A stretch of DNA of 57,942 nucleotides from a virus (taxonomy: Duplodnaviria > Caudoviricetes), in IMG/VR virus record IMGVR_UViG_3300010398_000012, positions 1 to 57,942 of that record; one strand, written 5' to 3'. Below are positions 1 to 57,942 of the stretch, piece by piece. Position numbers and translations under genes: made by a program. The number at the start of each line of letters is the position of its first letter. Positions within the stretch are counted from its first letter, which is position 1. Below the pieces are notes generated by a model. It searched no databases, had not been told where the DNA came from, and worked only from the letters and a program-made list of their open reading frames with translations.

Positions 1-200
1 CAGAGCGGTCGCGGGGAAGAGCTGCAGCACGTCGAGGAACCGGTAGGCCGCGGCGTAGTAGGCGGCCTGCTCCGGTCCCTTGAGCTGGTAGAGGATCACG
101 CCGTCGATCCGGTAGTAGGCGGTCACGAAGAGCCCAGCGAGCCCGAGTGGCAGCGCCGACCGCACGAGCGGCCCCGCGACTCCGCGCCCGAGCCAGCGGT
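1..200 (-). pseudogene. Internal fragment of a Wzx/oligosaccharide flippase-like membrane protein (host-like), truncated at the phage junction
   Basis: Manual translation of the - strand (not in ORF track): ...PLVRSALPLGLAGLFVTAYYRIDGVILYQLKGPEQAAYYAAAYRFLDVLQLFPATAL, typical of the middle of Wzx flippases. Similarity is lost at about 200 and the frame runs off the window start. Confidence 0.7.
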
Positions 201-379
201 GAGTGACGTTGTGTGTTCGCCGGTCACGTGACGTGACCATTTCGGCTGGGTGTGGACAGGTGGCGGAGGTTCGGCGTCTACAAGTTGCCAAGGACAGCGA
301 TACCTGTTCCGGTGCGTCCTAGGTCACCCGGGGCATGTCGTGATGCGCTGACCGCCTGGCCAAGGCGTGGTGCCGGGCC

Positions 380-385
380 TAGGGT
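380..385 (+). promoter_or_regulatory. Putative -10 box of a leaderless promoter
   Basis: TAGGGT lies 7 nt before GTG at 393. Confidence 0.35.
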
Positions 386-392
386 TGCGGGC

Positions 393-923
393 GTGGATGG
401 GTACGCGGTGCGGCTGGCGGCGCTGGGGGTGGCGGCCGAGGTGCATCAGGGCCGGGAGACTCCGGTGCCGGTGCTGACGGCGTACGCTGAGCTGCTGGTG
501 GCGTGGCTTGGTGCCGTGGGTGGCGGGGCCGCGTCGATGGTTCTTTCGCTGCGAGGAGATCCCATGCCGTTGAACGTGGACTCGGTGAACGCTAAGGCTG
601 TGCTGGCGTTTGAGGATGATCATGGGGATGCGGTGCCGCCGCCGCCGGGGACGCGGGCGGTGGCGTCGTCGTCTGATGCGGGGGTGCTGGGGGTCGGGGA
701 CGGCGAGGATGGCGCGGACTCGGGCGGGGTGACGGTGATCGATTTCCCGTTGACGGCGGTGTCGGCGGGGACGTGCACGCTGAGCGTGACGGTGACGGGG
801 CCGGATGGGGGGCCGCTGCTGGGGCCGGATGGGGTGACGCCGATTCCGCCGGCGGCGCCGGTGGAGGTGACGGTGAATCCGGGGGCGGCGGCGGCGGAGC
901 GGTTCTCTGTGCCGGATGCGTGA
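393..923 (+). CDS. Hypothetical protein with beta-rich Ig-like C-terminal part; possible internal start at ATG 564
   Basis: Within ORF 252..923. GAGGAG RBS before ATG 564; SSSDAGVLGV...GTCTLSVTV beta pattern; TGATG overlap with next gene. Confidence 0.6.
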   Translation: MDGYAVRLAALGVAAEVHQGRETPVPVLTAYAELLVAWLGAVGGGAASMVLSLRGDPMPLNVDSVNAKAVLAFEDDHGDAVPPPPGTRAVASSSDAGVLGVGDGEDGADSGGVTVIDFPLTAVSAGTCTLSVTVTGPDGGPLLGPDGVTPIPPAAPVEVTVNPGAAAAERFSVPDA

Positions 924-1486
924 TGGCGCGGGCTGATCTGGAGAAGCTGCTGCCGGTGCTGGGGTATGCGACGGGCGGCACGCTGGCGCTGTACACGGGG
1001 CTGCCACCGGCTCCCGGTGGCGGGGGGCTGTCGTGGGCGGAGGTGGAGGCGTCGGGGGCGACGGGGGTTGCCGCGCTGAACCTGGTGATCGCCAGCCTGC
1101 GGCCGATGCCGCTGGTGGAGGAGCTGAGCGTGGCCCCCGGCCAGATGGTACAGCCGCCGGGGTGGGCGGAGCCGTACCGGGAGCCGGGGGTGCTGCGGGT
1201 GGTGTACCGGGCGCCGGATGCGTATGACTCGGCGGGCGGGGGGAGGGTGCGCCAGCAGCGGTTTCTGGTGACGCTGCCGGCGGATGGGCCGTTCGGGGAG
1301 CCGGCGTGCGGGCCGCGTGCGTGGGCGGCGTGGCTGTTGTGGGTGCTCACGTATTTGGCGGCGCATGAGGTGGCGGAGTTTTTCGTGGCCGGTGGGGAGC
1401 GGCTGTTCGACCCGCATGCGGCGGGTGCGTGGCTGGTGGTGGACTTGCCGCCGCCGCCGTGGGCGTTGCGGTGGTCTGATGGGTGA
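923..1486 (+). CDS. Hypothetical phage protein (HE..EF...G.R.FDPH motif)
   Basis: ATG 923 coupled to the previous stop; C-terminal AAHEVAEFFVAGGERLFDPH. Confidence 0.65.
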   Translation: MARADLEKLLPVLGYATGGTLALYTGLPPAPGGGGLSWAEVEASGATGVAALNLVIASLRPMPLVEELSVAPGQMVQPPGWAEPYREPGVLRVVYRAPDAYDSAGGGRVRQQRFLVTLPADGPFGEPACGPRAWAAWLLWVLTYLAAHEVAEFFVAGGERLFDPHAAGAWLVVDLPPPPWALRWSDG

Positions 1487-1584
1487 GGCTGAGATCACCT
1501 GGGATTTGGGCGGCGGCTTCAGGGCGTCCGGCAGGAGAGCGCGGGCGTGGTGGCTGCCCGCCGTGGCGGGAGAGGCGGTGCCCG

Positions 1585-2001
1585 GTGGAGGTGATCTGCC
1601 AGGGGCCGGGGTGCGGGATCCCGTTTCAGGCGGTCCGCAAGAGCGCCCGCTACCACAGTGACACGTGCCGGCAGCGGGCCCGCCGGCACCCGGACCAGAT
1701 AGGGCAGGCGGCGCCGCAGCGCAAGCCGAAGGGGCGGACCCGGTTGCAGGACGCGACGGCGGCGGAGCTGGCGAAGATCAGCAAGCAGGACACGACGGCG
1801 GGGATCGCGGCGGCGTATCTGGCGGAGGCGATCGACGCGGGCCCCGAGAGCGCGGCGGCGCTGGCCGCTTTGTCGCGGGAGTATGCGGCGGCGATGGACC
1901 GGGCGACGGCGGACGGGCCGGAGACTGACCCGGTGAAGGCGCGGCAGGCCGAGGTGCGCAAGCAGTTGCAGGTGCTGGCCGGTGGCAACGGGGCTGGCTG
2001 A
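1585..2001 (+). CDS. terS: Probable terminase small subunit with N-terminal Cys/His Zn-binding motif
   Basis: GGGAGAGG RBS before GTG 1585; CQGPGC...YHSDTCRQR, then a helical A..LA.AID region; overlaps the terL start. Confidence 0.7.
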   Translation: MEVICQGPGCGIPFQAVRKSARYHSDTCRQRARRHPDQIGQAAPQRKPKGRTRLQDATAAELAKISKQDTTAGIAAAYLAEAIDAGPESAAALAALSREYAAAMDRATADGPETDPVKARQAEVRKQLQVLAGGNGAG

Positions 2002-3592
2002 GGCGCCGCGCCTGGTCGCCCCCGCGTACGCGCACATCCCGGACGGCGCGGGAACGCTGGGCCCGGAGGTGGCGGGGCTGTGTGAGGAGGCGTCGTTCGG
2101 GCCGTTCCCGGAGCAGCGGCTGGCGCTGGACGGGATTTTCGCCCGGGACCGGCGGGGCCGGTCGGTGGCGTTTGAGTCGTGGCTGATCGCGGCCCGTCAG
2201 AACATCAAGACGGGCACGATGAAGCAGGCCACGCTGGGCTGGGCGTTTCTGCTGGGTGAGGACCCGATCATCTGGACCGCGCACGAGTGGGACCCGACGC
2301 TGAATGAGGCGTTCCGCGATTTGGAGGAGCTGATCGGCGGGTACCGGTGGCTGGCCCGGCAGGTGCTGTTCGTGCACGCGGCGGAGCGGGCGATGAAGAT
2401 CGGCCTGCGGAACGGGGCCCGGATCCTGTTCAAGACCCGGACCAAGGGGTCGGGCCGTGGCATCGCTGGTGCGAAGACGATCCTGGACGAAGGCTGGGCG
2501 CTGTCGGCGGCGCAGCTGGGGGCGCTGCTGCCGACGATGGCGGCGCGGTCGCTGCACGGCGACCCGCAGATTCTCGGCGGATCGTCGGGGGCGCGGGAGG
2601 ATTCGGCGGCGCTGCATGAGGTGATCGAGCGGGGCCGGGCCGCGAGCACGGACACGCGGGCGGCTCGGCTGGCGCGCAGGTTGCTGTACCTGGAGTGGTG
2701 TGCGCCGCCGCCGGCGGTCGCGTGTGACCGGGGTGCCAAATGTGACCACGGCAAGACCACCGCCGGATGTGGGTGTGACAAACCGGAGATCGTCCGCCTG
2801 GCCAACCCGTCCGTGGGCCGGCTGATCAGCATGGAGTTCCTGGCCGATGAACGGCAGGCCCTCCCGGTGGCCGAGTGGTGCCGGGAGCAGATGACCTGGC
2901 ACGAGGCACCGCCGGGGGCGTCCAAGGTGATTCCGCTGACAGACTGGGCTGCCGCGCTGGACGAAGCGTCCGAGCCGGCCGGGCCGGTGATGCTGACCGT
3001 GGTGTATTCGCGGAATGCGCGGAATGCGGCCATCGGCCTGGCTGGCCGCCGCCCGGACCGGGGCTGGCATGTGGAGGTCGCGGACGAAGTGACCCCGTCG
3101 CAGGTGGGGTTCCGGGTGCGGGAGATCATCGCCCGCGCCGCGTCCGAGGGCCGCACCGTGGCGCAGCCGGTGGGGGTGGACGGTAACGCGTTTGAGAAGG
3201 ACTGCATCCCGAAGCTGGAGCAGCGGCTGACGTTCGATGACGCGACGGCGGGGCTGAAAGACCTGGAGCGCAAGCGGCTGGAGCCGCTGCGCGAGCACTG
3301 GCCCGAGACGGTGGCGGTGCGGGTGCTGACGACGGGGGATGTGGCGGCGGCGTTCGTCGGGTTCCGGGACTCGCTGACCGAGGCGCACGACCTGTTCCAC
3401 CGGGGGCAGGATGCGCTGACGATGGCGCTGGTGGGGGCGACGGCGCGGGACGTGGGGGACGCGGGGCAGGCGTGGGGGCGGAAGCGGTCGGATGCCGACA
3501 TTGAGTGCCTGGTGGCGGTGACATACGCGCGGTGGTTGCATGAGCAGGAGTGCCCGGTGGCGGAGGCCGAGCCGGGTGCGTGGGTGCTGTAG
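1982..3592 (+). CDS. terL: Terminase large subunit
   Basis: PFPEQ Q-motif, ARQNIKT Walker A-like, WTAH, RTKGSGRG, ILDE Walker B, EW..ANPS, C-terminal AWGRKRSDADI; position upstream of portal. Confidence 0.92.
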   Translation: MATGLAEAPRLVAPAYAHIPDGAGTLGPEVAGLCEEASFGPFPEQRLALDGIFARDRRGRSVAFESWLIAARQNIKTGTMKQATLGWAFLLGEDPIIWTAHEWDPTLNEAFRDLEELIGGYRWLARQVLFVHAAERAMKIGLRNGARILFKTRTKGSGRGIAGAKTILDEGWALSAAQLGALLPTMAARSLHGDPQILGGSSGAREDSAALHEVIERGRAASTDTRAARLARRLLYLEWCAPPPAVACDRGAKCDHGKTTAGCGCDKPEIVRLANPSVGRLISMEFLADERQALPVAEWCREQMTWHEAPPGASKVIPLTDWAAALDEASEPAGPVMLTVVYSRNARNAAIGLAGRRPDRGWHVEVADEVTPSQVGFRVREIIARAASEGRTVAQPVGVDGNAFEKDCIPKLEQRLTFDDATAGLKDLERKRLEPLREHWPETVAVRVLTTGDVAAAFVGFRDSLTEAHDLFHRGQDALTMALVGATARDVGDAGQAWGRKRSDADIECLVAVTYARWLHEQECPVAEAEPGAWVL

Positions 3593-3637
3593 ATCATCCG
3601 TCCGGGACATTGGCGGGTCCCTACAAACCGTGGAGGC

Positions 3638-4135
3638 GTGATGCGCAGGTGGACGGCGGCGGCCGTGGCGGCGCTGGGCCTGGTGCCGCTGACGGTGGCG
3701 CTGGTGCTGACGGCGGCGACCCGGGCATCGGCGGATGACCCGCACTGTATCCAGCACGGCACCAAGCACGCGTACCTGTGCTACTACCACCAGCCGGGGA
3801 CCGGCGGCGGCGTGTACGCCACGCTGGTGCTGTTTGAGAACTGGTACTACTGGCACCCGTTCTCCGGTGACCAGGTGGTCGATGAGACCTACGCCAAGGA
3901 TTCCGCGCCCGGGTTCGGCACGGCGAACGGGCACCGGACGATCCATTTCGCGGACGCCAATGAGGTGGCGGACGGGCCGTGGCTGGCGAACTTCCCGCAC
4001 AACAGGCAGCCGCCACGGGACTGTTCCGAGGCGTCTAACGACGGCACCGTGCAGGCGTGTACCGGCAACGAACGCCAGTCGGCCATGGATTTCCAGCACG
4101 CCATAGTCACCGACCAGATCCCGCATTCGTTCTGA
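3638..4135 (+). CDS. Secreted protein of unknown function
   Basis: GGAGG RBS; RR plus hydrophobic core and ASA|DD signal-peptidase-like site; 4 Cys. Confidence 0.75.
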   Translation: MMRRWTAAAVAALGLVPLTVALVLTAATRASADDPHCIQHGTKHAYLCYYHQPGTGGGVYATLVLFENWYYWHPFSGDQVVDETYAKDSAPGFGTANGHRTIHFADANEVADGPWLANFPHNRQPPRDCSEASNDGTVQACTGNERQSAMDFQHAIVTDQIPHSF

Positions 4136-4145
4136 GGGAGGCGCC

Positions 4146-4505
4146 GTGAGCCAGGCCGAGGGGGCGGTGAGCCTGTCGGGGGCGGCGATGGCCACGACCC
4201 CGCGCACGCTGGTGGTGGTCGCCGGGGTGATCCAGCTCCAGCAGTGCGACATGTACGCGCACACCTGCGGGATGATCGACGCGCACCACGTCATCCCGCA
4301 TTCGTGGTGGATCGCGGCCGGGAAAGAGGTGGACACGCCGCTCAGAAACCTGTGTCCAAATTGCCACTATTCGACCCACGTGTGTATCGACGGGCTGATC
4401 AAGGGGCAGGACATTCACCTGCTGCCGCCGCGCTGCCAGGCCCTGGCGAAGGCGGCCATGGACGGCGCCGCGCAGTACGGCCTGACCCCGGCGCTGACCC
4501 TCTAG
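4146..4505 (+). CDS. HNH endonuclease-like protein
   Basis: C..AHTC...DAHHVIP...LRNLCPNCHYSTH; GGGAGG RBS. Confidence 0.75.
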   Translation: MSQAEGAVSLSGAAMATTPRTLVVVAGVIQLQQCDMYAHTCGMIDAHHVIPHSWWIAAGKEVDTPLRNLCPNCHYSTHVCIDGLIKGQDIHLLPPRCQALAKAAMDGAAQYGLTPALTL

Positions 4506-4515
4506 GGAGGCGGTC

Positions 4516-4851
4516 ATGGGTGATGCGCGGGCCCGGGTGACCCGGGAGGTTTTGGCGTGGCGGGCGCGGCATCCGCTGCCCCGGCCGTGGCGGCGGTGGC
4601 CGCGCGGCCTGGCCACCAACGTGGCCCTCGTGCTCATCGGCCTGGCCGGGGGGATTTTCGGCGGGGCGCTGGTGGGCCGGTGGATGGCCGGGCTGGTGAT
4701 CATGGCCGAGTCGGCGCTGGTCGTGTACGTGGGGTTCAACCGGGAGGACGCCCAGCCCCGGCCGCTGCGCGGTGCCCGGACCACGGCGCAGGTGCTGGCC
4801 GATGAGGCCGAGTATGAGCGGGGCGTGGATGAGGCGGAGGGCGGCGGATGA
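4516..4851 (+). CDS. Membrane protein (about 2 TM)
   Basis: GGGAGG RBS; two hydrophobic stretches. Confidence 0.7.
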   Translation: MGDARARVTREVLAWRARHPLPRPWRRWPRGLATNVALVLIGLAGGIFGGALVGRWMAGLVIMAESALVVYVGFNREDAQPRPLRGARTTAQVLADEAEYERGVDEAEGGG

Positions 4852-5066
4852 ATCGGCTAAGGTACTGCTGGTCTGACCGGCGCTATCTGCTGGCCAAGCG
4901 CCGGAAAGCGGTCATCATGTGGGTCGCCTGGCACCTGCCGCGCGAGCTGGTGGCGTGGTGCTATTGCCGCGTCGGGGCACATGCCACCACCGGCGAGTAT
5001 GGCGACACGATAGTTCCTGAGCTGTCGATGCTGGACGCCCTTCGGCGCTGGGATGACCGTGGCTGA
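4848..5066 (+). CDS. Hypothetical protein
   Basis: ATGA coupling; AWHLPRELVAWC...AHATTG. Confidence 0.65.
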   Translation: MNRLRYCWSDRRYLLAKRRKAVIMWVAWHLPRELVAWCYCRVGAHATTGEYGDTIVPELSMLDALRRWDDRG

Positions 5067-5265
5067 GCCCGAGCTGCACATAACCAGGCTGACCGGGTGG
5101 GCGTGGGTGTCGGTGGATGACCGGGGCCGGCCGCTGGCCCACGGCGAGCCGATGACGGAGGTTGCGCCGGGGGTGTGGAAAGAACCCTGGGTCGTGGCGG
5201 TCGAGGAATATCTGTCCCGGCTGTTCCCCCTGGGGGAGGCGGGCGGCGGTGACCGCGAATCCTGA
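5053..5265 (+). CDS. Hypothetical protein
   Basis: Overlaps both neighbours in operon style. Confidence 0.55.
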   Translation: MTVAEPELHITRLTGWAWVSVDDRGRPLAHGEPMTEVAPGVWKEPWVVAVEEYLSRLFPLGEAGGGDRES

Positions 5266-5494
5266 CAACGGCGCCTATGTCACCTGGGGCCGGTATGACG
5301 AGGCGCACCGGGCGCTAGTGGACCGGCTGGACCGCCTAGAAGCCGCGATGGCCCACGACTCAGAACGCCGCGACGCCGCCGCGCTGTCCCGGAGGAACCG
5401 CGTATGGCTGCTGGTGCTGGGAATCCTGACGGGGGTGATCTCCCCGCTGGTGGTGTCCAGCGTGATCACGATCGCGCACCTCGCCACGCACTGA
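5249..5494 (+). CDS. Small coiled-coil protein with C-terminal TM helix
   Basis: GGGAGG RBS before GTG 5249; LVDRLDRLEAAM then VWLLVLGILTGVISPLVV. Confidence 0.65.
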   Translation: MTANPDNGAYVTWGRYDEAHRALVDRLDRLEAAMAHDSERRDAAALSRRNRVWLLVLGILTGVISPLVVSSVITIAHLATH

Positions 5495-5748
5495 TGGCCC
5501 TGGTGCCGTGGTGGGCGTGGGCTGGTGTGGCGGCGGCGGTGGCGCTGGTGGTGTTCGCTGCGACGGTGAACACGGTGGCGGTGGTGACGCTGATCAACAG
5601 CCAGCATCGGCAGCGGCAGGAGCTGGTCCAGCAGCGGGCGGACTTCTGCGCGGCGGAGCGGGACATCCGGGCGAAGTTCGCGGAGATTGAGACCGAGATC
5701 GGCACCCACATCTACGTGTACATCCCGCCCTCGGAACTGTGCCGGTGA
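5494..5748 (+). CDS. Single-TM membrane protein
   Basis: TGATG coupling; N-terminal TM, short coil with 2 Cys. Confidence 0.65.
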   Translation: MALVPWWAWAGVAAAVALVVFAATVNTVAVVTLINSQHRQRQELVQQRADFCAAERDIRAKFAEIETEIGTHIYVYIPPSELCR

Positions 5749-5960
5749 AGGCGCTGCTGCGGCGGCTGGCCCGCCGCTGTGAGATACACGACCGGGCGTC
5801 GGAGGCGAAGACCGCGCGGCTGGAGGTGGAGACCGGTGTGGATCCTGGCGCGGAGGTGCGGCGGTGGGCCGCGCCGCTGGAGCACCGGTTCGATGACCCG
5901 GACCTGATCGACTGCGGCAGGGAATGGTGCCGCCGCCGCCGAGCTGAGACCTGGAGGTGA
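5745..5960 (+). CDS. Hypothetical protein
   Basis: GTGA coupling; fills the gap before portal. Confidence 0.5.
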   Translation: MKALLRRLARRCEIHDRASEAKTARLEVETGVDPGAEVRRWAAPLEHRFDDPDLIDCGREWCRRRRAETWR

Positions 5961-5963
5961 GCG

Positions 5964-7565
5964 ATGCGGCTGTGGGACCGTGCCCTCTCCCGGCAACAGC
6001 CCATCGGCTCCGGGTACAACGAACAGATGTATTCGGGGGCGGAGTACGTCGGCACCTGGGACTCCGGGCAGGGCGGCGTCACCGAATCAGCGGCGGCGGG
6101 GGTGGTGCGGACCGCCCGCGAGGTGATGTCGTCCAACGGGATCGTGTTCGCGGTGATGGCGCTGCGGATGTCGCTGTTCTCCGAGGCCCGGTTCCGGTTC
6201 CAGGCGCTGACCGACCAGCACACGTTCGGGGATACGTCGCTGGCGCTGCTGGAGCATCCATGGCCGAACGCCGACTCCGGGGAGCTGCTGTCCCGCGCCC
6301 AGCAGGATGGGTCGATGGGGAACTTCTATGCGCGGCGGGCGACCCCGGCGGACCCGGCGGAGGGCGGCACCCGGATCGTGCAGATGCGCCCGGAGAACGT
6401 GATCATCGTGTCCCGGGAGATCACCGACGACGGGGGCCGGGTGTGGCGGGAGCCGGCCGGGTACCTGGAGATGCGGCCCGGCGGGCATGAGCCGCAGGTA
6501 TTCACCGTCGATGAGGTGGCGCATTTTTCCCCGGTCCCGGATCCGTCCGCGCGGTGGCGGGGCATGTCGTGGCTGACGCCGATCCTGCGGGAGGTGTACG
6601 CCGACCAGGCGCTGACCCGGTACAAGTCGTTCCACCTGGACAACGGGGCCATGCCTGGCCTGACGATCAAGTACAGCATGAAGCTGTCGGAGAAGACGAT
6701 CAACGGGCTGCGGAAGCGGATCCGGGCGAAGTACGGCGGCCCGGACAACGCCGGGAACGTGCTGGTTTTGGATGAGGGCGCGGACGCGATGGTGACCGGG
6801 TCCACGCTGGAGCAGTTGCAGGCCGACGCGATCACCAAGGCGGGGGAGCGGCGGGTGTGCGCGGCCGGCGGCCCGGGACTGCTGGAGATCTGCGGGTTTG
6901 AGCCGGGCACCTACCAGGACGCGATCCGCCAGTTCGGTGACCTGTGGGCCAGGCCGCAGTGGCGGATGCTGTGTGCCGCTTTGGAGCACCTGATTCCCGG
7001 GCCGGCGCAGAACCCGGCCGTGCCGGTCCGCCTGTGGTATGACGTGTCCGGGATCGCCGCGTTGCGGGAGGGGGAGCTGTCCCGGGCGCAGTCGTACCTG
7101 GTGAAGGCGCAGGGGCTGGCGTCCACGATTCAGGCGGGGATGACCCGGGAGTCGGCCATCAAGGCCGCCGACGCGGGGGACCTGTCGTTGCTGGCCCCGG
7201 ACCCGAACGCGCCACCTCCCGGGGTGTCTGGGCGGGCGACCGAGCGGGTCGGGCAGGGCGGTTTCGACGCCGGCCCCGGGCCCGGCGGGCAGCAGGCCGG
7301 CTCCGGTGGCACGCTGCCGGGGACGCCGCAGCCACCGACCGGCGGCCCCGCCGGGGGCGGTGCGGGGCGGGCACCGCAGGCGGGCAGGCCGCAGCAGTTG
7401 CCGGGGGTGGGGCGGCCGAATCTGCCGAACGCGCTGCCGGCGAAGGCGGGGGCGGGGACTCCCGCCCTGCCGGGCGGCGCACGCGGTTCCAATGGCCGGG
7501 GGCGGGTGTCGCGGGCTGAGGTGGAGGAGTGGCCGCCGTGGTGGGCCGGCTACACCGGGGGGTGA
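5964..7565 (+). CDS. HK97-type portal protein with long Gly/Pro-rich C-terminal tail
   Basis: LLEHPWPN, GNFY, EVAHF, RGMSWL, NGAMPG, GPDNAGNVLVLDEG; GGAGGTGA RBS. Confidence 0.92.
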   Translation: MRLWDRALSRQQPIGSGYNEQMYSGAEYVGTWDSGQGGVTESAAAGVVRTAREVMSSNGIVFAVMALRMSLFSEARFRFQALTDQHTFGDTSLALLEHPWPNADSGELLSRAQQDGSMGNFYARRATPADPAEGGTRIVQMRPENVIIVSREITDDGGRVWREPAGYLEMRPGGHEPQVFTVDEVAHFSPVPDPSARWRGMSWLTPILREVYADQALTRYKSFHLDNGAMPGLTIKYSMKLSEKTINGLRKRIRAKYGGPDNAGNVLVLDEGADAMVTGSTLEQLQADAITKAGERRVCAAGGPGLLEICGFEPGTYQDAIRQFGDLWARPQWRMLCAALEHLIPGPAQNPAVPVRLWYDVSGIAALREGELSRAQSYLVKAQGLASTIQAGMTRESAIKAADAGDLSLLAPDPNAPPPGVSGRATERVGQGGFDAGPGPGGQQAGSGGTLPGTPQPPTGGPAGGGAGRAPQAGRPQQLPGVGRPNLPNALPAKAGAGTPALPGGARGSNGRGRVSRAEVEEWPPWWAGYTGG

Positions 7566-7825
7566 GCTGGGGCGGGCCGCCGCCGTCGTGGCGGGATGTG
7601 GAGTTGTGGATCGCGCTGCTGCTGATCGCGCTGGGCATGGTGGCGTTGGCGTGCCTGGTTTTGGGTGCGGCGATCGGGTCGGGGTGGCGGCTGTTCATGC
7701 TGACCAGCGGCCGGGCGCGGCTGGCCCGGCCGGTCCGGGTGCGGCCGGTGCCGGGGGTGTGGCCGGGCAGTGAGACGACGAACCCGCTGCCGGTGGTGGA
7801 GCTGCCGCCGGGGGAGCGGCAGTGA
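7562..7825 (+). CDS. Small membrane protein
   Basis: GTGA overlap with portal stop; LWIALLLIALGMVALACLVLGAAI. Confidence 0.6.
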   Translation: MSWGGPPPSWRDVELWIALLLIALGMVALACLVLGAAIGSGWRLFMLTSGRARLARPVRVRPVPGVWPGSETTNPLPVVELPPGERQ

Positions 7826-9393
7826 GGGCGGTGCGGGGGCTGGGCTGGGACCCGGCCGGTTTGGACGTGCTGCGCGCGGTGGGGTGGACGCCGTCGCTGC
7901 ATCCGCGCGGGCCGCACGGGAAGTTCGCCCGCAAACCCGGCCTGCCCGCCGGCGGGCCGGGGCGGCCGGGGCGGATTGGCCAGCAGCTAGAGGTCATGCT
8001 GGCGGAGGTGGACCGCCGGTACGCCAAGGGTTACCCCGACGACCCGATGCAGAATGCCCAGTTCCTGCACGAGCAGATGCGCAAGGCCGTCAAGGAGATG
8101 GCGGACGGTAACCCGTACGCGGCGGGGGCCGCGCTGGGGCAGGTGGAGTACCGGGCCCGGGAGGCCGGCCTGGACAGCCTGGCGGACCGGGCGCACATGC
8201 TCCAGGCAGCCCCCGGGCTGGGTGTCTTGGCGAAACCGGAGGCGCCGGGTGAGGTGGCCGACCTGGCTGACAAGGGCCAGGCCGTGCTGATGCAGATGTC
8301 CGGCAGCGACCTGTCCCGGTTCAACGGGCAGGTGTACGTGGGGGACGACCCGTCGTGGGTGGGGATGATGGGCTGGGACGGGCGGATGGGCCTGGACCGG
8401 GGGACCACCAATGCGCTGGCCGAGGCGGCCAACGGGGAGCCGGTCAAGTCGGTGGAACCGTTCACCACGCTGCTGCACGAGCTGCTGCACGCGGCGGGCG
8501 GCACCGACGCCACCGCGCAGGCGGATGGCCGGTCGTACATGGAGGGAGTGAACGGGAAGGCGATCGAGGAGGGGTTCACCGAGCTGGGGTCGCGGCTGGA
8601 CGCGGCCGAGTTCACCCGCCGCCTGGGCGTGGGGGATCTGCCGACGCCGGTCCTGGCCCGCGACCCGGCGACCGGCGGCGCGATCGACAATCCGGCGTGG
8701 GACAAGGCCAAGTCCTCACTGGCGGGGCACCTGATCGCGCTGCACACGGCGCTGACGGAGGACCGGTTTCACGCACCCGGCGACCATGCCGCGCACAATA
8801 AGGCGATCGGGGCGGTGGAGGAGGCGTCACGGCTGCTCCGCGACGATGTCCTGTTCGCCTCCGATGACGCGCTGCGGATGGCCCAGCGGGTGTGGTCGGA
8901 GGACCCGGCGGTGAAGACCGCGCTGGACGGGGCACGGCACGCTTTGGACCGGGCCCGGCAGGTCCCGGCCGCCAAGCATCGGACGGTGGCCGAGGAGCTG
9001 GCCGAGGAGGCGAGCCCATCCCGGTTGCGGAACGGCGTGGGAGTGTCGTACCCGGAGTGGGTGCGGAACGCCCAAGCATGGTCGGAGGCCATCGCCAAGA
9101 TGGAACGCAAGGCCGGGCTGCTGCGCAAGCAGACCCTCGCCGCGCGGGCGGCGGACCTGGCCCGCGAGGTCGCCTATGCGGGGACCCGGGACAAGTCGGC
9201 GGTGCTGGCGGCGCAGTTGCTGCGGGCGGCGGCGGTGACCGACTCGGGGCGGGAGATGGAGAACGGGGAGACGCTGACCGCGTACACGCGGCGGAACGTG
9301 GTGTCGTACTGGCTGAGCGCGGGAACCCGGGCGGCCGATCAGGTGGCTACCCAGGTGGGGCAGTTGCGGAGGTGGCTTGATGCCGGCACGTGA
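7822..9393 (+). CDS. Zincin-like metallopeptidase with N-terminal WTPSLHPRGPHGKF tag (putative head cargo)
   Basis: LLHELLHAAG (HEXXH) followed by IEEGFTE; GTGA coupling. Confidence 0.75.
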   Translation: MRAVRGLGWDPAGLDVLRAVGWTPSLHPRGPHGKFARKPGLPAGGPGRPGRIGQQLEVMLAEVDRRYAKGYPDDPMQNAQFLHEQMRKAVKEMADGNPYAAGAALGQVEYRAREAGLDSLADRAHMLQAAPGLGVLAKPEAPGEVADLADKGQAVLMQMSGSDLSRFNGQVYVGDDPSWVGMMGWDGRMGLDRGTTNALAEAANGEPVKSVEPFTTLLHELLHAAGGTDATAQADGRSYMEGVNGKAIEEGFTELGSRLDAAEFTRRLGVGDLPTPVLARDPATGGAIDNPAWDKAKSSLAGHLIALHTALTEDRFHAPGDHAAHNKAIGAVEEASRLLRDDVLFASDDALRMAQRVWSEDPAVKTALDGARHALDRARQVPAAKHRTVAEELAEEASPSRLRNGVGVSYPEWVRNAQAWSEAIAKMERKAGLLRKQTLAARAADLAREVAYAGTRDKSAVLAAQLLRAAAVTDSGREMENGETLTAYTRRNVVSYWLSAGTRAADQVATQVGQLRRWLDAGT

Positions 9394-9583
9394 TCCGGTG
9401 GCGGCGGCGCAGGCGATCCTGGCGTGGGCGGAGGAGGACCCCATGGCGCGGTCGGTGGAGGCGCAGGCGCGGGTGCGGAACCTGGCCGGCAAGCTGGCCG
9501 AGGTGCCGCCGGGGGTTTTGGACGTGGGGCACGTTTTGGCGTCGATGGCGGACGCGGCGCAGTTCCTGGACGCGCAACCGTGA
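9377..9583 (+). CDS. Small helical protein, possible partner or inhibitor of the peptidase
   Basis: GGAGGTGG RBS; overlaps the peptidase stop and the next start. Confidence 0.6.
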   Translation: MMPARDPVAAAQAILAWAEEDPMARSVEAQARVRNLAGKLAEVPPGVLDVGHVLASMADAAQFLDAQP

Positions 9584-12500
9584 CCGCGTCCCGAGCGGCG
9601 GTCGCGGGACATCATGTGCCCGGCACCGCGACGGATTGGCGGCACGGCTGGCAGCCGCTGTCGTTCACCGCCGCCAAGGCGAAGTTCCACCAGAAGATCC
9701 CACCGTACTGGCACGCCCCGCTCCAGGACCGCCCGGACCGCCGGTCGGGGAAGATGGTCCACGGCGACTGGCACGAAGGCCACCAGGCCGTCTCCCCCGC
9801 GCCGATAGGGGTGCTGGGCACCGAACGGGCCCGGTATGTGTCGGTGAAGGGGCAGCGGCACAAGCACCTGGTGCGGGGGTCGTGGTCGGACCCGTGGTGG
9901 ATGACCCAGCCGGGCGGCGGGTGGGCGGTGTCGCAGCGGTGGCAGCACAAGGCGCAGACCGGGTACGAGTGGCGCGGCACCAAGGGGTCCCGGACGTTCA
10001 GCATTCCGGCGGCCGATGAGCGGGTGCTCACGCCGGTGGACGCGACGGGCAACCCGCTGCACGGCGGGGAGACCACGGCGGTGGGGAAGCACACGCTGCC
10101 GGTGCTGTCGGCGGCGGTGGCGGACGCGGAGACGAAAGCGAAGCTGACCGGGGCGCCGCAGTACGTGACCCAGGGCTACGGCGGTGGGCAGTGGACGGTC
10201 AGCGGGGAGCGGCCGAGGGTGTTCGGCGGGGACCATTACGTGGTGACCCCGGACGGCAAGTGGGCCCGGGATTCCACCTCCTACCGGGGTGGGCGGACGC
10301 CGCTGAAGGGGGCTCCGGTGCACAACCTGACAGGGCCCCGCGCAGGGGAGGTGGCGCGGGCGGGGACGTTCGATGAGGCCAAGCACCCGCGCGGCTACCA
10401 CGGTCGGTGGGCGCATGAGGGTGCCGGGAAGGGGCTGCCGTTCTCCCGGTCCGGCGGCACCGTCTCCTACCACGGGTCCTTGGGTATCGACCGCAAGGAC
10501 ATGCCGCAACTGTCGGGGCTGGTGAACGGCCAGTACGTGCCGACTGCGCACATGCTGCCCAAGTTCCTGGACTACCTGCGGTCGCGGGGCATCGCCGCGC
10601 AGGAGACCACGATCCCGGCGGCGAAGCTGCACCCGACCCAGACCACCGGCGACACCCCGGCGATCCGGAAGATCGCGGACGCCCTGAAGTCCGGCGAGTA
10701 CGAGGGGAAGCGGATCACCGTTTCGCAGGACAACAGGGTGCTGGACGGGCACCACAACTGGGCCGGGCTGCTGCTGGCCAACTCCGAGGGCCACAAGGGT
10801 GACCAAAAGGTGCTTCAGGTGGGGCTGCCGGCGCGGGAGCTGCTGGCAGAGATGCGGGCGTTTGCCAAGCGGGAGGGGATCGCCTCGCGTCAGACCGGGG
10901 AGCACGCCAACCCGCAGTACGCGGCCCGGATGGAGGCCGCCGAGCTGGTGGCGGCGCTGGCCGCCGGCCCGGGACTGGCCCGCAGCGCGGCCCTGGCTGC
11001 CGCTGCCAGCCTGGACGGGGGGACAGCGGGTGACTGGGACCGGGGCCAGGGCCAGGCCGTTACGGGCCGTCCTGCGGTCGCCCAGGGGTTGACGTGGGAG
11101 CCGGGCGAATCGGCGGCGCTGGCCGTGCTGGCCGTGCTGGTGCGGGCGTTCAACCCGGGCGAGGCGCGGGACTTCCGGGGCAAGTGGACCCGCCGTCCCG
11201 GCGGCGGCAACTTCCTGTTCAGCGGGCCGCCCGGCGGGCAGGAGCACGCCAGGGCGATGGAGGCACTGGCCCGCGACCTAGACCACGAGCCCGGCCAGTC
11301 CGAGACCGCCCAGACGCTGCGGCTGGCCATCCACGCGATGATGCGCCGCGACCTGGCCGCCGCCCGCCGGCACATCGACGGGGCGATCTACAACGACCAG
11401 GTCCAGTCCGGCGGGGCGCACCGCCCGGAGCTGGAGCAGATCAAGGCATCCCTGGCCAAGGTGCCCAAGGGGTCGGTGAAAGAGCCCCGCCGGCCGCTGG
11501 GCAAGGCACTGGACCCGGCCCTGTCAGCCCAGTTGCAGCACCTCCTTGGCGCGGGCCGGCCGGGGTATCACCCGTCCGGACTGCTGACGCCGGGAGTGGT
11601 CGGGGAGTACGCGGGCCGGGCCTACAATCCGCGTGAGCTGCGCGGCGTGCACGGCCGGTGGGCCAGGTCCGGCGCCGGCGCGGCGGCTGGGCCGGCGGGG
11701 CCGTCGCCGCTGGAGCTGGCCGCCATGGTCAGCGACCTGTCCGCCCAGTTGGAGCGGGCGCGGGCGGACCTGGGCCGCGACCAGCAGGCCATCGTGGACC
11801 GGGTCCGGGCCGAGATGCGGGCCGAGCAGGCCGCGTTCCGCCGGATCCACGCCACGGCCGGGGAGACCGCCGAGGGCGCCCAGCACCGCAAGGATCAGAT
11901 GGTCAAGTCGGTCGTGAACGTGCTGGCCCTGGCGGCGGTGGCGCTGCTGACGATCGCCACGGCGGGGCTGGCGCTGCCGCCGCTGGTTATCGCGGGGATC
12001 TCGGTCGGGCCGCTGATCGGCGCCGAGGCGGCGCACGTCATCCACACCCGGGCGACCACGCGGCCGTCCAAGCTGCCGGTGTCGCCGGGTGTGATGCGGG
12101 CGGCCGGGGGATCGCCCCGGGACGCGGCAGCGGCGGCGCTGGTGCCGCTGGTGGCTGGGCTGCTGGGGCTGGGGGAGGAGCAGGCGCGGCAGGTGGCCGG
12201 GGAGCTGGTGGACCTGGCCCAGTCCGGCGGCGGGCAGGTGGCCCGGTTCGACCCGCGTGAGCTGCGCGACCCGCACGGCAAATGGACCCGGGGCGGCGGG
12301 GCGCTCGGCAAGGCCGCCAAGGCTGCCACCGGGGGGCTGGCCGCGTCCGCAGGCATCCGGGCGGAATCGTCGGGGAACGACTCGGTTGCCAAGCACATGC
12401 GGCCGGACGGCACCTGGGACCCGGCCCGGCAGAAGCTCCACGACCAGATCGTCTCCGACGCCCTCGCCGGGCACCATTCGCAGGCCAGCCCGGTGGCGAC

Positions 12501-13089
12501 GTTCCTGGGCGGCGGCACCGCATCGGGCAAGTCCACGGCGCTGGCTAGCGCCGCGCACAAGGACCAGGTGGTCATCGACTCGGATGCGATCAAGGGCCTG
12601 CTGCCGGACTACCAGCAGAAAGTGAAGGCTGGTGACCCGTCCGCTGCCGCGTACGCGCATGAGGAGTCCTCCTACCTGGCGAAGCGGATCCAGGCGGCGG
12701 CCATCGCGCGGAAGCTGAACTACCTGCTGGACGGCACCGGCGACGCCTCGTACGCGAAGATGGCCGCCAAGATCAAGGCCGCGCGGGACGGCGGGCACCG
12801 GGTGGACGCCAAGTATGTGACCGCCGCGACCGAGGAGGCGGTCCGCCGCGCGGAGGCCCGCGCCAAGGAAACGGGGCGGATGGTCCCCGAATCGGTGATC
12901 CGCAGCATTCACGCCGGGGTGTCGGAGGTGTTCCCCAAGCTGGTGGAGTCGGGGCTGCTGGACTCGGCGGAGCTGTGGGACACCAACGGGGCCAAGCCGC
13001 TGCTGGTCGGGTCGATGCCGCACGGCGGTAAATGGACGGTGAAGGACCAGGCGGCGTGGGACGCGTTCAAGGCCAAAGCGGCGACGTGA
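9580..13089 (+). CDS. Multidomain head-associated protein: ParB/Srx-like domain, membrane segment, C-terminal zeta-toxin-like P-loop kinase, four repeated tag motifs
   Basis: GTGA coupling at 9580; LHPTQ...ITVSQDNRVLDGHHNW; hydrophobic VLALAAVALLTIATAGLALPPLVIAGI; FLGGGTASGKST...IDSDAIK...HEESS...LLDGT...R.VP. Confidence 0.82.
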   Translation: MTASRAAVAGHHVPGTATDWRHGWQPLSFTAAKAKFHQKIPPYWHAPLQDRPDRRSGKMVHGDWHEGHQAVSPAPIGVLGTERARYVSVKGQRHKHLVRGSWSDPWWMTQPGGGWAVSQRWQHKAQTGYEWRGTKGSRTFSIPAADERVLTPVDATGNPLHGGETTAVGKHTLPVLSAAVADAETKAKLTGAPQYVTQGYGGGQWTVSGERPRVFGGDHYVVTPDGKWARDSTSYRGGRTPLKGAPVHNLTGPRAGEVARAGTFDEAKHPRGYHGRWAHEGAGKGLPFSRSGGTVSYHGSLGIDRKDMPQLSGLVNGQYVPTAHMLPKFLDYLRSRGIAAQETTIPAAKLHPTQTTGDTPAIRKIADALKSGEYEGKRITVSQDNRVLDGHHNWAGLLLANSEGHKGDQKVLQVGLPARELLAEMRAFAKREGIASRQTGEHANPQYAARMEAAELVAALAAGPGLARSAALAAAASLDGGTAGDWDRGQGQAVTGRPAVAQGLTWEPGESAALAVLAVLVRAFNPGEARDFRGKWTRRPGGGNFLFSGPPGGQEHARAMEALARDLDHEPGQSETAQTLRLAIHAMMRRDLAAARRHIDGAIYNDQVQSGGAHRPELEQIKASLAKVPKGSVKEPRRPLGKALDPALSAQLQHLLGAGRPGYHPSGLLTPGVVGEYAGRAYNPRELRGVHGRWARSGAGAAAGPAGPSPLELAAMVSDLSAQLERARADLGRDQQAIVDRVRAEMRAEQAAFRRIHATAGETAEGAQHRKDQMVKSVVNVLALAAVALLTIATAGLALPPLVIAGISVGPLIGAEAAHVIHTRATTRPSKLPVSPGVMRAAGGSPRDAAAAALVPLVAGLLGLGEEQARQVAGELVDLAQSGGGQVARFDPRELRDPHGKWTRGGGALGKAAKAATGGLAASAGIRAESSGNDSVAKHMRPDGTWDPARQKLHDQIVSDALAGHHSQASPVATFLGGGTASGKSTALASAAHKDQVVIDSDAIKGLLPDYQQKVKAGDPSAAAYAHEESSYLAKRIQAAAIARKLNYLLDGTGDASYAKMAAKIKAARDGGHRVDAKYVTAATEEAVRRAEARAKETGRMVPESVIRSIHAGVSEVFPKLVESGLLDSAELWDTNGAKPLLVGSMPHGGKWTVKDQAAWDAFKAKAAT

Positions 13090-13097
13090 CCAGGAAC

Positions 13098-13103
13098 TAT
13101 ACT
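13098..13103 (+). promoter_or_regulatory. Putative -10 box for the small downstream gene
   Basis: TATACT in AT-rich spacer, overlapping an ACCAG/CTGGT inverted repeat. Confidence 0.45.
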
Positions 13104-13131
13104 GGTGGTGTGGCAGGGGAGGTGAGGGCAC

Positions 13132-13338
13132 ATGGCAGACCAGCGGGAACTCCTTGAGGAGCTGCGGAGCGGTATCGGTGAGATCGCCACCGCGCTGGAG
13201 GTCGCCGCCGCGACCGGCGCGGATTTCGCTGCCGCGCATGTGCCTGACACGCCGGCCAACCGGGCCCTATTCGCCAAGATCAAGGCCGAGATCGCCGCGC
13301 TCCCAGCGGGAGTCGTGGCGGACGTGCCGCGCGAATAG
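13132..13338 (+). CDS. Small protein, putative immunity/antitoxin to the zeta-like domain
   Basis: GGGGAGGTGA RBS; directly after toxin-like C-terminus; own -10 box and hairpin. Confidence 0.65.
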   Translation: MADQRELLEELRSGIGEIATALEVAAATGADFAAAHVPDTPANRALFAKIKAEIAALPAGVVADVPRE

Positions 13339-13349
13339 CCCCCTGAACT

Positions 13350-13384
13350 GCTGAGCCCCCGGGCGGTTGCCCCGGGGGCTCAGC
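13350..13384 (+). terminator. 14-bp hairpin, probable terminator
   Basis: GCTGAGCCCCCGGG-7nt-CCCGGGGGCTCAGC. Confidence 0.65.
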
Positions 13385-13418
13385 CATGCCCGCACAACCT
13401 ACCGGAGGTGGACCGGCG

Positions 13419-15176
13419 ATGACGCACACCCCCGAGGCGGAGCGGGGCTGGCGGGAGGCGCTGCACCCGCGTGTGCCTGGCGGCAAGCACGGCGGCGGCG
13501 AGTTCACCGGCAAAGGCGGCAGCGGGATCAGTGCGGCCGGGGTGTCCGCGTCGATCCACGCCCACCCCGAGCGGCACAGCCTGGAGGCGGTGGCGGCCGA
13601 GGCGGACCGGCTGGACCGCGACGGCTCCCCCGGCGCGAAGGCCACGGCGGCCCGGTTGCGCCGGTACCTGGAGGGGGAGCGGTGGCGGCGGCAAAACCGG
13701 CTCCCGGTCGGTGCGGGCCCGGTGGCGGCCGGCCCGGGGGGCAGCGAGTTCGCGCGGCGGACGGCCGAGACGGCGACCGCGTCCACCGTCCACGAGCCGA
13801 TCGGCAAACCCGGCGGCCCCGGCCTGTGGAAGCACAAGGACTGGCAGTTGCCGGCGTATATCCAGCATGTCCGCAACGACCTGATGGAAGCCGGGCACCC
13901 CGAGTCGCAGGCCACCGGGATGGCCGTGGGGATCGTGAAGAACTGGGCCGCCGGCCATGACGGCAAGGGCCATGCGGTGCACCCGGATGTGCAGGCGGCG
14001 GCGGCCAGAAACATAGCCCAGTGGGAAGCCATGAAGGCCCGCACAGGACACGGAGCGAGGCGATCAACAGTGACCGACACCGAGACCTACGACGGCGACG
14101 GGCTGGACGCGTCCTGGGACGGCGACCTGTCCGACCTGCCGGACCTGACCGGCCTGGGCGTGGCCGACTTTGAGGCCGCCGACCCCGGCGAGCCGGGGGA
14201 GGTGTCCCGGGCGCTGCCCAAGCTGGGCTCCGGTGCCCGGTTCGCCAAGCTGAAGCAGGCGCTGGCCGGGAAGGGCATCCGCGACCCCGGCGCGCTGGCC
14301 GCGCACATCGGCCGCCGCAAGTACGGCAAGGCCCGGTTCCACGCGCTGGCTGCCAAGGCCCGCAAGAGCGGCAGCCCGGCGGCGTCGCGGACCGGGGAGC
14401 TGCTGCGGTACTACCCGCTGGAGGAGTGCCGGATCATGCGCGCCGCCGAAGGCGAAAGCTCGGGGCGGGTCGTGGAAGCCTACGCCGCCGTGTTCGACAC
14501 CCCAGCCGAGATCAACGACTCCGAGGGCCACTACGTGGAGACCATCCACCGGGCCGCGTTCGATGAGGTGCTGGAGGAGATCCGCCCGGAGCGGAACGGC
14601 GGCTACTGGCGGGTGGCGTGCCTGTTCAACCACGGGCTGACCGTGCACGGCTCGCCGGCGGAGCGGTTTTCCCTGCCAGCCGGGGTGACCCGGCACATCT
14701 CCGCTGAAGGGGCGGGGCTGCTGACCCGCACCGAATATGCGGCCACCCCGCTGGGGGAGGAACTGCTGGAGCTGGTGAACCTGGGCGCGCTGCGCACCCA
14801 GAGCTTCACCGGCGGAATCGTCCGGTCCGACCCGATGCTGCGCGGGCCAGGGGACCGGTACCGGCGCGGCCCGGGGGGCGTGTTGCAGCGCGTCCGCCGG
14901 CTCGTGCTGGGGCTGCGGGAATACGGGCTGACCCCGTTCGCGGCCTATACGGGCGCTGAGGTGCTGGGCGTCCGCATGCAGCTCCCTGACGCCCTCTATG
15001 AGGACGGCTGGGACGAATACCCGGACAGTGACGCGGATGCTCTCCCCGTGGACGGCGGCGGGGACGGCGGCGGCGGCTCCCCCGAAGCGGAGCCCGTGAT
15101 GCGGTCCACCGGCAACAGGCTGTACCGGCTGCGCGCCCAGGAGCTGCTGGAACAGCACGGCATCAGGCTGGACTAG
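13419..15176 (+). CDS. HK97-type prohead protease with long modular N-terminal extension
   Basis: GGAGGTGG RBS before ATG 13419; VEAYAAVFD, ETIHRAAF, LFNHG (His), QSFTG (Ser), LREYGLTPFAAY; immediately upstream of MCP. Confidence 0.88.
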   Translation: MTHTPEAERGWREALHPRVPGGKHGGGEFTGKGGSGISAAGVSASIHAHPERHSLEAVAAEADRLDRDGSPGAKATAARLRRYLEGERWRRQNRLPVGAGPVAAGPGGSEFARRTAETATASTVHEPIGKPGGPGLWKHKDWQLPAYIQHVRNDLMEAGHPESQATGMAVGIVKNWAAGHDGKGHAVHPDVQAAAARNIAQWEAMKARTGHGARRSTVTDTETYDGDGLDASWDGDLSDLPDLTGLGVADFEAADPGEPGEVSRALPKLGSGARFAKLKQALAGKGIRDPGALAAHIGRRKYGKARFHALAAKARKSGSPAASRTGELLRYYPLEECRIMRAAEGESSGRVVEAYAAVFDTPAEINDSEGHYVETIHRAAFDEVLEEIRPERNGGYWRVACLFNHGLTVHGSPAERFSLPAGVTRHISAEGAGLLTRTEYAATPLGEELLELVNLGALRTQSFTGGIVRSDPMLRGPGDRYRRGPGGVLQRVRRLVLGLREYGLTPFAAYTGAEVLGVRMQLPDALYEDGWDEYPDSDADALPVDGGGDGGGGSPEAEPVMRSTGNRLYRLRAQELLEQHGIRLD

Positions 15177-15245
15177 CCCGGCCTGGCAACCACATCACAG
15201 GGACGCCCCGCCCCACGGGGCCACGGGTTTGAGGAGGAAACCCCC

Positions 15246-16799
15246 ATGCGTCTTTCGGAGATGCAAACCCGCCAGGACGCGATCCGGTCCGAGCTGGCGG
15301 CCATGGACGCCGACCCCGAGACCACCGAGGAACGCGACGGCAACATTCGGGACACCCTCATTGAGGAGTGGGAGCGGCTGGAGGAAGACAAGAAGCCGAT
15401 CCTGGCCCGGATGGAGAAAATCCAGATCATCAAGCGCAACGCGGCCACGGGCGGTGCCCCGGCCGACCCGCCCGACACCGGCGACGGCGACGGGTCGGGG
15501 TTCTCGCCCGGGTTCACCGGGTTCCGCGACACCGCCGGCAACGGCAACGGCGGCGGGAGCGCGGCGCGGCGGTGGTCCGGGACCCCGGAGTTCATGATGC
15601 GGCTGGACCCGTTCGCGGACCTGGACAAGGTCCGGGATGGGCTGGTGCGCGGGTCGGACATGGTGGCCCGGTCGATGTCGCTGGTGGAGGTGCACCACCG
15701 GCGCGGGATGCTGCTCCCGGAGCGGGCGGAGGAGGCGTGCCGCAAGTTCCAGTCCGATCCGATGATCGCGCGGCATGCGCTGCTCACCGGCTACGGCGAG
15801 TACATCGACGCGTTTCGGTCGTACCTGAACGATCCGATGGGTGAGGGGCTGCGCGCCGCCCAGCGTTCGCTCACTCTGGGTACAGCATCAGGTGGGTTTT
15901 TGCTACCGTACGTGCTCGACCCCACCATAGTGCTCACAAGCGACGGGAGCACTAACCCGTACCGGCAGATGTCAGAAATCAAAACAACCACATCCAACGC
16001 GTGGCAGGGTGTCAACTCCGCCGGCGTGCAGATGGGCTGGCTGGACGAAGGCGGCCAGGCCACCGACAACACCCCCGCGACCGGCCAGATTCAGATTTTC
16101 GCCAAGAAGGCCGCCGCGTGGGTGATCGGCTCGTTTGAGTCGGTCGGGGACACCAATTTCGCGGACCAGCTGCCGCGCCTGCTGGCGGATGCCAAGGACA
16201 TCCTGGAGGAGCAGGCTTTTGCGAGGGGCACCGGCGGCACCGGCAACGCCGGGCAGCCGCTGGGCATCATCAACACCCTGGGCACCGCGCAGCGGGTCCT
16301 GGCCGGCGGGTCCTCGGTGGCGGCGTTCACCGGCACCGCCGGCGGCGCTAACGGCGGCGGCCTGGCCGACGTGCTCGCCCTCAACGGGGCGCTCGGGCCG
16401 AGGTTCCGCATGTCCGCGAATGTCGGCTGGGTGATGACGATCACCAACATCAACCGGATCCGGTCGATCGACCAGTACGGCGGCGCCGCGTTCCTGGCCA
16501 ACCTGGGGCAGGGGCAGCCGACCACGCTGCTGGACAAGCAGCTCCGCGAGTCGCCGTCGCTGACCCAGACCCCCGGCACCGGCACGGCCCTGGTCGCCGC
16601 GTCGGCGGTGTTCGGGGACTGGTCGAAGTTCTATGTGGTCGATCGCATCGGGTCCACGATGCTGTTCGACCCCCTCATCAAGAGCGCCGGCACCGCCAAC
16701 ATGCCCTCTGGCAACCAAGGCTGGTTCTACTACTGGCGCGTGGGAAGCGGCGCGGCCACACCCAACGCGTTCCGGTGGACCACCGGCGGTACCGCCTGA
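15246..16799 (+). CDS. HK97-fold major capsid protein with about 207-aa delta/scaffold domain
   Basis: GAGGAGG RBS; N-terminal coiled coil; QR|SLTLGTASGGFLLP; W.DEG; GTG..GQPLGI; VFGDWSKFYVVDRIG; PNAFR. Confidence 0.95.
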   Translation: MRLSEMQTRQDAIRSELAAMDADPETTEERDGNIRDTLIEEWERLEEDKKPILARMEKIQIIKRNAATGGAPADPPDTGDGDGSGFSPGFTGFRDTAGNGNGGGSAARRWSGTPEFMMRLDPFADLDKVRDGLVRGSDMVARSMSLVEVHHRRGMLLPERAEEACRKFQSDPMIARHALLTGYGEYIDAFRSYLNDPMGEGLRAAQRSLTLGTASGGFLLPYVLDPTIVLTSDGSTNPYRQMSEIKTTTSNAWQGVNSAGVQMGWLDEGGQATDNTPATGQIQIFAKKAAAWVIGSFESVGDTNFADQLPRLLADAKDILEEQAFARGTGGTGNAGQPLGIINTLGTAQRVLAGGSSVAAFTGTAGGANGGGLADVLALNGALGPRFRMSANVGWVMTITNINRIRSIDQYGGAAFLANLGQGQPTTLLDKQLRESPSLTQTPGTGTALVAASAVFGDWSKFYVVDRIGSTMLFDPLIKSAGTANMPSGNQGWFYYWRVGSGAATPNAFRWTTGGTA

Positions 16800-16807
16800 C
16801 ACAGTGA

Positions 16808-16847
16808 GCTGGCCGGGGCCCCTGTCCAAGGCGAGCCCCCGGCCAGC
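16808..16847 (+). terminator. Hairpin after capsid gene
   Basis: GCTGGCCGGGG ... CCCCGGCCAGC, 11-bp stem. Confidence 0.5.
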
Positions 16848-16880
16848 CCCCATGTTCTATCACGAGGGAAGGAAGTCCCC

Positions 16881-17063
16881 ATGTCTGAGGCTGAGGTGGC
16901 GGCGGCGATGGCCGCCGGGCAGTCCGCCGAGACAGACCGGCAGACGGCGGGGCTGGCCGCCGCACAGGGCGGCCCGCCGCCCGAGCCAGCGCCGCAGCCG
17001 GCGTTCCCGCCGCTGCTGGTGCACGAGGTGGGGCCACTGGCAATGCCGGCGGGTGAGCAGTGA
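16881..17063 (+). CDS. Hypothetical protein
   Basis: GAGGGAAGGA RBS; coupled to next gene. Confidence 0.55.
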   Translation: MSEAEVAAAMAAGQSAETDRQTAGLAAAQGGPPPEPAPQPAFPPLLVHEVGPLAMPAGEQ

Positions 17064-17272
17064 TGGCCGAGGATCCGCTGACCGTGGGCGGCACCGAGCA
17101 TCCGGTGCACGCGCAGGAGCTGATGGACGCGGCGCATGCGGGCCGGGCGGAGATGGACTCCCGGTGCGGCGATGCGATCAACGCGGGCCCGGAGTCTGGT
17201 GGCGGCGCGGATGATGTGCCGGTGAACGACACCCCGCCGCCGCCGACCTGGCGGGACTACCCGCAGCAGTAG
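17060..17272 (+). CDS. Hypothetical acidic protein
   Basis: GTGATG coupling. Confidence 0.55.
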   Translation: MMAEDPLTVGGTEHPVHAQELMDAAHAGRAEMDSRCGDAINAGPESGGGADDVPVNDTPPPPTWRDYPQQ

Positions 17273-17487
17273 CTTGCGCGCCAGGTACCGGGGATCGGCT
17301 CCCGGGGTGTGGCCCCGTGCCCTAACGGGGCGGCCAGGCTGGCTCCCTGCCGGTGATCGAGCCTGCATGTCCAGCCAACCAAGCCGCCCCGCGTGGTGCG
17401 GGCACGCCCAGCATCACGCGGGCGGGTTGCGGCCAGGCTGATGCCTGGATTGCACCGCAGGTCAAACCGTGGAAAGGACCCGCATCC

Positions 17488-19443
17488 GTGAAGGTGCTGA
17501 TACACAGCAACGCGCCCGCCCCGCTGTCCCAGACGGGATACGGGCAGCAGGTCGCCTGGGTCGCGCCGGCGCTGGTGAAGATGGGCTACGAGGTGGTCAT
17601 CTCCTGCATGACCGGCGTGTCGGGGTTCGCTACCGAGTGGGAGGGGATCACCTGCCTGTCGGCCGGCCTGTCGCCGTATTCCTCCGACATCCTGGGGGCG
17701 CACGCCCGGTACTTTTTCGGCTCGGACCCGGGGCTGATCCTGATCCACTACGACGCGTGGGCGGTGGGCCCGGACCCGGTGCGCGGGTTCGCCACCGCCG
17801 CCTGGGCGCCGGTGCACTGTGCGCCGATGTCGGCGGGGGATCAGGCGTTTTTCGCACTGTCGGGGGCGGTGCCGATCGCTTACTCCCGGCACGGTGAGAG
17901 GATGATGCGCCAGGCGGGGTTGCAGCCGCAGTTCGTGCCGCACGCGGTGGACGGCGCGGTGTTCCGGCCGCTGTCGGAGGAGGACCGGGCGGAGGCGCGG
18001 CGGCGGCTGCACGTCCCGGAGGGCGCGTTCGTGGTGGCGATGGTGGGGGCGAACAAGGGCACCGACCCGGCGCGGAAAGGCTGGGGGGAGGCGTTCCAGG
18101 CGTTCGCTAAGTTCCGCCGCGCCCATCCGCAGGCGGTGCTGCTGTGCCATACGATGGCCGCCACGCTGCCGGATTACGGGCTGGACATGCGGCCGATGAT
18201 CGACCAGCTCGGCATCGGGGACGCGGTGATCTTCTCCGGGGACTACGCGCAGGTGACCGGCCTGTATTCGGACACGTACGTGGCGCGGCTGACCGGCTGC
18301 GCGGACGGGTACTTGCAGCCGTCGTGGGGGGAGGGGTTCGGCCTGGGCGCGGTCCAGGCGCAAGCCTGCGGCGTTCCGGTGATCGTGGGGGACAACTCGG
18401 CGCAGACCGAGCTGTGCGGCGCGGGGTGGCTGGTGGACTGCCAGCCGTACTGGTACTGGCGGGATCAGGCCAACTGGGCGTGCCCGTCGATCAAGAGCAT
18501 TACGGCGTGCCTGGAGAAACTGTGGGCCGCCCAGCACAACCCCAAGCAGCGGGCCCGGCTGGCCGCGAAGGCGCGGAAGTTCGCGGAGCAGTTCGAACCC
18601 GGGGTTGTGGCGGAGCAGTACTGGCGGCCGGTGATGGGGATGCTGGAGCAGTTCGCGGGCGCGGCGCGGGTGCGGCCGTTCTCCGAGGCGGGGGTCCGGC
18701 TGCCGTCCGCGCACGCGGACGGGCTGGACTGGGTGGCGCGGGGCGGCCACACCGACGACTGGATAGCGGTGGGGCATGAGGACGCCCTCGCGCCGGTGCT
18801 GGACAAGCTGCTCCCTGAGGGGGGGGTGCTGCTGGACGTGGGCGCGCATGTGGGCCGGTGGTCGCTGCGGCTCGCGCAGAAAGCGGCCCGGGTGGTCGCG
18901 GTGGAGGCGAACCCGGACACGGCTGCTGTATTGAAATACCACCTGGGGCTGAACCAGGTGGGCAACGTGGAGGTGATCGAGGGCGCGGCGTGGGACGCGC
19001 AGACGATCCTGGAGCTGGCCGACCCGAACCGGCAGGTGACCGGCGGCTCCACCCGCACCCTCACGCCCTCGGAGGCGCAGGGCCTAGGCAACGGCGGGCA
19101 CGTGCACGCCAAGCCGGTGGATGTGTGGCTGGCCGAGGAGCTGCCGCTGCTGGACCGGCTGGACCTGGTCAAGCTGGACGTGGAAGGCGCCGACCTGCAC
19201 GCGCTGCGCGGCATGGCCCGCACGCTGGCGTCCTACCGGCCGATGCTGTTCGTGGAAGACCATTCGATTTACGGCTACTACGACCGGGCCGACCTGCTGG
19301 CCCTGCTGGCGGAGCTGGGGTATGAGCCGCAGGTGTTCACCGCGATGCTGGCCGGGGGGCGGTCGGCGCCGTACATTATCGCCCGGCCTGCCGGGGGCGA
19401 GGGGCAGGACCCGGCGGAGGCGTGGCACGGCAGCCAGCCGTGA
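17488..19443 (+). CDS. GT-B (GT4-like) glycosyltransferase fused to FkbM-family methyltransferase
   Basis: AAGGA RBS; TGYGQQ, ANKG...RKG, PSWGEGFGLGAVQAQACGVPVI; then LLDVGAHVG, VAVEAN, LVKLDVEGAD. Confidence 0.88.
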   Translation: MKVLIHSNAPAPLSQTGYGQQVAWVAPALVKMGYEVVISCMTGVSGFATEWEGITCLSAGLSPYSSDILGAHARYFFGSDPGLILIHYDAWAVGPDPVRGFATAAWAPVHCAPMSAGDQAFFALSGAVPIAYSRHGERMMRQAGLQPQFVPHAVDGAVFRPLSEEDRAEARRRLHVPEGAFVVAMVGANKGTDPARKGWGEAFQAFAKFRRAHPQAVLLCHTMAATLPDYGLDMRPMIDQLGIGDAVIFSGDYAQVTGLYSDTYVARLTGCADGYLQPSWGEGFGLGAVQAQACGVPVIVGDNSAQTELCGAGWLVDCQPYWYWRDQANWACPSIKSITACLEKLWAAQHNPKQRARLAAKARKFAEQFEPGVVAEQYWRPVMGMLEQFAGAARVRPFSEAGVRLPSAHADGLDWVARGGHTDDWIAVGHEDALAPVLDKLLPEGGVLLDVGAHVGRWSLRLAQKAARVVAVEANPDTAAVLKYHLGLNQVGNVEVIEGAAWDAQTILELADPNRQVTGGSTRTLTPSEAQGLGNGGHVHAKPVDVWLAEELPLLDRLDLVKLDVEGADLHALRGMARTLASYRPMLFVEDHSIYGYYDRADLLALLAELGYEPQVFTAMLAGGRSAPYIIARPAGGEGQDPAEAWHGSQP

Positions 19444-20135
19444 CCGGCTGGTGGGGCGGCCACCACGCGGACCCGGTGGTGCGGCAGGCGATGGCACTGG
19501 GCGCGTCGCAGGACGCCGATGAACTGGGCGCGGCGCTGGTGCTGGTCCGCGCCCTGGACCCGTGCGTGGTGGTGGAGATCGGCTGTGACCGGGGCGGCAC
19601 CTTGTACGCGTGGCGGCAGGTGTGCGGCCGGGTGTACGGGATCACCCTGGCGGACAACGGGTACGACGCGGGCGGGTCGGGGCTGCCGCTGGAGCCGCAC
19701 GGCGCGGTGACCTACATCGGGGACTCCCACGGCAGCGCGGCGCTGGAGTGGCTGATTGATGAGCTGGCCGTGCCGGTGGCCGAGATGAGCATGGCGGAGC
19801 TGGTGGCGACCCCGCAGGTGCTGATGCAGGTGACCCGGCCGTGTTCGGCGCGGGAGGCGACGGTCCCGGTGGACGCGCTGGTGCTGGACGGCGACCATTC
19901 GGCGGCCGGGCTGGTCGCGGACCTGGCCATGTACGGGCCGCTGGTCCGTCCCGGCGGGCTGATCCTGGTCCATGACATCCACTCCGGGCACGACCCCCGG
20001 GTCCAGGTGCACGAGGTGTGGCCGCACCTGCGGGCGGCGTTCGACACCTCGGAGATCGACTTTGGCGGCCCCGGCTGGGGGATCATCCATATCCGCGCGG
20101 CGGACCGATTCGCAGAGGAGAGCCGTGATGGCTGA
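19440..20135 (+). CDS. Class I SAM-dependent methyltransferase (Methyltransf_24-like)
   Basis: VVEIGCDRGGT, GDSH, LVLDGDHS, LVRPGGLILVHD; GTGA coupling. Confidence 0.85.
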   Translation: MTGWWGGHHADPVVRQAMALGASQDADELGAALVLVRALDPCVVVEIGCDRGGTLYAWRQVCGRVYGITLADNGYDAGGSGLPLEPHGAVTYIGDSHGSAALEWLIDELAVPVAEMSMAELVATPQVLMQVTRPCSAREATVPVDALVLDGDHSAAGLVADLAMYGPLVRPGGLILVHDIHSGHDPRVQVHEVWPHLRAAFDTSEIDFGGPGWGIIHIRAADRFAEESRDG

Positions 20136-20460
20136 AGACCCGGTGCAGAGCCTGGCGTACGGGCCGAACCCGGCATTGTCGGCGCAGGCGGGGGTGGAGG
20201 CCGCCGTGGCGGGCCCGCACCGGCCCGACGACCCGGAGCCGACCCCGACCCAGGCGGTGCCGACCTCTGACCACGGCACCGCCGACGACGCCGACCAGGG
20301 CCGGGCCCCGGCGGCAGCCGGGCCGGAACCCGAGGCCGAGGAGGAGGCCGGCCACGAGGAGGCCGAGGAGGCGCCAGCGGCCAAGCCGCCGGCGGCGGCT
20401 AAGCCGGCGGCGCCGCGCGGCCACCGCAGCGCGGGCGGCCGGGCCGGGGGCCGGGCGTGA
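20128..20460 (+). CDS. Low-complexity Pro/Ala/Glu protein
   Basis: GAGGAG RBS before ATG 20128; coupled to next gene. Confidence 0.6.
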   Translation: MAEDPVQSLAYGPNPALSAQAGVEAAVAGPHRPDDPEPTPTQAVPTSDHGTADDADQGRAPAAAGPEPEAEEEAGHEEAEEAPAAKPPAAAKPAAPRGHRSAGGRAGGRA

Positions 20461-20789
20461 CCGTCGTGATCCTGGACGCCTGGCAGGACTGGGTGTGCCG
20501 CGCCGGGCAGGACGGGCGCGGCTGCGGCGTGGCCGAGCGGGTCCGTCCGCTGCCGCCGAACGCCCAGCGGTGGCATGCGTGTAACCGGCTGCACGGGCTG
20601 AAGACGCCGCTGGTGCTCGCCGGCGCGGACTGCAAGGTGGTCGCGGTGGAACGCGGCGACTACCTGAACGGCGAACAGCAGCGCACCGGCGACGACGGGA
20701 AACCGTATATGGCGGTGGTCACCGAGCACGCGGACGGGCACACGGATGCGGCGGTGTTCCCGGCGGTGGCGGTCGCCCGGGTCAGGTGA
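20457..20789 (+). CDS. Hypothetical phage protein with Cys/His motif
   Basis: WVC...CG...WHAC..LHGLKTPLV; GTGA coupling. Confidence 0.7.
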   Translation: MTVVILDAWQDWVCRAGQDGRGCGVAERVRPLPPNAQRWHACNRLHGLKTPLVLAGADCKVVAVERGDYLNGEQQRTGDDGKPYMAVVTEHADGHTDAAVFPAVAVARVR

Positions 20790-21185
20790 CCGGAAGGGTC
20801 CCGTCCGCGCGGAGTGTCAGCCGGTGCGGGGCGGTCCACGGGGCGTCGGCCAGGTACCGCTCCATGACCCGGTCGGCCTTGGCCCGGTCGTAGGGGCCGA
20901 GGGCTTCCATCATGCACGGCCGCCCCGGGTGCTCCTCGCACTCGGATCCGGTGAACAGGACCACGACCTGATCGGCCGCTATCTCAGCCACATCCGGGCC
21001 CGCCGGGCCCGGGGCGGGATGACCATCCGGAACTCGCCCTGACTGTCCCATTCGACGGCGAACGCCTCCCCGGCCGGGGCCGGCGGCGCGGCGTCCCATT
21101 CCGCGATCACGTGACCCTCATCGTCCCACACGACGGCGTCGGCGGGCGCGGTGAGCGTCCCCGCTGGCGTCTCTCGCGTAGCCAT
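20782..21185 (-). pseudogene. Antisense accessory gene with apparent frameshift at about 21011 (or two overlapping ORFs)
   Basis: MATRETPAG...FRMVIPP continues naturally into PGPAGPDVAEIAADQ... if one base is added in a C4 run; TATGTT lies 6 nt before ATG 21185. Confidence 0.5.
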
Positions 21186-21212
21186 GCCAGCAACATACCC
21201 GGAAGGGGTGCC

Positions 21213-21479
21213 ATGACGACCAACGGTAAGGCCCAGGCGGGCGCGGCGGGCGCGGCGGCCGGGGCCGCCACCGGGGACTCCGCCCCCGGTGAGTTCGCCA
21301 CCAAGCTGGTCAAGTCCAAGCATGAGGCGCAGGGGGTCAGCTTCACCTCTGACCACCCGATCGGCGGCGACTACCCGCCGGTGCCGCCGATGCCGGCCGA
21401 GGAGCAGCACGCGGCCGGGTATCAGCCGCTGGCCGCCGAGCACGAGGCCGCCGCCCGCGCGGCGGAGCAGGAGGGCTGA
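21213..21479 (+). CDS. Hypothetical protein
   Basis: GAAGGGG RBS before ATG 21213. Confidence 0.6.
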   Translation: MTTNGKAQAGAAGAAAGAATGDSAPGEFATKLVKSKHEAQGVSFTSDHPIGGDYPPVPPMPAEEQHAAGYQPLAAEHEAAARAAEQEG

Positions 21480-21482
21480 GCC

Positions 21483-21977
21483 GTGTCGTGGACCGACTCC
21501 CGCATCTTCACCCAGGCGTTGCTCAACCCGATCATGGGCCGCCTGTGGACCACCGCCGCGCCCACCACGTTCTCATCGCTGTCGGCGGACACGGTGAAGG
21601 CGGCGCTGTTCAACAACTCGGTCACCCCCGACCGGGACGCGGTGGTTGGCTCGACCGGGTACAACACCGGCACCTGGCTGGTCGCGCAGGAGCAGACATC
21701 GTCGTCGCAGTGGCCGGCGGGCGGGGTGACGCTGGGCTCCAAGGCGTTCGCGTCGGGCACGTCGATCGTCAACTTCGACGCCGCCGACGCCGCCGGGTCG
21801 GGAAACGTGACCCTGGCTAACGTGTTCGGCGCCCTGGTGTACGACGACACGATCACCGCCGGCACGGTGGCCAAGCAGGCCATGTGTTTCAACTATTTCG
21901 GCGGCACCCAGGGGGTCACCGGGGGCACGTTCACCGTGGTCTGGGACGCAACCGGCGTGTTCAAGGTCACGCTGTAG
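21483..21977 (+). CDS. Virion structural protein (fibre-associated type)
   Basis: DTVKAALF...GGVTL...FDAAD...ALVYDDT...FGG...GGTFTVVW pattern of small phage fibre-module proteins. Confidence 0.7.
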   Translation: MSWTDSRIFTQALLNPIMGRLWTTAAPTTFSSLSADTVKAALFNNSVTPDRDAVVGSTGYNTGTWLVAQEQTSSSQWPAGGVTLGSKAFASGTSIVNFDAADAAGSGNVTLANVFGALVYDDTITAGTVAKQAMCFNYFGGTQGVTGGTFTVVWDATGVFKVTL

Positions 21978-21989
21978 CGGTGGCCGGGT

Positions 21990-22691
21990 GTGGCTGGCAC
22001 AGTCACCGCCACCCAGGGCGGCAGCGTCCAGAACGGGCTGCTGCTGCGGGTGATGGTGCTGACGCAGGCGGCGGCCACCCAGAACGGCGCGACCCTCACC
22101 GGCGCGGCAGGCGGCGGGAACATCGTCACGACCCAGACCGGGTCGCGGGTGTACGGCGCGACCCTGCGGGCCGCCGCGACCGCCAACACGGCTGACTCCG
22201 GTTGCACGCTGCTTGATGACGTGCAGGACGCCACCCACGTGGCGGATTACAGCACATGGAAGACGACGGCGCTGACCGGCACCCCCGGCAGCACACTGGT
22301 CGGCTGCGCGGCCGGTGCCGGCGTGGCCGCGCTGGAAGTACTGACCGCCGGGACGCTCACCGAGGACGGGTCGGCGCCCACACCGGGGTCATCGACCACC
22401 ACGGCGACCACGTTGACCAGCGGGAGCTTCACCCCGCCGGCCGGGTCGCTGGTCGTGGCCCTGGTGTCCTCGGACGGGGCCGGGTCGGTCACCACGATGA
22501 CCGTGTCGGACACCGGCCTGGGCCTGACGTGGACCGAGAAAGTCAAGCAGAACCCGGCCGGGTCCGGATATCAGGGGGTGTGGACCGCGCCGGTGCCGGC
22601 GGCGGCTGGGCTGCTGCCGCAGCAGTTGCGGGCCCGCACTCCCGCCCAGGTCGCGGCGCCCGGGGAATCGCTGGCGATGTACGGGAGGTAA
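21990..22691 (+). CDS. Thr/Gly-rich virion protein, paralog of the N-terminal module of 23483..26839
   Basis: Shares VTATQGGS..NGLLLRV.VLT, GS.VYGA, DDVQD, SFT.PA.SL, GLTWT.K, GY.GVW. Confidence 0.75.
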   Translation: MAGTVTATQGGSVQNGLLLRVMVLTQAAATQNGATLTGAAGGGNIVTTQTGSRVYGATLRAAATANTADSGCTLLDDVQDATHVADYSTWKTTALTGTPGSTLVGCAAGAGVAALEVLTAGTLTEDGSAPTPGSSTTTATTLTSGSFTPPAGSLVVALVSSDGAGSVTTMTVSDTGLGLTWTEKVKQNPAGSGYQGVWTAPVPAAAGLLPQQLRARTPAQVAAPGESLAMYGR

Positions 22692-22696
22692 TCCCT

Positions 22697-22969
22697 ATGG
22701 CTGCGTTGACGCAGGACCAGTGCCGCCGTGTCTACACCGACTCGGGGGCGCGGACCTGGTCGCTGTTTGAGGTGCTGGACGTGTCCGGCGGCGACACCAT
22801 CGACATGGCGGCGCTGACGTTCTACCGGGTGGTGAAGCAGGCGGCGTGGATGGGCGCCACGGTGTCCGGGGTGGCCGCCGCGACCGTGACCGCCCCGGCG
22901 ACCATCGCCGCGCCGGGGGTCTTGAACCATGACGCCGCCTACCTGCTGGTGGACGGGGTGCCGGCCTGA
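22697..22969 (+). CDS. Small probable virion protein
   Basis: GGGAGGT RBS before ATG 22697; TGATG coupling. Confidence 0.65.
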   Translation: MAALTQDQCRRVYTDSGARTWSLFEVLDVSGGDTIDMAALTFYRVVKQAAWMGATVSGVAAATVTAPATIAAPGVLNHDAAYLLVDGVPA

Positions 22970-23469
22970 TGGGCGAGTACTACGCCAGCCCGCGCGCCAC
23001 GTCGGCGCCCTTTGAGCCCACGGTGGTGGCGCTGGTCGGCGGCACGACCAAGACGGTGCTTCAGGTGGCCACGCCGTCCACCACGGACCTGATCGTGATC
23101 GGCTGGTCGGTGGCGTTCGACGGCGCGTCCGGCACGGCGGTGCCGGTGATCTGCCACCTGATCCAAACCGACGTGGCCGCGACAGTCACATCGCTGACCC
23201 CGGAACTGTGGGGGCATGACCAGCAGCCCGCCAGCCTGTGCGTCGGCGGCACGTCGGCCACCGGCTACAACGCGAGCGTGGAAGGCACCATCACCGCTGT
23301 CCGGATGTTCGACTCCCAGCACGTGCACCCGCAGGCCGGGTACGGGATCATCTGGCCCGAGCACGTGCGGGCCCGGATGCCGGTGAGCAAGTTCCTGCGG
23401 ATCCGGTGCAAGGCCCCGGCCGGGGTGAACGTCATCCCGCAGATCATCTGGGGCGAGCCCTCGGTGTAA
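22969..23469 (+). CDS. Probable virion beta-sandwich protein
   Basis: TKTVLQV..P...W.V.FDG...HPQAG...LRIR...PA.VN. Confidence 0.7.
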   Translation: MGEYYASPRATSAPFEPTVVALVGGTTKTVLQVATPSTTDLIVIGWSVAFDGASGTAVPVICHLIQTDVAATVTSLTPELWGHDQQPASLCVGGTSATGYNASVEGTITAVRMFDSQHVHPQAGYGIIWPEHVRARMPVSKFLRIRCKAPAGVNVIPQIIWGEPSV

Positions 23470-23482
23470 GGCGGTGCCATAG

Positions 23483-26400
23483 ATGCGTGGCACCGGGGCG
23501 AACATCTGGCACGGGCCGGGCGTGCCGGTTGTGCCGACCGCCGGCGGGGTCACCTTGGCCGTGACCGCCACCCAGGGCGGTTCCACGGCTAACGGGCTGC
23601 TGCTGCGCGTGTACGTCCTCACCGGCGCGGCCGTTGCCGCGTCGCAAACCGGCGCGGCGACCCACAGCTTCCCTACCGGCACGACCTTGGCCAACTCGGT
23701 GACCGCCACCGCCGGGTCCAACGTGTACGGCGCGTGCGTGCACGCCGGGTCCGCCGCGACTGCGACCGGCGGCAGCAACGCCACGGTTGTGGATGACGTG
23801 CAAGACACCTCGCACAGCCTGCGTTATGTGTCGTGGCACGCGCTGGGGGTCGCCGGCGGCGCGGTCTCTTACGGGTTCACGATGGGCTCCACGCAGACGG
23901 GGCGGGTGGAGAACGCGGAAGTGCTCGTGTCCGGCACCCTGGCCGAGAACGCCGCCGCCCCGCCAGCGGCGTCCACCACGACGGCGACCACGGTATCGAC
24001 GGCGTCCTTTACCGCACCCGCTAACTCGCTGCTGGTGGCGGTGGTCGCGTCGAACGGCGGCGCGAGCGCGGTGACGATGGCCCTGTCGGACTCGGCCGGC
24101 CTGACCTGGACACAAAAGGACAGCAGCAGCCCTGGCGCCGCGAACGGGTACGTCGGCGTGTGGGTCGCTGACGTGGTCAGCGCGGTGGCCGCCCCGGCCG
24201 GGGCGGCCACCGGGTCCGGGCAGGCAGCGGATGGCGTGGCCGCCGCAGGCGTGGCAGCAGGTGCAGCGCCGGGCGCGGGCGCGGCGGCGGGCGCAGTTGC
24301 CGCTGTCGCCGTAGCCGCTGGGGTGGCGGCCGGTGCGGGCGCCGCGCCAGCCGCCACGGCCGCCGCTGGGGTAAACGCGGGTGTCGCGGCCGGGTCCGGG
24401 CAGGCCCCGGCCGCGCGGGTGCCGCAGGCCGAGCCGCCCGCAGCCACGGGCCTGGGTGCCGCGCCGGCGGCATCGCCGGCGGTCACCGCCAGTGCGGGTG
24501 CCGCCGCCGGGTCGGGGCAGGCCGCCGCCGCGATCGTCGCGGCCGGGGTGAACACCGCCCCCGCCGCCGGCGTGGGTGCCGCAGGCCCGGTGAGCGCCCC
24601 CGCCGCCGCCTGGTCACTGGCCCAGCAGGTCACCGGGTCTACGGCGGCAGCGAATAACACGCCGCAGATAACTTTCACCCCGGCGTCCGGGGCACCGCTG
24701 GTCACCGCGATCTTCACCCGATCCGGTGGCCAGTCCACCGGGGCGATGACCTCGGTCACCGACTCCGCCGGGAACACGTGGACCGCCGGGCCCAAGGGCG
24801 CGGTGTCGGGCGGGACGAACACCCGCGTCGAGCTGTGGTATGTGATCGCGCCGGCGGCGTTCACCTGGCTGCAAGGCAACTCGGGCACCAGCCAGGACTA
24901 TTCGTGGAACGTGCAGGAGTGGGCGGGCGCGACGGGGGTCACGTTCGACGCCGGGTCGGCCACCTATTCGGCCACCGCGTCCTCCACGACGTGTGACACC
25001 CCGTCCACTGCCGCCGCCGGCCCCACCGACCTGGCTATTGCCGCCGCCGCCTACGGGCAGGCGACGGGGACGCTGAACAGTGCCGGGTGGACGGCGCTGA
25101 CCAATTTCGACATGTCCACCACCCGGTCCGGGCGGGCCGCCTACGACGCGGGCACGTCCGGTGCGGGCCTGGCGTCGGGAAGCTATTTCGCGGAGTGGCT
25201 GCTGGGCAGCGCGCACGCCTGCGGGGTGCTGACCGCCACGTTCAAGGGGACGCTGGCTGCCGCTGCTAGCCCGGCCGCCGGGGCGGCGGGTGGCCTGGGC
25301 GCGGCACCGGGCCCGGTGGTGGCGGTTGCGCCGGTCGCGGGTGTCGCGGCTGGCGCGGGGCTGGGCCCAGCGGCTGCCGCAGCGGGCAGCGTCAACGCGG
25401 GGGCAGCCGCCGGGACCGGGATCGCGGCGAATGCCACCGTCTCCACCGTCACGGCGGCCACCGCGAACGCCGGGGTCGCGGCCGGGCTGGGCGCGGCGAA
25501 TCCCGCTGTACCAGCGGCCACGGCCCCGGCCGGTGCCAGCGCGGGACTCGGCCTGGCGGCGGCCCCGCAGACGGCGGCCAGTGTCCCCGCCGGGGTCGCG
25601 GCCGGGCTCGGGCTGGCGGCCCCGCCGACCCCAGCGGTTCGCCCGGCGGCGGGCGCAGCAGCGGGTACGGGCACCGCCACGGCCCCCGCCTCCCTCGCCG
25701 CGACGGTAAACGCCGGCGTGGCCTCCGGGGCCGGGGCCGCGCCGGGTGCCACCATCTCCACGGCCACCGCCGGCACCGCGAACGCCGGGGTGGCCGCCGG
25801 GACGGGGACCGCGCCGGGTGCCGCGCCTGCCCTGGGCACAAGCGCGGGCGTGGCACCCGGGTCCGGCGTGGCCCTGGGCGCGGGTGCCACCCTCACAGCG
25901 GGCGCGGGTGTCGCGGCCGGGACGGGCATCGCCCCGAATGCGCGGGTGCCGCAGGCCGAGCCGCCAGCGGCAGCCGGCGCCGGGACCGCGCCCCAGCCGG
26001 CCGCCGCGCTCGGCGCGAACGCGGGCCCCGGCGGCGGGCTGGGGCAAGCGCCCGCCCCGTCCACCGCGCTCACGGTCCGCGCCGGGATCGCGGCCGGGCT
26101 GGGTGCCGCCCCGAACGCCACGGTTTCGACGGCCACCGCCGGGACCGCAAACGCCGGGGTCGCGGCCGGCCTGGGGACGGCCCCGGCGGCAGCGGTCGCG
26201 GTCGCGGCGAACGCCGGCCCGGGTCCCGGCGGCGGCGCGGCCGTACAGGCCGCCGTGGGGGTCACCGTCGCCGCAGGCGTCGCGGCGGGGACGGGGACGG
26301 CGGCGGCGCCGGTTATCGCCGCCGCGCCGAACGCGGGTGTGGCGGCCGGGCTGGGGGCCAGCTCCCCGGCGACGGCAGCACCTGGTGCCCTCGCCGGCGG

Positions 26401-26839
26401 GGCTGCCGGGGCTGGCGTGGCGGCCGGCCCCACCGTGTCCACCTTGCCCCGCACGTTCGCCCCGGCCGGGGTGGCGGCGGGGACGGGCATCGCCGCACCG
26501 CCGGGGCTGGCCCTGGCCGGCAACGCGTTCCCCACCGCCGCCGCCGGGCTGGGCGCGGCCCCGGCGGCCGGCGGAACCCCCGGGAGGGCGGCACCCGCCG
26601 CCGCCGCTGCCGGGACCGGCCTGGCCCTGGCCCCGGCGGTGGTGCTGGCCTGCCTGGCCAGGGCCCAGGCCGCCGCCGGCCTGGGGGCGTGCGGCGCGGC
26701 GGCACACGGGTTCACCCCGGTTGTGTTCGCGGTGTCGGTGGCCGGGGGGCAGACGGGACCGGCAGCGGTCGCCTCCGGGGCCGTGGCGGTCGCCGCCGCC
26801 GCCGGCGGCGGCATCCCGGGGAAACAGGAAGGGGCGTAA
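23483..26839 (+). CDS. 1118-aa Ala/Gly-rich repetitive fibre protein with two globular modules
   Basis: Many roughly 20-aa AGVAAGxGxA repeats flanking globular regions at about 23540-24175 and 24607-25250. Confidence 0.8.
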   Translation: MRGTGANIWHGPGVPVVPTAGGVTLAVTATQGGSTANGLLLRVYVLTGAAVAASQTGAATHSFPTGTTLANSVTATAGSNVYGACVHAGSAATATGGSNATVVDDVQDTSHSLRYVSWHALGVAGGAVSYGFTMGSTQTGRVENAEVLVSGTLAENAAAPPAASTTTATTVSTASFTAPANSLLVAVVASNGGASAVTMALSDSAGLTWTQKDSSSPGAANGYVGVWVADVVSAVAAPAGAATGSGQAADGVAAAGVAAGAAPGAGAAAGAVAAVAVAAGVAAGAGAAPAATAAAGVNAGVAAGSGQAPAARVPQAEPPAATGLGAAPAASPAVTASAGAAAGSGQAAAAIVAAGVNTAPAAGVGAAGPVSAPAAAWSLAQQVTGSTAAANNTPQITFTPASGAPLVTAIFTRSGGQSTGAMTSVTDSAGNTWTAGPKGAVSGGTNTRVELWYVIAPAAFTWLQGNSGTSQDYSWNVQEWAGATGVTFDAGSATYSATASSTTCDTPSTAAAGPTDLAIAAAAYGQATGTLNSAGWTALTNFDMSTTRSGRAAYDAGTSGAGLASGSYFAEWLLGSAHACGVLTATFKGTLAAAASPAAGAAGGLGAAPGPVVAVAPVAGVAAGAGLGPAAAAAGSVNAGAAAGTGIAANATVSTVTAATANAGVAAGLGAANPAVPAATAPAGASAGLGLAAAPQTAASVPAGVAAGLGLAAPPTPAVRPAAGAAAGTGTATAPASLAATVNAGVASGAGAAPGATISTATAGTANAGVAAGTGTAPGAAPALGTSAGVAPGSGVALGAGATLTAGAGVAAGTGIAPNARVPQAEPPAAAGAGTAPQPAAALGANAGPGGGLGQAPAPSTALTVRAGIAAGLGAAPNATVSTATAGTANAGVAAGLGTAPAAAVAVAANAGPGPGGGAAVQAAVGVTVAAGVAAGTGTAAAPVIAAAPNAGVAAGLGASSPATAAPGALAGGAAGAGVAAGPTVSTLPRTFAPAGVAAGTGIAAPPGLALAGNAFPTAAAGLGAAPAAGGTPGRAAPAAAAAGTGLALAPAVVLACLARAQAAAGLGACGAAAHGFTPVVFAVSVAGGQTGPAAVASGAVAVAAAAGGGIPGKQEGA

Positions 26840-26844
26840 GGGCC

Positions 26845-28089
26845 GTGGCCGATGCGTACGTTCAGCTGCCCCCGGACGGGGCCGGGAAAAAGGTTGACAC
26901 GTTCGAACTGCAAGTCGGCGGCAGCACGGTGGAACGGCAGCGGGTCCTGGTCAGCGACCCGGTACCGGCCGGGCCGCACCGGGCTGCCGGGGGGCGGCTG
27001 CTGTTCGTGGAGGACTTCGCGGACGGGTTCGCCGGCATGTACAACGACGGGTGCGGGTCCGCGAGCATTGATCACAACATCCGGTTCAACGGCCGGCCGA
27101 GTGTGCGGCTGGACCCGCAGGGCAACTCCAGCACCTCCAGCGCGACCGGCGGCAACCAGTCCCTCACCCTCGCCGGCTCGGCCGCCACCTACACGCCCAC
27201 CAGCAACGGCACGCTGGTGGGCACGACCACCCAGGCGGGGGCACCGGCGATCAAGACCGGCGGGGTCAACTACATCGTGCTGAACACCCCGGCGGCGGCC
27301 GGGCAGTGGCCCACCGTTTCGGGGAACTCCTGTGTCCTCACCTACACGGGGGCGGTCACCACTGGCGGGGCCGGCAACTGGACCGTCACGTTCACCGGGG
27401 TCAACCTGCTGGCGCTGCCCGGGGCCCCGGAGGTGTCGGTGACCACCGCCAACCAGGGCACCGCCACGATGGCGGCGTGCAACCCGAACCCGAACTGCAC
27501 CGGGTCCCCGCTCACGTCCGGGGTGGTGTTCAAGCGGCGGGTGTGCGACCAGTTCTCGGGCCGGTTCGGGCACTCGTTCTGGTTCCGGCCCACCGGCAAA
27601 TCGGCCGCGACATCCTTTACGTCGGTGTTCACCGGCAGCCTGTACAACCGGGACGGGGTGAACCTGTGGGCGGCCCGGTGCCTCATCCAGACCGCCGTGG
27701 GGATGAACCCGCCCGGCGGGGTGTGGAATAACGACAATCAGATCCTCTGGTACATCACCGGCGTGTCGGCGGGGTTCGTGCTGGTGCCGTTCGCGTTCCT
27801 CACCCGGGCGGCGTTCAACCAGCACTCGTGGGACCCGGTGGGCGGGACGTGGGACCGGGCCGGCGGCTGGCACTACCTCAAGCTGATCGCGGACTTCGCC
27901 GTCACCCAGTACGTGTCGATCCAATTTGATGAGGCGGTGTACACGTCGATGGCCGGGCAGCCGCTGTACCAGGGGATCGGTGATACCGGGGCGAAGATGA
28001 TGCACTTTTCGGTGGAGCTGGCCATGGCGCAGTCGCCAACGCGGCGATTCTGGAACGTCGCCAAAGTCACGGGCACCCAGGAGCAGTAG
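26845..28089 (+). CDS. Probable virion fibre/lectin-like protein
   Basis: GTG 26845; ADAYVQLPPDGAGKKVDT N-terminus; LFVEDF, GWHYLKLIADF (LamG/ConA-like by eye). Confidence 0.7.
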   Translation: MADAYVQLPPDGAGKKVDTFELQVGGSTVERQRVLVSDPVPAGPHRAAGGRLLFVEDFADGFAGMYNDGCGSASIDHNIRFNGRPSVRLDPQGNSSTSSATGGNQSLTLAGSAATYTPTSNGTLVGTTTQAGAPAIKTGGVNYIVLNTPAAAGQWPTVSGNSCVLTYTGAVTTGGAGNWTVTFTGVNLLALPGAPEVSVTTANQGTATMAACNPNPNCTGSPLTSGVVFKRRVCDQFSGRFGHSFWFRPTGKSAATSFTSVFTGSLYNRDGVNLWAARCLIQTAVGMNPPGGVWNNDNQILWYITGVSAGFVLVPFAFLTRAAFNQHSWDPVGGTWDRAGGWHYLKLIADFAVTQYVSIQFDEAVYTSMAGQPLYQGIGDTGAKMMHFSVELAMAQSPTRRFWNVAKVTGTQEQ

Positions 28090-28479
28090 GTGGCACGCAA
28101 GACGCTGGTCAACTGCCTCCAGGCGCTCGGCGTCACCGGCGTGTCGCTGACCACGTCGAACGTCCTCACCGCCGGCGGCAACAGCCAGGAGCTGTATGAT
28201 TTCGCCACCTGCGACGCGGCCCGGTTCTACCTGGACATCACCGCGATCACCGGCACCAGCATCACGTTCGACCTGTACGAGCGGGACCCGGCGACCGGGG
28301 TGTTTTTCAAAAACAATCCCGCGTCGGACCCGCTGTTCGGCGTGGCGATGACCGCCACCAAGGCGGGACTGATCACCACCATCGACCCTGTCTATGCGGA
28401 GGCGTATCAGGTGTTTTGGTCCGGGACCTTCACGTCGGTGACGTGCTCGCTGCTTGCCCAGCTCGTGAACCGGGACTGA
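28090..28479 (+). CDS. Small beta-sandwich virion protein
   Basis: FYLDITAITGTSITF...DP.TG...W.GT; abuts the previous stop. Confidence 0.7.
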   Translation: MARKTLVNCLQALGVTGVSLTTSNVLTAGGNSQELYDFATCDAARFYLDITAITGTSITFDLYERDPATGVFFKNNPASDPLFGVAMTATKAGLITTIDPVYAEAYQVFWSGTFTSVTCSLLAQLVNRD

Positions 28480-28482
28480 CCG

Positions 28483-28620
28483 GTGCTGCTGGCGCTGGCA
28501 CCGCTGTACGAGGTGCCCCGGCTGGTGGGGGCGTACGCCACGGCGGCCGGGCGGGCCGTGGTGGTGGCGGCGGCGGCGGGGACCGAGCCCCGTACCGCCG
28601 TGGTGACGGGCAGGCCGTGA
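28483..28620 (+). CDS. Possible 45-aa protein
   Basis: Manual translation VLLALAPLYEVPRLVG...VVTGRP*; fills the intergenic gap. Confidence 0.4.
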   Translation: MLLALAPLYEVPRLVGAYATAAGRAVVVAAAAGTEPRTAVVTGRP

Positions 28621-28630
28621 GGAGGCGCTG

Positions 28631-29434
28631 ATGCTGTGTCCGGGACAGGTGTATGAGACCACGGTCACCGTGCAGAACATCCCCGGGCCGCCGGCGGCGG
28701 CCACGCTGACCGTCACTAAACCGGACGGCACCACCGAGGCGCACAGCGGGCCGTGGACGTGGACCCAGGCCGGGTCCAACTACACCGCCGCCTACGACTA
28801 CCTGCTAGCCGCCCCGGGGATCCACCGGTTCGCGTGGGTGACCACCAACCCGGGCACCGCGCCGACGCCGGTCACCGAGAACGTCCGCGACTACGCGTCC
28901 GCGCTGTCGATGAACGAGATCAAGGACCACCTCAACATCACCGGCACCCGCGACGATGACGAGCTGGGCGAGTTCCTGATGGCCGCCACCGAGATGCTGG
29001 AGGCCAAATGCGGGATCCTGGTGCCGCGCCAGTTCACCACCCGCGTGGATGAGGGCCGGTACCGGCTGGTGCTGGACACCCGGCCGGTCATCTCGGTGGC
29101 GTCGGTCACCAGCGTGTGGCCCGGCGGGCCGCAGTGGCTGACCGCGCAGCTCCGCTGGGACGCCGACGCGGGGATCGTGGACCAGATCTCGCCGTTCCCG
29201 TTCTACTGGGGGCCGTGGGACGTAGTGCTTACCGCCGGCCGGCCGGTGATCGCGGAGCGGATCCTGTACGCGGGCAAGGAGCAGGTGCGGCACATGTGGG
29301 AGACCCAGCGCGGGTCGATGCCGCCGGCGCTGTTGCAGGGCGAGGAGGAGTTCACCACCACCACTGGGTTCACGTTCACCATCCCGCGCCGCGTTTTGGA
29401 GGCGCTGGAGGCCGACATCATGCCCGCCATCTGA
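28631..29434 (+). CDS. Head-to-tail adaptor (gp6-like) with N-terminal Ig-like domain
   Basis: LTVTKPDGT...GIHRFAW; LSMNEIKDHLNI...DDDEL..FLMAATEMLE..CG; HMWETQRG. Confidence 0.8.
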   Translation: MLCPGQVYETTVTVQNIPGPPAAATLTVTKPDGTTEAHSGPWTWTQAGSNYTAAYDYLLAAPGIHRFAWVTTNPGTAPTPVTENVRDYASALSMNEIKDHLNITGTRDDDELGEFLMAATEMLEAKCGILVPRQFTTRVDEGRYRLVLDTRPVISVASVTSVWPGGPQWLTAQLRWDADAGIVDQISPFPFYWGPWDVVLTAGRPVIAERILYAGKEQVRHMWETQRGSMPPALLQGEEEFTTTTGFTFTIPRRVLEALEADIMPAI

Positions 29435-29450
29435 GCAGAGGAGACGCCTG

Positions 29451-29918
29451 GTGTCCTGGGCATCGACGTACCCGGCCGCGCAGGCCGCGCTGCTGGCCCT
29501 GTGCCAGGCCGGCATCGACCTGGACGGCGAGGTGCGCGACGGCCCGCAGGTGACCAACTCGGCCGCCCTGGAGGTGATCGTCATCGGCTACGTCACCACC
29601 GCTGACGACACCGCCGCTGACGGCAGTTTCGGCACCGGGGACATGGGCCAGGCGTCGGTGGAGGAGACGTTCACCATCCACAACGCCCTGGGGGTCCTGT
29701 CCGGGTCGGCGGACCCCGAGGCCATCGCCGCCGGCCGGGCCCGGGTGTTTGAGCTGCACGCGGACGTGGGCGCGCTGCTGGCCGCCAACCGGGGCCTGGG
29801 CGGCGTGGTGATGCAGGCCGAGATGGGGCCGTGGACGCTGCGCGAGGACACCGAGTCCGGCGGGTACCGGGCGGAGCTGCGGTTCAGCGTGGACTGCCGG
29901 GCCTTCACCCAGCGGTAG
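29451..29918 (+). CDS. Probable tail terminator/completion protein
   Basis: VRDGP...IVIG...EE.F.I...RARVFEL...LGG.V; position in the gene order. Confidence 0.65.
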   Translation: MSWASTYPAAQAALLALCQAGIDLDGEVRDGPQVTNSAALEVIVIGYVTTADDTAADGSFGTGDMGQASVEETFTIHNALGVLSGSADPEAIAAGRARVFELHADVGALLAANRGLGGVVMQAEMGPWTLREDTESGGYRAELRFSVDCRAFTQR

Positions 29919-30038
29919 GGCCTCCCGGGCCCGGGAGGTGGCCCGGGGCTGACGAGACCCAGGGGCTAGGTGGTCATCCACATGGCCCCACGACGGGCCA
30001 CCCCCGCCATTGTCACTCAACCCCGAGGAGGGGCGGCG

Positions 30039-30410
30039 ATGACCGCTGCACTTGTCACACAGAGTTTCCCCAAGGCCGGCGGCGCCATCGCCTACGCCAC
30101 CACCGGCGGATCCGGTGCGTTCCTGCTGACCACCACCGGCAACACGGCCCCGACCGGGCCGGGGATCGCGCTGCTGGTCAAAAACGGGTCCGCGTCCCCG
30201 ATCACCGTCAACCTGGTCGTGCCCACGGCGATCACCGCCGATGGGCTGCCGGTCACCACGCCGTTCCCGGTGACGGTGGCCAACGGCGCCGACGAGATTA
30301 TCCCGCTGTCCGCGACCCGGTACGCGGACCCGTCGATCGGCGGCCTGTGCACGTTCGGGTTCTCCGCCACGCCGACAACGGTGTCTGTCGCCGCCATCTC
30401 CACGAACTGA
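30039..30410 (+). CDS. Virion structural protein
   Basis: GAGGAG RBS; LLVKNGSASPITV...DG.P...VTV. Confidence 0.7.
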   Translation: MTAALVTQSFPKAGGAIAYATTGGSGAFLLTTTGNTAPTGPGIALLVKNGSASPITVNLVVPTAITADGLPVTTPFPVTVANGADEIIPLSATRYADPSIGGLCTFGFSATPTTVSVAAISTN

Positions 30411-30421
30411 GGAGCCCTGCG

Positions 30422-30694
30422 ATGACTGAAGCACACGACCCGCTGGACCCGGGGTTCGTCCGGATGATTCACCCGGCCACCGGCAACATCGCGGACATGG
30501 CCGTGGGCGCCACCGGCCTGTTTTACGCCGCCGGGTGGGTGGACCTGACCGAGGAGACGATGCCGGCGGCGGCGGAGGAGCCCGAGCCGCCGCCGCCGAT
30601 GAGTGAGGCGGCGGCCCGCGACCAGCGGGAGGGCACCGCACCCGCCCGTGGGCGGCGTCGTGCCGCGACCAGCCAAACCAGCGCGGAGGAGTGA
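30422..30694 (+). CDS. Hypothetical protein
   Basis: GAGGAG RBS; VRMIHP...AAGW motif plus low-complexity tail. Confidence 0.65.
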   Translation: MTEAHDPLDPGFVRMIHPATGNIADMAVGATGLFYAAGWVDLTEETMPAAAEEPEPPPPMSEAAARDQREGTAPARGRRRAATSQTSAEE

Positions 30695-30700
30695 CCCGGA

Positions 30701-31189
30701 ATGCCCCCAACACCCTTGAACCCGACCAGCCGGTTCACCCCGCCCGGGGTCCGGAAAATCTACTGGCTGCCCGCCATCGCCGCCTACGCCACCGGCGCGA
30801 CCCGCACGGAGATAAACGGCGGCATAGACCTGACCAACGAGGTGGCCGGCGTCACCGGGTTCACCGTGGCGTCCAACTCGGTGGAAGTCCCGGACCTGTC
30901 CAGCCGGTTCTCCGCCCGGGTGCCCGGCCGGATCACCGCCGCCGACCCCTCCTCGCTGATGTTCTACCAGGACCAGACCTCCAACGACGTGCGCGGCGTG
31001 CTGCCCCGCGACACCGCCGGGTTTACCGCGTTCTTGTGGGAGGGCGACATTTCGGGCCGCAAGTACGACATCTTCCCGGTCAAGGTGTCGTCGGTGTCGC
31101 CGCAGGGGGACATGGAGAACCCGCAGCAAACGGAGGTGGCGTTCTCGATCACGCGGGTGCCCGCGCAGAACCTGGTGGTCCCGCCGTAA
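30701..31189 (+). CDS. Major tail tube protein
   Basis: KIYWLPAIA...TRTEINGGIDLT..V..V.GF...PDL.SRF...PGR; precedes the tail assembly chaperone. Confidence 0.85.
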   Translation: MPPTPLNPTSRFTPPGVRKIYWLPAIAAYATGATRTEINGGIDLTNEVAGVTGFTVASNSVEVPDLSSRFSARVPGRITAADPSSLMFYQDQTSNDVRGVLPRDTAGFTAFLWEGDISGRKYDIFPVKVSSVSPQGDMENPQQTEVAFSITRVPAQNLVVPP

Positions 31190-31300
31190 TGACGCGGCCC
31201 CCGGTGACTGGCCATCGAACCCGGGAGCCGCGCCCGGCGGAACACGGTGGGACCGTCTGCCGCACGGGGGACCATCACCATACACCGTGGAAAGGCCAGC

Positions 31301-31762
31301 ATGATGACCAGCGAGAACGGCAGCCGCAAGTATGACCTCCCCGAGGGCGTCACGCTGCTGAGCAAACAGCAGATCGTGGTAGCGGATGACATCCTTACCC
31401 AGGTGGTCCGGGTGCCCGAGTGGAAAGCCGCAAGTGGCGCGGATGCGGTGCTGGTGCGTGGCATGACCGGGCAGGGCCGCGACGACTATTTCAAGTCGAT
31501 GGCCCGGATGCGCCGGGGCCAGCAGGTCGCGGACCCGGAGAACGCCACCGCGAAGCTGTGCGCGCTGTGCATCATCGACCCGGACACCGACCAGCCGATG
31601 TTCACGGCGGCGGAGGTGGGGGTGCTGGGCCGCAAGTCCGCCGCCGCGCTGCACCGGGTGGAAGAGGTCGCCATGGCACTGTCCGGGCTGGACGATGAGA
31701 CGATGGCCGAACTGGGAAAAGCCTCCGCGAGCACCCCGAGCGCCAGTTCTACTTCCGGCTAG
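31301..31762 (+). CDS. Tail assembly chaperone (gpG-like)
   Basis: VRVPEW...VLVRGMTG..RD...F.A.EV..LG.KS.AAL...LSG; ends with a slippery site. Confidence 0.85.
   Translation: MMTSENGSRKYDLPEGVTLLSKQQIVVADDILTQVVRVPEWKAASGADAVLVRGMTGQGRDDYFKSMARMRRGQQVADPENATAKLCALCIIDPDTDQPMFTAAEVGVLGRKSAAALHRVEEVAMALSGLDDETMAELGKASASTPSASSTSG
31714..31720 (+). other. -1 programmed ribosomal frameshift site G GGA AAA
   Basis: In-frame X XXY YYZ heptamer; the -1 frame reads SLREHPERQFYFRLAHELGGLTVAALLARISSTELAEW. Confidence 0.85.
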
Positions 31763-31974
31763 CGCACGAACTGGGCGGCCTGACCGTGGCCGCGCTGCTG
31801 GCCCGCATCTCCTCCACCGAGCTGGCCGAGTGGATGCACTACTTCACCGACCTGGACGCGGCGATGGAGGCCGCCCGCGACGGCAAGGGCCCGCCGAAGC
31901 AGGCGGCGGACGGGACGCCGCTGACCACGCCGGACGGACGGCCGCTGAACATGCGCGGCACAGGAATGGGGTGA
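31720..31974 (+). CDS. Frameshifted extension of tail assembly chaperone (gpGT-like)
   Basis: LA.ELG..TV.ELL..ISS.EL.EW-type pattern. Confidence 0.8.
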   Translation, partial: SLREHPERQFYFRLAHELGGLTVAALLARISSTELAEWMHYFTDLDAAMEAARDGKGPPKQAADGTPLTTPDGRPLNMRGTGMG

Positions 31975-31980
31975 TGCGGC

Positions 31981-32544
31981 GTGGCGGTGGTGCTGACCGG
32001 GCCCGGCGTGGGTGAGATGAAGGCGCTGGCGGTGAAGCTGCGGGAGGCCGACCCGCGACTGCGGCGGGCGCTGCTGGCCCGGTTCCGGCAGGCCGGGGCG
32101 CCGATCGTCCGGGACGTGCAGGTGTCGATCCTGGACATGCCCGCCGAGCACTACCCGCAGGCGGGGCTGCGCGCCGAAGTCGCCAGGACGGTGTTCGCCT
32201 CCGCCGGGGTCACCCGGTCCGGGGTGCGGCTGGACATCGTGTCGGCGGGGCGGCGGATGCCCGCCGGGAAGCAGAACCTGCCGAACCTGCTGAACCAGCC
32301 GGGCGGGTTCTACCATCCGGTGTTCGCCCGGGGGGCGCGGTTCACCATGGGCCGGTCCCGGGCCAAGAGGTACGCGCGCAAGCCGGTGTTCCTGCGGCCG
32401 ATGGTCAAACGCGGCGCGTGGGAGTGGACGCATCAGCAGGGCAAGCCGCATTGGTTTGAGGAGCCGGTTGCCCGGTCCGCCAATGACGTGCGGGTGGCGT
32501 GTGAGGCGGCGCTGGAAGAGGTGAAACGGAGCCTGGAGGTTTAG
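31981..32544 (+). CDS. Basic tail-associated protein (HK97 gp10-like)
   Basis: LR..VA...HPVF...W..Q.GKP.WF; position. Confidence 0.65.
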   Translation: MAVVLTGPGVGEMKALAVKLREADPRLRRALLARFRQAGAPIVRDVQVSILDMPAEHYPQAGLRAEVARTVFASAGVTRSGVRLDIVSAGRRMPAGKQNLPNLLNQPGGFYHPVFARGARFTMGRSRAKRYARKPVFLRPMVKRGAWEWTHQQGKPHWFEEPVARSANDVRVACEAALEEVKRSLEV

Positions 32545-33098
32545 CCCCCGGGCGGGATCGGGTCCTCTGCCGAGCGGGCATGGGCGGCGATCTCGGCCAG
32601 TACCCGCTCCCGGACCTGGGCAACCACATCGGAGGACAGGTCCCGGAACCCGGCGGTCACCTCTGCCTGGACGATCGCCGCCACGGTGGGCGCGTCGCGG
32701 CCGTGGGCGAACCCACCCGAATGCGGGTCGGTGAGCTGCCGGGCGTACTCGCGGTCGATCCGCGCGGCCAGGGTGAGCTGCCCGTCCGTCAGCGTCGCCG
32801 GGTTCGTGGTGGCCATCAGCGCGGCGATGCGGGCCCGGACGTGGTCGCGGATCTCCTCATCGGTGATCGCCGCGAACCGGACCCGGAGGGCCGCCTCCAG
32901 CAGCGGGCCGCCGGCGCGGTCCAGCAGCCGCTCCGCGACCAGCTCCCCGAGGGCGACGGTACGCTGCTCGGGTGCCTCACCCTCACCGGCCCAGTCCTCA
33001 TCCACACCGGGAGGCGGCAGGTCCCAGACGCGCACCGGGCTGTCCAGGTCGATGTTCAGCGTGACCGTCATCTGCACAACTTCCGGCAGCGAAGCCAT
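32541..33098 (-). CDS. Antisense hypothetical protein inserted in the tail operon
   Basis: AAAGGA RBS before ATG 33098; helical protein. Confidence 0.65.
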   Translation of the reverse strand: MASLPEVVQMTVTLNIDLDSPVRVWDLPPPGVDEDWAGEGEAPEQRTVALGELVAERLLDRAGGPLLEAALRVRFAAITDEEIRDHVRARIAALMATTNPATLTDGQLTLAARIDREYARQLTDPHSGGFAHGRDAPTVAAIVQAEVTAGFRDLSSDVVAQVRERVLAEIAAHARSAEDPIPPGG

Positions 33099-33282
33099 CC
33101 CCGGTGTCCTTTCCCACGGCGGTTCCCCGCAAGGGTACGCCCGTGCCGTCACGTGGCCCCGTCCCGCCACGCCAGGGCCGGGGCCACCCCAAGGTGTGCG
33201 GGCCGGGCCTGGGGCGGCCGTGGGGCCACCGGGCGTCGCCGCCTAGTTGACCGGGGGGGGCGGATAGGGTGGCAGGAAAAGC

Positions 33283-33322
33283 GGCCCCGGCTGGTGTAAC
33301 GAGCACCAGGGGTTCCGGGGCC
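33283..33322 (+). promoter_or_regulatory. Stem-loop upstream of HNH gene
   Basis: GGCCCCGG-CTGGTG...CACCAG-gggtt-CCGGGGCC. Confidence 0.45.
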
Positions 33323-33344
33323 TGGCCGCATCGGAGGTGCGACC

Positions 33345-33635
33345 GTGGCCCAGTCTGCCACCAAGCGGTGCCGGAAGTGTCGCGCCGTCAGGCCGCTCAG
33401 CGAGTTCCACTATGGCGCCGTGTGCGCGTGCTGCGGCCGGGCCGACAATCTGTCGATCGACCACGTCAACGGAGATGGCCGCGAGCACCGGGAGGAGATT
33501 TTCGGCCGTCAGGGCGGCGGCGTGGAGTTCTACTACTGGCTTGTGACTACCGGGTTCCCGGACGGTTTCCAGACCCTGTGCCGCTCCTGTAATCAGAGCA
33601 AGGGCAGAGGCAGGAGGTGCCGCTTGGCCCACTAG
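33345..33635 (+). CDS. HNH-type endonuclease (short)
   Basis: CRKC...LSEFH, YG.VCACCG...LSIDHVNGDG..HR...FY.WL...FP..FQTLCRSCNQSK; GGAGGT RBS. Confidence 0.8.
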   Translation: MAQSATKRCRKCRAVRPLSEFHYGAVCACCGRADNLSIDHVNGDGREHREEIFGRQGGGVEFYYWLVTTGFPDGFQTLCRSCNQSKGRGRRCRLAH

Positions 33636-33652
33636 AGGGAGGTGGTTAGCGC

Positions 33653-36600
33653 ATGGCCACGACCTTGCGCTTCCCATCGTTCTTCTAGGAGACGATCGGG
33701 CGTCGGCGGCGTTCTCCCGGTTCGCCCGGCAGGTGGACAACACCAACCACGCGATCGACCGGAACGCGGTGTCGCTGCGGAAGCAGCAGGCGGCCCAGGA
33801 GTCCGCCGGCGGCAGCCTGATCAAGTTCGTCGGGACGATCACCGGGTTCGGGGACGCGTCCTCCGCCGCGTCGCGCAAGTCCGGCATCCTGCCCCGGATC
33901 ATCGCCGCGATCGGGCTGGGCACCGGCCCGGCCGAGGCGGCGCTGTCGGCGCTGGTCGGCACGGTCGGGTCGCTGACGGCGGCGGTCACCGCCGGCGCGG
34001 CTGGGCTGCTGGCCTACGGGCTGGCGCTGAAACCGCTGCTCACCCAGGCCGGGTCCGTGGTCAAGGCACAGGCCACGCTGGACACTGCCCGCGCACGGGC
34101 GCAGGCGCAGTATGCCGGGGCGCTGAAGGCTGGCGTTGGGCAGCAGACGGCGGCGGCGGCCAAGACCAAGGCGCTCCAGGCCGCGCAGGCGCAGTACAAC
34201 GCCACGGTAGGGCAGGCGCCGCCGGCGGTGCGGGCGTTCGGCAAGGAGCTGACCGCCGCGCAGACCGCCTACCACAACTGGGCCACGTCGCTGGCCGGGC
34301 CGGTGCTGGAGCCGCTGCGGATCGGCCTGACGATCGTGAAGCCGCTGCTGCACGACCTGTCGCCGCTGGCGGTCCAGGCCGCCAAGGCGCTGTCCGAGCT
34401 GGCCCTGTCGGCGGCCAACGCGGTGAAGTCGTCGGGGTTCCAGCAGTGGCTCAAGCAGATCACCCCGCTGATCTTCCCCGTGATCTCCGGGCTGGGCCAC
34501 GCCATCGGCAACATCATCGTGGGGTTCGGCAACATCGTCAAAGCGTTCACCCCGTTCGCCGGGACCGTGATCGCCGGGCTGGACCGGCTGACCAAACGGT
34601 TCCGCGACTGGTCGCAGAACCTGAGCCAGCACTCGGGGTTCCAGGCGATGCTCGGCCAGTGGCAGACCATCTGGCCGAAGGTCCGGCAAGCGATGGGGCA
34701 GGCGCTGACGGTCATCATCAACATCGTCAAGGCGTGGGCGTCGATGACCACCGGCGGCAACTCGCAGTGGATGTGGAACGTGGCGAACCCGCTGCTGGCG
34801 CTGCTGCGGCAACTGTCGGGGCACCCGGCGATCGTGCAACTGTTCACGTACATGTACCTGGCCAGCAAGGGCGCGGGGCAGCTCAAGAACATTCTCGATT
34901 CGGCCAAGAGCGGGTGGGGCGCGGTTACCCGGTTCATCGCCCTGATCACCGGCGGCAAGGTCCAGCTCGGCATGCAGGGCGCCGGGGACACGATGCTGGC
35001 GGCGTCGCGGAACATGCTGGTGGCCGCTGACCGGATGGCTGCCGCCGCTCCCGGCGCGGCGGCAGGCGGCGCGGCAGCCGGGGCGGAGGGCGGCGCGGCG
35101 GCCGGGGCGGCGGCGCGGGGCGGCCTGATCGGCCGGGCGCTGTCGCTGCTTGGGCCGATCGGCATCCCGGTGTTCGCCACCATGCACATCCGGCTGCCCG
35201 GCCAGGGGCAGACCATCTGGCAGGGCGTGGTGGCGTCCTTTGAGCGGTACGTCGGCGGCCCGATCACCGGCTGGTTTGAGTCGGCATTCACCCCCGGCGG
35301 GAAGATCAACCAGGCGCTGCTGGCCGGGTGGAACCGGATGTGGCACGGGATCGTGTCCGGGACCGGGTCGGCGTTCTCCCCCGGCGGCGCACTCAACCAG
35401 TCGCTGCTGCGGGCGTTCTCGGGGGCGGCCCGGTGGCTGGTCCGCACCGGCGGCGACATCGTGTCCGGGCTGTCGTCGGGGATTCACCGGGCCTGGTCGG
35501 CGTTCATCAATTTCTGGACCGGCCTGCCGGGGCGGCTGATCCACTCGTTCATGTCCCTGTTCGGCATCGGCTCCCCGTCCAAGGTGATGGCGGGGATCGG
35601 CCGGGACATCATCCTCGGGCTGGGGCGCGGCGTGCAGCTCGCCTGGGCCGGCCTGTTCGCGTGGCTGCGGCGCATCCCCGGGTGGATCCTGGGGATCTTT
35701 AACGGCGCGGGCCGGTGGCTGGTCCGGTCCGGGCAGAACATCATCGGCGGCCTGGCGAACGGCATCGCCGCCGGGTGGCGGACGGTGTCCCGGTGGTTCG
35801 GCGGCCTGCCGGGCCGGCTGACCGCGTTTTTCCGGGGGTCGCTGCGGTGGCTGTTCGGCGGCGGCCAGGACGTGATTCAGGGCCTGTACAACGGCATCCT
35901 GTCGATCTGGCACAAGGTCACGGCGTTCATCACCGGCATCCCCGGGTGGATCAAGGCGCACAAGGGGCCGCTGTCGCTGGACGCCCAGCTGCTGGTCCCG
36001 GCAGGTAAGGCGATCATGTCCGGGCTGCACCTGGGGCTGCTGACCGGCGCCGGCGGACCGCTCGGGTTCTTGTCCGGCCTGGCGGGCACCATCGGGGACC
36101 TGGTCGCCGGGGGGCTCGGCGGGCTGCTGAAAAAACTGCGCGGCACACCCAGCGGCGGCGGCCCGTCCGTGCAGATCGGCCGGGTGCTCGCGGCGGCGAT
36201 GGGCTGGACCGGCGCCCAGTTCTCCGCCCTGTTCAACCTGTGGATGGGGGAAAGCGGTTGGCGCTGGAACGCCTTGAATGCCTCATCGGGGGCGTACGGG
36301 ATCCCGCAGAGCTTGCCCGCGTCCAAGATGGCGGCAGCCGGGGCCGACTGGCGGACCAACCCGGCGACGCAGATCCGGTGGGGCCTCGCTTACATCAAGT
36401 CGGTGTATGGGTCGCCGCTGAACGCATACCGGATGTGGCTGGCCCGCAGCCCGCACTGGTACGAGCGCGGGTCCTGGTCGGTGCCGGTGACCGGCCCGGC
36501 GACCGTCCACCGTGGGGAAATGATCTTGCCGCAGCCGCTGGCGGAGGCGGTGCGGCAGGTGCTCACCGGCGGCGACGGCGGCAGCCGGCATGGGGCCCCG

Positions 36601-36702
36601 GTTTTGAACGTCGGCACGCTGAACGTCACCAGCCAGGCCGACGCGATCCTGCTGGCCCGGTCGGCAACGTTCTACTGGCGGCACGCCGGGGGGATGGGAT
36701 GA
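33653..36702 (+). CDS. Tape measure protein with C-terminal lytic transglycosylase; apparent 1-nt frameshift at about 33674 (intact frame from GTG 33733)
   Basis: Long Ala/Gly helical Trp/Phe repeats, IGSPSKVM, LWMGESGWRWNA.N.SSGAYGIPQ.LP.SKM..AG.DWRTNPATQIRWGL.YI..YGSP. Confidence 0.92.
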
Positions 36703-37595
36703 CGATCACCGGCATGTCGATCACCGACCCGGCCCAGGGGGTCACCTGGACGCTGATCCCGTCCGGTGATGTGAACGTGGCGGACTGGGACGTGGCCGCC
36801 GCGCCGCGTGAGGTGTCCTACCCGAACCCGGGCGCGGACGGCACCCGGGACAACAGCCAGTTCCTCGGGCAGGCCGCCGTCACCCTCTCCCTGGGGCTGG
36901 TCGGCAACATCGGTGCCCAGCTGGACCTGCTGTCGCTGCTCAACCACCCGTCCCGCCGCCCCTACCTGGTCATTGACGACGACGAATACCCGGGTGGGCC
37001 GCGTCAGATACAGCTGCGGTTCGCGTCCAAGCAGGGCCCGTATGAGGCGGCCACTTACCGGATCATGCAGCTCGGCTACGTCGGCCCTACCGGGGTGTGG
37101 GAGGACCAGCAGCCCACGGTGGCGGTGGTGCCCGGCGCGCAGCCCACCCTGGGCGGCCTGGCGGTCGGCTCCGCCGGGCTGGCCATCGGGTCGGCGGGGC
37201 TGGCCATCTCCTCCTCGGCGGCCGGGTCGGCGTCATCCATGCTGGTCTACGGCGGCGGGTCGGTGCCCCGGCCGTTCACCGCCCGGCTGTACGGCCCGTG
37301 CACCGGGCCGAAGCTGACGAACGACGCGCTGACTATCCCCGGGCAGCCGAACGGCAACCTGGTTTTCTTCGACACGCTGTCGATCGTCGCCGGCAACTAC
37401 GTGGAGGTGGACACCGGCGGCAAGACGGCGCTGCTCAACTCCGACCCGAACCAGTCCGTCGCCGGGGCGCTGGACTGGGCTAACTCGGACTGGTGGCTGC
37501 TCCAGCCGGGGCAGAACCTGGTCCGCTACCACCCCACGACGGCCGATGACGTGGTGACCGCCGTGCTCGCGTGGACGCCGGCCCGCACCCCGTGA
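36699..37595 (+). CDS. Distal tail protein (Dit-like)
   Basis: ATGA coupling to TMP; PGADG..D, LYGPCTGP, YVEVDT, WWLLQPGQN. Confidence 0.8.
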   Translation: MTITGMSITDPAQGVTWTLIPSGDVNVADWDVAAAPREVSYPNPGADGTRDNSQFLGQAAVTLSLGLVGNIGAQLDLLSLLNHPSRRPYLVIDDDEYPGGPRQIQLRFASKQGPYEAATYRIMQLGYVGPTGVWEDQQPTVAVVPGAQPTLGGLAVGSAGLAIGSAGLAISSSAAGSASSMLVYGGGSVPRPFTARLYGPCTGPKLTNDALTIPGQPNGNLVFFDTLSIVAGNYVEVDTGGKTALLNSDPNQSVAGALDWANSDWWLLQPGQNLVRYHPTTADDVVTAVLAWTPARTP

Positions 37596-37614
37596 CACCC
37601 CGGGAGGGAACCTG

Positions 37615-38616
37615 ATGGCCAATCACACTCCGTTCCCGATCAGTGTCCTGCCTGGCGACACCCCCGATCCGGAGCTGTACACCGGGGAGGAGCTGCGCCA
37701 GTGGGTGCGGTCGCTGGCGGAGCTGTCCCACGGGTTCATCGGGTCGCGGACCGGCGTGCAGGGGGCCACCGCGTGCAAGGTGCAGCAGCGCGGTGCCGGG
37801 CCGACGATGAGCGTGGACATTCTCTCCGGGCGGCTGTTCGTCTACGGCGGCGACTCCTCCAACCAGGGGGTGTACTGGGCGTGGTCGGACACCACCCAGA
37901 ACATCGCGGTGCCGGTCACGCCGTCCGGGACCCGCACCCACCGGATCGCCGCGCAGCTGCGGGACCGGTCGGAGAACGGTTCGTGGTCGGACTACGGGTG
38001 GCAGCCGGTCCTGCTGGCCGACACCGGGTCGGGCACGCCGGCGCTGCCAGCGACGTATTGCAACCTGGCGCTGGTGCAGGTCGCCTCCACCGATGTGTCC
38101 GTGGCGAACGCGGCGATCACCGACCTGCGGGAGGTGTATTCGCGGTGGACGCAGGTGTCGCGGGCCACCGACTCCGCAGCGCGGAACTCCACCACCAGCC
38201 TGACCGACGATGACACCCTGGTCGTGTCGAACCTGGCGGTGGGCACGCATAAGGTGCGCTGCCAAGTGTTCTACCACGCCGGGTCGTCGGGGAATATGCG
38301 GTGGGCGTTCCGGGTGCCGCCCGGTGCCACCGGCGCGTACGACGCGTCGCGGTACGACGGGGCCGGGAACTATCTGCCGGTCGGCCGGTCGGCGTGGGGT
38401 GACGCCCACCAGGCGGACGGGCAGGGCACGACCAAGCCGACGAACTCCCTGTCGATCCTGATCGAGGGCACCCTCACCGTTCCCGCCACCGAGTCTGTGG
38501 TATCCGGCGGCGGCGGCCTGCGGCAGCTCGCGTTCCAGTGGGCGCAGTGGAGCAGCGCGTCGATCGGTGCCACCGTCGAGGATTTCTCCTCGCTGGTCAC
38601 CGAGCGGATCGGCTGA
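37615..38616 (+). CDS. Minor tail protein
   Basis: VQQRGAG..MSVD...QG.Y...R...I..Q.RD...P.LP...LA.V.V...I.DLR; LTDD..L...FQWAQ. Confidence 0.8.
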   Translation: MANHTPFPISVLPGDTPDPELYTGEELRQWVRSLAELSHGFIGSRTGVQGATACKVQQRGAGPTMSVDILSGRLFVYGGDSSNQGVYWAWSDTTQNIAVPVTPSGTRTHRIAAQLRDRSENGSWSDYGWQPVLLADTGSGTPALPATYCNLALVQVASTDVSVANAAITDLREVYSRWTQVSRATDSAARNSTTSLTDDDTLVVSNLAVGTHKVRCQVFYHAGSSGNMRWAFRVPPGATGAYDASRYDGAGNYLPVGRSAWGDAHQADGQGTTKPTNSLSILIEGTLTVPATESVVSGGGGLRQLAFQWAQWSSASIGATVEDFSSLVTERIG

Positions 38617-38620
38617 GCCG

Positions 38621-41600
38621 GTGGCCCCGACCTGGCAGGCCGTGGGGATCTGCGACGGCGGCTGCGGCCAGGTGCTCGGGCTGTCGGCGGACCGGCAGAC
38701 GCTGGTGCACTACGGCGACACCCACGGCGCGTACATGTCGTGCAAGCGGTGGTCCGGCGTGGCCGAGTTCATGGACCAGTGGCAGTCGATCGGCACCGGC
38801 CTGGGCGCCAAGGACAAATACCGGCAGGGCGTGGCGGTGATCGAGTCCACCGTGCTGGCGGGGACGTGGTTCGCGCTGACCGGCGACGCGGTGGCCAACG
38901 CCGCCGCGACCGGCGGCGGGGTGCTGGGGTTCGTGGAGGCGACCGGGCCGCGTGGCGGCGGCGAGGGCGGCAAGTGGACGCTGCGGTCGTCGGCGCTGAT
39001 GGGCGCGGGCAACCACAACGCGGCACCGCTGGACTCGGCGTGGCGGTGCACCGGGCACCTGCTGGTGATGGAGCCGAACCAGTCGCCGGGCACTACGTAC
39101 CTGTGGGGCGGCGGCCACGGCACCGGGATTCAGCGGGCCGCGTGCACCGGCGTGGCCGGCGACGCCACGACGTGGGTGCGGTGCCAGATCGCCGGGTCCG
39201 CCACCGGCCTGTCCTATGTGCGGTCGCTGGCCATCGACCCGGGGGCGCTGACCCACGTGTACGCGTCGGTGCTGTCGTCGGCGGGGGCGTTCCTGGGCGT
39301 GCACCAATCCACCAACGCGCACGCCACCACGCCGAACTTCACCAAGCTGGCCAATCAGCCGACCGGGAACGTGCACGACCTGTTCCCGGTCGGCGGGTTC
39401 CTGTACGCGGCGTGCGGCTCTGGCGGCCTGTGGCGGATGGACTTGGGCGCGCTGACCTGGGCGAACTGCAACGGGTCGTTCATCCCCGGGTCCCCGAACT
39501 TGTGGACGGCCGTGTCGGGGTATGTGGACGGCTCGGGGAACCACGTCATCTGGCTGGGCAATTTCAACCCGGGGCACAACTCCCCGGCGACCGCCAACCA
39601 TGACGGCTGCTGGGTGTCGGCCACCATCCCCTCCACCTGGCCGGGGTCGGGGTCGATCACCTACGCCGACCTGCCCGCCGTCACCCATGGCACCGTCCCG
39701 GTCCCCGGCGGCACCCGGACGTTCTGGCGCACCCAGGCGGCGTGGAACGGCGGCACCGGCCACTTCGCCCCGTTCATGCTCATCGACGCCTCCAGCCTGG
39801 CGGCGGTGAAGCTGTATGAGACCGGCGCGGCCGGGCCGACCCGGCGGGTTAACGCCACCGAGGGCTGGACGATCGCCTACAACGGGTACCCGGCGTTCCT
39901 GGGGCACCCGGTGTGGGCGTCCAAGGCCACCGCCGGGCTCGGCGCGCAGGGCGACTCCGACTGGGGGTGGATCTGGTGGTCTACCCCGTCGAGCGGGCCC
40001 GGCGCGGGCTACCCGGCGTGGGACGCGTCCTCCACCAAGAACCAGACCGACACCCCGCCCGGCGGCCCGGAATGCTGGGCCATCGCCGGCGACTACTACG
40101 ACGATGAGGTATTCGCGGGCACCGGCGCCAAATACTCGGGCACCGCCTCGGGCGGCCTGGGCCGGCGTGCCGGGAACTCCCCCGGCACCGCCAACTGGAC
40201 CTCCATCTACGACTCCACCGACTGGGCCGGCGGGGTGCCGTTGGGTGTGTGTGTCGCCCGCGACGGGGCCCACGACGCCACCGGAAACAAGATCGTCATC
40301 GCGGCGGTCGGCGGCGGTCACGGCATCTGGCGGCGGTCGGACGCCGGCGGCGGCTGGTCCCAGGTGGACAACGCCGGCGGGGAAGGGCACTGGGGGCCGA
40401 CCGGTGCCAACCGGATGCCGATCGACTGGCAGCCCGGCACCGGGGACATGGTCGCCTACGACGGCAACAACGGTGTGTTCTACTCCACCGACACCGGCCA
40501 GCACTGGTACCTGTTGTGGGGCAACACGCAGACCGGGGCCAGGTTCATGGCCCGGTTCCATCCCTCGCACCGGGGCGAGGTGTGGGTGTCCAACAACAGC
40601 GGCGTGTTCAAGATCACCAACGCGCATACCGGGGCGGTAGGGTCCGGGGCGACGGTGTCGGCGGCCTACCCGGTGGCTAACAACGGGCCGCTGCGCTGGG
40701 CCAAGGCCGGGCTGATCCACCCGACCAACCCGGTGCTGGTGGTCGCCCAGGACGACACCGGCAACGGCGGCGGGGTGCTGTACACCGCCGATGGCGGTGC
40801 CACCTGGCTGAACGGCAGCGCGGACAAGTCGTTCGGCCAGGTCAATTTCGGCTGCGAAGACATGGACATCGACGGGCAGACCGGCGTCGTGTACGTCTCG
40901 GGGTCCAACGTGGTGGCGTTCGGCACCATCGCCGCCACGCCCACGGTGCCCAGCAGCGGCGCGTTCACCGAGCGGCAGCAGTCGCTGAACTTCTCCGGTG
41001 CCGCCGGGACGATCAGCTTGTGGAACAACCAGGCGTCGCCGCCCTCGGGCGGCGCGGCGACCCTGGCCGGGTCGGCGCTGTTCTGTGAGATGCAGATGGG
41101 CGACTGCGCGATGACCGTGACCCCGGCGGACTCCAACTGGGTCCTGGTCGCGGAGGGGAAGCCGGGCAGCAGCGCCGGGCAGGCCCGGGTGCAGCTGTGG
41201 GCCTACCTGAATGCCCCCGGCGGCCTGTACGGTGACGCCGCCCACCTGGCCACGTGGACCTACTCCACCAGCGGCGCGGTGATCAAGGGGAAGCTGTATG
41301 AGGAGACGACCCCGGCCGGGACGCTCCAGTTCACCGACGCCACCGGCGGCGGCGGCGCCATCGCCTCCCCATCGTCGCCGGCGGCGCTGTCGCAGGCGTG
41401 CACGGCCGCGAACTCCTACCAGGGTGGCCTGCTCCGGGCCATGTTCGGGGTGGTGTCGTCGGCGGCGCTGTCGGGGCAGTCGTGGGCGCCGGGCAGCGGG
41501 TGGAGCGCGGACGGGGTCATATCGAACCTGACCAACACGTTCCAGGGGCTGCGCGGCACCAGCGCGGCCGGGACGGCCACCGCATCGGACACGGTGACGT

Positions 41601-42235
41601 GGACCGGCGGCGGGCCGGTGACCTCGTGGGCGGCGGCGGTGGCGTCGTTCTACGCGATACCCGGGTCCCCGCCTACGGTCACCACCACCAGCGCGCCCAA
41701 CGGGGCCCTCGGCCAGCCGTATTCGTTGCAGCTCACCGAGACCGGCGGGCAGGGCCCGTTCACCTGGTCGGCCACCGGGCTGCCGCCGGGCCTGACGCTG
41801 AACGCCGCCACGGGGCTGATCAGCGGCATCCCGTCCGGGTCCGGGGGGACCTACCCGGTGACCGTGACGGTCACCGACGCGCTGGCCCAGTCCGACTCGC
41901 AGGCGCTGACCATCACGGTGCCGGCGGTGGCGATCAGCGTCCACGTCACCACCGGGGGGCTGCCGCCGGGCACCGAGGGGGCCGCCTACCAGCTCACCCT
42001 GACCGCGTCCGGGGGGAAGCCGCCGGACACGTGGACGATCACCGGGCTGCCGCCGGGCCTGACCTACGACAGTGCCACGGGGATCATCAGCGGCACCCCA
42101 GCGGCCGGGTCGCACGGCGACTGGCCGGTGACGATCAGCGTCACCGACACCGCCGGGGCGGTCAGTGGGTTGCTCGATGAGGCACTGGCGGCCATCACCG
42201 ACGAAGCTGGAGGGACCGTCGATGACGAAAATTAG
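38621..42235 (+). CDS. Large tail protein: Asp-box beta-propeller, fibre module and two putative Ig (He_PIG-like) domains
   Basis: RRSDAGGGW, YSTDTGQHW, YTADGGATW; two copies of GG..P.TW..TGLPPGLT....TG.ISG.P; acidic C-terminal tail. Confidence 0.8.
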   Translation: MAPTWQAVGICDGGCGQVLGLSADRQTLVHYGDTHGAYMSCKRWSGVAEFMDQWQSIGTGLGAKDKYRQGVAVIESTVLAGTWFALTGDAVANAAATGGGVLGFVEATGPRGGGEGGKWTLRSSALMGAGNHNAAPLDSAWRCTGHLLVMEPNQSPGTTYLWGGGHGTGIQRAACTGVAGDATTWVRCQIAGSATGLSYVRSLAIDPGALTHVYASVLSSAGAFLGVHQSTNAHATTPNFTKLANQPTGNVHDLFPVGGFLYAACGSGGLWRMDLGALTWANCNGSFIPGSPNLWTAVSGYVDGSGNHVIWLGNFNPGHNSPATANHDGCWVSATIPSTWPGSGSITYADLPAVTHGTVPVPGGTRTFWRTQAAWNGGTGHFAPFMLIDASSLAAVKLYETGAAGPTRRVNATEGWTIAYNGYPAFLGHPVWASKATAGLGAQGDSDWGWIWWSTPSSGPGAGYPAWDASSTKNQTDTPPGGPECWAIAGDYYDDEVFAGTGAKYSGTASGGLGRRAGNSPGTANWTSIYDSTDWAGGVPLGVCVARDGAHDATGNKIVIAAVGGGHGIWRRSDAGGGWSQVDNAGGEGHWGPTGANRMPIDWQPGTGDMVAYDGNNGVFYSTDTGQHWYLLWGNTQTGARFMARFHPSHRGEVWVSNNSGVFKITNAHTGAVGSGATVSAAYPVANNGPLRWAKAGLIHPTNPVLVVAQDDTGNGGGVLYTADGGATWLNGSADKSFGQVNFGCEDMDIDGQTGVVYVSGSNVVAFGTIAATPTVPSSGAFTERQQSLNFSGAAGTISLWNNQASPPSGGAATLAGSALFCEMQMGDCAMTVTPADSNWVLVAEGKPGSSAGQARVQLWAYLNAPGGLYGDAAHLATWTYSTSGAVIKGKLYEETTPAGTLQFTDATGGGGAIASPSSPAALSQACTAANSYQGGLLRAMFGVVSSAALSGQSWAPGSGWSADGVISNLTNTFQGLRGTSAAGTATASDTVTWTGGGPVTSWAAAVASFYAIPGSPPTVTTTSAPNGALGQPYSLQLTETGGQGPFTWSATGLPPGLTLNAATGLISGIPSGSGGTYPVTVTVTDALAQSDSQALTITVPAVAISVHVTTGGLPPGTEGAAYQLTLTASGGKPPDTWTITGLPPGLTYDSATGIISGTPAAGSHGDWPVTISVTDTAGAVSGLLDEALAAITDEAGGTVDDEN

Positions 42236-43637
42236 CGGCTACGGCGCGCTCACGGCGCTCTCCTACAGCGACCTGCTGCCGCTCGTGGACGTGTCCGATA
42301 CGACCATGGCCGCGTCCGGCACCACCAAAAAAGTCACCGCCGCCGCGCTGCGCGGCATCCTCATGCCCTCCGGGGTGGACGACACCACCGCGATCAACAC
42401 GGCGATGGCCGCCGGGATGGGGCCGGTGCTGCTGGGCCCCGGCACGTTCACCGCGCACCTGTCCCCCACGTCGTTCACCCGCATCCTGGGCATGGGTGCC
42501 GGCATCACCACCCTGCAAAACACCGCCGGGCAGCCGCTGTTCTCCATGGACACCGTCGCCGCCGGCAAGATTGACATGTTTGAGCTGGCCTACATGACGG
42601 TCAACGTCACCGGCGCGGACATGTTCTACGGTGCCAACATCGTCCGGTCCAGCGTGCATCACTGCTGGCTGATCCAAAACAGCACCGCGAACGCGATCTG
42701 GAACTGCTCCGCCACCACCGGGCAGGGCACCACCTATATGGCGGAGTGCGAGTTTTTCGCCAACCGGGAGTACGTGCTGGGGACGCCGCGCACGATCGAG
42801 GCGTGGCACCTGGACATGCAGGGCCCCAACAACGCCAACGACAATTCGTGGCGGCGGTCCACCCTGTACAACCAGGGCCACGACACCGCGATGTACCACT
42901 ACCGGATGATCGGCAACGCCGGGTCGTCGGCGGCGTCGCGGGCCAACGAGTGGTTCAAGCTGTGTTTCGAGTACCCCACCGGCGGGATGATCCGGCTGGA
43001 GGGCGTCACCGACGCGACGATCGACCGGTGCACGAATGAAGACCTGGCCGCGCTAACGGTCACCACGAACCCGCTGATCTCGCTCGGCGTGTCGGCGGGC
43101 GGGGCCGCCTGCTCCAATATCAAGATCGACGGGTACATGCGGCGCGGCGGCAGCAACGTCACCACTGACATTGGCGCTGATTCCTCTGCGGTCAACGGCA
43201 TCGACATCGTCAACGCCACCCAGGACGCCGGCGGCGCGGCGCTGGCGATCAACCTGAACGGGGCGACCAGTCAGTCCGTGCGCGGTATCGGCGGCTCGGG
43301 CGTCTCCAACCTCGGCTCCACCGCTGGCACCTCCACCCGCTCGCTGGCCGCTGACGGGCTCACCGGGTCCGCGCAGACCCTCGCCACCGGCAACACCATC
43401 ACTATCGCCAACCCGGTGAACCGGGTGTCCAACTCCGGGGCGGTGACCGGGATCATCTTGACCCCGGGGATCGTCGGCGGCCAGGAGGTGTGCGTCCTCA
43501 ACCAGGGGACCGGCAGCGTGACCATGGCCGCGTCCGGTACCTCCAACGTCGCTAACGGCACCGGCTGCGTGATTGCGGCCAACACGGGGCTGACGTTCCG
43601 GTGGAACTCCGGGCAGTCGCTCTGGTACCAGGTCTGA
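42222..43637 (+). CDS. Tailspike-like right-handed beta-helix protein (putative depolymerase)
   Basis: N-terminal KISGY.ALT...DVSDTTMAASGTTKKVT; SGVDDTTAINTA...VLLGPGTF pectate-lyase-like cap; Asn-rich repeats. Confidence 0.75.
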   Translation: MTKISGYGALTALSYSDLLPLVDVSDTTMAASGTTKKVTAAALRGILMPSGVDDTTAINTAMAAGMGPVLLGPGTFTAHLSPTSFTRILGMGAGITTLQNTAGQPLFSMDTVAAGKIDMFELAYMTVNVTGADMFYGANIVRSSVHHCWLIQNSTANAIWNCSATTGQGTTYMAECEFFANREYVLGTPRTIEAWHLDMQGPNNANDNSWRRSTLYNQGHDTAMYHYRMIGNAGSSAASRANEWFKLCFEYPTGGMIRLEGVTDATIDRCTNEDLAALTVTTNPLISLGVSAGGAACSNIKIDGYMRRGGSNVTTDIGADSSAVNGIDIVNATQDAGGAALAINLNGATSQSVRGIGGSGVSNLGSTAGTSTRSLAADGLTGSAQTLATGNTITIANPVNRVSNSGAVTGIILTPGIVGGQEVCVLNQGTGSVTMAASGTSNVANGTGCVIAANTGLTFRWNSGQSLWYQV

Positions 43638-43650
43638 CGGGGGGCGTGCC

Positions 43651-44850
43651 GTGGCCACTGACACCGTCACGCTGACCCTCACCATCCTGGAACCCCCCCC
43701 GCCGCCGCCGGCGCCGGCGCCGCAAAAGGTGGTCTACCAGCTCACCCTCTCCCCCTGCTCCACCGCCGGGGCGTACGCGCCGGCGAACCTGGGCAACGCC
43801 CAGCAGCGGGCGTTCACGTTCCGCGCCGGGGACCCGTCGCAGTTCCACGAGGCGTCATTCACGATCGACGGCCGCGACCCGCAGCAGCCGGTCTGGGAAG
43901 ACCTGTCGGCGGACCTGCGGATCTACCGCAACGGGGTGATGCTGCCGGCGGTGTTCCGCCTCGGCCCGACCGACGATGAGATCACCGAGGACCAGCACAC
44001 CTGCCAGGTCACCGGCTACGACTACAAGGCGCTGCTGGGCCGGCGGATGCTGCACTCCGGGGACGCCCACCTGTCCTGGACTTCCACCGACGTGGCCACG
44101 ATCGCCTGGAACCTGGTGCAGGACACCCAGGGGCACCCGGGCGGCAAGCTGGGCCTGGGCCGGGGCCCCGGCTCGGGGGGCACTGGGCAGACGGTCACGG
44201 TCACCTACCCGGCCGGGGACATGATCGCGGACAAGATCACCGAGCTGGCCGGCACCGAACCGGGGTTCGACTGGGACATTCTGTGGAACTCCGAGAATGA
44301 CCCGGTGCTGGCGATCTGGCCCGCCGGGCGGGGCTCGGACAAGGGTGTCACCCTGGAGGCCGGCGGCGGCCTGGTGCAGCAGATCTCCCGGATCGTGGAC
44401 CCCGCGTCGTATGGCAACTGCGGGCTGATCACCGGCGACACAACGGTCACCTTGACCGCGCAGGACGTGGACGCCGGCGACATCGCCACCCGCCCGGAGG
44501 GCCGGTGGGAGTTCACCCAGTCCACCTCCGCGACCACCCAGGCGCACCTGAACGCGCTGGCCCCGTGGTGGCTGGCCCGGTATGAGGTGCTGTCCCCGGG
44601 GTATGCGGTGACGTTGCAGCAGGGCGCGTGGGGCGGCCCGGACCATGTGTGGATCGGGGACACGGTGCGGCTGCGGATCCGGTCGGGGCGGCTGAACGTG
44701 GACACCCAGTATCCGGTGACCGAGATCACCATGACCCCGGGGCCGGACAACGATGAGACGGTGGTGCTCGGCCTGGGCTGGATTCCGCCGGCGGAGGGGA
44801 AGCGGATCCGGGACGTGCTGCGCCGCCTGGACCGGCTGGAGAGGCGGTGA
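43651..44850 (+). CDS. Minor tail/baseplate hub protein (ReqiPepy6 Gp37-like)
   Basis: ASFTIDG, DLRIYRNG, DYKALL.RR, GFDWDI, RG.D.G..L, GRWE, IGDTV...SGRL, L.RL.RLER. Confidence 0.78.
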   Translation: MATDTVTLTLTILEPPPPPPAPAPQKVVYQLTLSPCSTAGAYAPANLGNAQQRAFTFRAGDPSQFHEASFTIDGRDPQQPVWEDLSADLRIYRNGVMLPAVFRLGPTDDEITEDQHTCQVTGYDYKALLGRRMLHSGDAHLSWTSTDVATIAWNLVQDTQGHPGGKLGLGRGPGSGGTGQTVTVTYPAGDMIADKITELAGTEPGFDWDILWNSENDPVLAIWPAGRGSDKGVTLEAGGGLVQQISRIVDPASYGNCGLITGDTTVTLTAQDVDAGDIATRPEGRWEFTQSTSATTQAHLNALAPWWLARYEVLSPGYAVTLQQGAWGGPDHVWIGDTVRLRIRSGRLNVDTQYPVTEITMTPGPDNDETVVLGLGWIPPAEGKRIRDVLRRLDRLERR

Positions 44851-45132
44851 GTGGTGGCCGAATATGACATGTCCCTGATCACCGGGATCTACTTCGCCGG
44901 CGTGTGGCACAACGTCGATCCGGGGTCCATCTCGGTAGATCAGGCGGCGGTGTTCAACGACGTGCTCGGTGGCACGGCCGCGCCCGGCGGGGTCTGGTTC
45001 GCTTTCAATGAAACCGTGGTGAACCCGGTCAATAACACGCAGCAGACGACCCGGTACATGGGGATGCTCGCGGACATGGGCGGGGCGCGGACGGTGTTCC
45101 CCTCCGAGCCGGTGCCGCCGCCGGGGCCGTAA
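44851..45132 (+). CDS. Hypothetical protein
   Basis: Abuts the previous stop; I..IYFAG.WH.V..GS...D. Confidence 0.6.
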   Translation: MVAEYDMSLITGIYFAGVWHNVDPGSISVDQAAVFNDVLGGTAAPGGVWFAFNETVVNPVNNTQQTTRYMGMLADMGGARTVFPSEPVPPPGP

Positions 45133-45359
45133 CCGCCGCCGGGCCACATGCTCGTGGTGGTAGCTGCGGCCCCGGAAATGCCGCCGCTGGGTGGTGCCCA
45201 GGACGATCTTGTACAGGCACCGCTGCGGCCCGCCCCAGTACGTGTAGTTGCGGGCGCCGGTCACGGCGGGCTGGCACAGCGTGCAGCACCACCGCCAGAA
45301 CGGCGGGTCGCGCCACACGTGGAACGTGGGCGGGTGCTCCCGGCCGCACCGGCATCCGG

Positions 45360-45560
45360 TTACCGGCATGGGCAGCCGGGCGCCAGCAGGTCGTGCACGG
45401 CGGCCAGGGTGGCGGCCAGCTCGGCCGCGCCGGGCACGGGCGGGTCCCCGGCCTGCCGGTGCTGGCCCATCCATCCGCGAACGGCGGCGAGGGCGGCGGG
45501 GCTGGCGGTGGCCACGTGGACCAGCAGCCCGGCCCACCGGCCCGCCTCATCCCTGTCCAC
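45360..45560 (-). CDS. Small antisense hypothetical protein
   Basis: Natural composition; fills the gap between tail and lysis genes. Confidence 0.45.
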   Translation of the reverse strand: MDRDEAGRWAGLLVHVATASPAALAAVRGWMGQHRQAGDPPVPGAAELAATLAAVHDLLAPGCPCR

Positions 45561-45575
45561 GCGAGGAGGTTACGC

Positions 45576-45890
45576 ATGGCTGGCGCTATCGAGCAAAAGG
45601 CCGTGGCGGCGCCGGCGGTGACGCTGGTAGCCGGATACCTGTCGGCGGTGCTGATCTCGGCGGTGCCGTGGCTGCACGATCACCTGACCGCCGACCAGCA
45701 GCAGAACCTGCCCATCGTGATCGCGTTCATCCTGTCCGGGGTGGCGGCGTACGTGGTGCCGCATACCCACCGCCCGGACCTGGCGCCGGTCGTGGCGCCG
45801 CCGCCGCCCCGGGTCCTGCCGTCGCGGCCCGTACCCCCGCCCGCACCGCCCGCACCCCCGCCGCCGCCGGATGAGGAGGAACACGCATGA
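45576..45890 (+). CDS. Probable holin (2 TM, Pro-rich tail)
   Basis: GAGGAGG RBS; IEQKAVAA..., second TM ending AAYVVPHT; upstream of lysins. Confidence 0.75.
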   Translation: MAGAIEQKAVAAPAVTLVAGYLSAVLISAVPWLHDHLTADQQQNLPIVIAFILSGVAAYVVPHTHRPDLAPVVAPPPPRVLPSRPVPPPAPPAPPPPPDEEEHA

Positions 45891-46138
45891 CGACTGAGGA
45901 CCAGGGGCCGCCGCCCAAGGTGGAACCGATCGCCACCGCGTACGCGTGGCTGGCGCACGTCCAGGAAGTGGTGGAGCAGGCCATGGCGCACGTGGCCGTG
46001 CTGGTGCCCGAGCACGACCAAGACCAGGCCCTCGGGCAGGTGCGCGCGAGGACCGCCGCGCATGTTCACGGCCACGGCGACGCCCCGGCGCAGCGGTCCG
46101 GGCACCCGGAAGGCTACGACCCGGAGGAGGGGCCGTGA
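45887..46138 (+). CDS. Hypothetical protein
   Basis: ATGA/GTGA coupling inside the lysis cassette. Confidence 0.6.
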   Translation: MTTEDQGPPPKVEPIATAYAWLAHVQEVVEQAMAHVAVLVPEHDQDQALGQVRARTAAHVHGHGDAPAQRSGHPEGYDPEEGP

Positions 46139-46629
46139 GGTGGGCGGGGGCGCACTGGCGGCCGATCGGGGTCAACCAGTCGGCCGGCACGGCGGAGCCG
46201 AACCGGCTGATGATCTGCCACATCATGCAAGGCACCCTGGCAGGGGTGGACCGGCTGTTCCGCGACCCGTCCGCCCAGCGCAGCTCACACTTTGGCGTCG
46301 GCAACGACGGCACCTGCTACCAGTGGGTGGACACCGACCGCATGTCGTGGGCGAACTGTGACGCCAACGGGTTCTCGGTGACGGTGGAAACCGAGGGGTT
46401 CGTGCCCGCGCCGTGGACCGCCGCCCAGGTGGACACGCTGGGGCGGCTGTTCCGCTGGGTGCACCGCAACTACCCGGCGGTGGCGTTGTGGCTGAACACC
46501 AACCCGGCCACCGGGTCCGGGCTGTCCTACCACGGCCTGGGCGGGGACGCCTGGTGCGGCCACCCTGGCTGCCCCGGCCCGGCGCGGGTCAAGCAGCTCG
46601 GCGCGGTGCTCGCCCGCGCCCAGCAGTGA
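46135..46629 (+). CDS. N-acetylmuramoyl-L-alanine amidase (Amidase_2), catalytic domain only
   Basis: ICHIMQG, SSHFGV, QWVD...SWA..N..SVTVETEG, YH...CPG. Confidence 0.88.
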   Translation: MRWAGAHWRPIGVNQSAGTAEPNRLMICHIMQGTLAGVDRLFRDPSAQRSSHFGVGNDGTCYQWVDTDRMSWANCDANGFSVTVETEGFVPAPWTAAQVDTLGRLFRWVHRNYPAVALWLNTNPATGSGLSYHGLGGDAWCGHPGCPGPARVKQLGAVLARAQQ

Positions 46630-46642
46630 GAGGAGGCACCTC

Positions 46643-47491
46643 ATGGCCGGAACCCGGCTGGTCATGTACGACGACGTGACCGTGTCGCTGCTGCCTAGCG
46701 ATGGCGACGCGTACGCCTGCTACGTGGACGGCCGCTACGCCAACTGTGATCAGGTGCGCGCCAAGTTCCCCGGCAAGCAGATACTGACCATCGCCGTGTT
46801 CGCTTCCGACGATGCCGACTGCCTGGACGTGGAGCAGGGGGATGCGACGAATGCGCAGGCACCCGGCTGGGTGAAGCGGCAGCAGGCCCGGGGCGTGGCC
46901 CGGCCGGTGGTGTACACGTCGGCGGGCAACGCTACCGCGCTGGCCGGGGCGATGACGGCCGCCGGCCTGTCCCGGTCGGACTACAAGCTTTGGTCGGCGC
47001 ATTACACCGGCGTGGCGCACGTGTGCGGCACCGGCGGGTGCACCTACCCGCGCGCTGATGCTTCACAGTGGACCAGCTCCTCGCACGGCCGGTCCCTGGA
47101 TGAGTCGCTGTGCGAGCCCGGATTTTTCGGCGGCGCACCCGCGCCCGCCCCGACCACGGGAGGCCAGGAAATGGCTCTTGTCGTGCTGCCTGATCAGCCG
47201 GTGGTGATGCTGCCGCTCGGCGCCGAGATCACCCGGCTGCGGTTCGGCGGCCACATCACCGAGAAGATCAAACTTGACTTCCTCGGGGTTTCCGACGCGT
47301 CGCAGACCGTGGATGTCAGCTACGCGGTGGCCGACGCCGGGCAGGCCGGCGTGGCGATCAACCCCAAGTGCGTGAACGTGCGGGTGGTGCGGAACGTGGA
47401 CGGGACCATGGCGTGGCCGCCGCCGGATGCGCCGGCGGGGCAGCCGATGTCGGCATTCCCGCCGCTAAGCATCTGGACAGTCGCCGGCTGA
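46643..47491 (+). CDS. GH25-like muramidase endolysin with C-terminal domain
   Basis: YACYVDG, LDVEQGDA, RPVVYTS, WSAHY, ASQW, D.S. Confidence 0.75.
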   Translation: MAGTRLVMYDDVTVSLLPSDGDAYACYVDGRYANCDQVRAKFPGKQILTIAVFASDDADCLDVEQGDATNAQAPGWVKRQQARGVARPVVYTSAGNATALAGAMTAAGLSRSDYKLWSAHYTGVAHVCGTGGCTYPRADASQWTSSSHGRSLDESLCEPGFFGGAPAPAPTTGGQEMALVVLPDQPVVMLPLGAEITRLRFGGHITEKIKLDFLGVSDASQTVDVSYAVADAGQAGVAINPKCVNVRVVRNVDGTMAWPPPDAPAGQPMSAFPPLSIWTVAG

Positions 47492-47654
47492 CCCTTGGGG
47501 GACGACGGCCCAAAACGGTGCCCCCGCGTACGCCGCTGGGACGCTCCCAGGCTGCCAGAGGCTCCTGTAGCCCCCCATACCAGAACGGCACCCAAGCCCG
47601 GAGCGGCCGTTCTGGGCCCGTATAGGGCTAGGCCGCCTCTGGCCTGCATAAACT

Positions 47655-47694
47655 GCGGCACCGCACCCCGGACCACGGCGGGGTGCGGTGCCGC
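47655..47694. terminator. Probable bidirectional terminator between the convergent arms
   Basis: Perfect 16-bp stem GCGGCACCGCACCCCG-8nt-CGGGGTGCGGTGCCGC. Confidence 0.75.
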
Positions 47695-47712
47695 TATACG
47701 CATGCCTGGGGG

Positions 47713-48318
47713 CTACTGGCCGCCCCGGAGCAGCCCGGCGGATGTCAGCAGGTCCGCCACCACCGTGGCGTACCCGTCCACCTGCGGGGCGGAGGTGCCC
47801 TCGGGCACCACCTCCCGCAGCGCGGCGCGGATGATCGCCACCGCCTCCAAGCTGGCCTCGGTGATGACCGGTTCGGGCAGCCGGCCCTCCGCTACCGCTT
47901 TGCCCAGCCGCACCTCCGTCAGGGTGATCTTGCCGGGCACCGCGCGGGCGATCACCTGCTCCCGGCCCCGGCACATGCACGCGTAGTAGATGATGGTCTG
48001 CCCGACCGCGCCGCACAGGCCGTGAAACGGGTTGACGTGGTAGGTGGCGGCGATCGGCGTGTAGTAGTGGGTGTGCCGGTACCGCCACGGCCGCCAGTGC
48101 CAGTCGAACCGGAATGTGACCGTTGGCCGCCAGTCCCACAATCGCCGCAGCCACCCGGCCGGGGGCTTATTAGCGAGCGGGCCGCACTCGATCGGCCCGG
48201 GGTCATCAGGCGCGTCCGCCGGGCGGCCGTCCGGGTAGAACGCCGGGGCTGCTACGGCCTGCCGGGCGGCGTCGGGCAGAACCACCCCGGGGTCCTCTGC
48301 GGGGTATTCGCTGGGCAT
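47713..48318 (-). CDS. Hypothetical protein
   Basis: GGAGAGGAG RBS before ATG 48318. Confidence 0.6.
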   Translation of the reverse strand: MPSEYPAEDPGVVLPDAARQAVAAPAFYPDGRPADAPDDPGPIECGPLANKPPAGWLRRLWDWRPTVTFRFDWHWRPWRYRHTHYYTPIAATYHVNPFHGLCGAVGQTIIYYACMCRGREQVIARAVPGKITLTEVRLGKAVAEGRLPEPVITEASLEAVAIIRAALREVVPEGTSAPQVDGYATVVADLLTSAGLLRGGQ

Positions 48319-48489
48319 CTGGTGTACTCCTCTCCACGGCGGCCAGCCGGGCCTTGACCTGGACCGGTGGCCTGTCATCGGTGATGCTGACCCACGCCCA
48401 CGGCGGTTGCACGTGGGCTAGCAGGCCAGTCCTAGTCTCGCCTTGGTGGGGGACGGTGACGGCGACGCCCAGGACGGCGTCCTTGGCCC

Positions 48490-48582
48490 TCACCACTGCT
48501 CCAGGCTGTGCGCGCCCCGGACATGCCACCAGCCGCAGGCAAGGCACCGGTACGCTTTGCCACGTATCGTGCGGGTGGTCAT
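48490..48582 (-). CDS. 30-aa Zn-finger-like peptide
   Basis: Manual translation MTTRTIRGKAYRCLACGWWHVRGAHSLEQW*; ATGA coupling. Confidence 0.45.
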   Translation of the reverse strand: MTTRTIRGKAYRCLACGWWHVRGAHSLEQW

Positions 48583-48830
48583 TGGCTGTCGCCTGTCTGG
48601 GCAGCCACCATGGCCTCAAGCTTGTCTCTGGTGGTCTGGTAAACGATCTGGTCAACAGTGGCCCAGACGCCTGTGGGGCCATTGCGCTCTTGGTAGATGG
48701 CTGTCTGTGGGGCACCTGCTGCCTTGGCCTTGGTGACCTGCTCGCTGATGTACCACTGATGGCTGCCCATCATTTGGCCCCATGCCCTGATGTAGAGGTA
48801 GTCAAGGGGTGACTTGCTGGTGGTGGTCAC
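48579..48830 (-). CDS. Hypothetical phage protein, lower GC
   Basis: YIRAWGQMMGS..YI.EQV..A...AP; GTGA coupling. Confidence 0.65.
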   Translation of the reverse strand: MTTTSKSPLDYLYIRAWGQMMGSHQWYISEQVTKAKAAGAPQTAIYQERNGPTGVWATVDQIVYQTTRDKLEAMVAAQTGDSQ

Positions 48831-49036
48831 CGGATCATCTCCGCTTCGCACCGGTCCCCCCGCCGCAGGCACCACGGCCGCCCCGGGTGGGTGCCGGGCA
48901 CCTTGTGGGGGCGCAGGTTCAGCCAGTACCCGCCGCGCCGGTCTATGACCCGGCCGCCGCTGATCGACTGGCCGCAGCGCGGACACTTGGCCCGGGGGTA
49001 GGCGTAGCCTTTGAGGCCGCCGGTGTGCCTGCTCAC
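48827..49036 (-). CDS. Small Zn-binding protein
   Basis: CPRCG...LRPHK...WC; GTGA coupling. Confidence 0.55.
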   Translation of the reverse strand: MSRHTGGLKGYAYPRAKCPRCGQSISGGRVIDRRGGYWLNLRPHKVPGTHPGRPWCLRRGDRCEAEMIR

Positions 49037-49275
49037 GGCAGGTCCCGGACGTAGGCGGCCTTGGTGCGCCACACCCGGCCGCAGCCCGGCGCCCCGCACA
49101 CCACCTCGGAGTAGTCCGAGGTGGTCCGGTGGCCGCCGTTGAACGCGGAGTGGTTGCAGTTCCGCTGCCGCACCCACCAGAACGCGCGGTGCCCGCGCAT
49201 GCACGCCACGGTGCGCTGGTGCGCTTCGGCCCGGATGTGGGCCTCCGCCGTGGCCAGGCCCCGGGACTCAGTCAC
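49033..49275 (-). CDS. Small Zn-binding protein
   Basis: RNCNHSAFNG...SDYS.V.C...CG..WRTKAAYV..LP. Confidence 0.7.
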   Translation of the reverse strand: MTESRGLATAEAHIRAEAHQRTVACMRGHRAFWWVRQRNCNHSAFNGGHRTTSDYSEVVCGAPGCGRVWRTKAAYVRDLP

Positions 49276-49690
49276 GGCGCCGGGCCTGTTCGGTGCGGGG
49301 CCGGGCCAGGATCCACCCCTTGTCGGTCAGCCCGAACCACACGTGCCCGCGCCCGGTGGACCGGCGCACCAGGCCCTTGCGGACACAACTGGACGCGGAC
49401 TGGGCGGCGCCCTGCGGGGACTGGCCGGTGCGGGCGGCGATCTCATGGGCGCGGACCCAGCCGCCCCGGACGGCCAGCCACCGGATCGCGTCCAGGGTGT
49501 TCCGCTCGGTGGCGGTGGGCGGGCGCTGCGGCAGCTCGCCGCGTGTCCGCCGTGCGGTCCGGGAGCAGGCCACTGGCGCGGCCTTCCCGGCCAGCACCTG
49601 GTTCATAAACGTGTTCAGCTCCTGATTCTGCCGGGTCAAGGCCAGGTCGAACGCTGCCGGGTGGACCTCAATTGTCGTTGCCGTTGTCAT
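49268..49690 (-). CDS. Winged helix-turn-helix DNA-binding protein
   Basis: GGAGAGGAG RBS; T.TE..TL...AHEIAARTG.S..GA...VRKGLV.R...FGLTDKG. Confidence 0.7.
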   Translation of the reverse strand: MTTATTIEVHPAAFDLALTRQNQELNTFMNQVLAGKAAPVACSRTARRTRGELPQRPPTATERNTLDAIRWLAVRGGWVRAHEIAARTGQSPQGAAQSASSCVRKGLVRRSTGRGHVWFGLTDKGWILARPRTEQARRRD

Positions 49691-49957
49691 CGGGTACTCC
49701 TCTCCAGCCGGCGTCCGTGCTGGTCGATGTGGGCCCAGCGGCACCACCGGCTCCCTGGTGGCCTTGGATTGCACGTCATCGGCGTAGTGCGCCAGCACCC
49801 AGCCGAACGCGGCCCGCGCGGCCAGCAGGCACCCGTCACAGGTGACCGGCCCGTCGCAGCCGTGAAAGTCGGTGCGGGTCTGCCCGCATAGCGCGGTGAG
49901 CTGGGTTACCGGGATTAGGTGCACCAGGCCCTTTGGCGCCGTTGGCGTAGATCATCG

Positions 49958-50155
49958 TCATTCCGTCTCCAAGCGTCCTTGGTAGGCGTGCATAAGCGCC
50001 GTCGCCACCTGAGCCGCCGTCTGGGGGGTGAGGATCACCGAGCCCGTCCCGCTGACGCGGCCGGTCTTGGTGATGACACTCAACAGCACCCCGCTGCCGC
50101 CTGCCGGGGCGACCTGCACGACAGCGCCGTCACCCGCCCGAATCTGGGTCATCAT
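49958..50155 (-). CDS. Hypothetical protein
   Basis: VILTP.TA.QVA.AL; ATGA coupling. Confidence 0.6.
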   Translation of the reverse strand: MMTQIRAGDGAVVQVAPAGGSGVLLSVITKTGRVSGTGSVILTPQTAAQVATALMHAYQGRLETE

Positions 50156-50490
50156 GCCGCTTCCTCTAGCAGCTCTCCGCTGTGCCCGCCCACGTAGGCC
50201 GCGTACAGCCCGGCCAGGTCATCCTCGGCCAGGGCCAGCCGCCGCAGCCCCGCAGCGTTGCGGGCCCGCCGGGCGAACAGCTCCCCGGACGCGGCGGGTT
50301 TGCCGGCCCGGTAGTCCTCTTGCCCGGTGTGTGCGGCGTCCAGCCAGTTGTAGCCCCGGCCGCTGACGCCGGTGACACGGAGCTGGCCGCGCCGCCGCCC
50401 GGCGGCCTCCTCAATGTCGCGGGGCTCGGTGGCGACCCGGCCACGCCGGTAGAACCGGTCCTCGCGGGGCTTGCGCCTGCCCGACGCCAT
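50152..50490 (-). CDS. Hypothetical protein
   Basis: GGAGG RBS before ATG 50490. Confidence 0.55.
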   Translation of the reverse strand: MASGRRKPREDRFYRRGRVATEPRDIEEAAGRRRGQLRVTGVSGRGYNWLDAAHTGQEDYRAGKPAASGELFARRARNAAGLRRLALAEDDLAGLYAAYVGGHSGELLEEAA

Positions 50491-50852
50491 AACAGTGGCC
50501 TCCGGTCCGCGCGGGCAACCGCCGGGGCACCCGGCCCATCGGAGACGGTCAGCGGCTCCGCGCCGGGCACGTCGGCCTTGGCCAGCTTCCGCGCCAGGCC
50601 CAGGACGGTGCGGCGTTCCCCGATCGTCCAGTCGCTGCCTTCGCCGCCGGACTCGGATGCCAGGTCGGCGCGCATCCCCACGGCCAGGCCCAGCGCGTCC
50701 ATCGCGGCCGGGGTGCGGGGGATGACCAGGGTCAGCCGGTCGATGTGCACGCCGGCGTTCCACGCGCGGGCGGCGGCGTCGGACCCGGACTGGACCAGGT
50801 CGGCCAGCCATTCGGCCTGCCGGGTGGTCAGCGGCACGGTCACGGTGGTCAT
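50166..50852 (-). CDS. Hypothetical protein (3' end uncertain; overlaps next gene)
   Basis: ATGA coupling; first ~100 aa read as a natural protein. Confidence 0.5.
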   Translation of the reverse strand: MTTVTVPLTTRQAEWLADLVQSGSDAAARAWNAGVHIDRLTLVIPRTPAAMDALGLAVGMRADLASESGGEGSDWTIGERRTVLGLARKLAKADVPGAEPLTVSDGPGAPAVARADRRPLLWRRAGASPARTGSTGVAGSPPSPATLRRPPGGGAASSVSPASAAGATTGWTPHTPGKRTTGPANPPRPGSCSPGGPATLRGCGGWPWPRMTWPGCTRPTWAGTAESC

Positions 50853-51133
50853 TCGCTCTCCAGGTGTTCGATCGTGTACCCGCCCTCATCCGTGGCGATC
50901 CGCAGATGCCACCGGCTTGCCAGGTCTGCGATCTCGGCCCAGCCGCGTTCGCGGGCGGCGGTCATGGCGGCGTGCGCGTCGGCGGCACTGACGCCGTACT
51001 TGCCGCCCAGCAGTTCCACCATCTCGGCCCGTTCGGCGGCGTCGGCCAGCGCGGCCTGCCGCTGGTCCTCGGTGGCGGCGTCCCAGCCGGCCAGCATCAG
51101 CCGGATCGTGTCGCGCAGCTCCAGGTCGGTCAT
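50849..51133 (-). CDS. Hypothetical protein
   Basis: GGGAGGGG RBS; abuts the upstream stop. Confidence 0.65.
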   Translation of the reverse strand: MTDLELRDTIRLMLAGWDAATEDQRQAALADAAERAEMVELLGGKYGVSAADAHAAMTAARERGWAEIADLASRWHLRIATDEGGYTIEHLESE

Positions 51134-51331
51134 CTAGTCCCCTCCCTCGGCCCGGTGGTCGTCCAGCTTTTCCTGGACGTACCGCCGGGTGGCCCCGCCC
51201 GTGCGGGAGTCCCACCCGCACGAGCAGGTCACGTCGTAGCCCCAGGTGCCCCGCATCTGGGCGGTGCGCCGGATCCGTTCGGTCCCGGCGTACACCCACC
51301 AAGTGGCCCGGTGAGCCGTAGCGGTGGTCAT
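51134..51331 (-). CDS. Small Zn-binding protein (CSCGW)
   Basis: First gene after TATAAT promoter; GYDVTCSCGW.SRTGG. Confidence 0.7.
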   Translation of the reverse strand: MTTATAHRATWWVYAGTERIRRTAQMRGTWGYDVTCSCGWDSRTGGATRRYVQEKLDDHRAEGGD

Positions 51332-51358
51332 CCTGGCCTCACTCTCCCTTACACCCTC

Positions 51359-51396
51359 ATTATACACGAGTGTGTGACACGGTGGGGCGGTACGCT
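51359..51396 (-). promoter_or_regulatory. Promoter/operator repeat copy 1
   Basis: - strand AGCGTACCGCCCCACCGTGTCACACACTCGTG-TATAAT. Confidence 0.7.
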
Positions 51397-51403
51397 CCCA
51401 CCC

Positions 51404-51556
51404 ATGCGCCGCTCCACCGATCCCTGCCGCTGCGGCCACCAGCGGGCCCTCCACACCCACCACCGGCGCGGCTCCGAATGCGCAATGTGCGAGACGTGCC
51501 TGCGGTTCCGGCGGGCGTGGCGCACCTGGTGGCGGCAGCGCCGCCCGGTGGTGTGA
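51404..51556 (+). CDS. 50-aa Cys/His Zn-binding protein, divergent and probably leaderless
   Basis: CRCGH...HTHHR...CAMCETC; TACGCT 7 nt before ATG. Confidence 0.6.
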   Translation: MRRSTDPCRCGHQRALHTHHRRGSECAMCETCLRFRRAWRTWWRQRRPVV

Positions 51557-51805
51557 TCACCCGTCCCTTTCCGGTGCCGGCTCCGTGTCCCGTGGAACTC
51601 TGCCAGGCCCACCCGGCGGCCTGCCTGGCCTCCCTGCTTCCCGGCGCTCACGCGGTATCTGCGCTCTACCGGCCCGGTCCGAGCGCCTGGCTTGGACCGG
51701 CTTGGCTCCCGGGAGCCCCGCGTCAGCGCAGTACCGTCACCGCTGGCCTCGGGGACGGGCGGTCCTACGGTCGGCCGCCCGGCCCCTTCGGGTGGGGCCC
51801 CCGGG

Positions 51806-51827
51806 GGAGGGCCCGGCCGGGCCCTCC
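51806..51827. terminator. 22-bp palindrome between convergent genes
   Basis: GGAGGGCCCGGCCGGGCCCTCC. Confidence 0.4.
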
Positions 51828-51867
51828 ACCTAGTACAACCACCACCCCCACCAGTGTATTCCCTGGG

Positions 51868-52197
51868 CTACCGCCCGAGAACGGTCCTCAGCGTCTCCGG
51901 GGTGCTTGCCGTACCGACCGCCAGGAACGCCTCATGCGGGTACCGCTCCCGCAGTGCCCGCCGCGCCCGGGGCACCGCCGCAAGCGCCGTCATGTGGCTG
52001 ATGTAGGGGCCTAGCAGGAACGCCGTCCGGGCGCCCCGCCGCGCGGTCACGTAGAACTTGGCACCGGGGCGGCGCACGATCGGCTCCAGCGGCCGGCTGC
52101 CGAACTTGCGCCGCAGGTACCGCTTGGCCGCGTCCAGGTCCGCTATCCCGGTCCCCAGGTAGTCCCGCCGGCTGTCTTCCGATGTCGTGGTCTTCAT
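51868..52197 (-). CDS. Hypothetical protein
   Basis: FYVTA...LLGPY..H..AL..V..AR...GTA. Confidence 0.7.
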   Translation of the reverse strand: MKTTTSEDSRRDYLGTGIADLDAAKRYLRRKFGSRPLEPIVRRPGAKFYVTARRGARTAFLLGPYISHMTALAAVPRARRALRERYPHEAFLAVGTASTPETLRTVLGR

Positions 52198-52203
52198 GAC
52201 CCG

Positions 52204-52395
52204 TCACACCCTCACGTCGGTGTTGATCTCAGCCCACAGTTCAAACAGCTCGGCCCGGCCTTCGGTGTCCAGGACCGGCTTACCAGCGTTGTTAGCCAGC
52301 TCGGTGGCGACATGGGCGCGGCCGAGCGCCCAGGCCAGCTCCCGGATCTCGGCCTGGGTCAGGTCGGCGGTCAGCTTGCGTCTAGCCCTGGCCAT
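52204..52395 (-). CDS. Hypothetical protein
   Basis: GGAGAGGAG RBS. Confidence 0.6.
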   Translation of the reverse strand: MARARRKLTADLTQAEIRELAWALGRAHVATELANNAGKPVLDTEGRAELFELWAEINTDVRV

Positions 52396-52397
52396 GG

Positions 52398-53213
52398 TCA
52401 CTCCTCTCCGTATCTCCCCGGCAGGTGGGCCAGGCAGTACACCCGGCCCGCGCCGTCGCGGACGGCCTGCTTGCCGCCGATGTGCTCCCGGCCGCCCACC
52501 CCGTCACAGAACTGGCCGGCGGGCGCAGTGATCTCCTCCAGGCCAAGACGGGCGATCCTGGCCGCCGTCTCCTCCCGCACATAGTCCCCGTAGATGGCCA
52601 GCATCTGGGTGGCCACCCCCGCCGGCACCCGGAACCCGTGGTTGGCCCCGATCATCACGTCGCCACCGCCGCCGGAATACTGCACCCAGCCGCCGCCGGA
52701 CCCCGGCCCGTGGATGACCAGCTGCGTGCTGTACTCGGACTGCGAGTGCGACGGGGCCGACACACAATTGTCCGGGAACAGGGCCGCCAGCTTCTCGGTC
52801 AGCACCCCGCGCTGCCCCTGGTCCACGGCCAGGTCCGCCTCGTAGGCAAGCACCTTGGCCAGCGCCGCCTCATACACCGGGGCCAGCCGGCGGGCGATCT
52901 CCCGGGCCACGGCCTGCGGGCCACGGCTCACCGACACCCCGATCTTGCCGCGATCGGTCTTGTACCAGCCGAACGACGACCGGGGGTAAATCGGGGTGAT
53001 CTCCGTCTTGCCCTTGAACGGGTAACCCAGGTAGTAGCCCCGGCCGTCGCCGTCGATGATCCGGCCGCCCCATGGCTCCACGTCGGTGTCCGCGCCCACC
53101 AGGCCGGGGAACGACCCTAGAGCGTTCAGCTCGGCAGCCACAGCCGGGACGAACACTTCCTTGAAATGTGCCTTCTCGGCCTTCTCGCGGGCGTAATCCT
53201 CTTGCCATCCCAT
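52398..53213 (-). CDS. Hypothetical protein
   Basis: GGAGAGGAG RBS before ATG 53213; I.VS..RGP..VAREIARRL.P.Y. Confidence 0.7.
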   Translation of the reverse strand: MGWQEDYAREKAEKAHFKEVFVPAVAAELNALGSFPGLVGADTDVEPWGGRIIDGDGRGYYLGYPFKGKTEITPIYPRSSFGWYKTDRGKIGVSVSRGPQAVAREIARRLAPVYEAALAKVLAYEADLAVDQGQRGVLTEKLAALFPDNCVSAPSHSQSEYSTQLVIHGPGSGGGWVQYSGGGGDVMIGANHGFRVPAGVATQMLAIYGDYVREETAARIARLGLEEITAPAGQFCDGVGGREHIGGKQAVRDGAGRVYCLAHLPGRYGEE

Positions 53214-53244
53214 CCGGTTACACACTCTCCTCTCCGTGCCGCCC

Positions 53245-53547
53245 TCACCAGGCGGCCAGCTCCTCCTCGCCCAGCTCCTCCCATTCCTCCAGCGCGGCAG
53301 CAGCCGCATCGGCGGCCTGGTCAAACATGGTGGCCAGCGTCGCGCACCCGGCCGGGGCCGGGCTTATGTCGATGTACCCGGGGGTGGTCTCGCGCGGCGG
53401 CCCCTGCGGGCACCAGGCGGCCTGCCAACATTCCTCGGCCGCTTCGCGCATGTGCCGTTCCTGGTTCTGCAACGCGTTGGTCACCTGCCAGCCGTGGCGG
53501 CCGATGAAGTCCGCCAGCCGCTCGGCGGCGGTCAGTGCGCGTGCCAT
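53245..53547 (-). CDS. Hypothetical protein
   Basis: GGAGAGGAG RBS. Confidence 0.65.
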   Translation of the reverse strand: MARALTAAERLADFIGRHGWQVTNALQNQERHMREAAEECWQAAWCPQGPPRETTPGYIDISPAPAGCATLATMFDQAADAAAAALEEWEELGEEELAAW

Positions 53548-53550
53548 CGG

Positions 53551-53793
53551 TTACTCCTCTCCAGTGGCGGCGTGGTACGTGCCGGTGATCACCTTGACCA
53601 CCGTCTCCCGCGCCTTGGCGTCGCCGGCCAGCGCCTGGCGGCACCGCTCGGCCAGCAGGTAGTTCCGCACCTCACGGGCCTGGAACATCAGCCGGCCAAT
53701 GTCGCCGTCAGTCACGCTCGGGGGCTCGGCGTCGCCGTGCCGGGTCGGATCGGTGCACCAGGCGATTCTGCCGGTGCCGCATCGCACACACAT
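53551..53793 (-). CDS. Hypothetical protein
   Basis: CVRC...C...H start; operon packing. Confidence 0.6.
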   Translation of the reverse strand: MCVRCGTGRIAWCTDPTRHGDAEPPSVTDGDIGRLMFQAREVRNYLLAERCRQALAGDAKARETVVKVITGTYHAATGEE

Positions 53794-53795
53794 CT

Positions 53796-54305
53796 CTAGT
53801 CCTCACTTCCGTAGTTGGCGGCGGTGACGATCTCCACGTCCCGGGAGAACCCGCCATCGGCGCGGATCACCGCGACCCACGCCGACCCCGACAGGCCGTG
53901 GCCCTGGCCGTCGATGATGGCCCTGGCCGGGACGCGGACCTTGCCCACCTGGTAGCCCTTGGCCGCGTCGGCGGCCTTGCGGCGGGCCGGGTCCCTGGCC
54001 TGGGACGGACTGAACCAGCCGGTGAACCGGCCGCGCGGGTCGTCGGAGGGCAAGATGCCCCAGGCGAACCCGAACCGGGTCTCCACCCACTTGGCCGGCA
54101 CCAGGTTGCCCTCGGTGTCGAACAGGGCGGTGAACACGGCGGTGCCGCCGGCGTCCTCGATCTCGGCCTGGCGGCGGAGCTGCTGGGCGGTCAGCCCGGC
54201 GGCCCACTGGGTCAGAAAGCCGTCCGTGTCGCTGCGCTCCCACGACTCGGCCGCGCGCTGGTCGGCGTCGGCGGCCTGGCCGCGCAGTTCGCTGCTGCTG
54301 CTCAT
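53796..54305 (-). CDS. Hypothetical phage protein
   Basis: ESWERSDTDGFLTQWA...LFD.EGNLVPAK.VETRFG..W. Confidence 0.75.
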   Translation of the reverse strand: MSSSSELRGQAADADQRAAESWERSDTDGFLTQWAAGLTAQQLRRQAEIEDAGGTAVFTALFDTEGNLVPAKWVETRFGFAWGILPSDDPRGRFTGWFSPSQARDPARRKAADAAKGYQVGKVRVPARAIIDGQGHGLSGSAWVAVIRADGGFSRDVEIVTAANYGSED

Positions 54306-54449
54306 TTACTGGCCTTTCTTGGGGGCGGGGGCCGCCGGCGCGGGCCGGGGGCGGTACACGTTCCGGTGTCCCCGGCAGCCGCGCCTGATGCAGCGGCGGG
54401 AACAGGTGGGGGCGGGCCGCCAGGCGGCCGGCCGGGTCTTGGTGGTCAT
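54306..54449 (-). CDS. 47-aa basic Cys-containing peptide
   Basis: Manual translation MTTKTRPAAWRPAPTCSRRCIRRGCRGH...KKGQ*; GGAGAGTGA RBS; first gene after promoter copy 2. Confidence 0.55.
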   Translation of the reverse strand: MTTKTRPAAWRPAPTCSRRCIRRGCRGHRNVYRPRPAPAAPAPKKGQ

Positions 54450-54476
54450 CTCGGTCACTCTCCCCTCACACTCCTA

Positions 54477-54516
54477 AGTATACACCAGTGTGTGACAAGG
54501 GGGGGGGTGGAACGCT
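54477..54516 (-). promoter_or_regulatory. Promoter/operator repeat copy 2
   Basis: - strand AGCGTTCCA-C9-TTGTCACACACTGGTG-TATACT. Confidence 0.7.
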
Positions 54517-54904
54517 ACCCGGTCTGGGTCAGCTTCCGGCACGCCGGGCACACATACCCGTGGCGGACATCCCCGCCGGTCCACCGCTCGTAGTACACCC
54601 ACCGCTCGCCCCCCGGGTCATGGCCCGCATCGGCGCACCAGGCGCCGATGCGGGCGCCCCGCCCATCGGCGGTGAGGATCGCCTCAGCCGCCGGGCTGCC
54701 GTCGTTAGGGTCCTCGGGGACGCCGCGCCGGGCGGCCACGGTCACGTCCGGGACGAACCCGCCACCAGGGATCCTGGTGCCACACGGCGCCTGCCGGGTC
54801 AGCACCGACAGCCGCCCGTACACGTAGGTCTCATCGAACGGGTTAACCCACACCGCGCGCAGCGCCGCCAGGTCCGGACTAGGTGCCGCTCTCGGGTCAG
54901 TCAT
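54515..54904 (-). CDS. Hypothetical protein with C-terminal HGYVCPACR..TQTG
   Basis: GGAGAGTGA RBS before ATG 54904. Confidence 0.65.
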   Translation of the reverse strand: MTDPRAAPSPDLAALRAVWVNPFDETYVYGRLSVLTRQAPCGTRIPGGGFVPDVTVAARRGVPEDPNDGSPAAEAILTADGRGARIGAWCADAGHDPGGERWVYYERWTGGDVRHGYVCPACRKLTQTG

Positions 54905-54918
54905 CCTGGTCACTCTCC

Positions 54919-55299
54919 TCACATCGACGCCGGGCAGACCCGGCCGTTCAGGGTCGCGGCGTACCGGCCCGCACCAGACGGGGGCTCACCGAACGAGCTG
55001 CCGTAGAACCCCACCGTCTCGGCCATGGAGGCCCAGTACTCGGCCCACCGGGGCGGGGCGCCGGGGCTATCCCAGGCGGGGGCGTCCAGGGGGATCGGGC
55101 CGTCGTAGGCCCAGGTGACGATCCGGCCACCCTTGCGGTTGATCGTGATGTCCTTCGCGGACCAGGCGGACGGCGGGCTGATCTCCCCGGTGTAGACGCT
55201 GCCGGCCTGGCCGGTGATCCGCGCGTAGAACGCGGCGGCGTCCTTGCCGTTGGCGAACACGGCGGTGAACCTGCCCTCCCGGGCGGCTGCTGCGGTCAT
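54919..55299 (-). CDS. Hypothetical protein
   Basis: GAGAGGAG RBS; first gene after promoter copy 3. Confidence 0.65.
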   Translation of the reverse strand: MTAAAAREGRFTAVFANGKDAAAFYARITGQAGSVYTGEISPPSAWSAKDITINRKGGRIVTWAYDGPIPLDAPAWDSPGAPPRWAEYWASMAETVGFYGSSFGEPPSGAGRYAATLNGRVCPASM

Positions 55300-55324
55300 C
55301 TCGGCTCTCCTCTCTCCACTCCTC

Positions 55325-55356
55325 ACTATACACGAGTGTAGGGACAGGCGGGTGGT
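55325..55356 (-). promoter_or_regulatory. Promoter/operator repeat copy 3
   Basis: - strand CCACCCGCCTGTCCCTACACTCGTG-TATAGT; contains perfect TACAC-NN-GTGTA palindrome. Confidence 0.7.
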
Positions 55357-55422
55357 TGACGTGCAGCCGCGCAACCGCCACGCTCAGACACGACATAACC
55401 CGAACCACCCGGGGAGGCCCCC

Positions 55423-55533
55423 ATGCGCCGACGCGCCCTCATCGTCACCCTGACCACCGCCGCGCTGACCACCGCGTCAATCCTGGCCGCCGCCGCAGCC
55501 TGGGCCGGCACGCTCATGTTCCACCACGGCTGA
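55423..55533 (+). CDS. 36-aa secreted pro-peptide (signal peptide plus GTLMFHHG)
   Basis: Manual translation MRRRALIVTLTTAALTTASILAAAAAWAGTLMFHHG*; GGGGAGG RBS; mostly G/C-ending codons; TTGACG-17nt-CACGCT upstream. Confidence 0.7.
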   Translation: MRRRALIVTLTTAALTTASILAAAAAWAGTLMFHHG

Positions 55534-55558
55534 CATGGGCGGCCACCCGCCAGTAGTC

Positions 55559-55765
55559 ATGACCGGTGCCGGGCTGCACCAGCCCTGGGGGCTCGCCTGG
55601 GACCCGGACCGCGAGCACCCCGAACGCACCAGCTACGAACGCGGCCAGGACACCGCCAGCGCCTACAACCGGGCCCGGTACGAACGCCAGCAGGCCCAGG
55701 CGGGTGCCCCGCCGCCGCGCCGGCGCAAGGCCCGGCCGCCCACCATCGGCGGCCCCTCACGCTGA
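55559..55765 (+). CDS. Hypothetical protein
   Basis: Follows the peptide gene; G/C-ending codons; ends before a long hairpin. Confidence 0.5.
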   Translation: MTGAGLHQPWGLAWDPDREHPERTSYERGQDTASAYNRARYERQQAQAGAPPPRRRKARPPTIGGPSR

Positions 55766-55792
55766 CCCCGTCAACCCCGGGTACACGCGCAC

Positions 55793-55865
55793 ACGGCCCC
55801 TCCGGGCCCGCAACCCCGCACCCCAAGCTGTACACGGGTGTGGGGCCACGGCCCGGAGGGGCCGT
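55793..55865. terminator. Long hairpin between convergent genes
   Basis: ACGGCCCCTCCGGGCC ... GGCCCGGAGGGGCCGT 16-bp arms plus an inner stem. Confidence 0.6.
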
Positions 55866-55884
55866 TCTAGCGCGTCCGGGGGCC

Positions 55885-56172
55885 CTAGCCGCCGTCGTGG
55901 TGGCGCGGGTCCTGTCCTGGCTCGGGGCCGGGCTGGTAGCCGCCGAACGCCGGCACCGGCTGCCCCGCCCGCAACAGCCCATCCCCCGGCGTGTCGGGCA
56001 GCTCCCAGTTCCGCAGCACGAACGCCGCCGACGCCAGCCCCGCCGCCATGCCTTCCTGCTTGCCCCTGGCCGCGCCGTCCTTGGACCCCTTGGCCGCCTC
56101 GGTGTGCGTGGCGGCCAGCTGCTCCAGGTGCGACACCATCTCTTCCCTGGTCCCTACGAATCTCATCGCCAT
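55885..56172 (-). CDS. Hypothetical protein
   Basis: GAGAGGAG RBS before ATG 56172. Confidence 0.6.
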   Translation of the reverse strand: MAMRFVGTREEMVSHLEQLAATHTEAAKGSKDGAARGKQEGMAAGLASAAFVLRNWELPDTPGDGLLRAGQPVPAFGGYQPGPEPGQDPRHHDGG

Positions 56173-56191
56173 CTGGTTCTCCTCTCGGGTG

Positions 56192-56479
56192 CTACTTGCA
56201 GAGCGGGTCAGCGACCAGGGCCACCGCCGCCCGGTTGCCGTCGCCGTGGTAGGCGGAGGCACCCAGAACGCCGGGGGCAACACACTTGACGGACATGTTG
56301 GAGAACCCGTCAGGCATGGTCACCTCCACCGCCTTGCTGTTGTTGACACTGGACACCCCAGCGTCGCGGAACGGCTCGGTTGTCTTGCCGCAGCCGGCCA
56401 GCACGGCCACGGCCACCAGGACGGCGGCTACCACCAGCCCGGCGACGGCCTGTGCGCGGCTAATCGTGATAGTGATCAA
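56192..56479 (-). CDS. Small lipoprotein
   Basis: GGGAGG RBS before TTG; hydrophobic leader plus LAGC lipobox; MPDGFSNMSVKC. Confidence 0.75.
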   Translation of the reverse strand: MITITISRAQAVAGLVVAAVLVAVAVLAGCGKTTEPFRDAGVSSVNNSKAVEVTMPDGFSNMSVKCVAPGVLGASAYHGDGNRAAVALVADPLCK

Positions 56480-56505
56480 TGTGTCCTCCCTTTCGATTGG
56501 CGGGG

Positions 56506-56823
56506 TTAGCCCCACCGCGTTTGCAGCACCAGCGTCCCCGGGTCGTCTTCCGCCTCGGCCCAGTGGCCCAGGTCACGGATCCGGCGCAGGTCGCCGCCGG
56601 TGTACGCCCACGGCAGCCCGTCCCCGGGCACCAGGCCGGCCAGCTCGGCCCAGGTGATCGCCGGCTGCTGAAACGCGGTCTGAATGACCCCGTTCTCATA
56701 GCCGGTCACCGGGATGTGATGCCCCTGGTCGGCCTTGACGTTGACCAGCGCCGTGGCCGGCACGTCGTTGTCCCGCGCCCAGGCGCGGATCTGGTCCCAG
56801 CCGATCGGCGGATGTTCGGACAT
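56506..56823 (-). CDS. Hypothetical protein (frame also open upstream to GTG 57108)
   Basis: GGAGAGGAGG RBS before ATG 56823. Confidence 0.55.
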   Translation of the reverse strand: MSEHPPIGWDQIRAWARDNDVPATALVNVKADQGHHIPVTGYENGVIQTAFQQPAITWAELAGLVPGDGLPWAYTGGDLRRIRDLGHWAEAEDDPGTLVLQTRWG

Positions 56824-57104
56824 GTCTTTCACCTCCTCTCCACGGTCGCCTGCCAGCGGCCCGTACCGGGCCAGGGTCTCGGTGATGATGCCCGGGTAGG
56901 CGCGCAGCACCGCCCCGTACCGTTCCACCACCCGTGCGGTCCGGCGCAGCGCCCAGGCCGCCTCGTGCGGGGCCAGGCCGCACACGGCGGTGAGGAACAC
57001 CAGCTCCTCGCACATGTACAGCACCTGGGCACCGGGCAGGCCCGTCTTGGTCCGGGTCCCGGCCCCGGGGGCGATCGGCGCGCGGGCCTCGGCCGCGAGC
57101 GCGG

Positions 57105-57395
57105 TCACCGTGGCCCCCGCGAATCGCTGCCCGCCGACGCGAGGATGCTGCACGACACGCAGTGGCAGGGGTGCGCGGTCCACCGGTATTCCAGCCGCAG
57201 CGGGTCCAGGGCGTTGCCGTCATCGCCGGTCAGGTACAGGTGCATGTCGTGCGGCGAGCTGCCGCCCCACGAACGCGGCCCCTCGCGCGGCGTCGGGGCG
57301 TTCAGCCACGCGGCCACGTCGTTGGGCAGGTGGTAGGTGTCGGCGTACAGCCGGGCGCCGGTGTCCTGGTGAAACACCGTTAGCGTCATCTTCAT
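57105..57395 (-). CDS. Hypothetical protein
   Basis: GGAGAGGAG RBS before ATG 57395. Confidence 0.6.
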   Translation of the reverse strand: MKMTLTVFHQDTGARLYADTYHLPNDVAAWLNAPTPREGPRSWGGSSPHDMHLYLTGDDGNALDPLRLEYRWTAHPCHCVSCSILASAGSDSRGPR

Positions 57396-57429
57396 CTGGT
57401 CACTCCTCTCCAACTTCTCACCGCCGGGG

Positions 57430-57756
57430 CTACCGCCCGGCGGCCTGTTCACCGGCCGGCAGGGCCGGCGGCTCCGGGCGCACCGTGGCCGCCAGCCGCC
57501 CCAACAGCCAGCCCATCGCGGGGTCGTCCGGGGCGGCGTCGCGCAGCTTCCGCGCCGCGCGCAGATCACAGCTCCGCCCGTCCAGGCACGCCCAGTTGGC
57601 CTCCGGGGGCCCCTCCCGGCAGTCCGGTTCCAGGATCGGCGCGGCGTACCCGGGGGCGAGCACCGTGCCGCACAGGGCACATTCGCGGGGCGGCACGCCC
57701 GCCCGGTAGGCGTCGAACATCGCCCGCAGTGAGTCGGTCAGGGCGGCGCGCATCAC
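57430..57756 (-). CDS. Cys-containing hypothetical protein
   Basis: CALCG...WACLD..SC..R; GTGA coupling. Confidence 0.6.
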   Translation of the reverse strand: MMRAALTDSLRAMFDAYRAGVPPRECALCGTVLAPGYAAPILEPDCREGPPEANWACLDGRSCDLRAARKLRDAAPDDPAMGWLLGRLAATVRPEPPALPAGEQAAGR

Positions 57757-57942
57757 GCTTCCTCCGTCCAGGCGGGCCAGCCGTCGCGGCGGGCGGCCAG
57801 AAACTGGCGGCGGCTGATCGGGATCAGGTGCGCCACGTGATGCTGCCCCAGGTCCCCGTCCGGGTCCACCTGGCTGTACCAGCGGCCGTACCGCCACCCG
57901 GCGGCGTGCGCGGACTCCAGCAGCGGCAGCGACTGCGCCGGG
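57753..57942 (-). CDS. 3' part of hypothetical phage protein (runs off window)
   Basis: Manual translation ...GWRYGRWYSQVDPDGDLGQHHVAHLIPISRRQFLAARRDGWPAWTEEA*. Confidence 0.6.
   Translation of the reverse strand, partial: PAQSLPLLESAHAAGWRYGRWYSQVDPDGDLGQHHVAHLIPISRRQFLAARRDGWPAWTEEA

Follow-up and report, generated by a model that had tools for sequence, protein, structure and literature searches.

A recurrent peptide tag heads the portal-proximal cargo modules of a tailed virus and may mark where head cargo is cut and sorted

The window analyzed here is a stretch of 57,942 nucleotides of a tailed virus, in which three genes (encoding P0001, P0002 and P0003) are located between the gene of the portal protein and that of the major capsid protein. 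All three carry copies of a short peptide, referred to below as the tag, preceded by a leader with an Arg residue. The features of the locus are given below; a slash marks a cut or a presumed cut, and for each tag the match of an independent profile HMM is added.

5964-7565, plus strand: portal protein P0005 (Pfam Phage_portal, 58.9 bits; phrog_12)
7822-9393, plus strand: P0001, tag-headed protein with a zincin-like metallopeptidase module (HExxH and EEGFTEL motifs)
7867-7926, plus strand: tag 1 with leader, VLR/AVGWTPSLHPRGPHGKF (translation; HMM match 7870-7941, 35.9 bits)
8476-8490, plus strand: HELLH (HExxH) motif, P0001 residues 219-223 (sequence motif)
9424-13089, plus strand: P0002, polyvalent cargo protein with four tags (Zeta_toxin and phrog_2859 matches)
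9610-9657, plus strand: second N-terminal motif, HHVPGTATDWRHGWQP, heading module 0 of P0002 (regular expression)
10351-10410, plus strand: tag 2 with leader, VAR/AGTFDEAKHPRGYHGRW (translation; HMM match 10354-10428, 32.5 bits)
10441-10923, plus strand: module 1, P0002 residues 340-500, with a DGHH motif (phrog_2859, E = 8e-16)
11137-11187, plus strand: tag 3 with leader, LVR/AFNPGEARDFRGKW (translation; HMM match 11143-11205, 12.7 bits)
11611-11661, plus strand: tag 4 with leader, AGR/AYNPRELRGVHGRW (translation; HMM match 11614-11679, 10.1 bits)
11899-11976, plus strand: hydrophobic stretch of module 3, P0002 residues ~826-851 (Kyte-Doolittle)
12238-12285, plus strand: tag 5 with leader, VAR/FDPRELRDPHGKW (translation; HMM match 12238-12303, 20.9 bits)
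12472-12969, plus strand: Zeta-toxin-type kinase module, P0002 residues 1017-1182 (Pfam Zeta_toxin)
13386-15176, plus strand: P0003, tagged prohead-protease polyprotein of 596 aa (S78 domain; tag 6)
13437-13505, plus strand: tag 6 (long-loop form) with leader, AER/GWREALHPRVPGGKHGGGEF (translation; HMM match 13437-13520, 13.1 bits)
13761-14060, plus strand: module X (HEPIGKPGGPGLW...GHDGKG), P0003 residues 126-225 (protease-family conservation)
14208-14210, plus strand: Arg275 in the conserved VSR-A...LGSGARF, candidate self-processing site (family motif)
14439-14987, plus strand: S78 (HK97-type) prohead serine protease domain, P0003 residues 352-534 (Pfam)
15102-15173, plus strand: C-terminal tail of the protease, VMR573/STGNRLY..., candidate capsid-targeting tail and self-cut (family motif)
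15246-16799, plus strand: HK97-type major capsid protein P0004 with a predicted 207-residue delta domain (Pfam Phage_capsid)
15864-15869, plus strand: predicted maturation cut R207/S208, AQR/SLTLGTASGG (HK97 alignment)

As the earlier note on this DNA had claimed, each tag is followed by a different domain. P0001, whose database gene call (P0041, 510 aa) begins 13 residues further in, had no match in Pfam, PHROG or NCBIfam. Its 107 homologs frequently contain it as one module within larger proteins, and H219, E220, H223 and E249/E250 (EEGFTEL) were invariant in an alignment of 18 sequences. The AlphaFold2 model of P0001 had a mean pLDDT of 81, with values below 50 for residues 1-48 (the tag region) and of 80-98 for the domain; a Foldseek search with this model gave no PDB match at E <= 1e-3, leaving the zincin fold unconfirmed.

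P0002 (longest ORF 1221 aa, database gene call P0008 1157 aa) combines a Zeta_toxin domain, a phrog_2859 module and at least two more tag-bounded modules, one module being named by Pfam. The Zeta module matched PF06414 at 93.5 bits (cut-off 22.3), with the P-loop GGGTASGKS in place, and also phrog_16619, a minor head protein; the domain and P-loop identify it as a predicted kinase of the Zeta toxin/AvrRxo1 type. Its assignment to the XopAJ subfamily was rejected (29.2 bits, cut-off 300). Module 1, for which no Pfam match was found, is common to virion proteins of F116-like podoviruses (tblastn, P0002 residues 340-480); a ParB/DdrB-like nature is a guess. In module 3, the 19-residue Kyte-Doolittle mean reached 2.45, and the stretch is likely a membrane helix. 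A regular expression for the second N-terminal motif matched six of the 288 stored proteins and none of 20 shuffles; P0206 begins with this motif and module 0. For P0003, the database gene call (P0169) covers the last 338 aa only. All 12 relatives with upstream sequence had module X, as did a locus devoid of S78 (L035). The modules of the window are proposed to be a zincin-type peptidase, a podovirus-shared module, a helical one, one with a membrane helix, a Zeta kinase and module X joined to S78.

Translation of the window placed the six tag peptides at the coordinates and in the frames listed, with a consensus of approximately [FWY]-D/N-E/P-x-K-H/Q-P-R-loop-G-[KRQ]-[FW] and an Arg residue one to four positions ahead of the first aromatic residue in all six. 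The HMM, trained on 119 unique tags from proteins of other viruses and containing no window sequence, was searched against all six frames, and its top six matches were exactly these tags, so that the six related tags in three portal-to-capsid genes were recovered independently. The seventh-best match scored 9.2 bits; among 20 shuffled windows, only two reached 10 bits or more. Tags 3 and 4 are borderline taken alone because of their lowest scores and these shuffles; both look like tag 5. The orthologs of tag 6 in relatives read TRGWREALHPR and RRGWREKLHPR. No extra tag was found by HMM or regular expression in a genuine coding frame of the window, and a regular-expression match at 23560 was rejected as a seventh tag, being out of frame with the ORF at 23483-26839. 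Chance likeness in a high-GC, Arg/Gly-rich proteome, to which the frequency of G[KR][FW] by itself in all six frames and the scores of tags 3 and 4 would point, is refuted for the six tags taken together by the independent HMM, with four tags at 13-36 bits and about 150 occurrences of the same motif in unrelated head proteins, and its probability is negligible.

The tag was also found by tblastn in Gordonia phages Ribeye (gp18) and Boopy (gp78), halovirus HHTV-1 (gp13) and mycobacteriophage Damien (gp10), always in the interval from the portal gene to that of the major capsid protein. A profile search revealed 56 tag proteins with up to six tags apiece, whose Pfam matches comprised Phage_Mu_F (9 of the 56, the tag often coming straight after the MuF domain), portal fusions, Zeta_toxin, ADP-ribosyltransferases, NUDIX, ParBc, RNA ligase, PG_binding and InPase/LPD1. 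The tag is therefore far more general than the earlier note had assumed, and occurs in polyvalent head proteins with links to MuF, portal or protease. An Arg and a Gly of its core were invariant from actinophages to the haloarchaeal virus, and a Gly-rich linker comes after it. No tags were found in three plasmid LPD1 proteins and four giant podovirus polyvalent proteins; the lack of the tag in these seven suggests that it is specific to portal-proximal head cargo. As no description of the tag was found in the literature, Pfam, NCBIfam or PDB, this real motif of a known kind of system is apparently undescribed.

The Arg that was reported to precede each tag had a narrower distribution. In 12 relatives sharing this capsid and S78 protease, the Arg led 37 of the 42 unique tags (0.30 expected, P = 4e-15), leaving five without it; it also led 16 of 20 tags in S78-family proteins, a set partly overlapping the relatives' loci. 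When the tags were located by regular expression and split by form, the Arg led 14 of 15 in form A, 16 of 18 in form B and 6 of 12 in form C; inspection by eye suggested that the expression had mis-anchored four of the misses in form C. In other lineages (128 tags), an Arg stood before the tag at background frequency (0.28 observed vs 0.25 expected), and the leaders were different ones, uniform within each protein. Judged from these sequences, the Arg is a feature of the lineage and not a component of the tag, so this part of the proposal held for the lineage of the window and failed outside it. Within the lineage, the leaders were common to three tag forms, which remain distinct. Since all relatives share the same capsid P1 residue, a joint change of leader and capsid site is not demonstrable among them; the clade counts as one observation, and its Arg could come from common descent. 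The other x-x-R/A and x-x-R/S sites supposed to mark module borders were at chance as a class, with 9, 24 and 7 R[AS] dipeptides in P0001-P0003, i.e., 40 against 39.8 expected from composition. As R-A and R-S are frequent inside modules, sequence alone cannot define a cut; accessibility would need to.

An HK97-type prohead protease had been anticipated at this locus, and PF04586 (Peptidase_S78) indeed matched P0003 at 27.7 bits (cut-off 21), as did phrog_80; the stricter NCBIfam equivalog TIGR01543 scored 30.3 bits, under its cut-off of 59. The VSR-A...LGSGARF motif was detected in 84 of 119 family proteins by an expression that demands the Arg, with Ala next in 72 of the 84. The R/S of the tail was present in 25 of 28 family proteins having a detected tail motif, and the capsid-targeting role of the tail is our assumption, carried over from HK97. 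All 12 relatives whose upstream sequence was available had S78. P0004 matched Phage_capsid (PF05065) at 89 bits, its residues 216-510 corresponding to profile positions 1-276, and position 2 of the same profile is residue 113 of HK97 gp5, which reads ..TFNK103/S104LGSDADSAGSL. With these anchors and a gapless offset, HK97 S104 therefore falls on S208, and the capsid site predicted earlier, AQR/SL, coincides exactly with K103/S104. The AQR/SL junction was invariant among the 12 relatives. By these alignments, P0004 is an HK97-type capsid protein with a delta domain, the predicted junction being homologous to K103/S104.

The alignment of the capsid R/S with K103/S104 makes it plausible that the prohead protease cuts at Arg, the leader Arg included. 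Two relatives' loci that comprise the whole portal-to-capsid interval bear on this. All five tags of L024 were Arg-led, and in L025 the portal was fused to a Zeta module via the Arg-led tag LSR/FDPSERRDFHGRW, a fusion from which release of the module would need a cut.

These observations suggest that the three genes would encode head-internal cargo made of swappable cassettes, each with a short lineage-specific leader, a conserved tag (15-25 residues, unstructured) that runs into a Gly-rich linker, and a module. The tag may be an old head-cargo signal, common to the portal-proximal cargo of many bacterial and archaeal tailed viruses, which in polyproteins would also mark the junctions of module exchange, as suggested by the breakpoints of P0006, P0007 and P0009 and the dispersal of modules among relatives' genes (both described below). 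The leader here ends in Arg(-Ala), with the same P1 residue as the capsid AQR/SL, from which we infer that the S78 protease cuts just before the tags. The modules would be freed inside the prohead with the tag at their new N-terminus, where it could serve retention, positioning or exit through the portal before a presumed injection. That the S78 protease cuts in this way and that the released modules are sorted, retained or exported via the tag is, in our estimate, somewhat short of an even chance. The cutting of polyproteins foreseen in the earlier note gains from the Arg-led tags and the L025 fusion and loses from two other observations. Tags without a cuttable leader stand at the extreme N-terminus of Damien gp10 (residue 2), P0020 (residue 4), and P0224 and P0278 (residue 3). 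Ten other tag-bearing virus records had no Pfam S78 or HK97-type capsid (PF05065) match, which excludes the prohead protease as the tag's general partner. Internal tags would need no address role where the polyprotein is already imported by an anchor (protease tail, portal fusion or MuF).

Three other explanations, about equally improbable, were considered. The tag may be the recognition or cut site of the P0001-type zincin-like metallopeptidase, the prohead protease being uninvolved. HExxH or HExxxH was present in 16 of 57 tag-bearing proteins, the P0001-family module is mostly tag-headed and frequent in tag-rich polyproteins, and zincin-like modules were proposed as processors of polyvalent proteins in the main text of Iyer et al. 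(PMC5512222). However, the complete intervals of L024 and L025 keep their tags and are devoid of a P0001-type module, the seven plasmid and podovirus proteins have related domains and zero tags, and the N-terminal tag of P0001 was modeled with low confidence, which leaves this role unlikely.

Alternatively, the tag may be only a flexible hinge or recombination junction, with the polyproteins acting uncut. P0006, P0007 and P0009 share their sequence as far as a tag and diverge immediately after it, modules 0, 2, 3 and Zeta are distributed over different genes among relatives, and the Gly-rich linker with low pLDDT would suit a hinge; the N4 virion RNA polymerase is packaged unprocessed, according to the same main text (PMC5512222). 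However, a hinge does not need a sequence that is conserved between actinophages and a haloarchaeal virus and keeps its Arg and Gly invariant, tags also head single-module proteins, in which there is nothing to join, and leaders common to three distinct tag forms fit selection better than gene conversion, so we give this explanation little credence. The third one, in which the tag acts during or after ejection as a leader for portal-tail passage or as a binder of nucleic acid or a host factor, with no part in encapsidation or proteolysis, would agree with tags coming after anchors (portal, MuF) that already secure encapsidation and with their basic, aromatic, unstructured and frequently N-terminal character. 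It is similarly hard to favor; hosts ranging from Actinobacteria to Haloarcula count against a host partner.

The presumed cutting before the tags by the S78 protease can be set against known systems. That polyvalent head proteins are processed by peptidases, packaged and injected was already predicted by Iyer, Burroughs, Anand, de Souza and Aravind (2017, J Bacteriol, PMC5512222), so the general idea is published. According to the main text of that study, these proteins are likewise multi-module effectors encoded among virion genes; they contain zincin-like metallopeptidase modules, and some end in an assemblin-like (prohead) peptidase. The domains of the tag proteins (ART-PolyVal, LPD1, InPase, RadC, ParBc, MuF) belong to their set; term searches of the main text revealed no mention of the tag, which the supplementary files could describe. 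P0002 joins at least two unrelated effector-type domains in one polypeptide, the cargo genes are flanked by those of the portal and the capsid protein, and the peptidases are represented by P0001 (HExxH and EEGFTEL) and the C-terminal S78 of P0003.

Portal-adjacent fusions of effectors to head proteins are likewise known from the MuF system (Zhang et al. 2012, PMC3482391) and from polymorphic toxins of the MuF kind in temperate phages (Jamet et al. 2017, BMC Biol, PMC5576092), a term search of the latter study giving no wording on motifs, linkers, pre-toxins, cleavage, junctions or demarcation. Whereas MuF-type cargo has a MuF domain, the cargo of the window lacks one, in line with the earlier note: no match to Phage_Mu_F (PF04233) with E <= 1 was obtained across all 57,942 bases, nor did Pfam scans detect this domain in P0001-P0003.

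Encapsulin cargo-loading peptides are short and unstructured, like the tag, and address diverse cargo into an HK97-fold shell; they are usually C-terminal, of other sequence and operate without proteolysis or ejection, and capsid binding by the tag is putative. Pre-toxin demarcation motifs (VENN of CdiA, PxxxxDPxGL of Rhs) are also short peptides at the border of exchanged modules, the Rhs one beside a proteolytic cut, but they occur once per protein in secreted rather than virion-packaged proteins, and their sequences are unrelated to the tag.

In T4, an N-terminal peptide sends the internal proteins (IPI-III, Alt) into the prohead, and the gp21 prohead protease cuts beside it at the same type of site as in head proteins. 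That signal stands before the cut and is removed, whereas the tag follows the presumed cut and would be retained; the T4 signal is restricted to one lineage and has no sequence likeness to the very widespread tag. A T4-type capsid targeting sequence was thus rejected for the tag, which comes after the presumed cut and in many copies is internal, although a similar way of working is possible. In HK97, the S78 protease gp4 strips the delta domain of gp5 at K103/S104, and here, too, an S78 gene directly precedes that of a capsid protein whose delta domain is long. Unlike in HK97, the protease is found as the C-terminal module of a tagged polyprotein, which has 596 aa here and reaches 939 aa in relatives, and the P1 residue of the capsid site also stands before the cargo tags.

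All six peptides listed in the earlier note were found in the translated window exactly as written. They share a motif of the approximate form [FWY]-D/N-E/P-x-K-H/Q-P-R-loop-G-[KRQ]-[FW], the tag, and lie in three proteins encoded between the portal and the capsid protein.

Head-module genes of the window
5964-7565, portal, Pfam Phage_portal
7822-9393, P0001, no family match
9424-13089, P0002, Zeta_toxin at residues 1017-1182 and phrog_2859 at residues 343-495
13386-15176, P0003, Peptidase_S78 (HK97-type prohead protease) at residues 352-475
15246-16799, P0004, HK97-type capsid protein, Phage_capsid from residue 216

To avoid circularity, a tag profile was built exclusively on 119 unique tags taken from other proteins, and all six reading frames of the window were scanned with it. 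Its six top matches were the six peptides (35.9, 32.5, 20.9, 13.1, 12.7 and 10.1 bits, the next scoring 9.2), and with the same profile two of 20 shuffled windows gave one match of 10 bits or more. Judged by these scores, the set of six is real, with tags 3 and 4 individually borderline. No tag beyond the six was found in the coding frames of the window; RDRHPGRF at 23560, considered as a seventh, was rejected as a regular-expression match out of frame.

The window spans an entire IMG/VR virus record (57,942 bases), linear, about 72% G+C, with a CheckV completeness estimate of 64%. Cultured phages provided no close DNA relative, the sole matches, in 12 mycobacteriophage records, covering 58 bases of the portal. 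As the earlier note had said, there is no MuF domain: none was detected across the entire record. Database gene calls in the window begin after the starts of the longest ORFs (7822, 9424 and 13386), giving 510 aa against 523 for P0041, 1157 against 1221 for P0008 and 338 against 596 for P0169. The short P0169 call is probably wrong, since it would remove tag 6 and the conserved module N-terminal to S78 (module X), both of which are conserved in homologs. An ORF of 1118 aa at 23483-26839, repetitive (AGVAAG.., GAAPxA..) and extremely rich in Ala, Gly, Pro and Thr, occupies the region of highest G+C (0.75-0.79) and possibly encodes a tail or fibre-like protein.

The tag was found well beyond this record. 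Tblastn with single tags, an insensitive search with such short queries (17, 2, 1 and 11 records), matched Gordonia phages Ribeye (gp18) and Boopy (gp78), the haloarchaeal virus HHTV-1 (gp13) and mycobacteriophage Damien, the genes matched being large and located between portal and capsid. When IMG/VR was scanned with a pattern, 120 stretches matched and eight of them were confirmed as loci, several with two to five tags per ORF. A profile search of 5.8 billion proteins, with 8,000 candidates scored, yielded 56 proteins; whole-protein scores of up to 179 bits with a profile of 42 columns imply many tag copies per protein. The stored set comprises 152 tags in 57 proteins, with a maximum of six per protein, and three forms recur, all of which occur in the window.

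Recurrent forms of the tag
[FW]DE[SA]KHPRGxxG[KR][FW]
[FY][DN]P[ND]QPRDxxG[KR]W
WDESKHPRVPxGxxxGGQF, the long-loop form

Pfam companions of the tags were Phage_Mu_F, ART-PolyVal, ADP-ribosyltransferases, LPD1, InPase, RadC, ParBc, 2'-5' RNA ligase, NUDIX, Zeta_toxin and PG_binding, and portal fusions were also present among the tag-bearing proteins. There is hardly any room for doubt that the motif and its distribution are real. The N-terminus of Damien gp10 (L013:6495-7268) reads MSFNPRQPRDRFGRW, and its tag lies at residue 2. Its annotation as a capsid maturation protease looks doubtful, because its 257 residues are rich in Lys, Arg, Ala and Gly and no Pfam S78 match was found in the Damien record.

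The order within a cassette is tag, Gly-rich stretch, module, and most modules behind the tags analysed here have no Pfam name. Many tags stand at the protein start (residue 4 in P0020, residue 10 in P0047, within the first 13 residues in P0079 and P0082), and leaderless tags at the extreme N-terminus indicate that the tag can function with no cut before it. In polyproteins, the tag often comes directly after an anchor domain, MuF or portal. Three database proteins (P0006, P0007 and P0009) are identical until a tag and diverge immediately past ...GRWT, and modules 0, 2, 3 and Zeta of P0002 are located in different genes among the relatives of the window; together, these place module exchange at the tags. 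In an AlphaFold2 model of P0001 built from an 18-sequence alignment (mean pLDDT 81), residues 1-48, including the tag, fell below pLDDT 50; modelled in this way, the tag is predicted to behave as a short linear motif. Module 3, whose homologs are among those relocated, contains a strongly hydrophobic segment at P0002 residues about 826-851 (window 11899-11976), a hint that this cargo module inserts into membranes. Module 0 is headed by another short N-terminal motif, HH[IV]PGT-x5-[RK]HG[WF]-x-P (residues 63-78, window 9610-9657), which was also detected in P0063, P0084, P0111, P0120 and P0206, giving 6/288 stored proteins and none in shuffles. It is often preceded by the same QxLxL leader as the tags and may be a second type of module-heading signal.

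The earlier note had proposed that an Arg precedes each tag as a protease site, and had counted an Arg frequency no higher than background in homologs among the refuting outcomes. By that measure the claim failed in general, and Arg exceeded expectation in the lineage of the window. Among 128 unique tags outside the window, Arg was present within four residues before the first aromatic at a frequency of 0.28 (0.25 expected), and Arg or Lys at 0.47 (0.43 expected). For the lineage itself, 14 relatives were collected via the capsid (~75% identity), 12 of which share the capsid junction ..[AMQS]AQR/SLTLGTAS, where the slash marks the predicted cut. In these 12, Arg preceded 37 of 42 unique tags, most commonly as R-A-[FWY], against an expected fraction of 0.30 (P = 4e-15). 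Of the S78-family proteins found via P0003 (234 matches, 120 of them listed), 119 were scanned, a set that overlaps that of the relatives; Arg preceded 16 of 20 unique tags in them, and two of the four tags lacking it lie at residue 3. In the lineage of the window, the Arg leader is common to all three tag forms, which favours selection on the leader over copying of whole tags. Elsewhere, the leader residues are consistent within a protein or lineage: h-V-G-A in locus L009 (P0006), A-D-F-S in P0020, Y-A in P0030 and [IL]-S-x-Q-x-L-E-L in an actinophage lineage. With a lineage-specific leader, the specificity of a protease could be deduced from sequence.

The capsid site AQR/SL predicted in the earlier note was supported by alignment. 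The BLASTP comparison of P0004 with HK97 gp5 was uninformative, so coordinates on the Pfam Phage_capsid profile were used, in which gp5 residue 113 falls at profile position 2 and P0004 residue 216 at position 1. The gp5 sequence around the site is ...TFNK103/S104LGSDADSAGSL, and the maturation cut is taken here to lie between K103 and S104. The gapless offset places S104 on S208 of P0004 (AQR207/S208LTLGTASGG), which makes Arg the predicted P1 residue at the capsid; the leaders, too, end in Arg. The capsids retrieved via the protease family (80 loci) kept Arg at the junction or at most three residues from it. These loci added only three tags outside the capsid group of the window, a yield partly due to the tag profile missing an RFNP-x-H...GGQF variant. 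As all relatives have a single capsid P1, leader and capsid site were not seen changing together.

Two enzymes encoded in the interval could be considered. The S78 domain with module X lies directly before the capsid gene in all 12 relatives with upstream sequence, whereas the P0001-type peptidase was found in only three relatives. It was absent from L024 and L025, both with the whole portal-to-capsid interval in view, and L024 nevertheless carries five Arg-led tags. In P0001, residues H219, E220, H223 and E249/E250 (EEGFTEL) are invariant across 18 sequences, a pattern that fits a zincin-type peptidase; the call depends on these motifs, as Foldseek of the model against PDB gave no match at E <= 1e-3. 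A word-based search with P0001 retrieved only itself and one fragment, and an exhaustive search was required to obtain 107 homologs of the globular part, which is frequently a module of larger proteins.

In the close relative L025 (2574-5321), the portal is fused to a Zeta toxin in a protein of 916 aa. The junction, ..LSR/FDPSERRDFHGRW, bears an Arg-led weak tag (7.1 bits), and a toxin fused to the portal would need to be cut free to exit the virion. Further Arg-Ala and Arg-Ser sites had been suggested as module borders. As a class they did not exceed chance (40 R[AS] dipeptides against 39.8 expected), whereas VSR275/A and VMR573/S are conserved in the protease family, the former within VSR-A...LGSGARF and R/S before the C-terminal STGNRLY tail in 25 of the 28 proteins with a recognised tail motif. 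Conservation in this polyprotein family is highest at P0003 residues about 270-340 (window 14190-14400; ..SR-A..LGSGARFxxLKxxLAxKG..DPGALAAxIGRxKYGKxxF). This stretch by itself accounted for the matches to about 40 far more distant IMG/VR loci (L074-L113), and its ...G-A-R-F resembles the second half of a tag. Module X (HEPIGKPGGPGLW...GHDGKG; window 13761-14060) is also present in L035:8052-10001, a 99%-complete record without a Pfam S78 match, where it is followed by a tag with the QIEL leader typical of that lineage.

The unit thus outlined would consist of leader, tag, linker and module. Because the leader in this lineage matches the predicted capsid site of S78, this protease would probably free the tag-headed modules inside the prohead; cutting by S78 at the Arg leaders is given just under an even chance. 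The tag core would be an ancient signal of portal-proximal head cargo, serving in retention, positioning at the portal or exit, and its role as a sorting or exit signal is possible, at somewhat less than even chances. The composite of a cargo signal with a lineage-specific leader cut by S78 in the prohead is held tentatively, somewhat below even. Cleavage, packaging and injection of the cargo are all predicted from sequence. A broader proposal, a universal portable head-cargo signal of bacterial and archaeal tailed viruses, in which each lineage's leader is the cut site of its own maturation protease, any module bearing a tag close to a free N-terminus would be retained at the portal and leave ahead of or along with the DNA, and polyproteins would be self-sorting cargo trains with wagons swappable at tags, is unlikely. 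Ten other tag-bearing records, two of them 94% and 99% complete, gave no match to PF04586 (S78) or PF05065, which argues that the tag itself is not tied to HK97-type maturation.

The comparison with known systems separates the tag from the cargo. Motif spellings entered in full-text literature searches returned unrelated papers only, Pfam, PHROGs and NCBIfam yielded no entry for the tag, and a PDB profile search gave one weak, unrelated match (E = 0.066). No description of it was found in the main text of Iyer et al. 2017 (PMC5512222), whose supplementary files might hold one, under the terms searched in Jamet et al. 2017 or in the passages on MuF in Zhang et al. 2012. Its Pfam companions match those that Iyer et al. 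give for polyvalent proteins. No tag was present in three LPD1 polyvalent proteins of plasmids, one adjoining Dot/Icm genes, or in four giant polyvalent proteins from podoviruses (Dartukuta, Y3, VT2-Sakai and F116), with best scores of 5.0 and 5.1 bits, respectively. On these few proteins, the tag seems specific to portal-adjacent head cargo rather than to polyvalent proteins or metallopeptidases generally. The overall system, polyvalent head cargo processed by a metallopeptidase or a C-terminal assemblin-like peptidase, is a published hypothesis (PMC5512222); a description of the tag was not found in the parts of the literature and the databases searched. Phages are known to load polyvalent and MuF-linked effectors into their heads. 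Recognition, cutting and release of such cargo could be approached through this motif by mutation, reporter loading and peptide pull-downs, since it is short, strongly conserved, heads each module, is confined to portal-proximal head cargo and spans bacterial and archaeal viruses. If it proved to serve in sorting or exit, it would account for the sharing of one delivery route by very different enzymes and be a tool for finding unannotated cargo.
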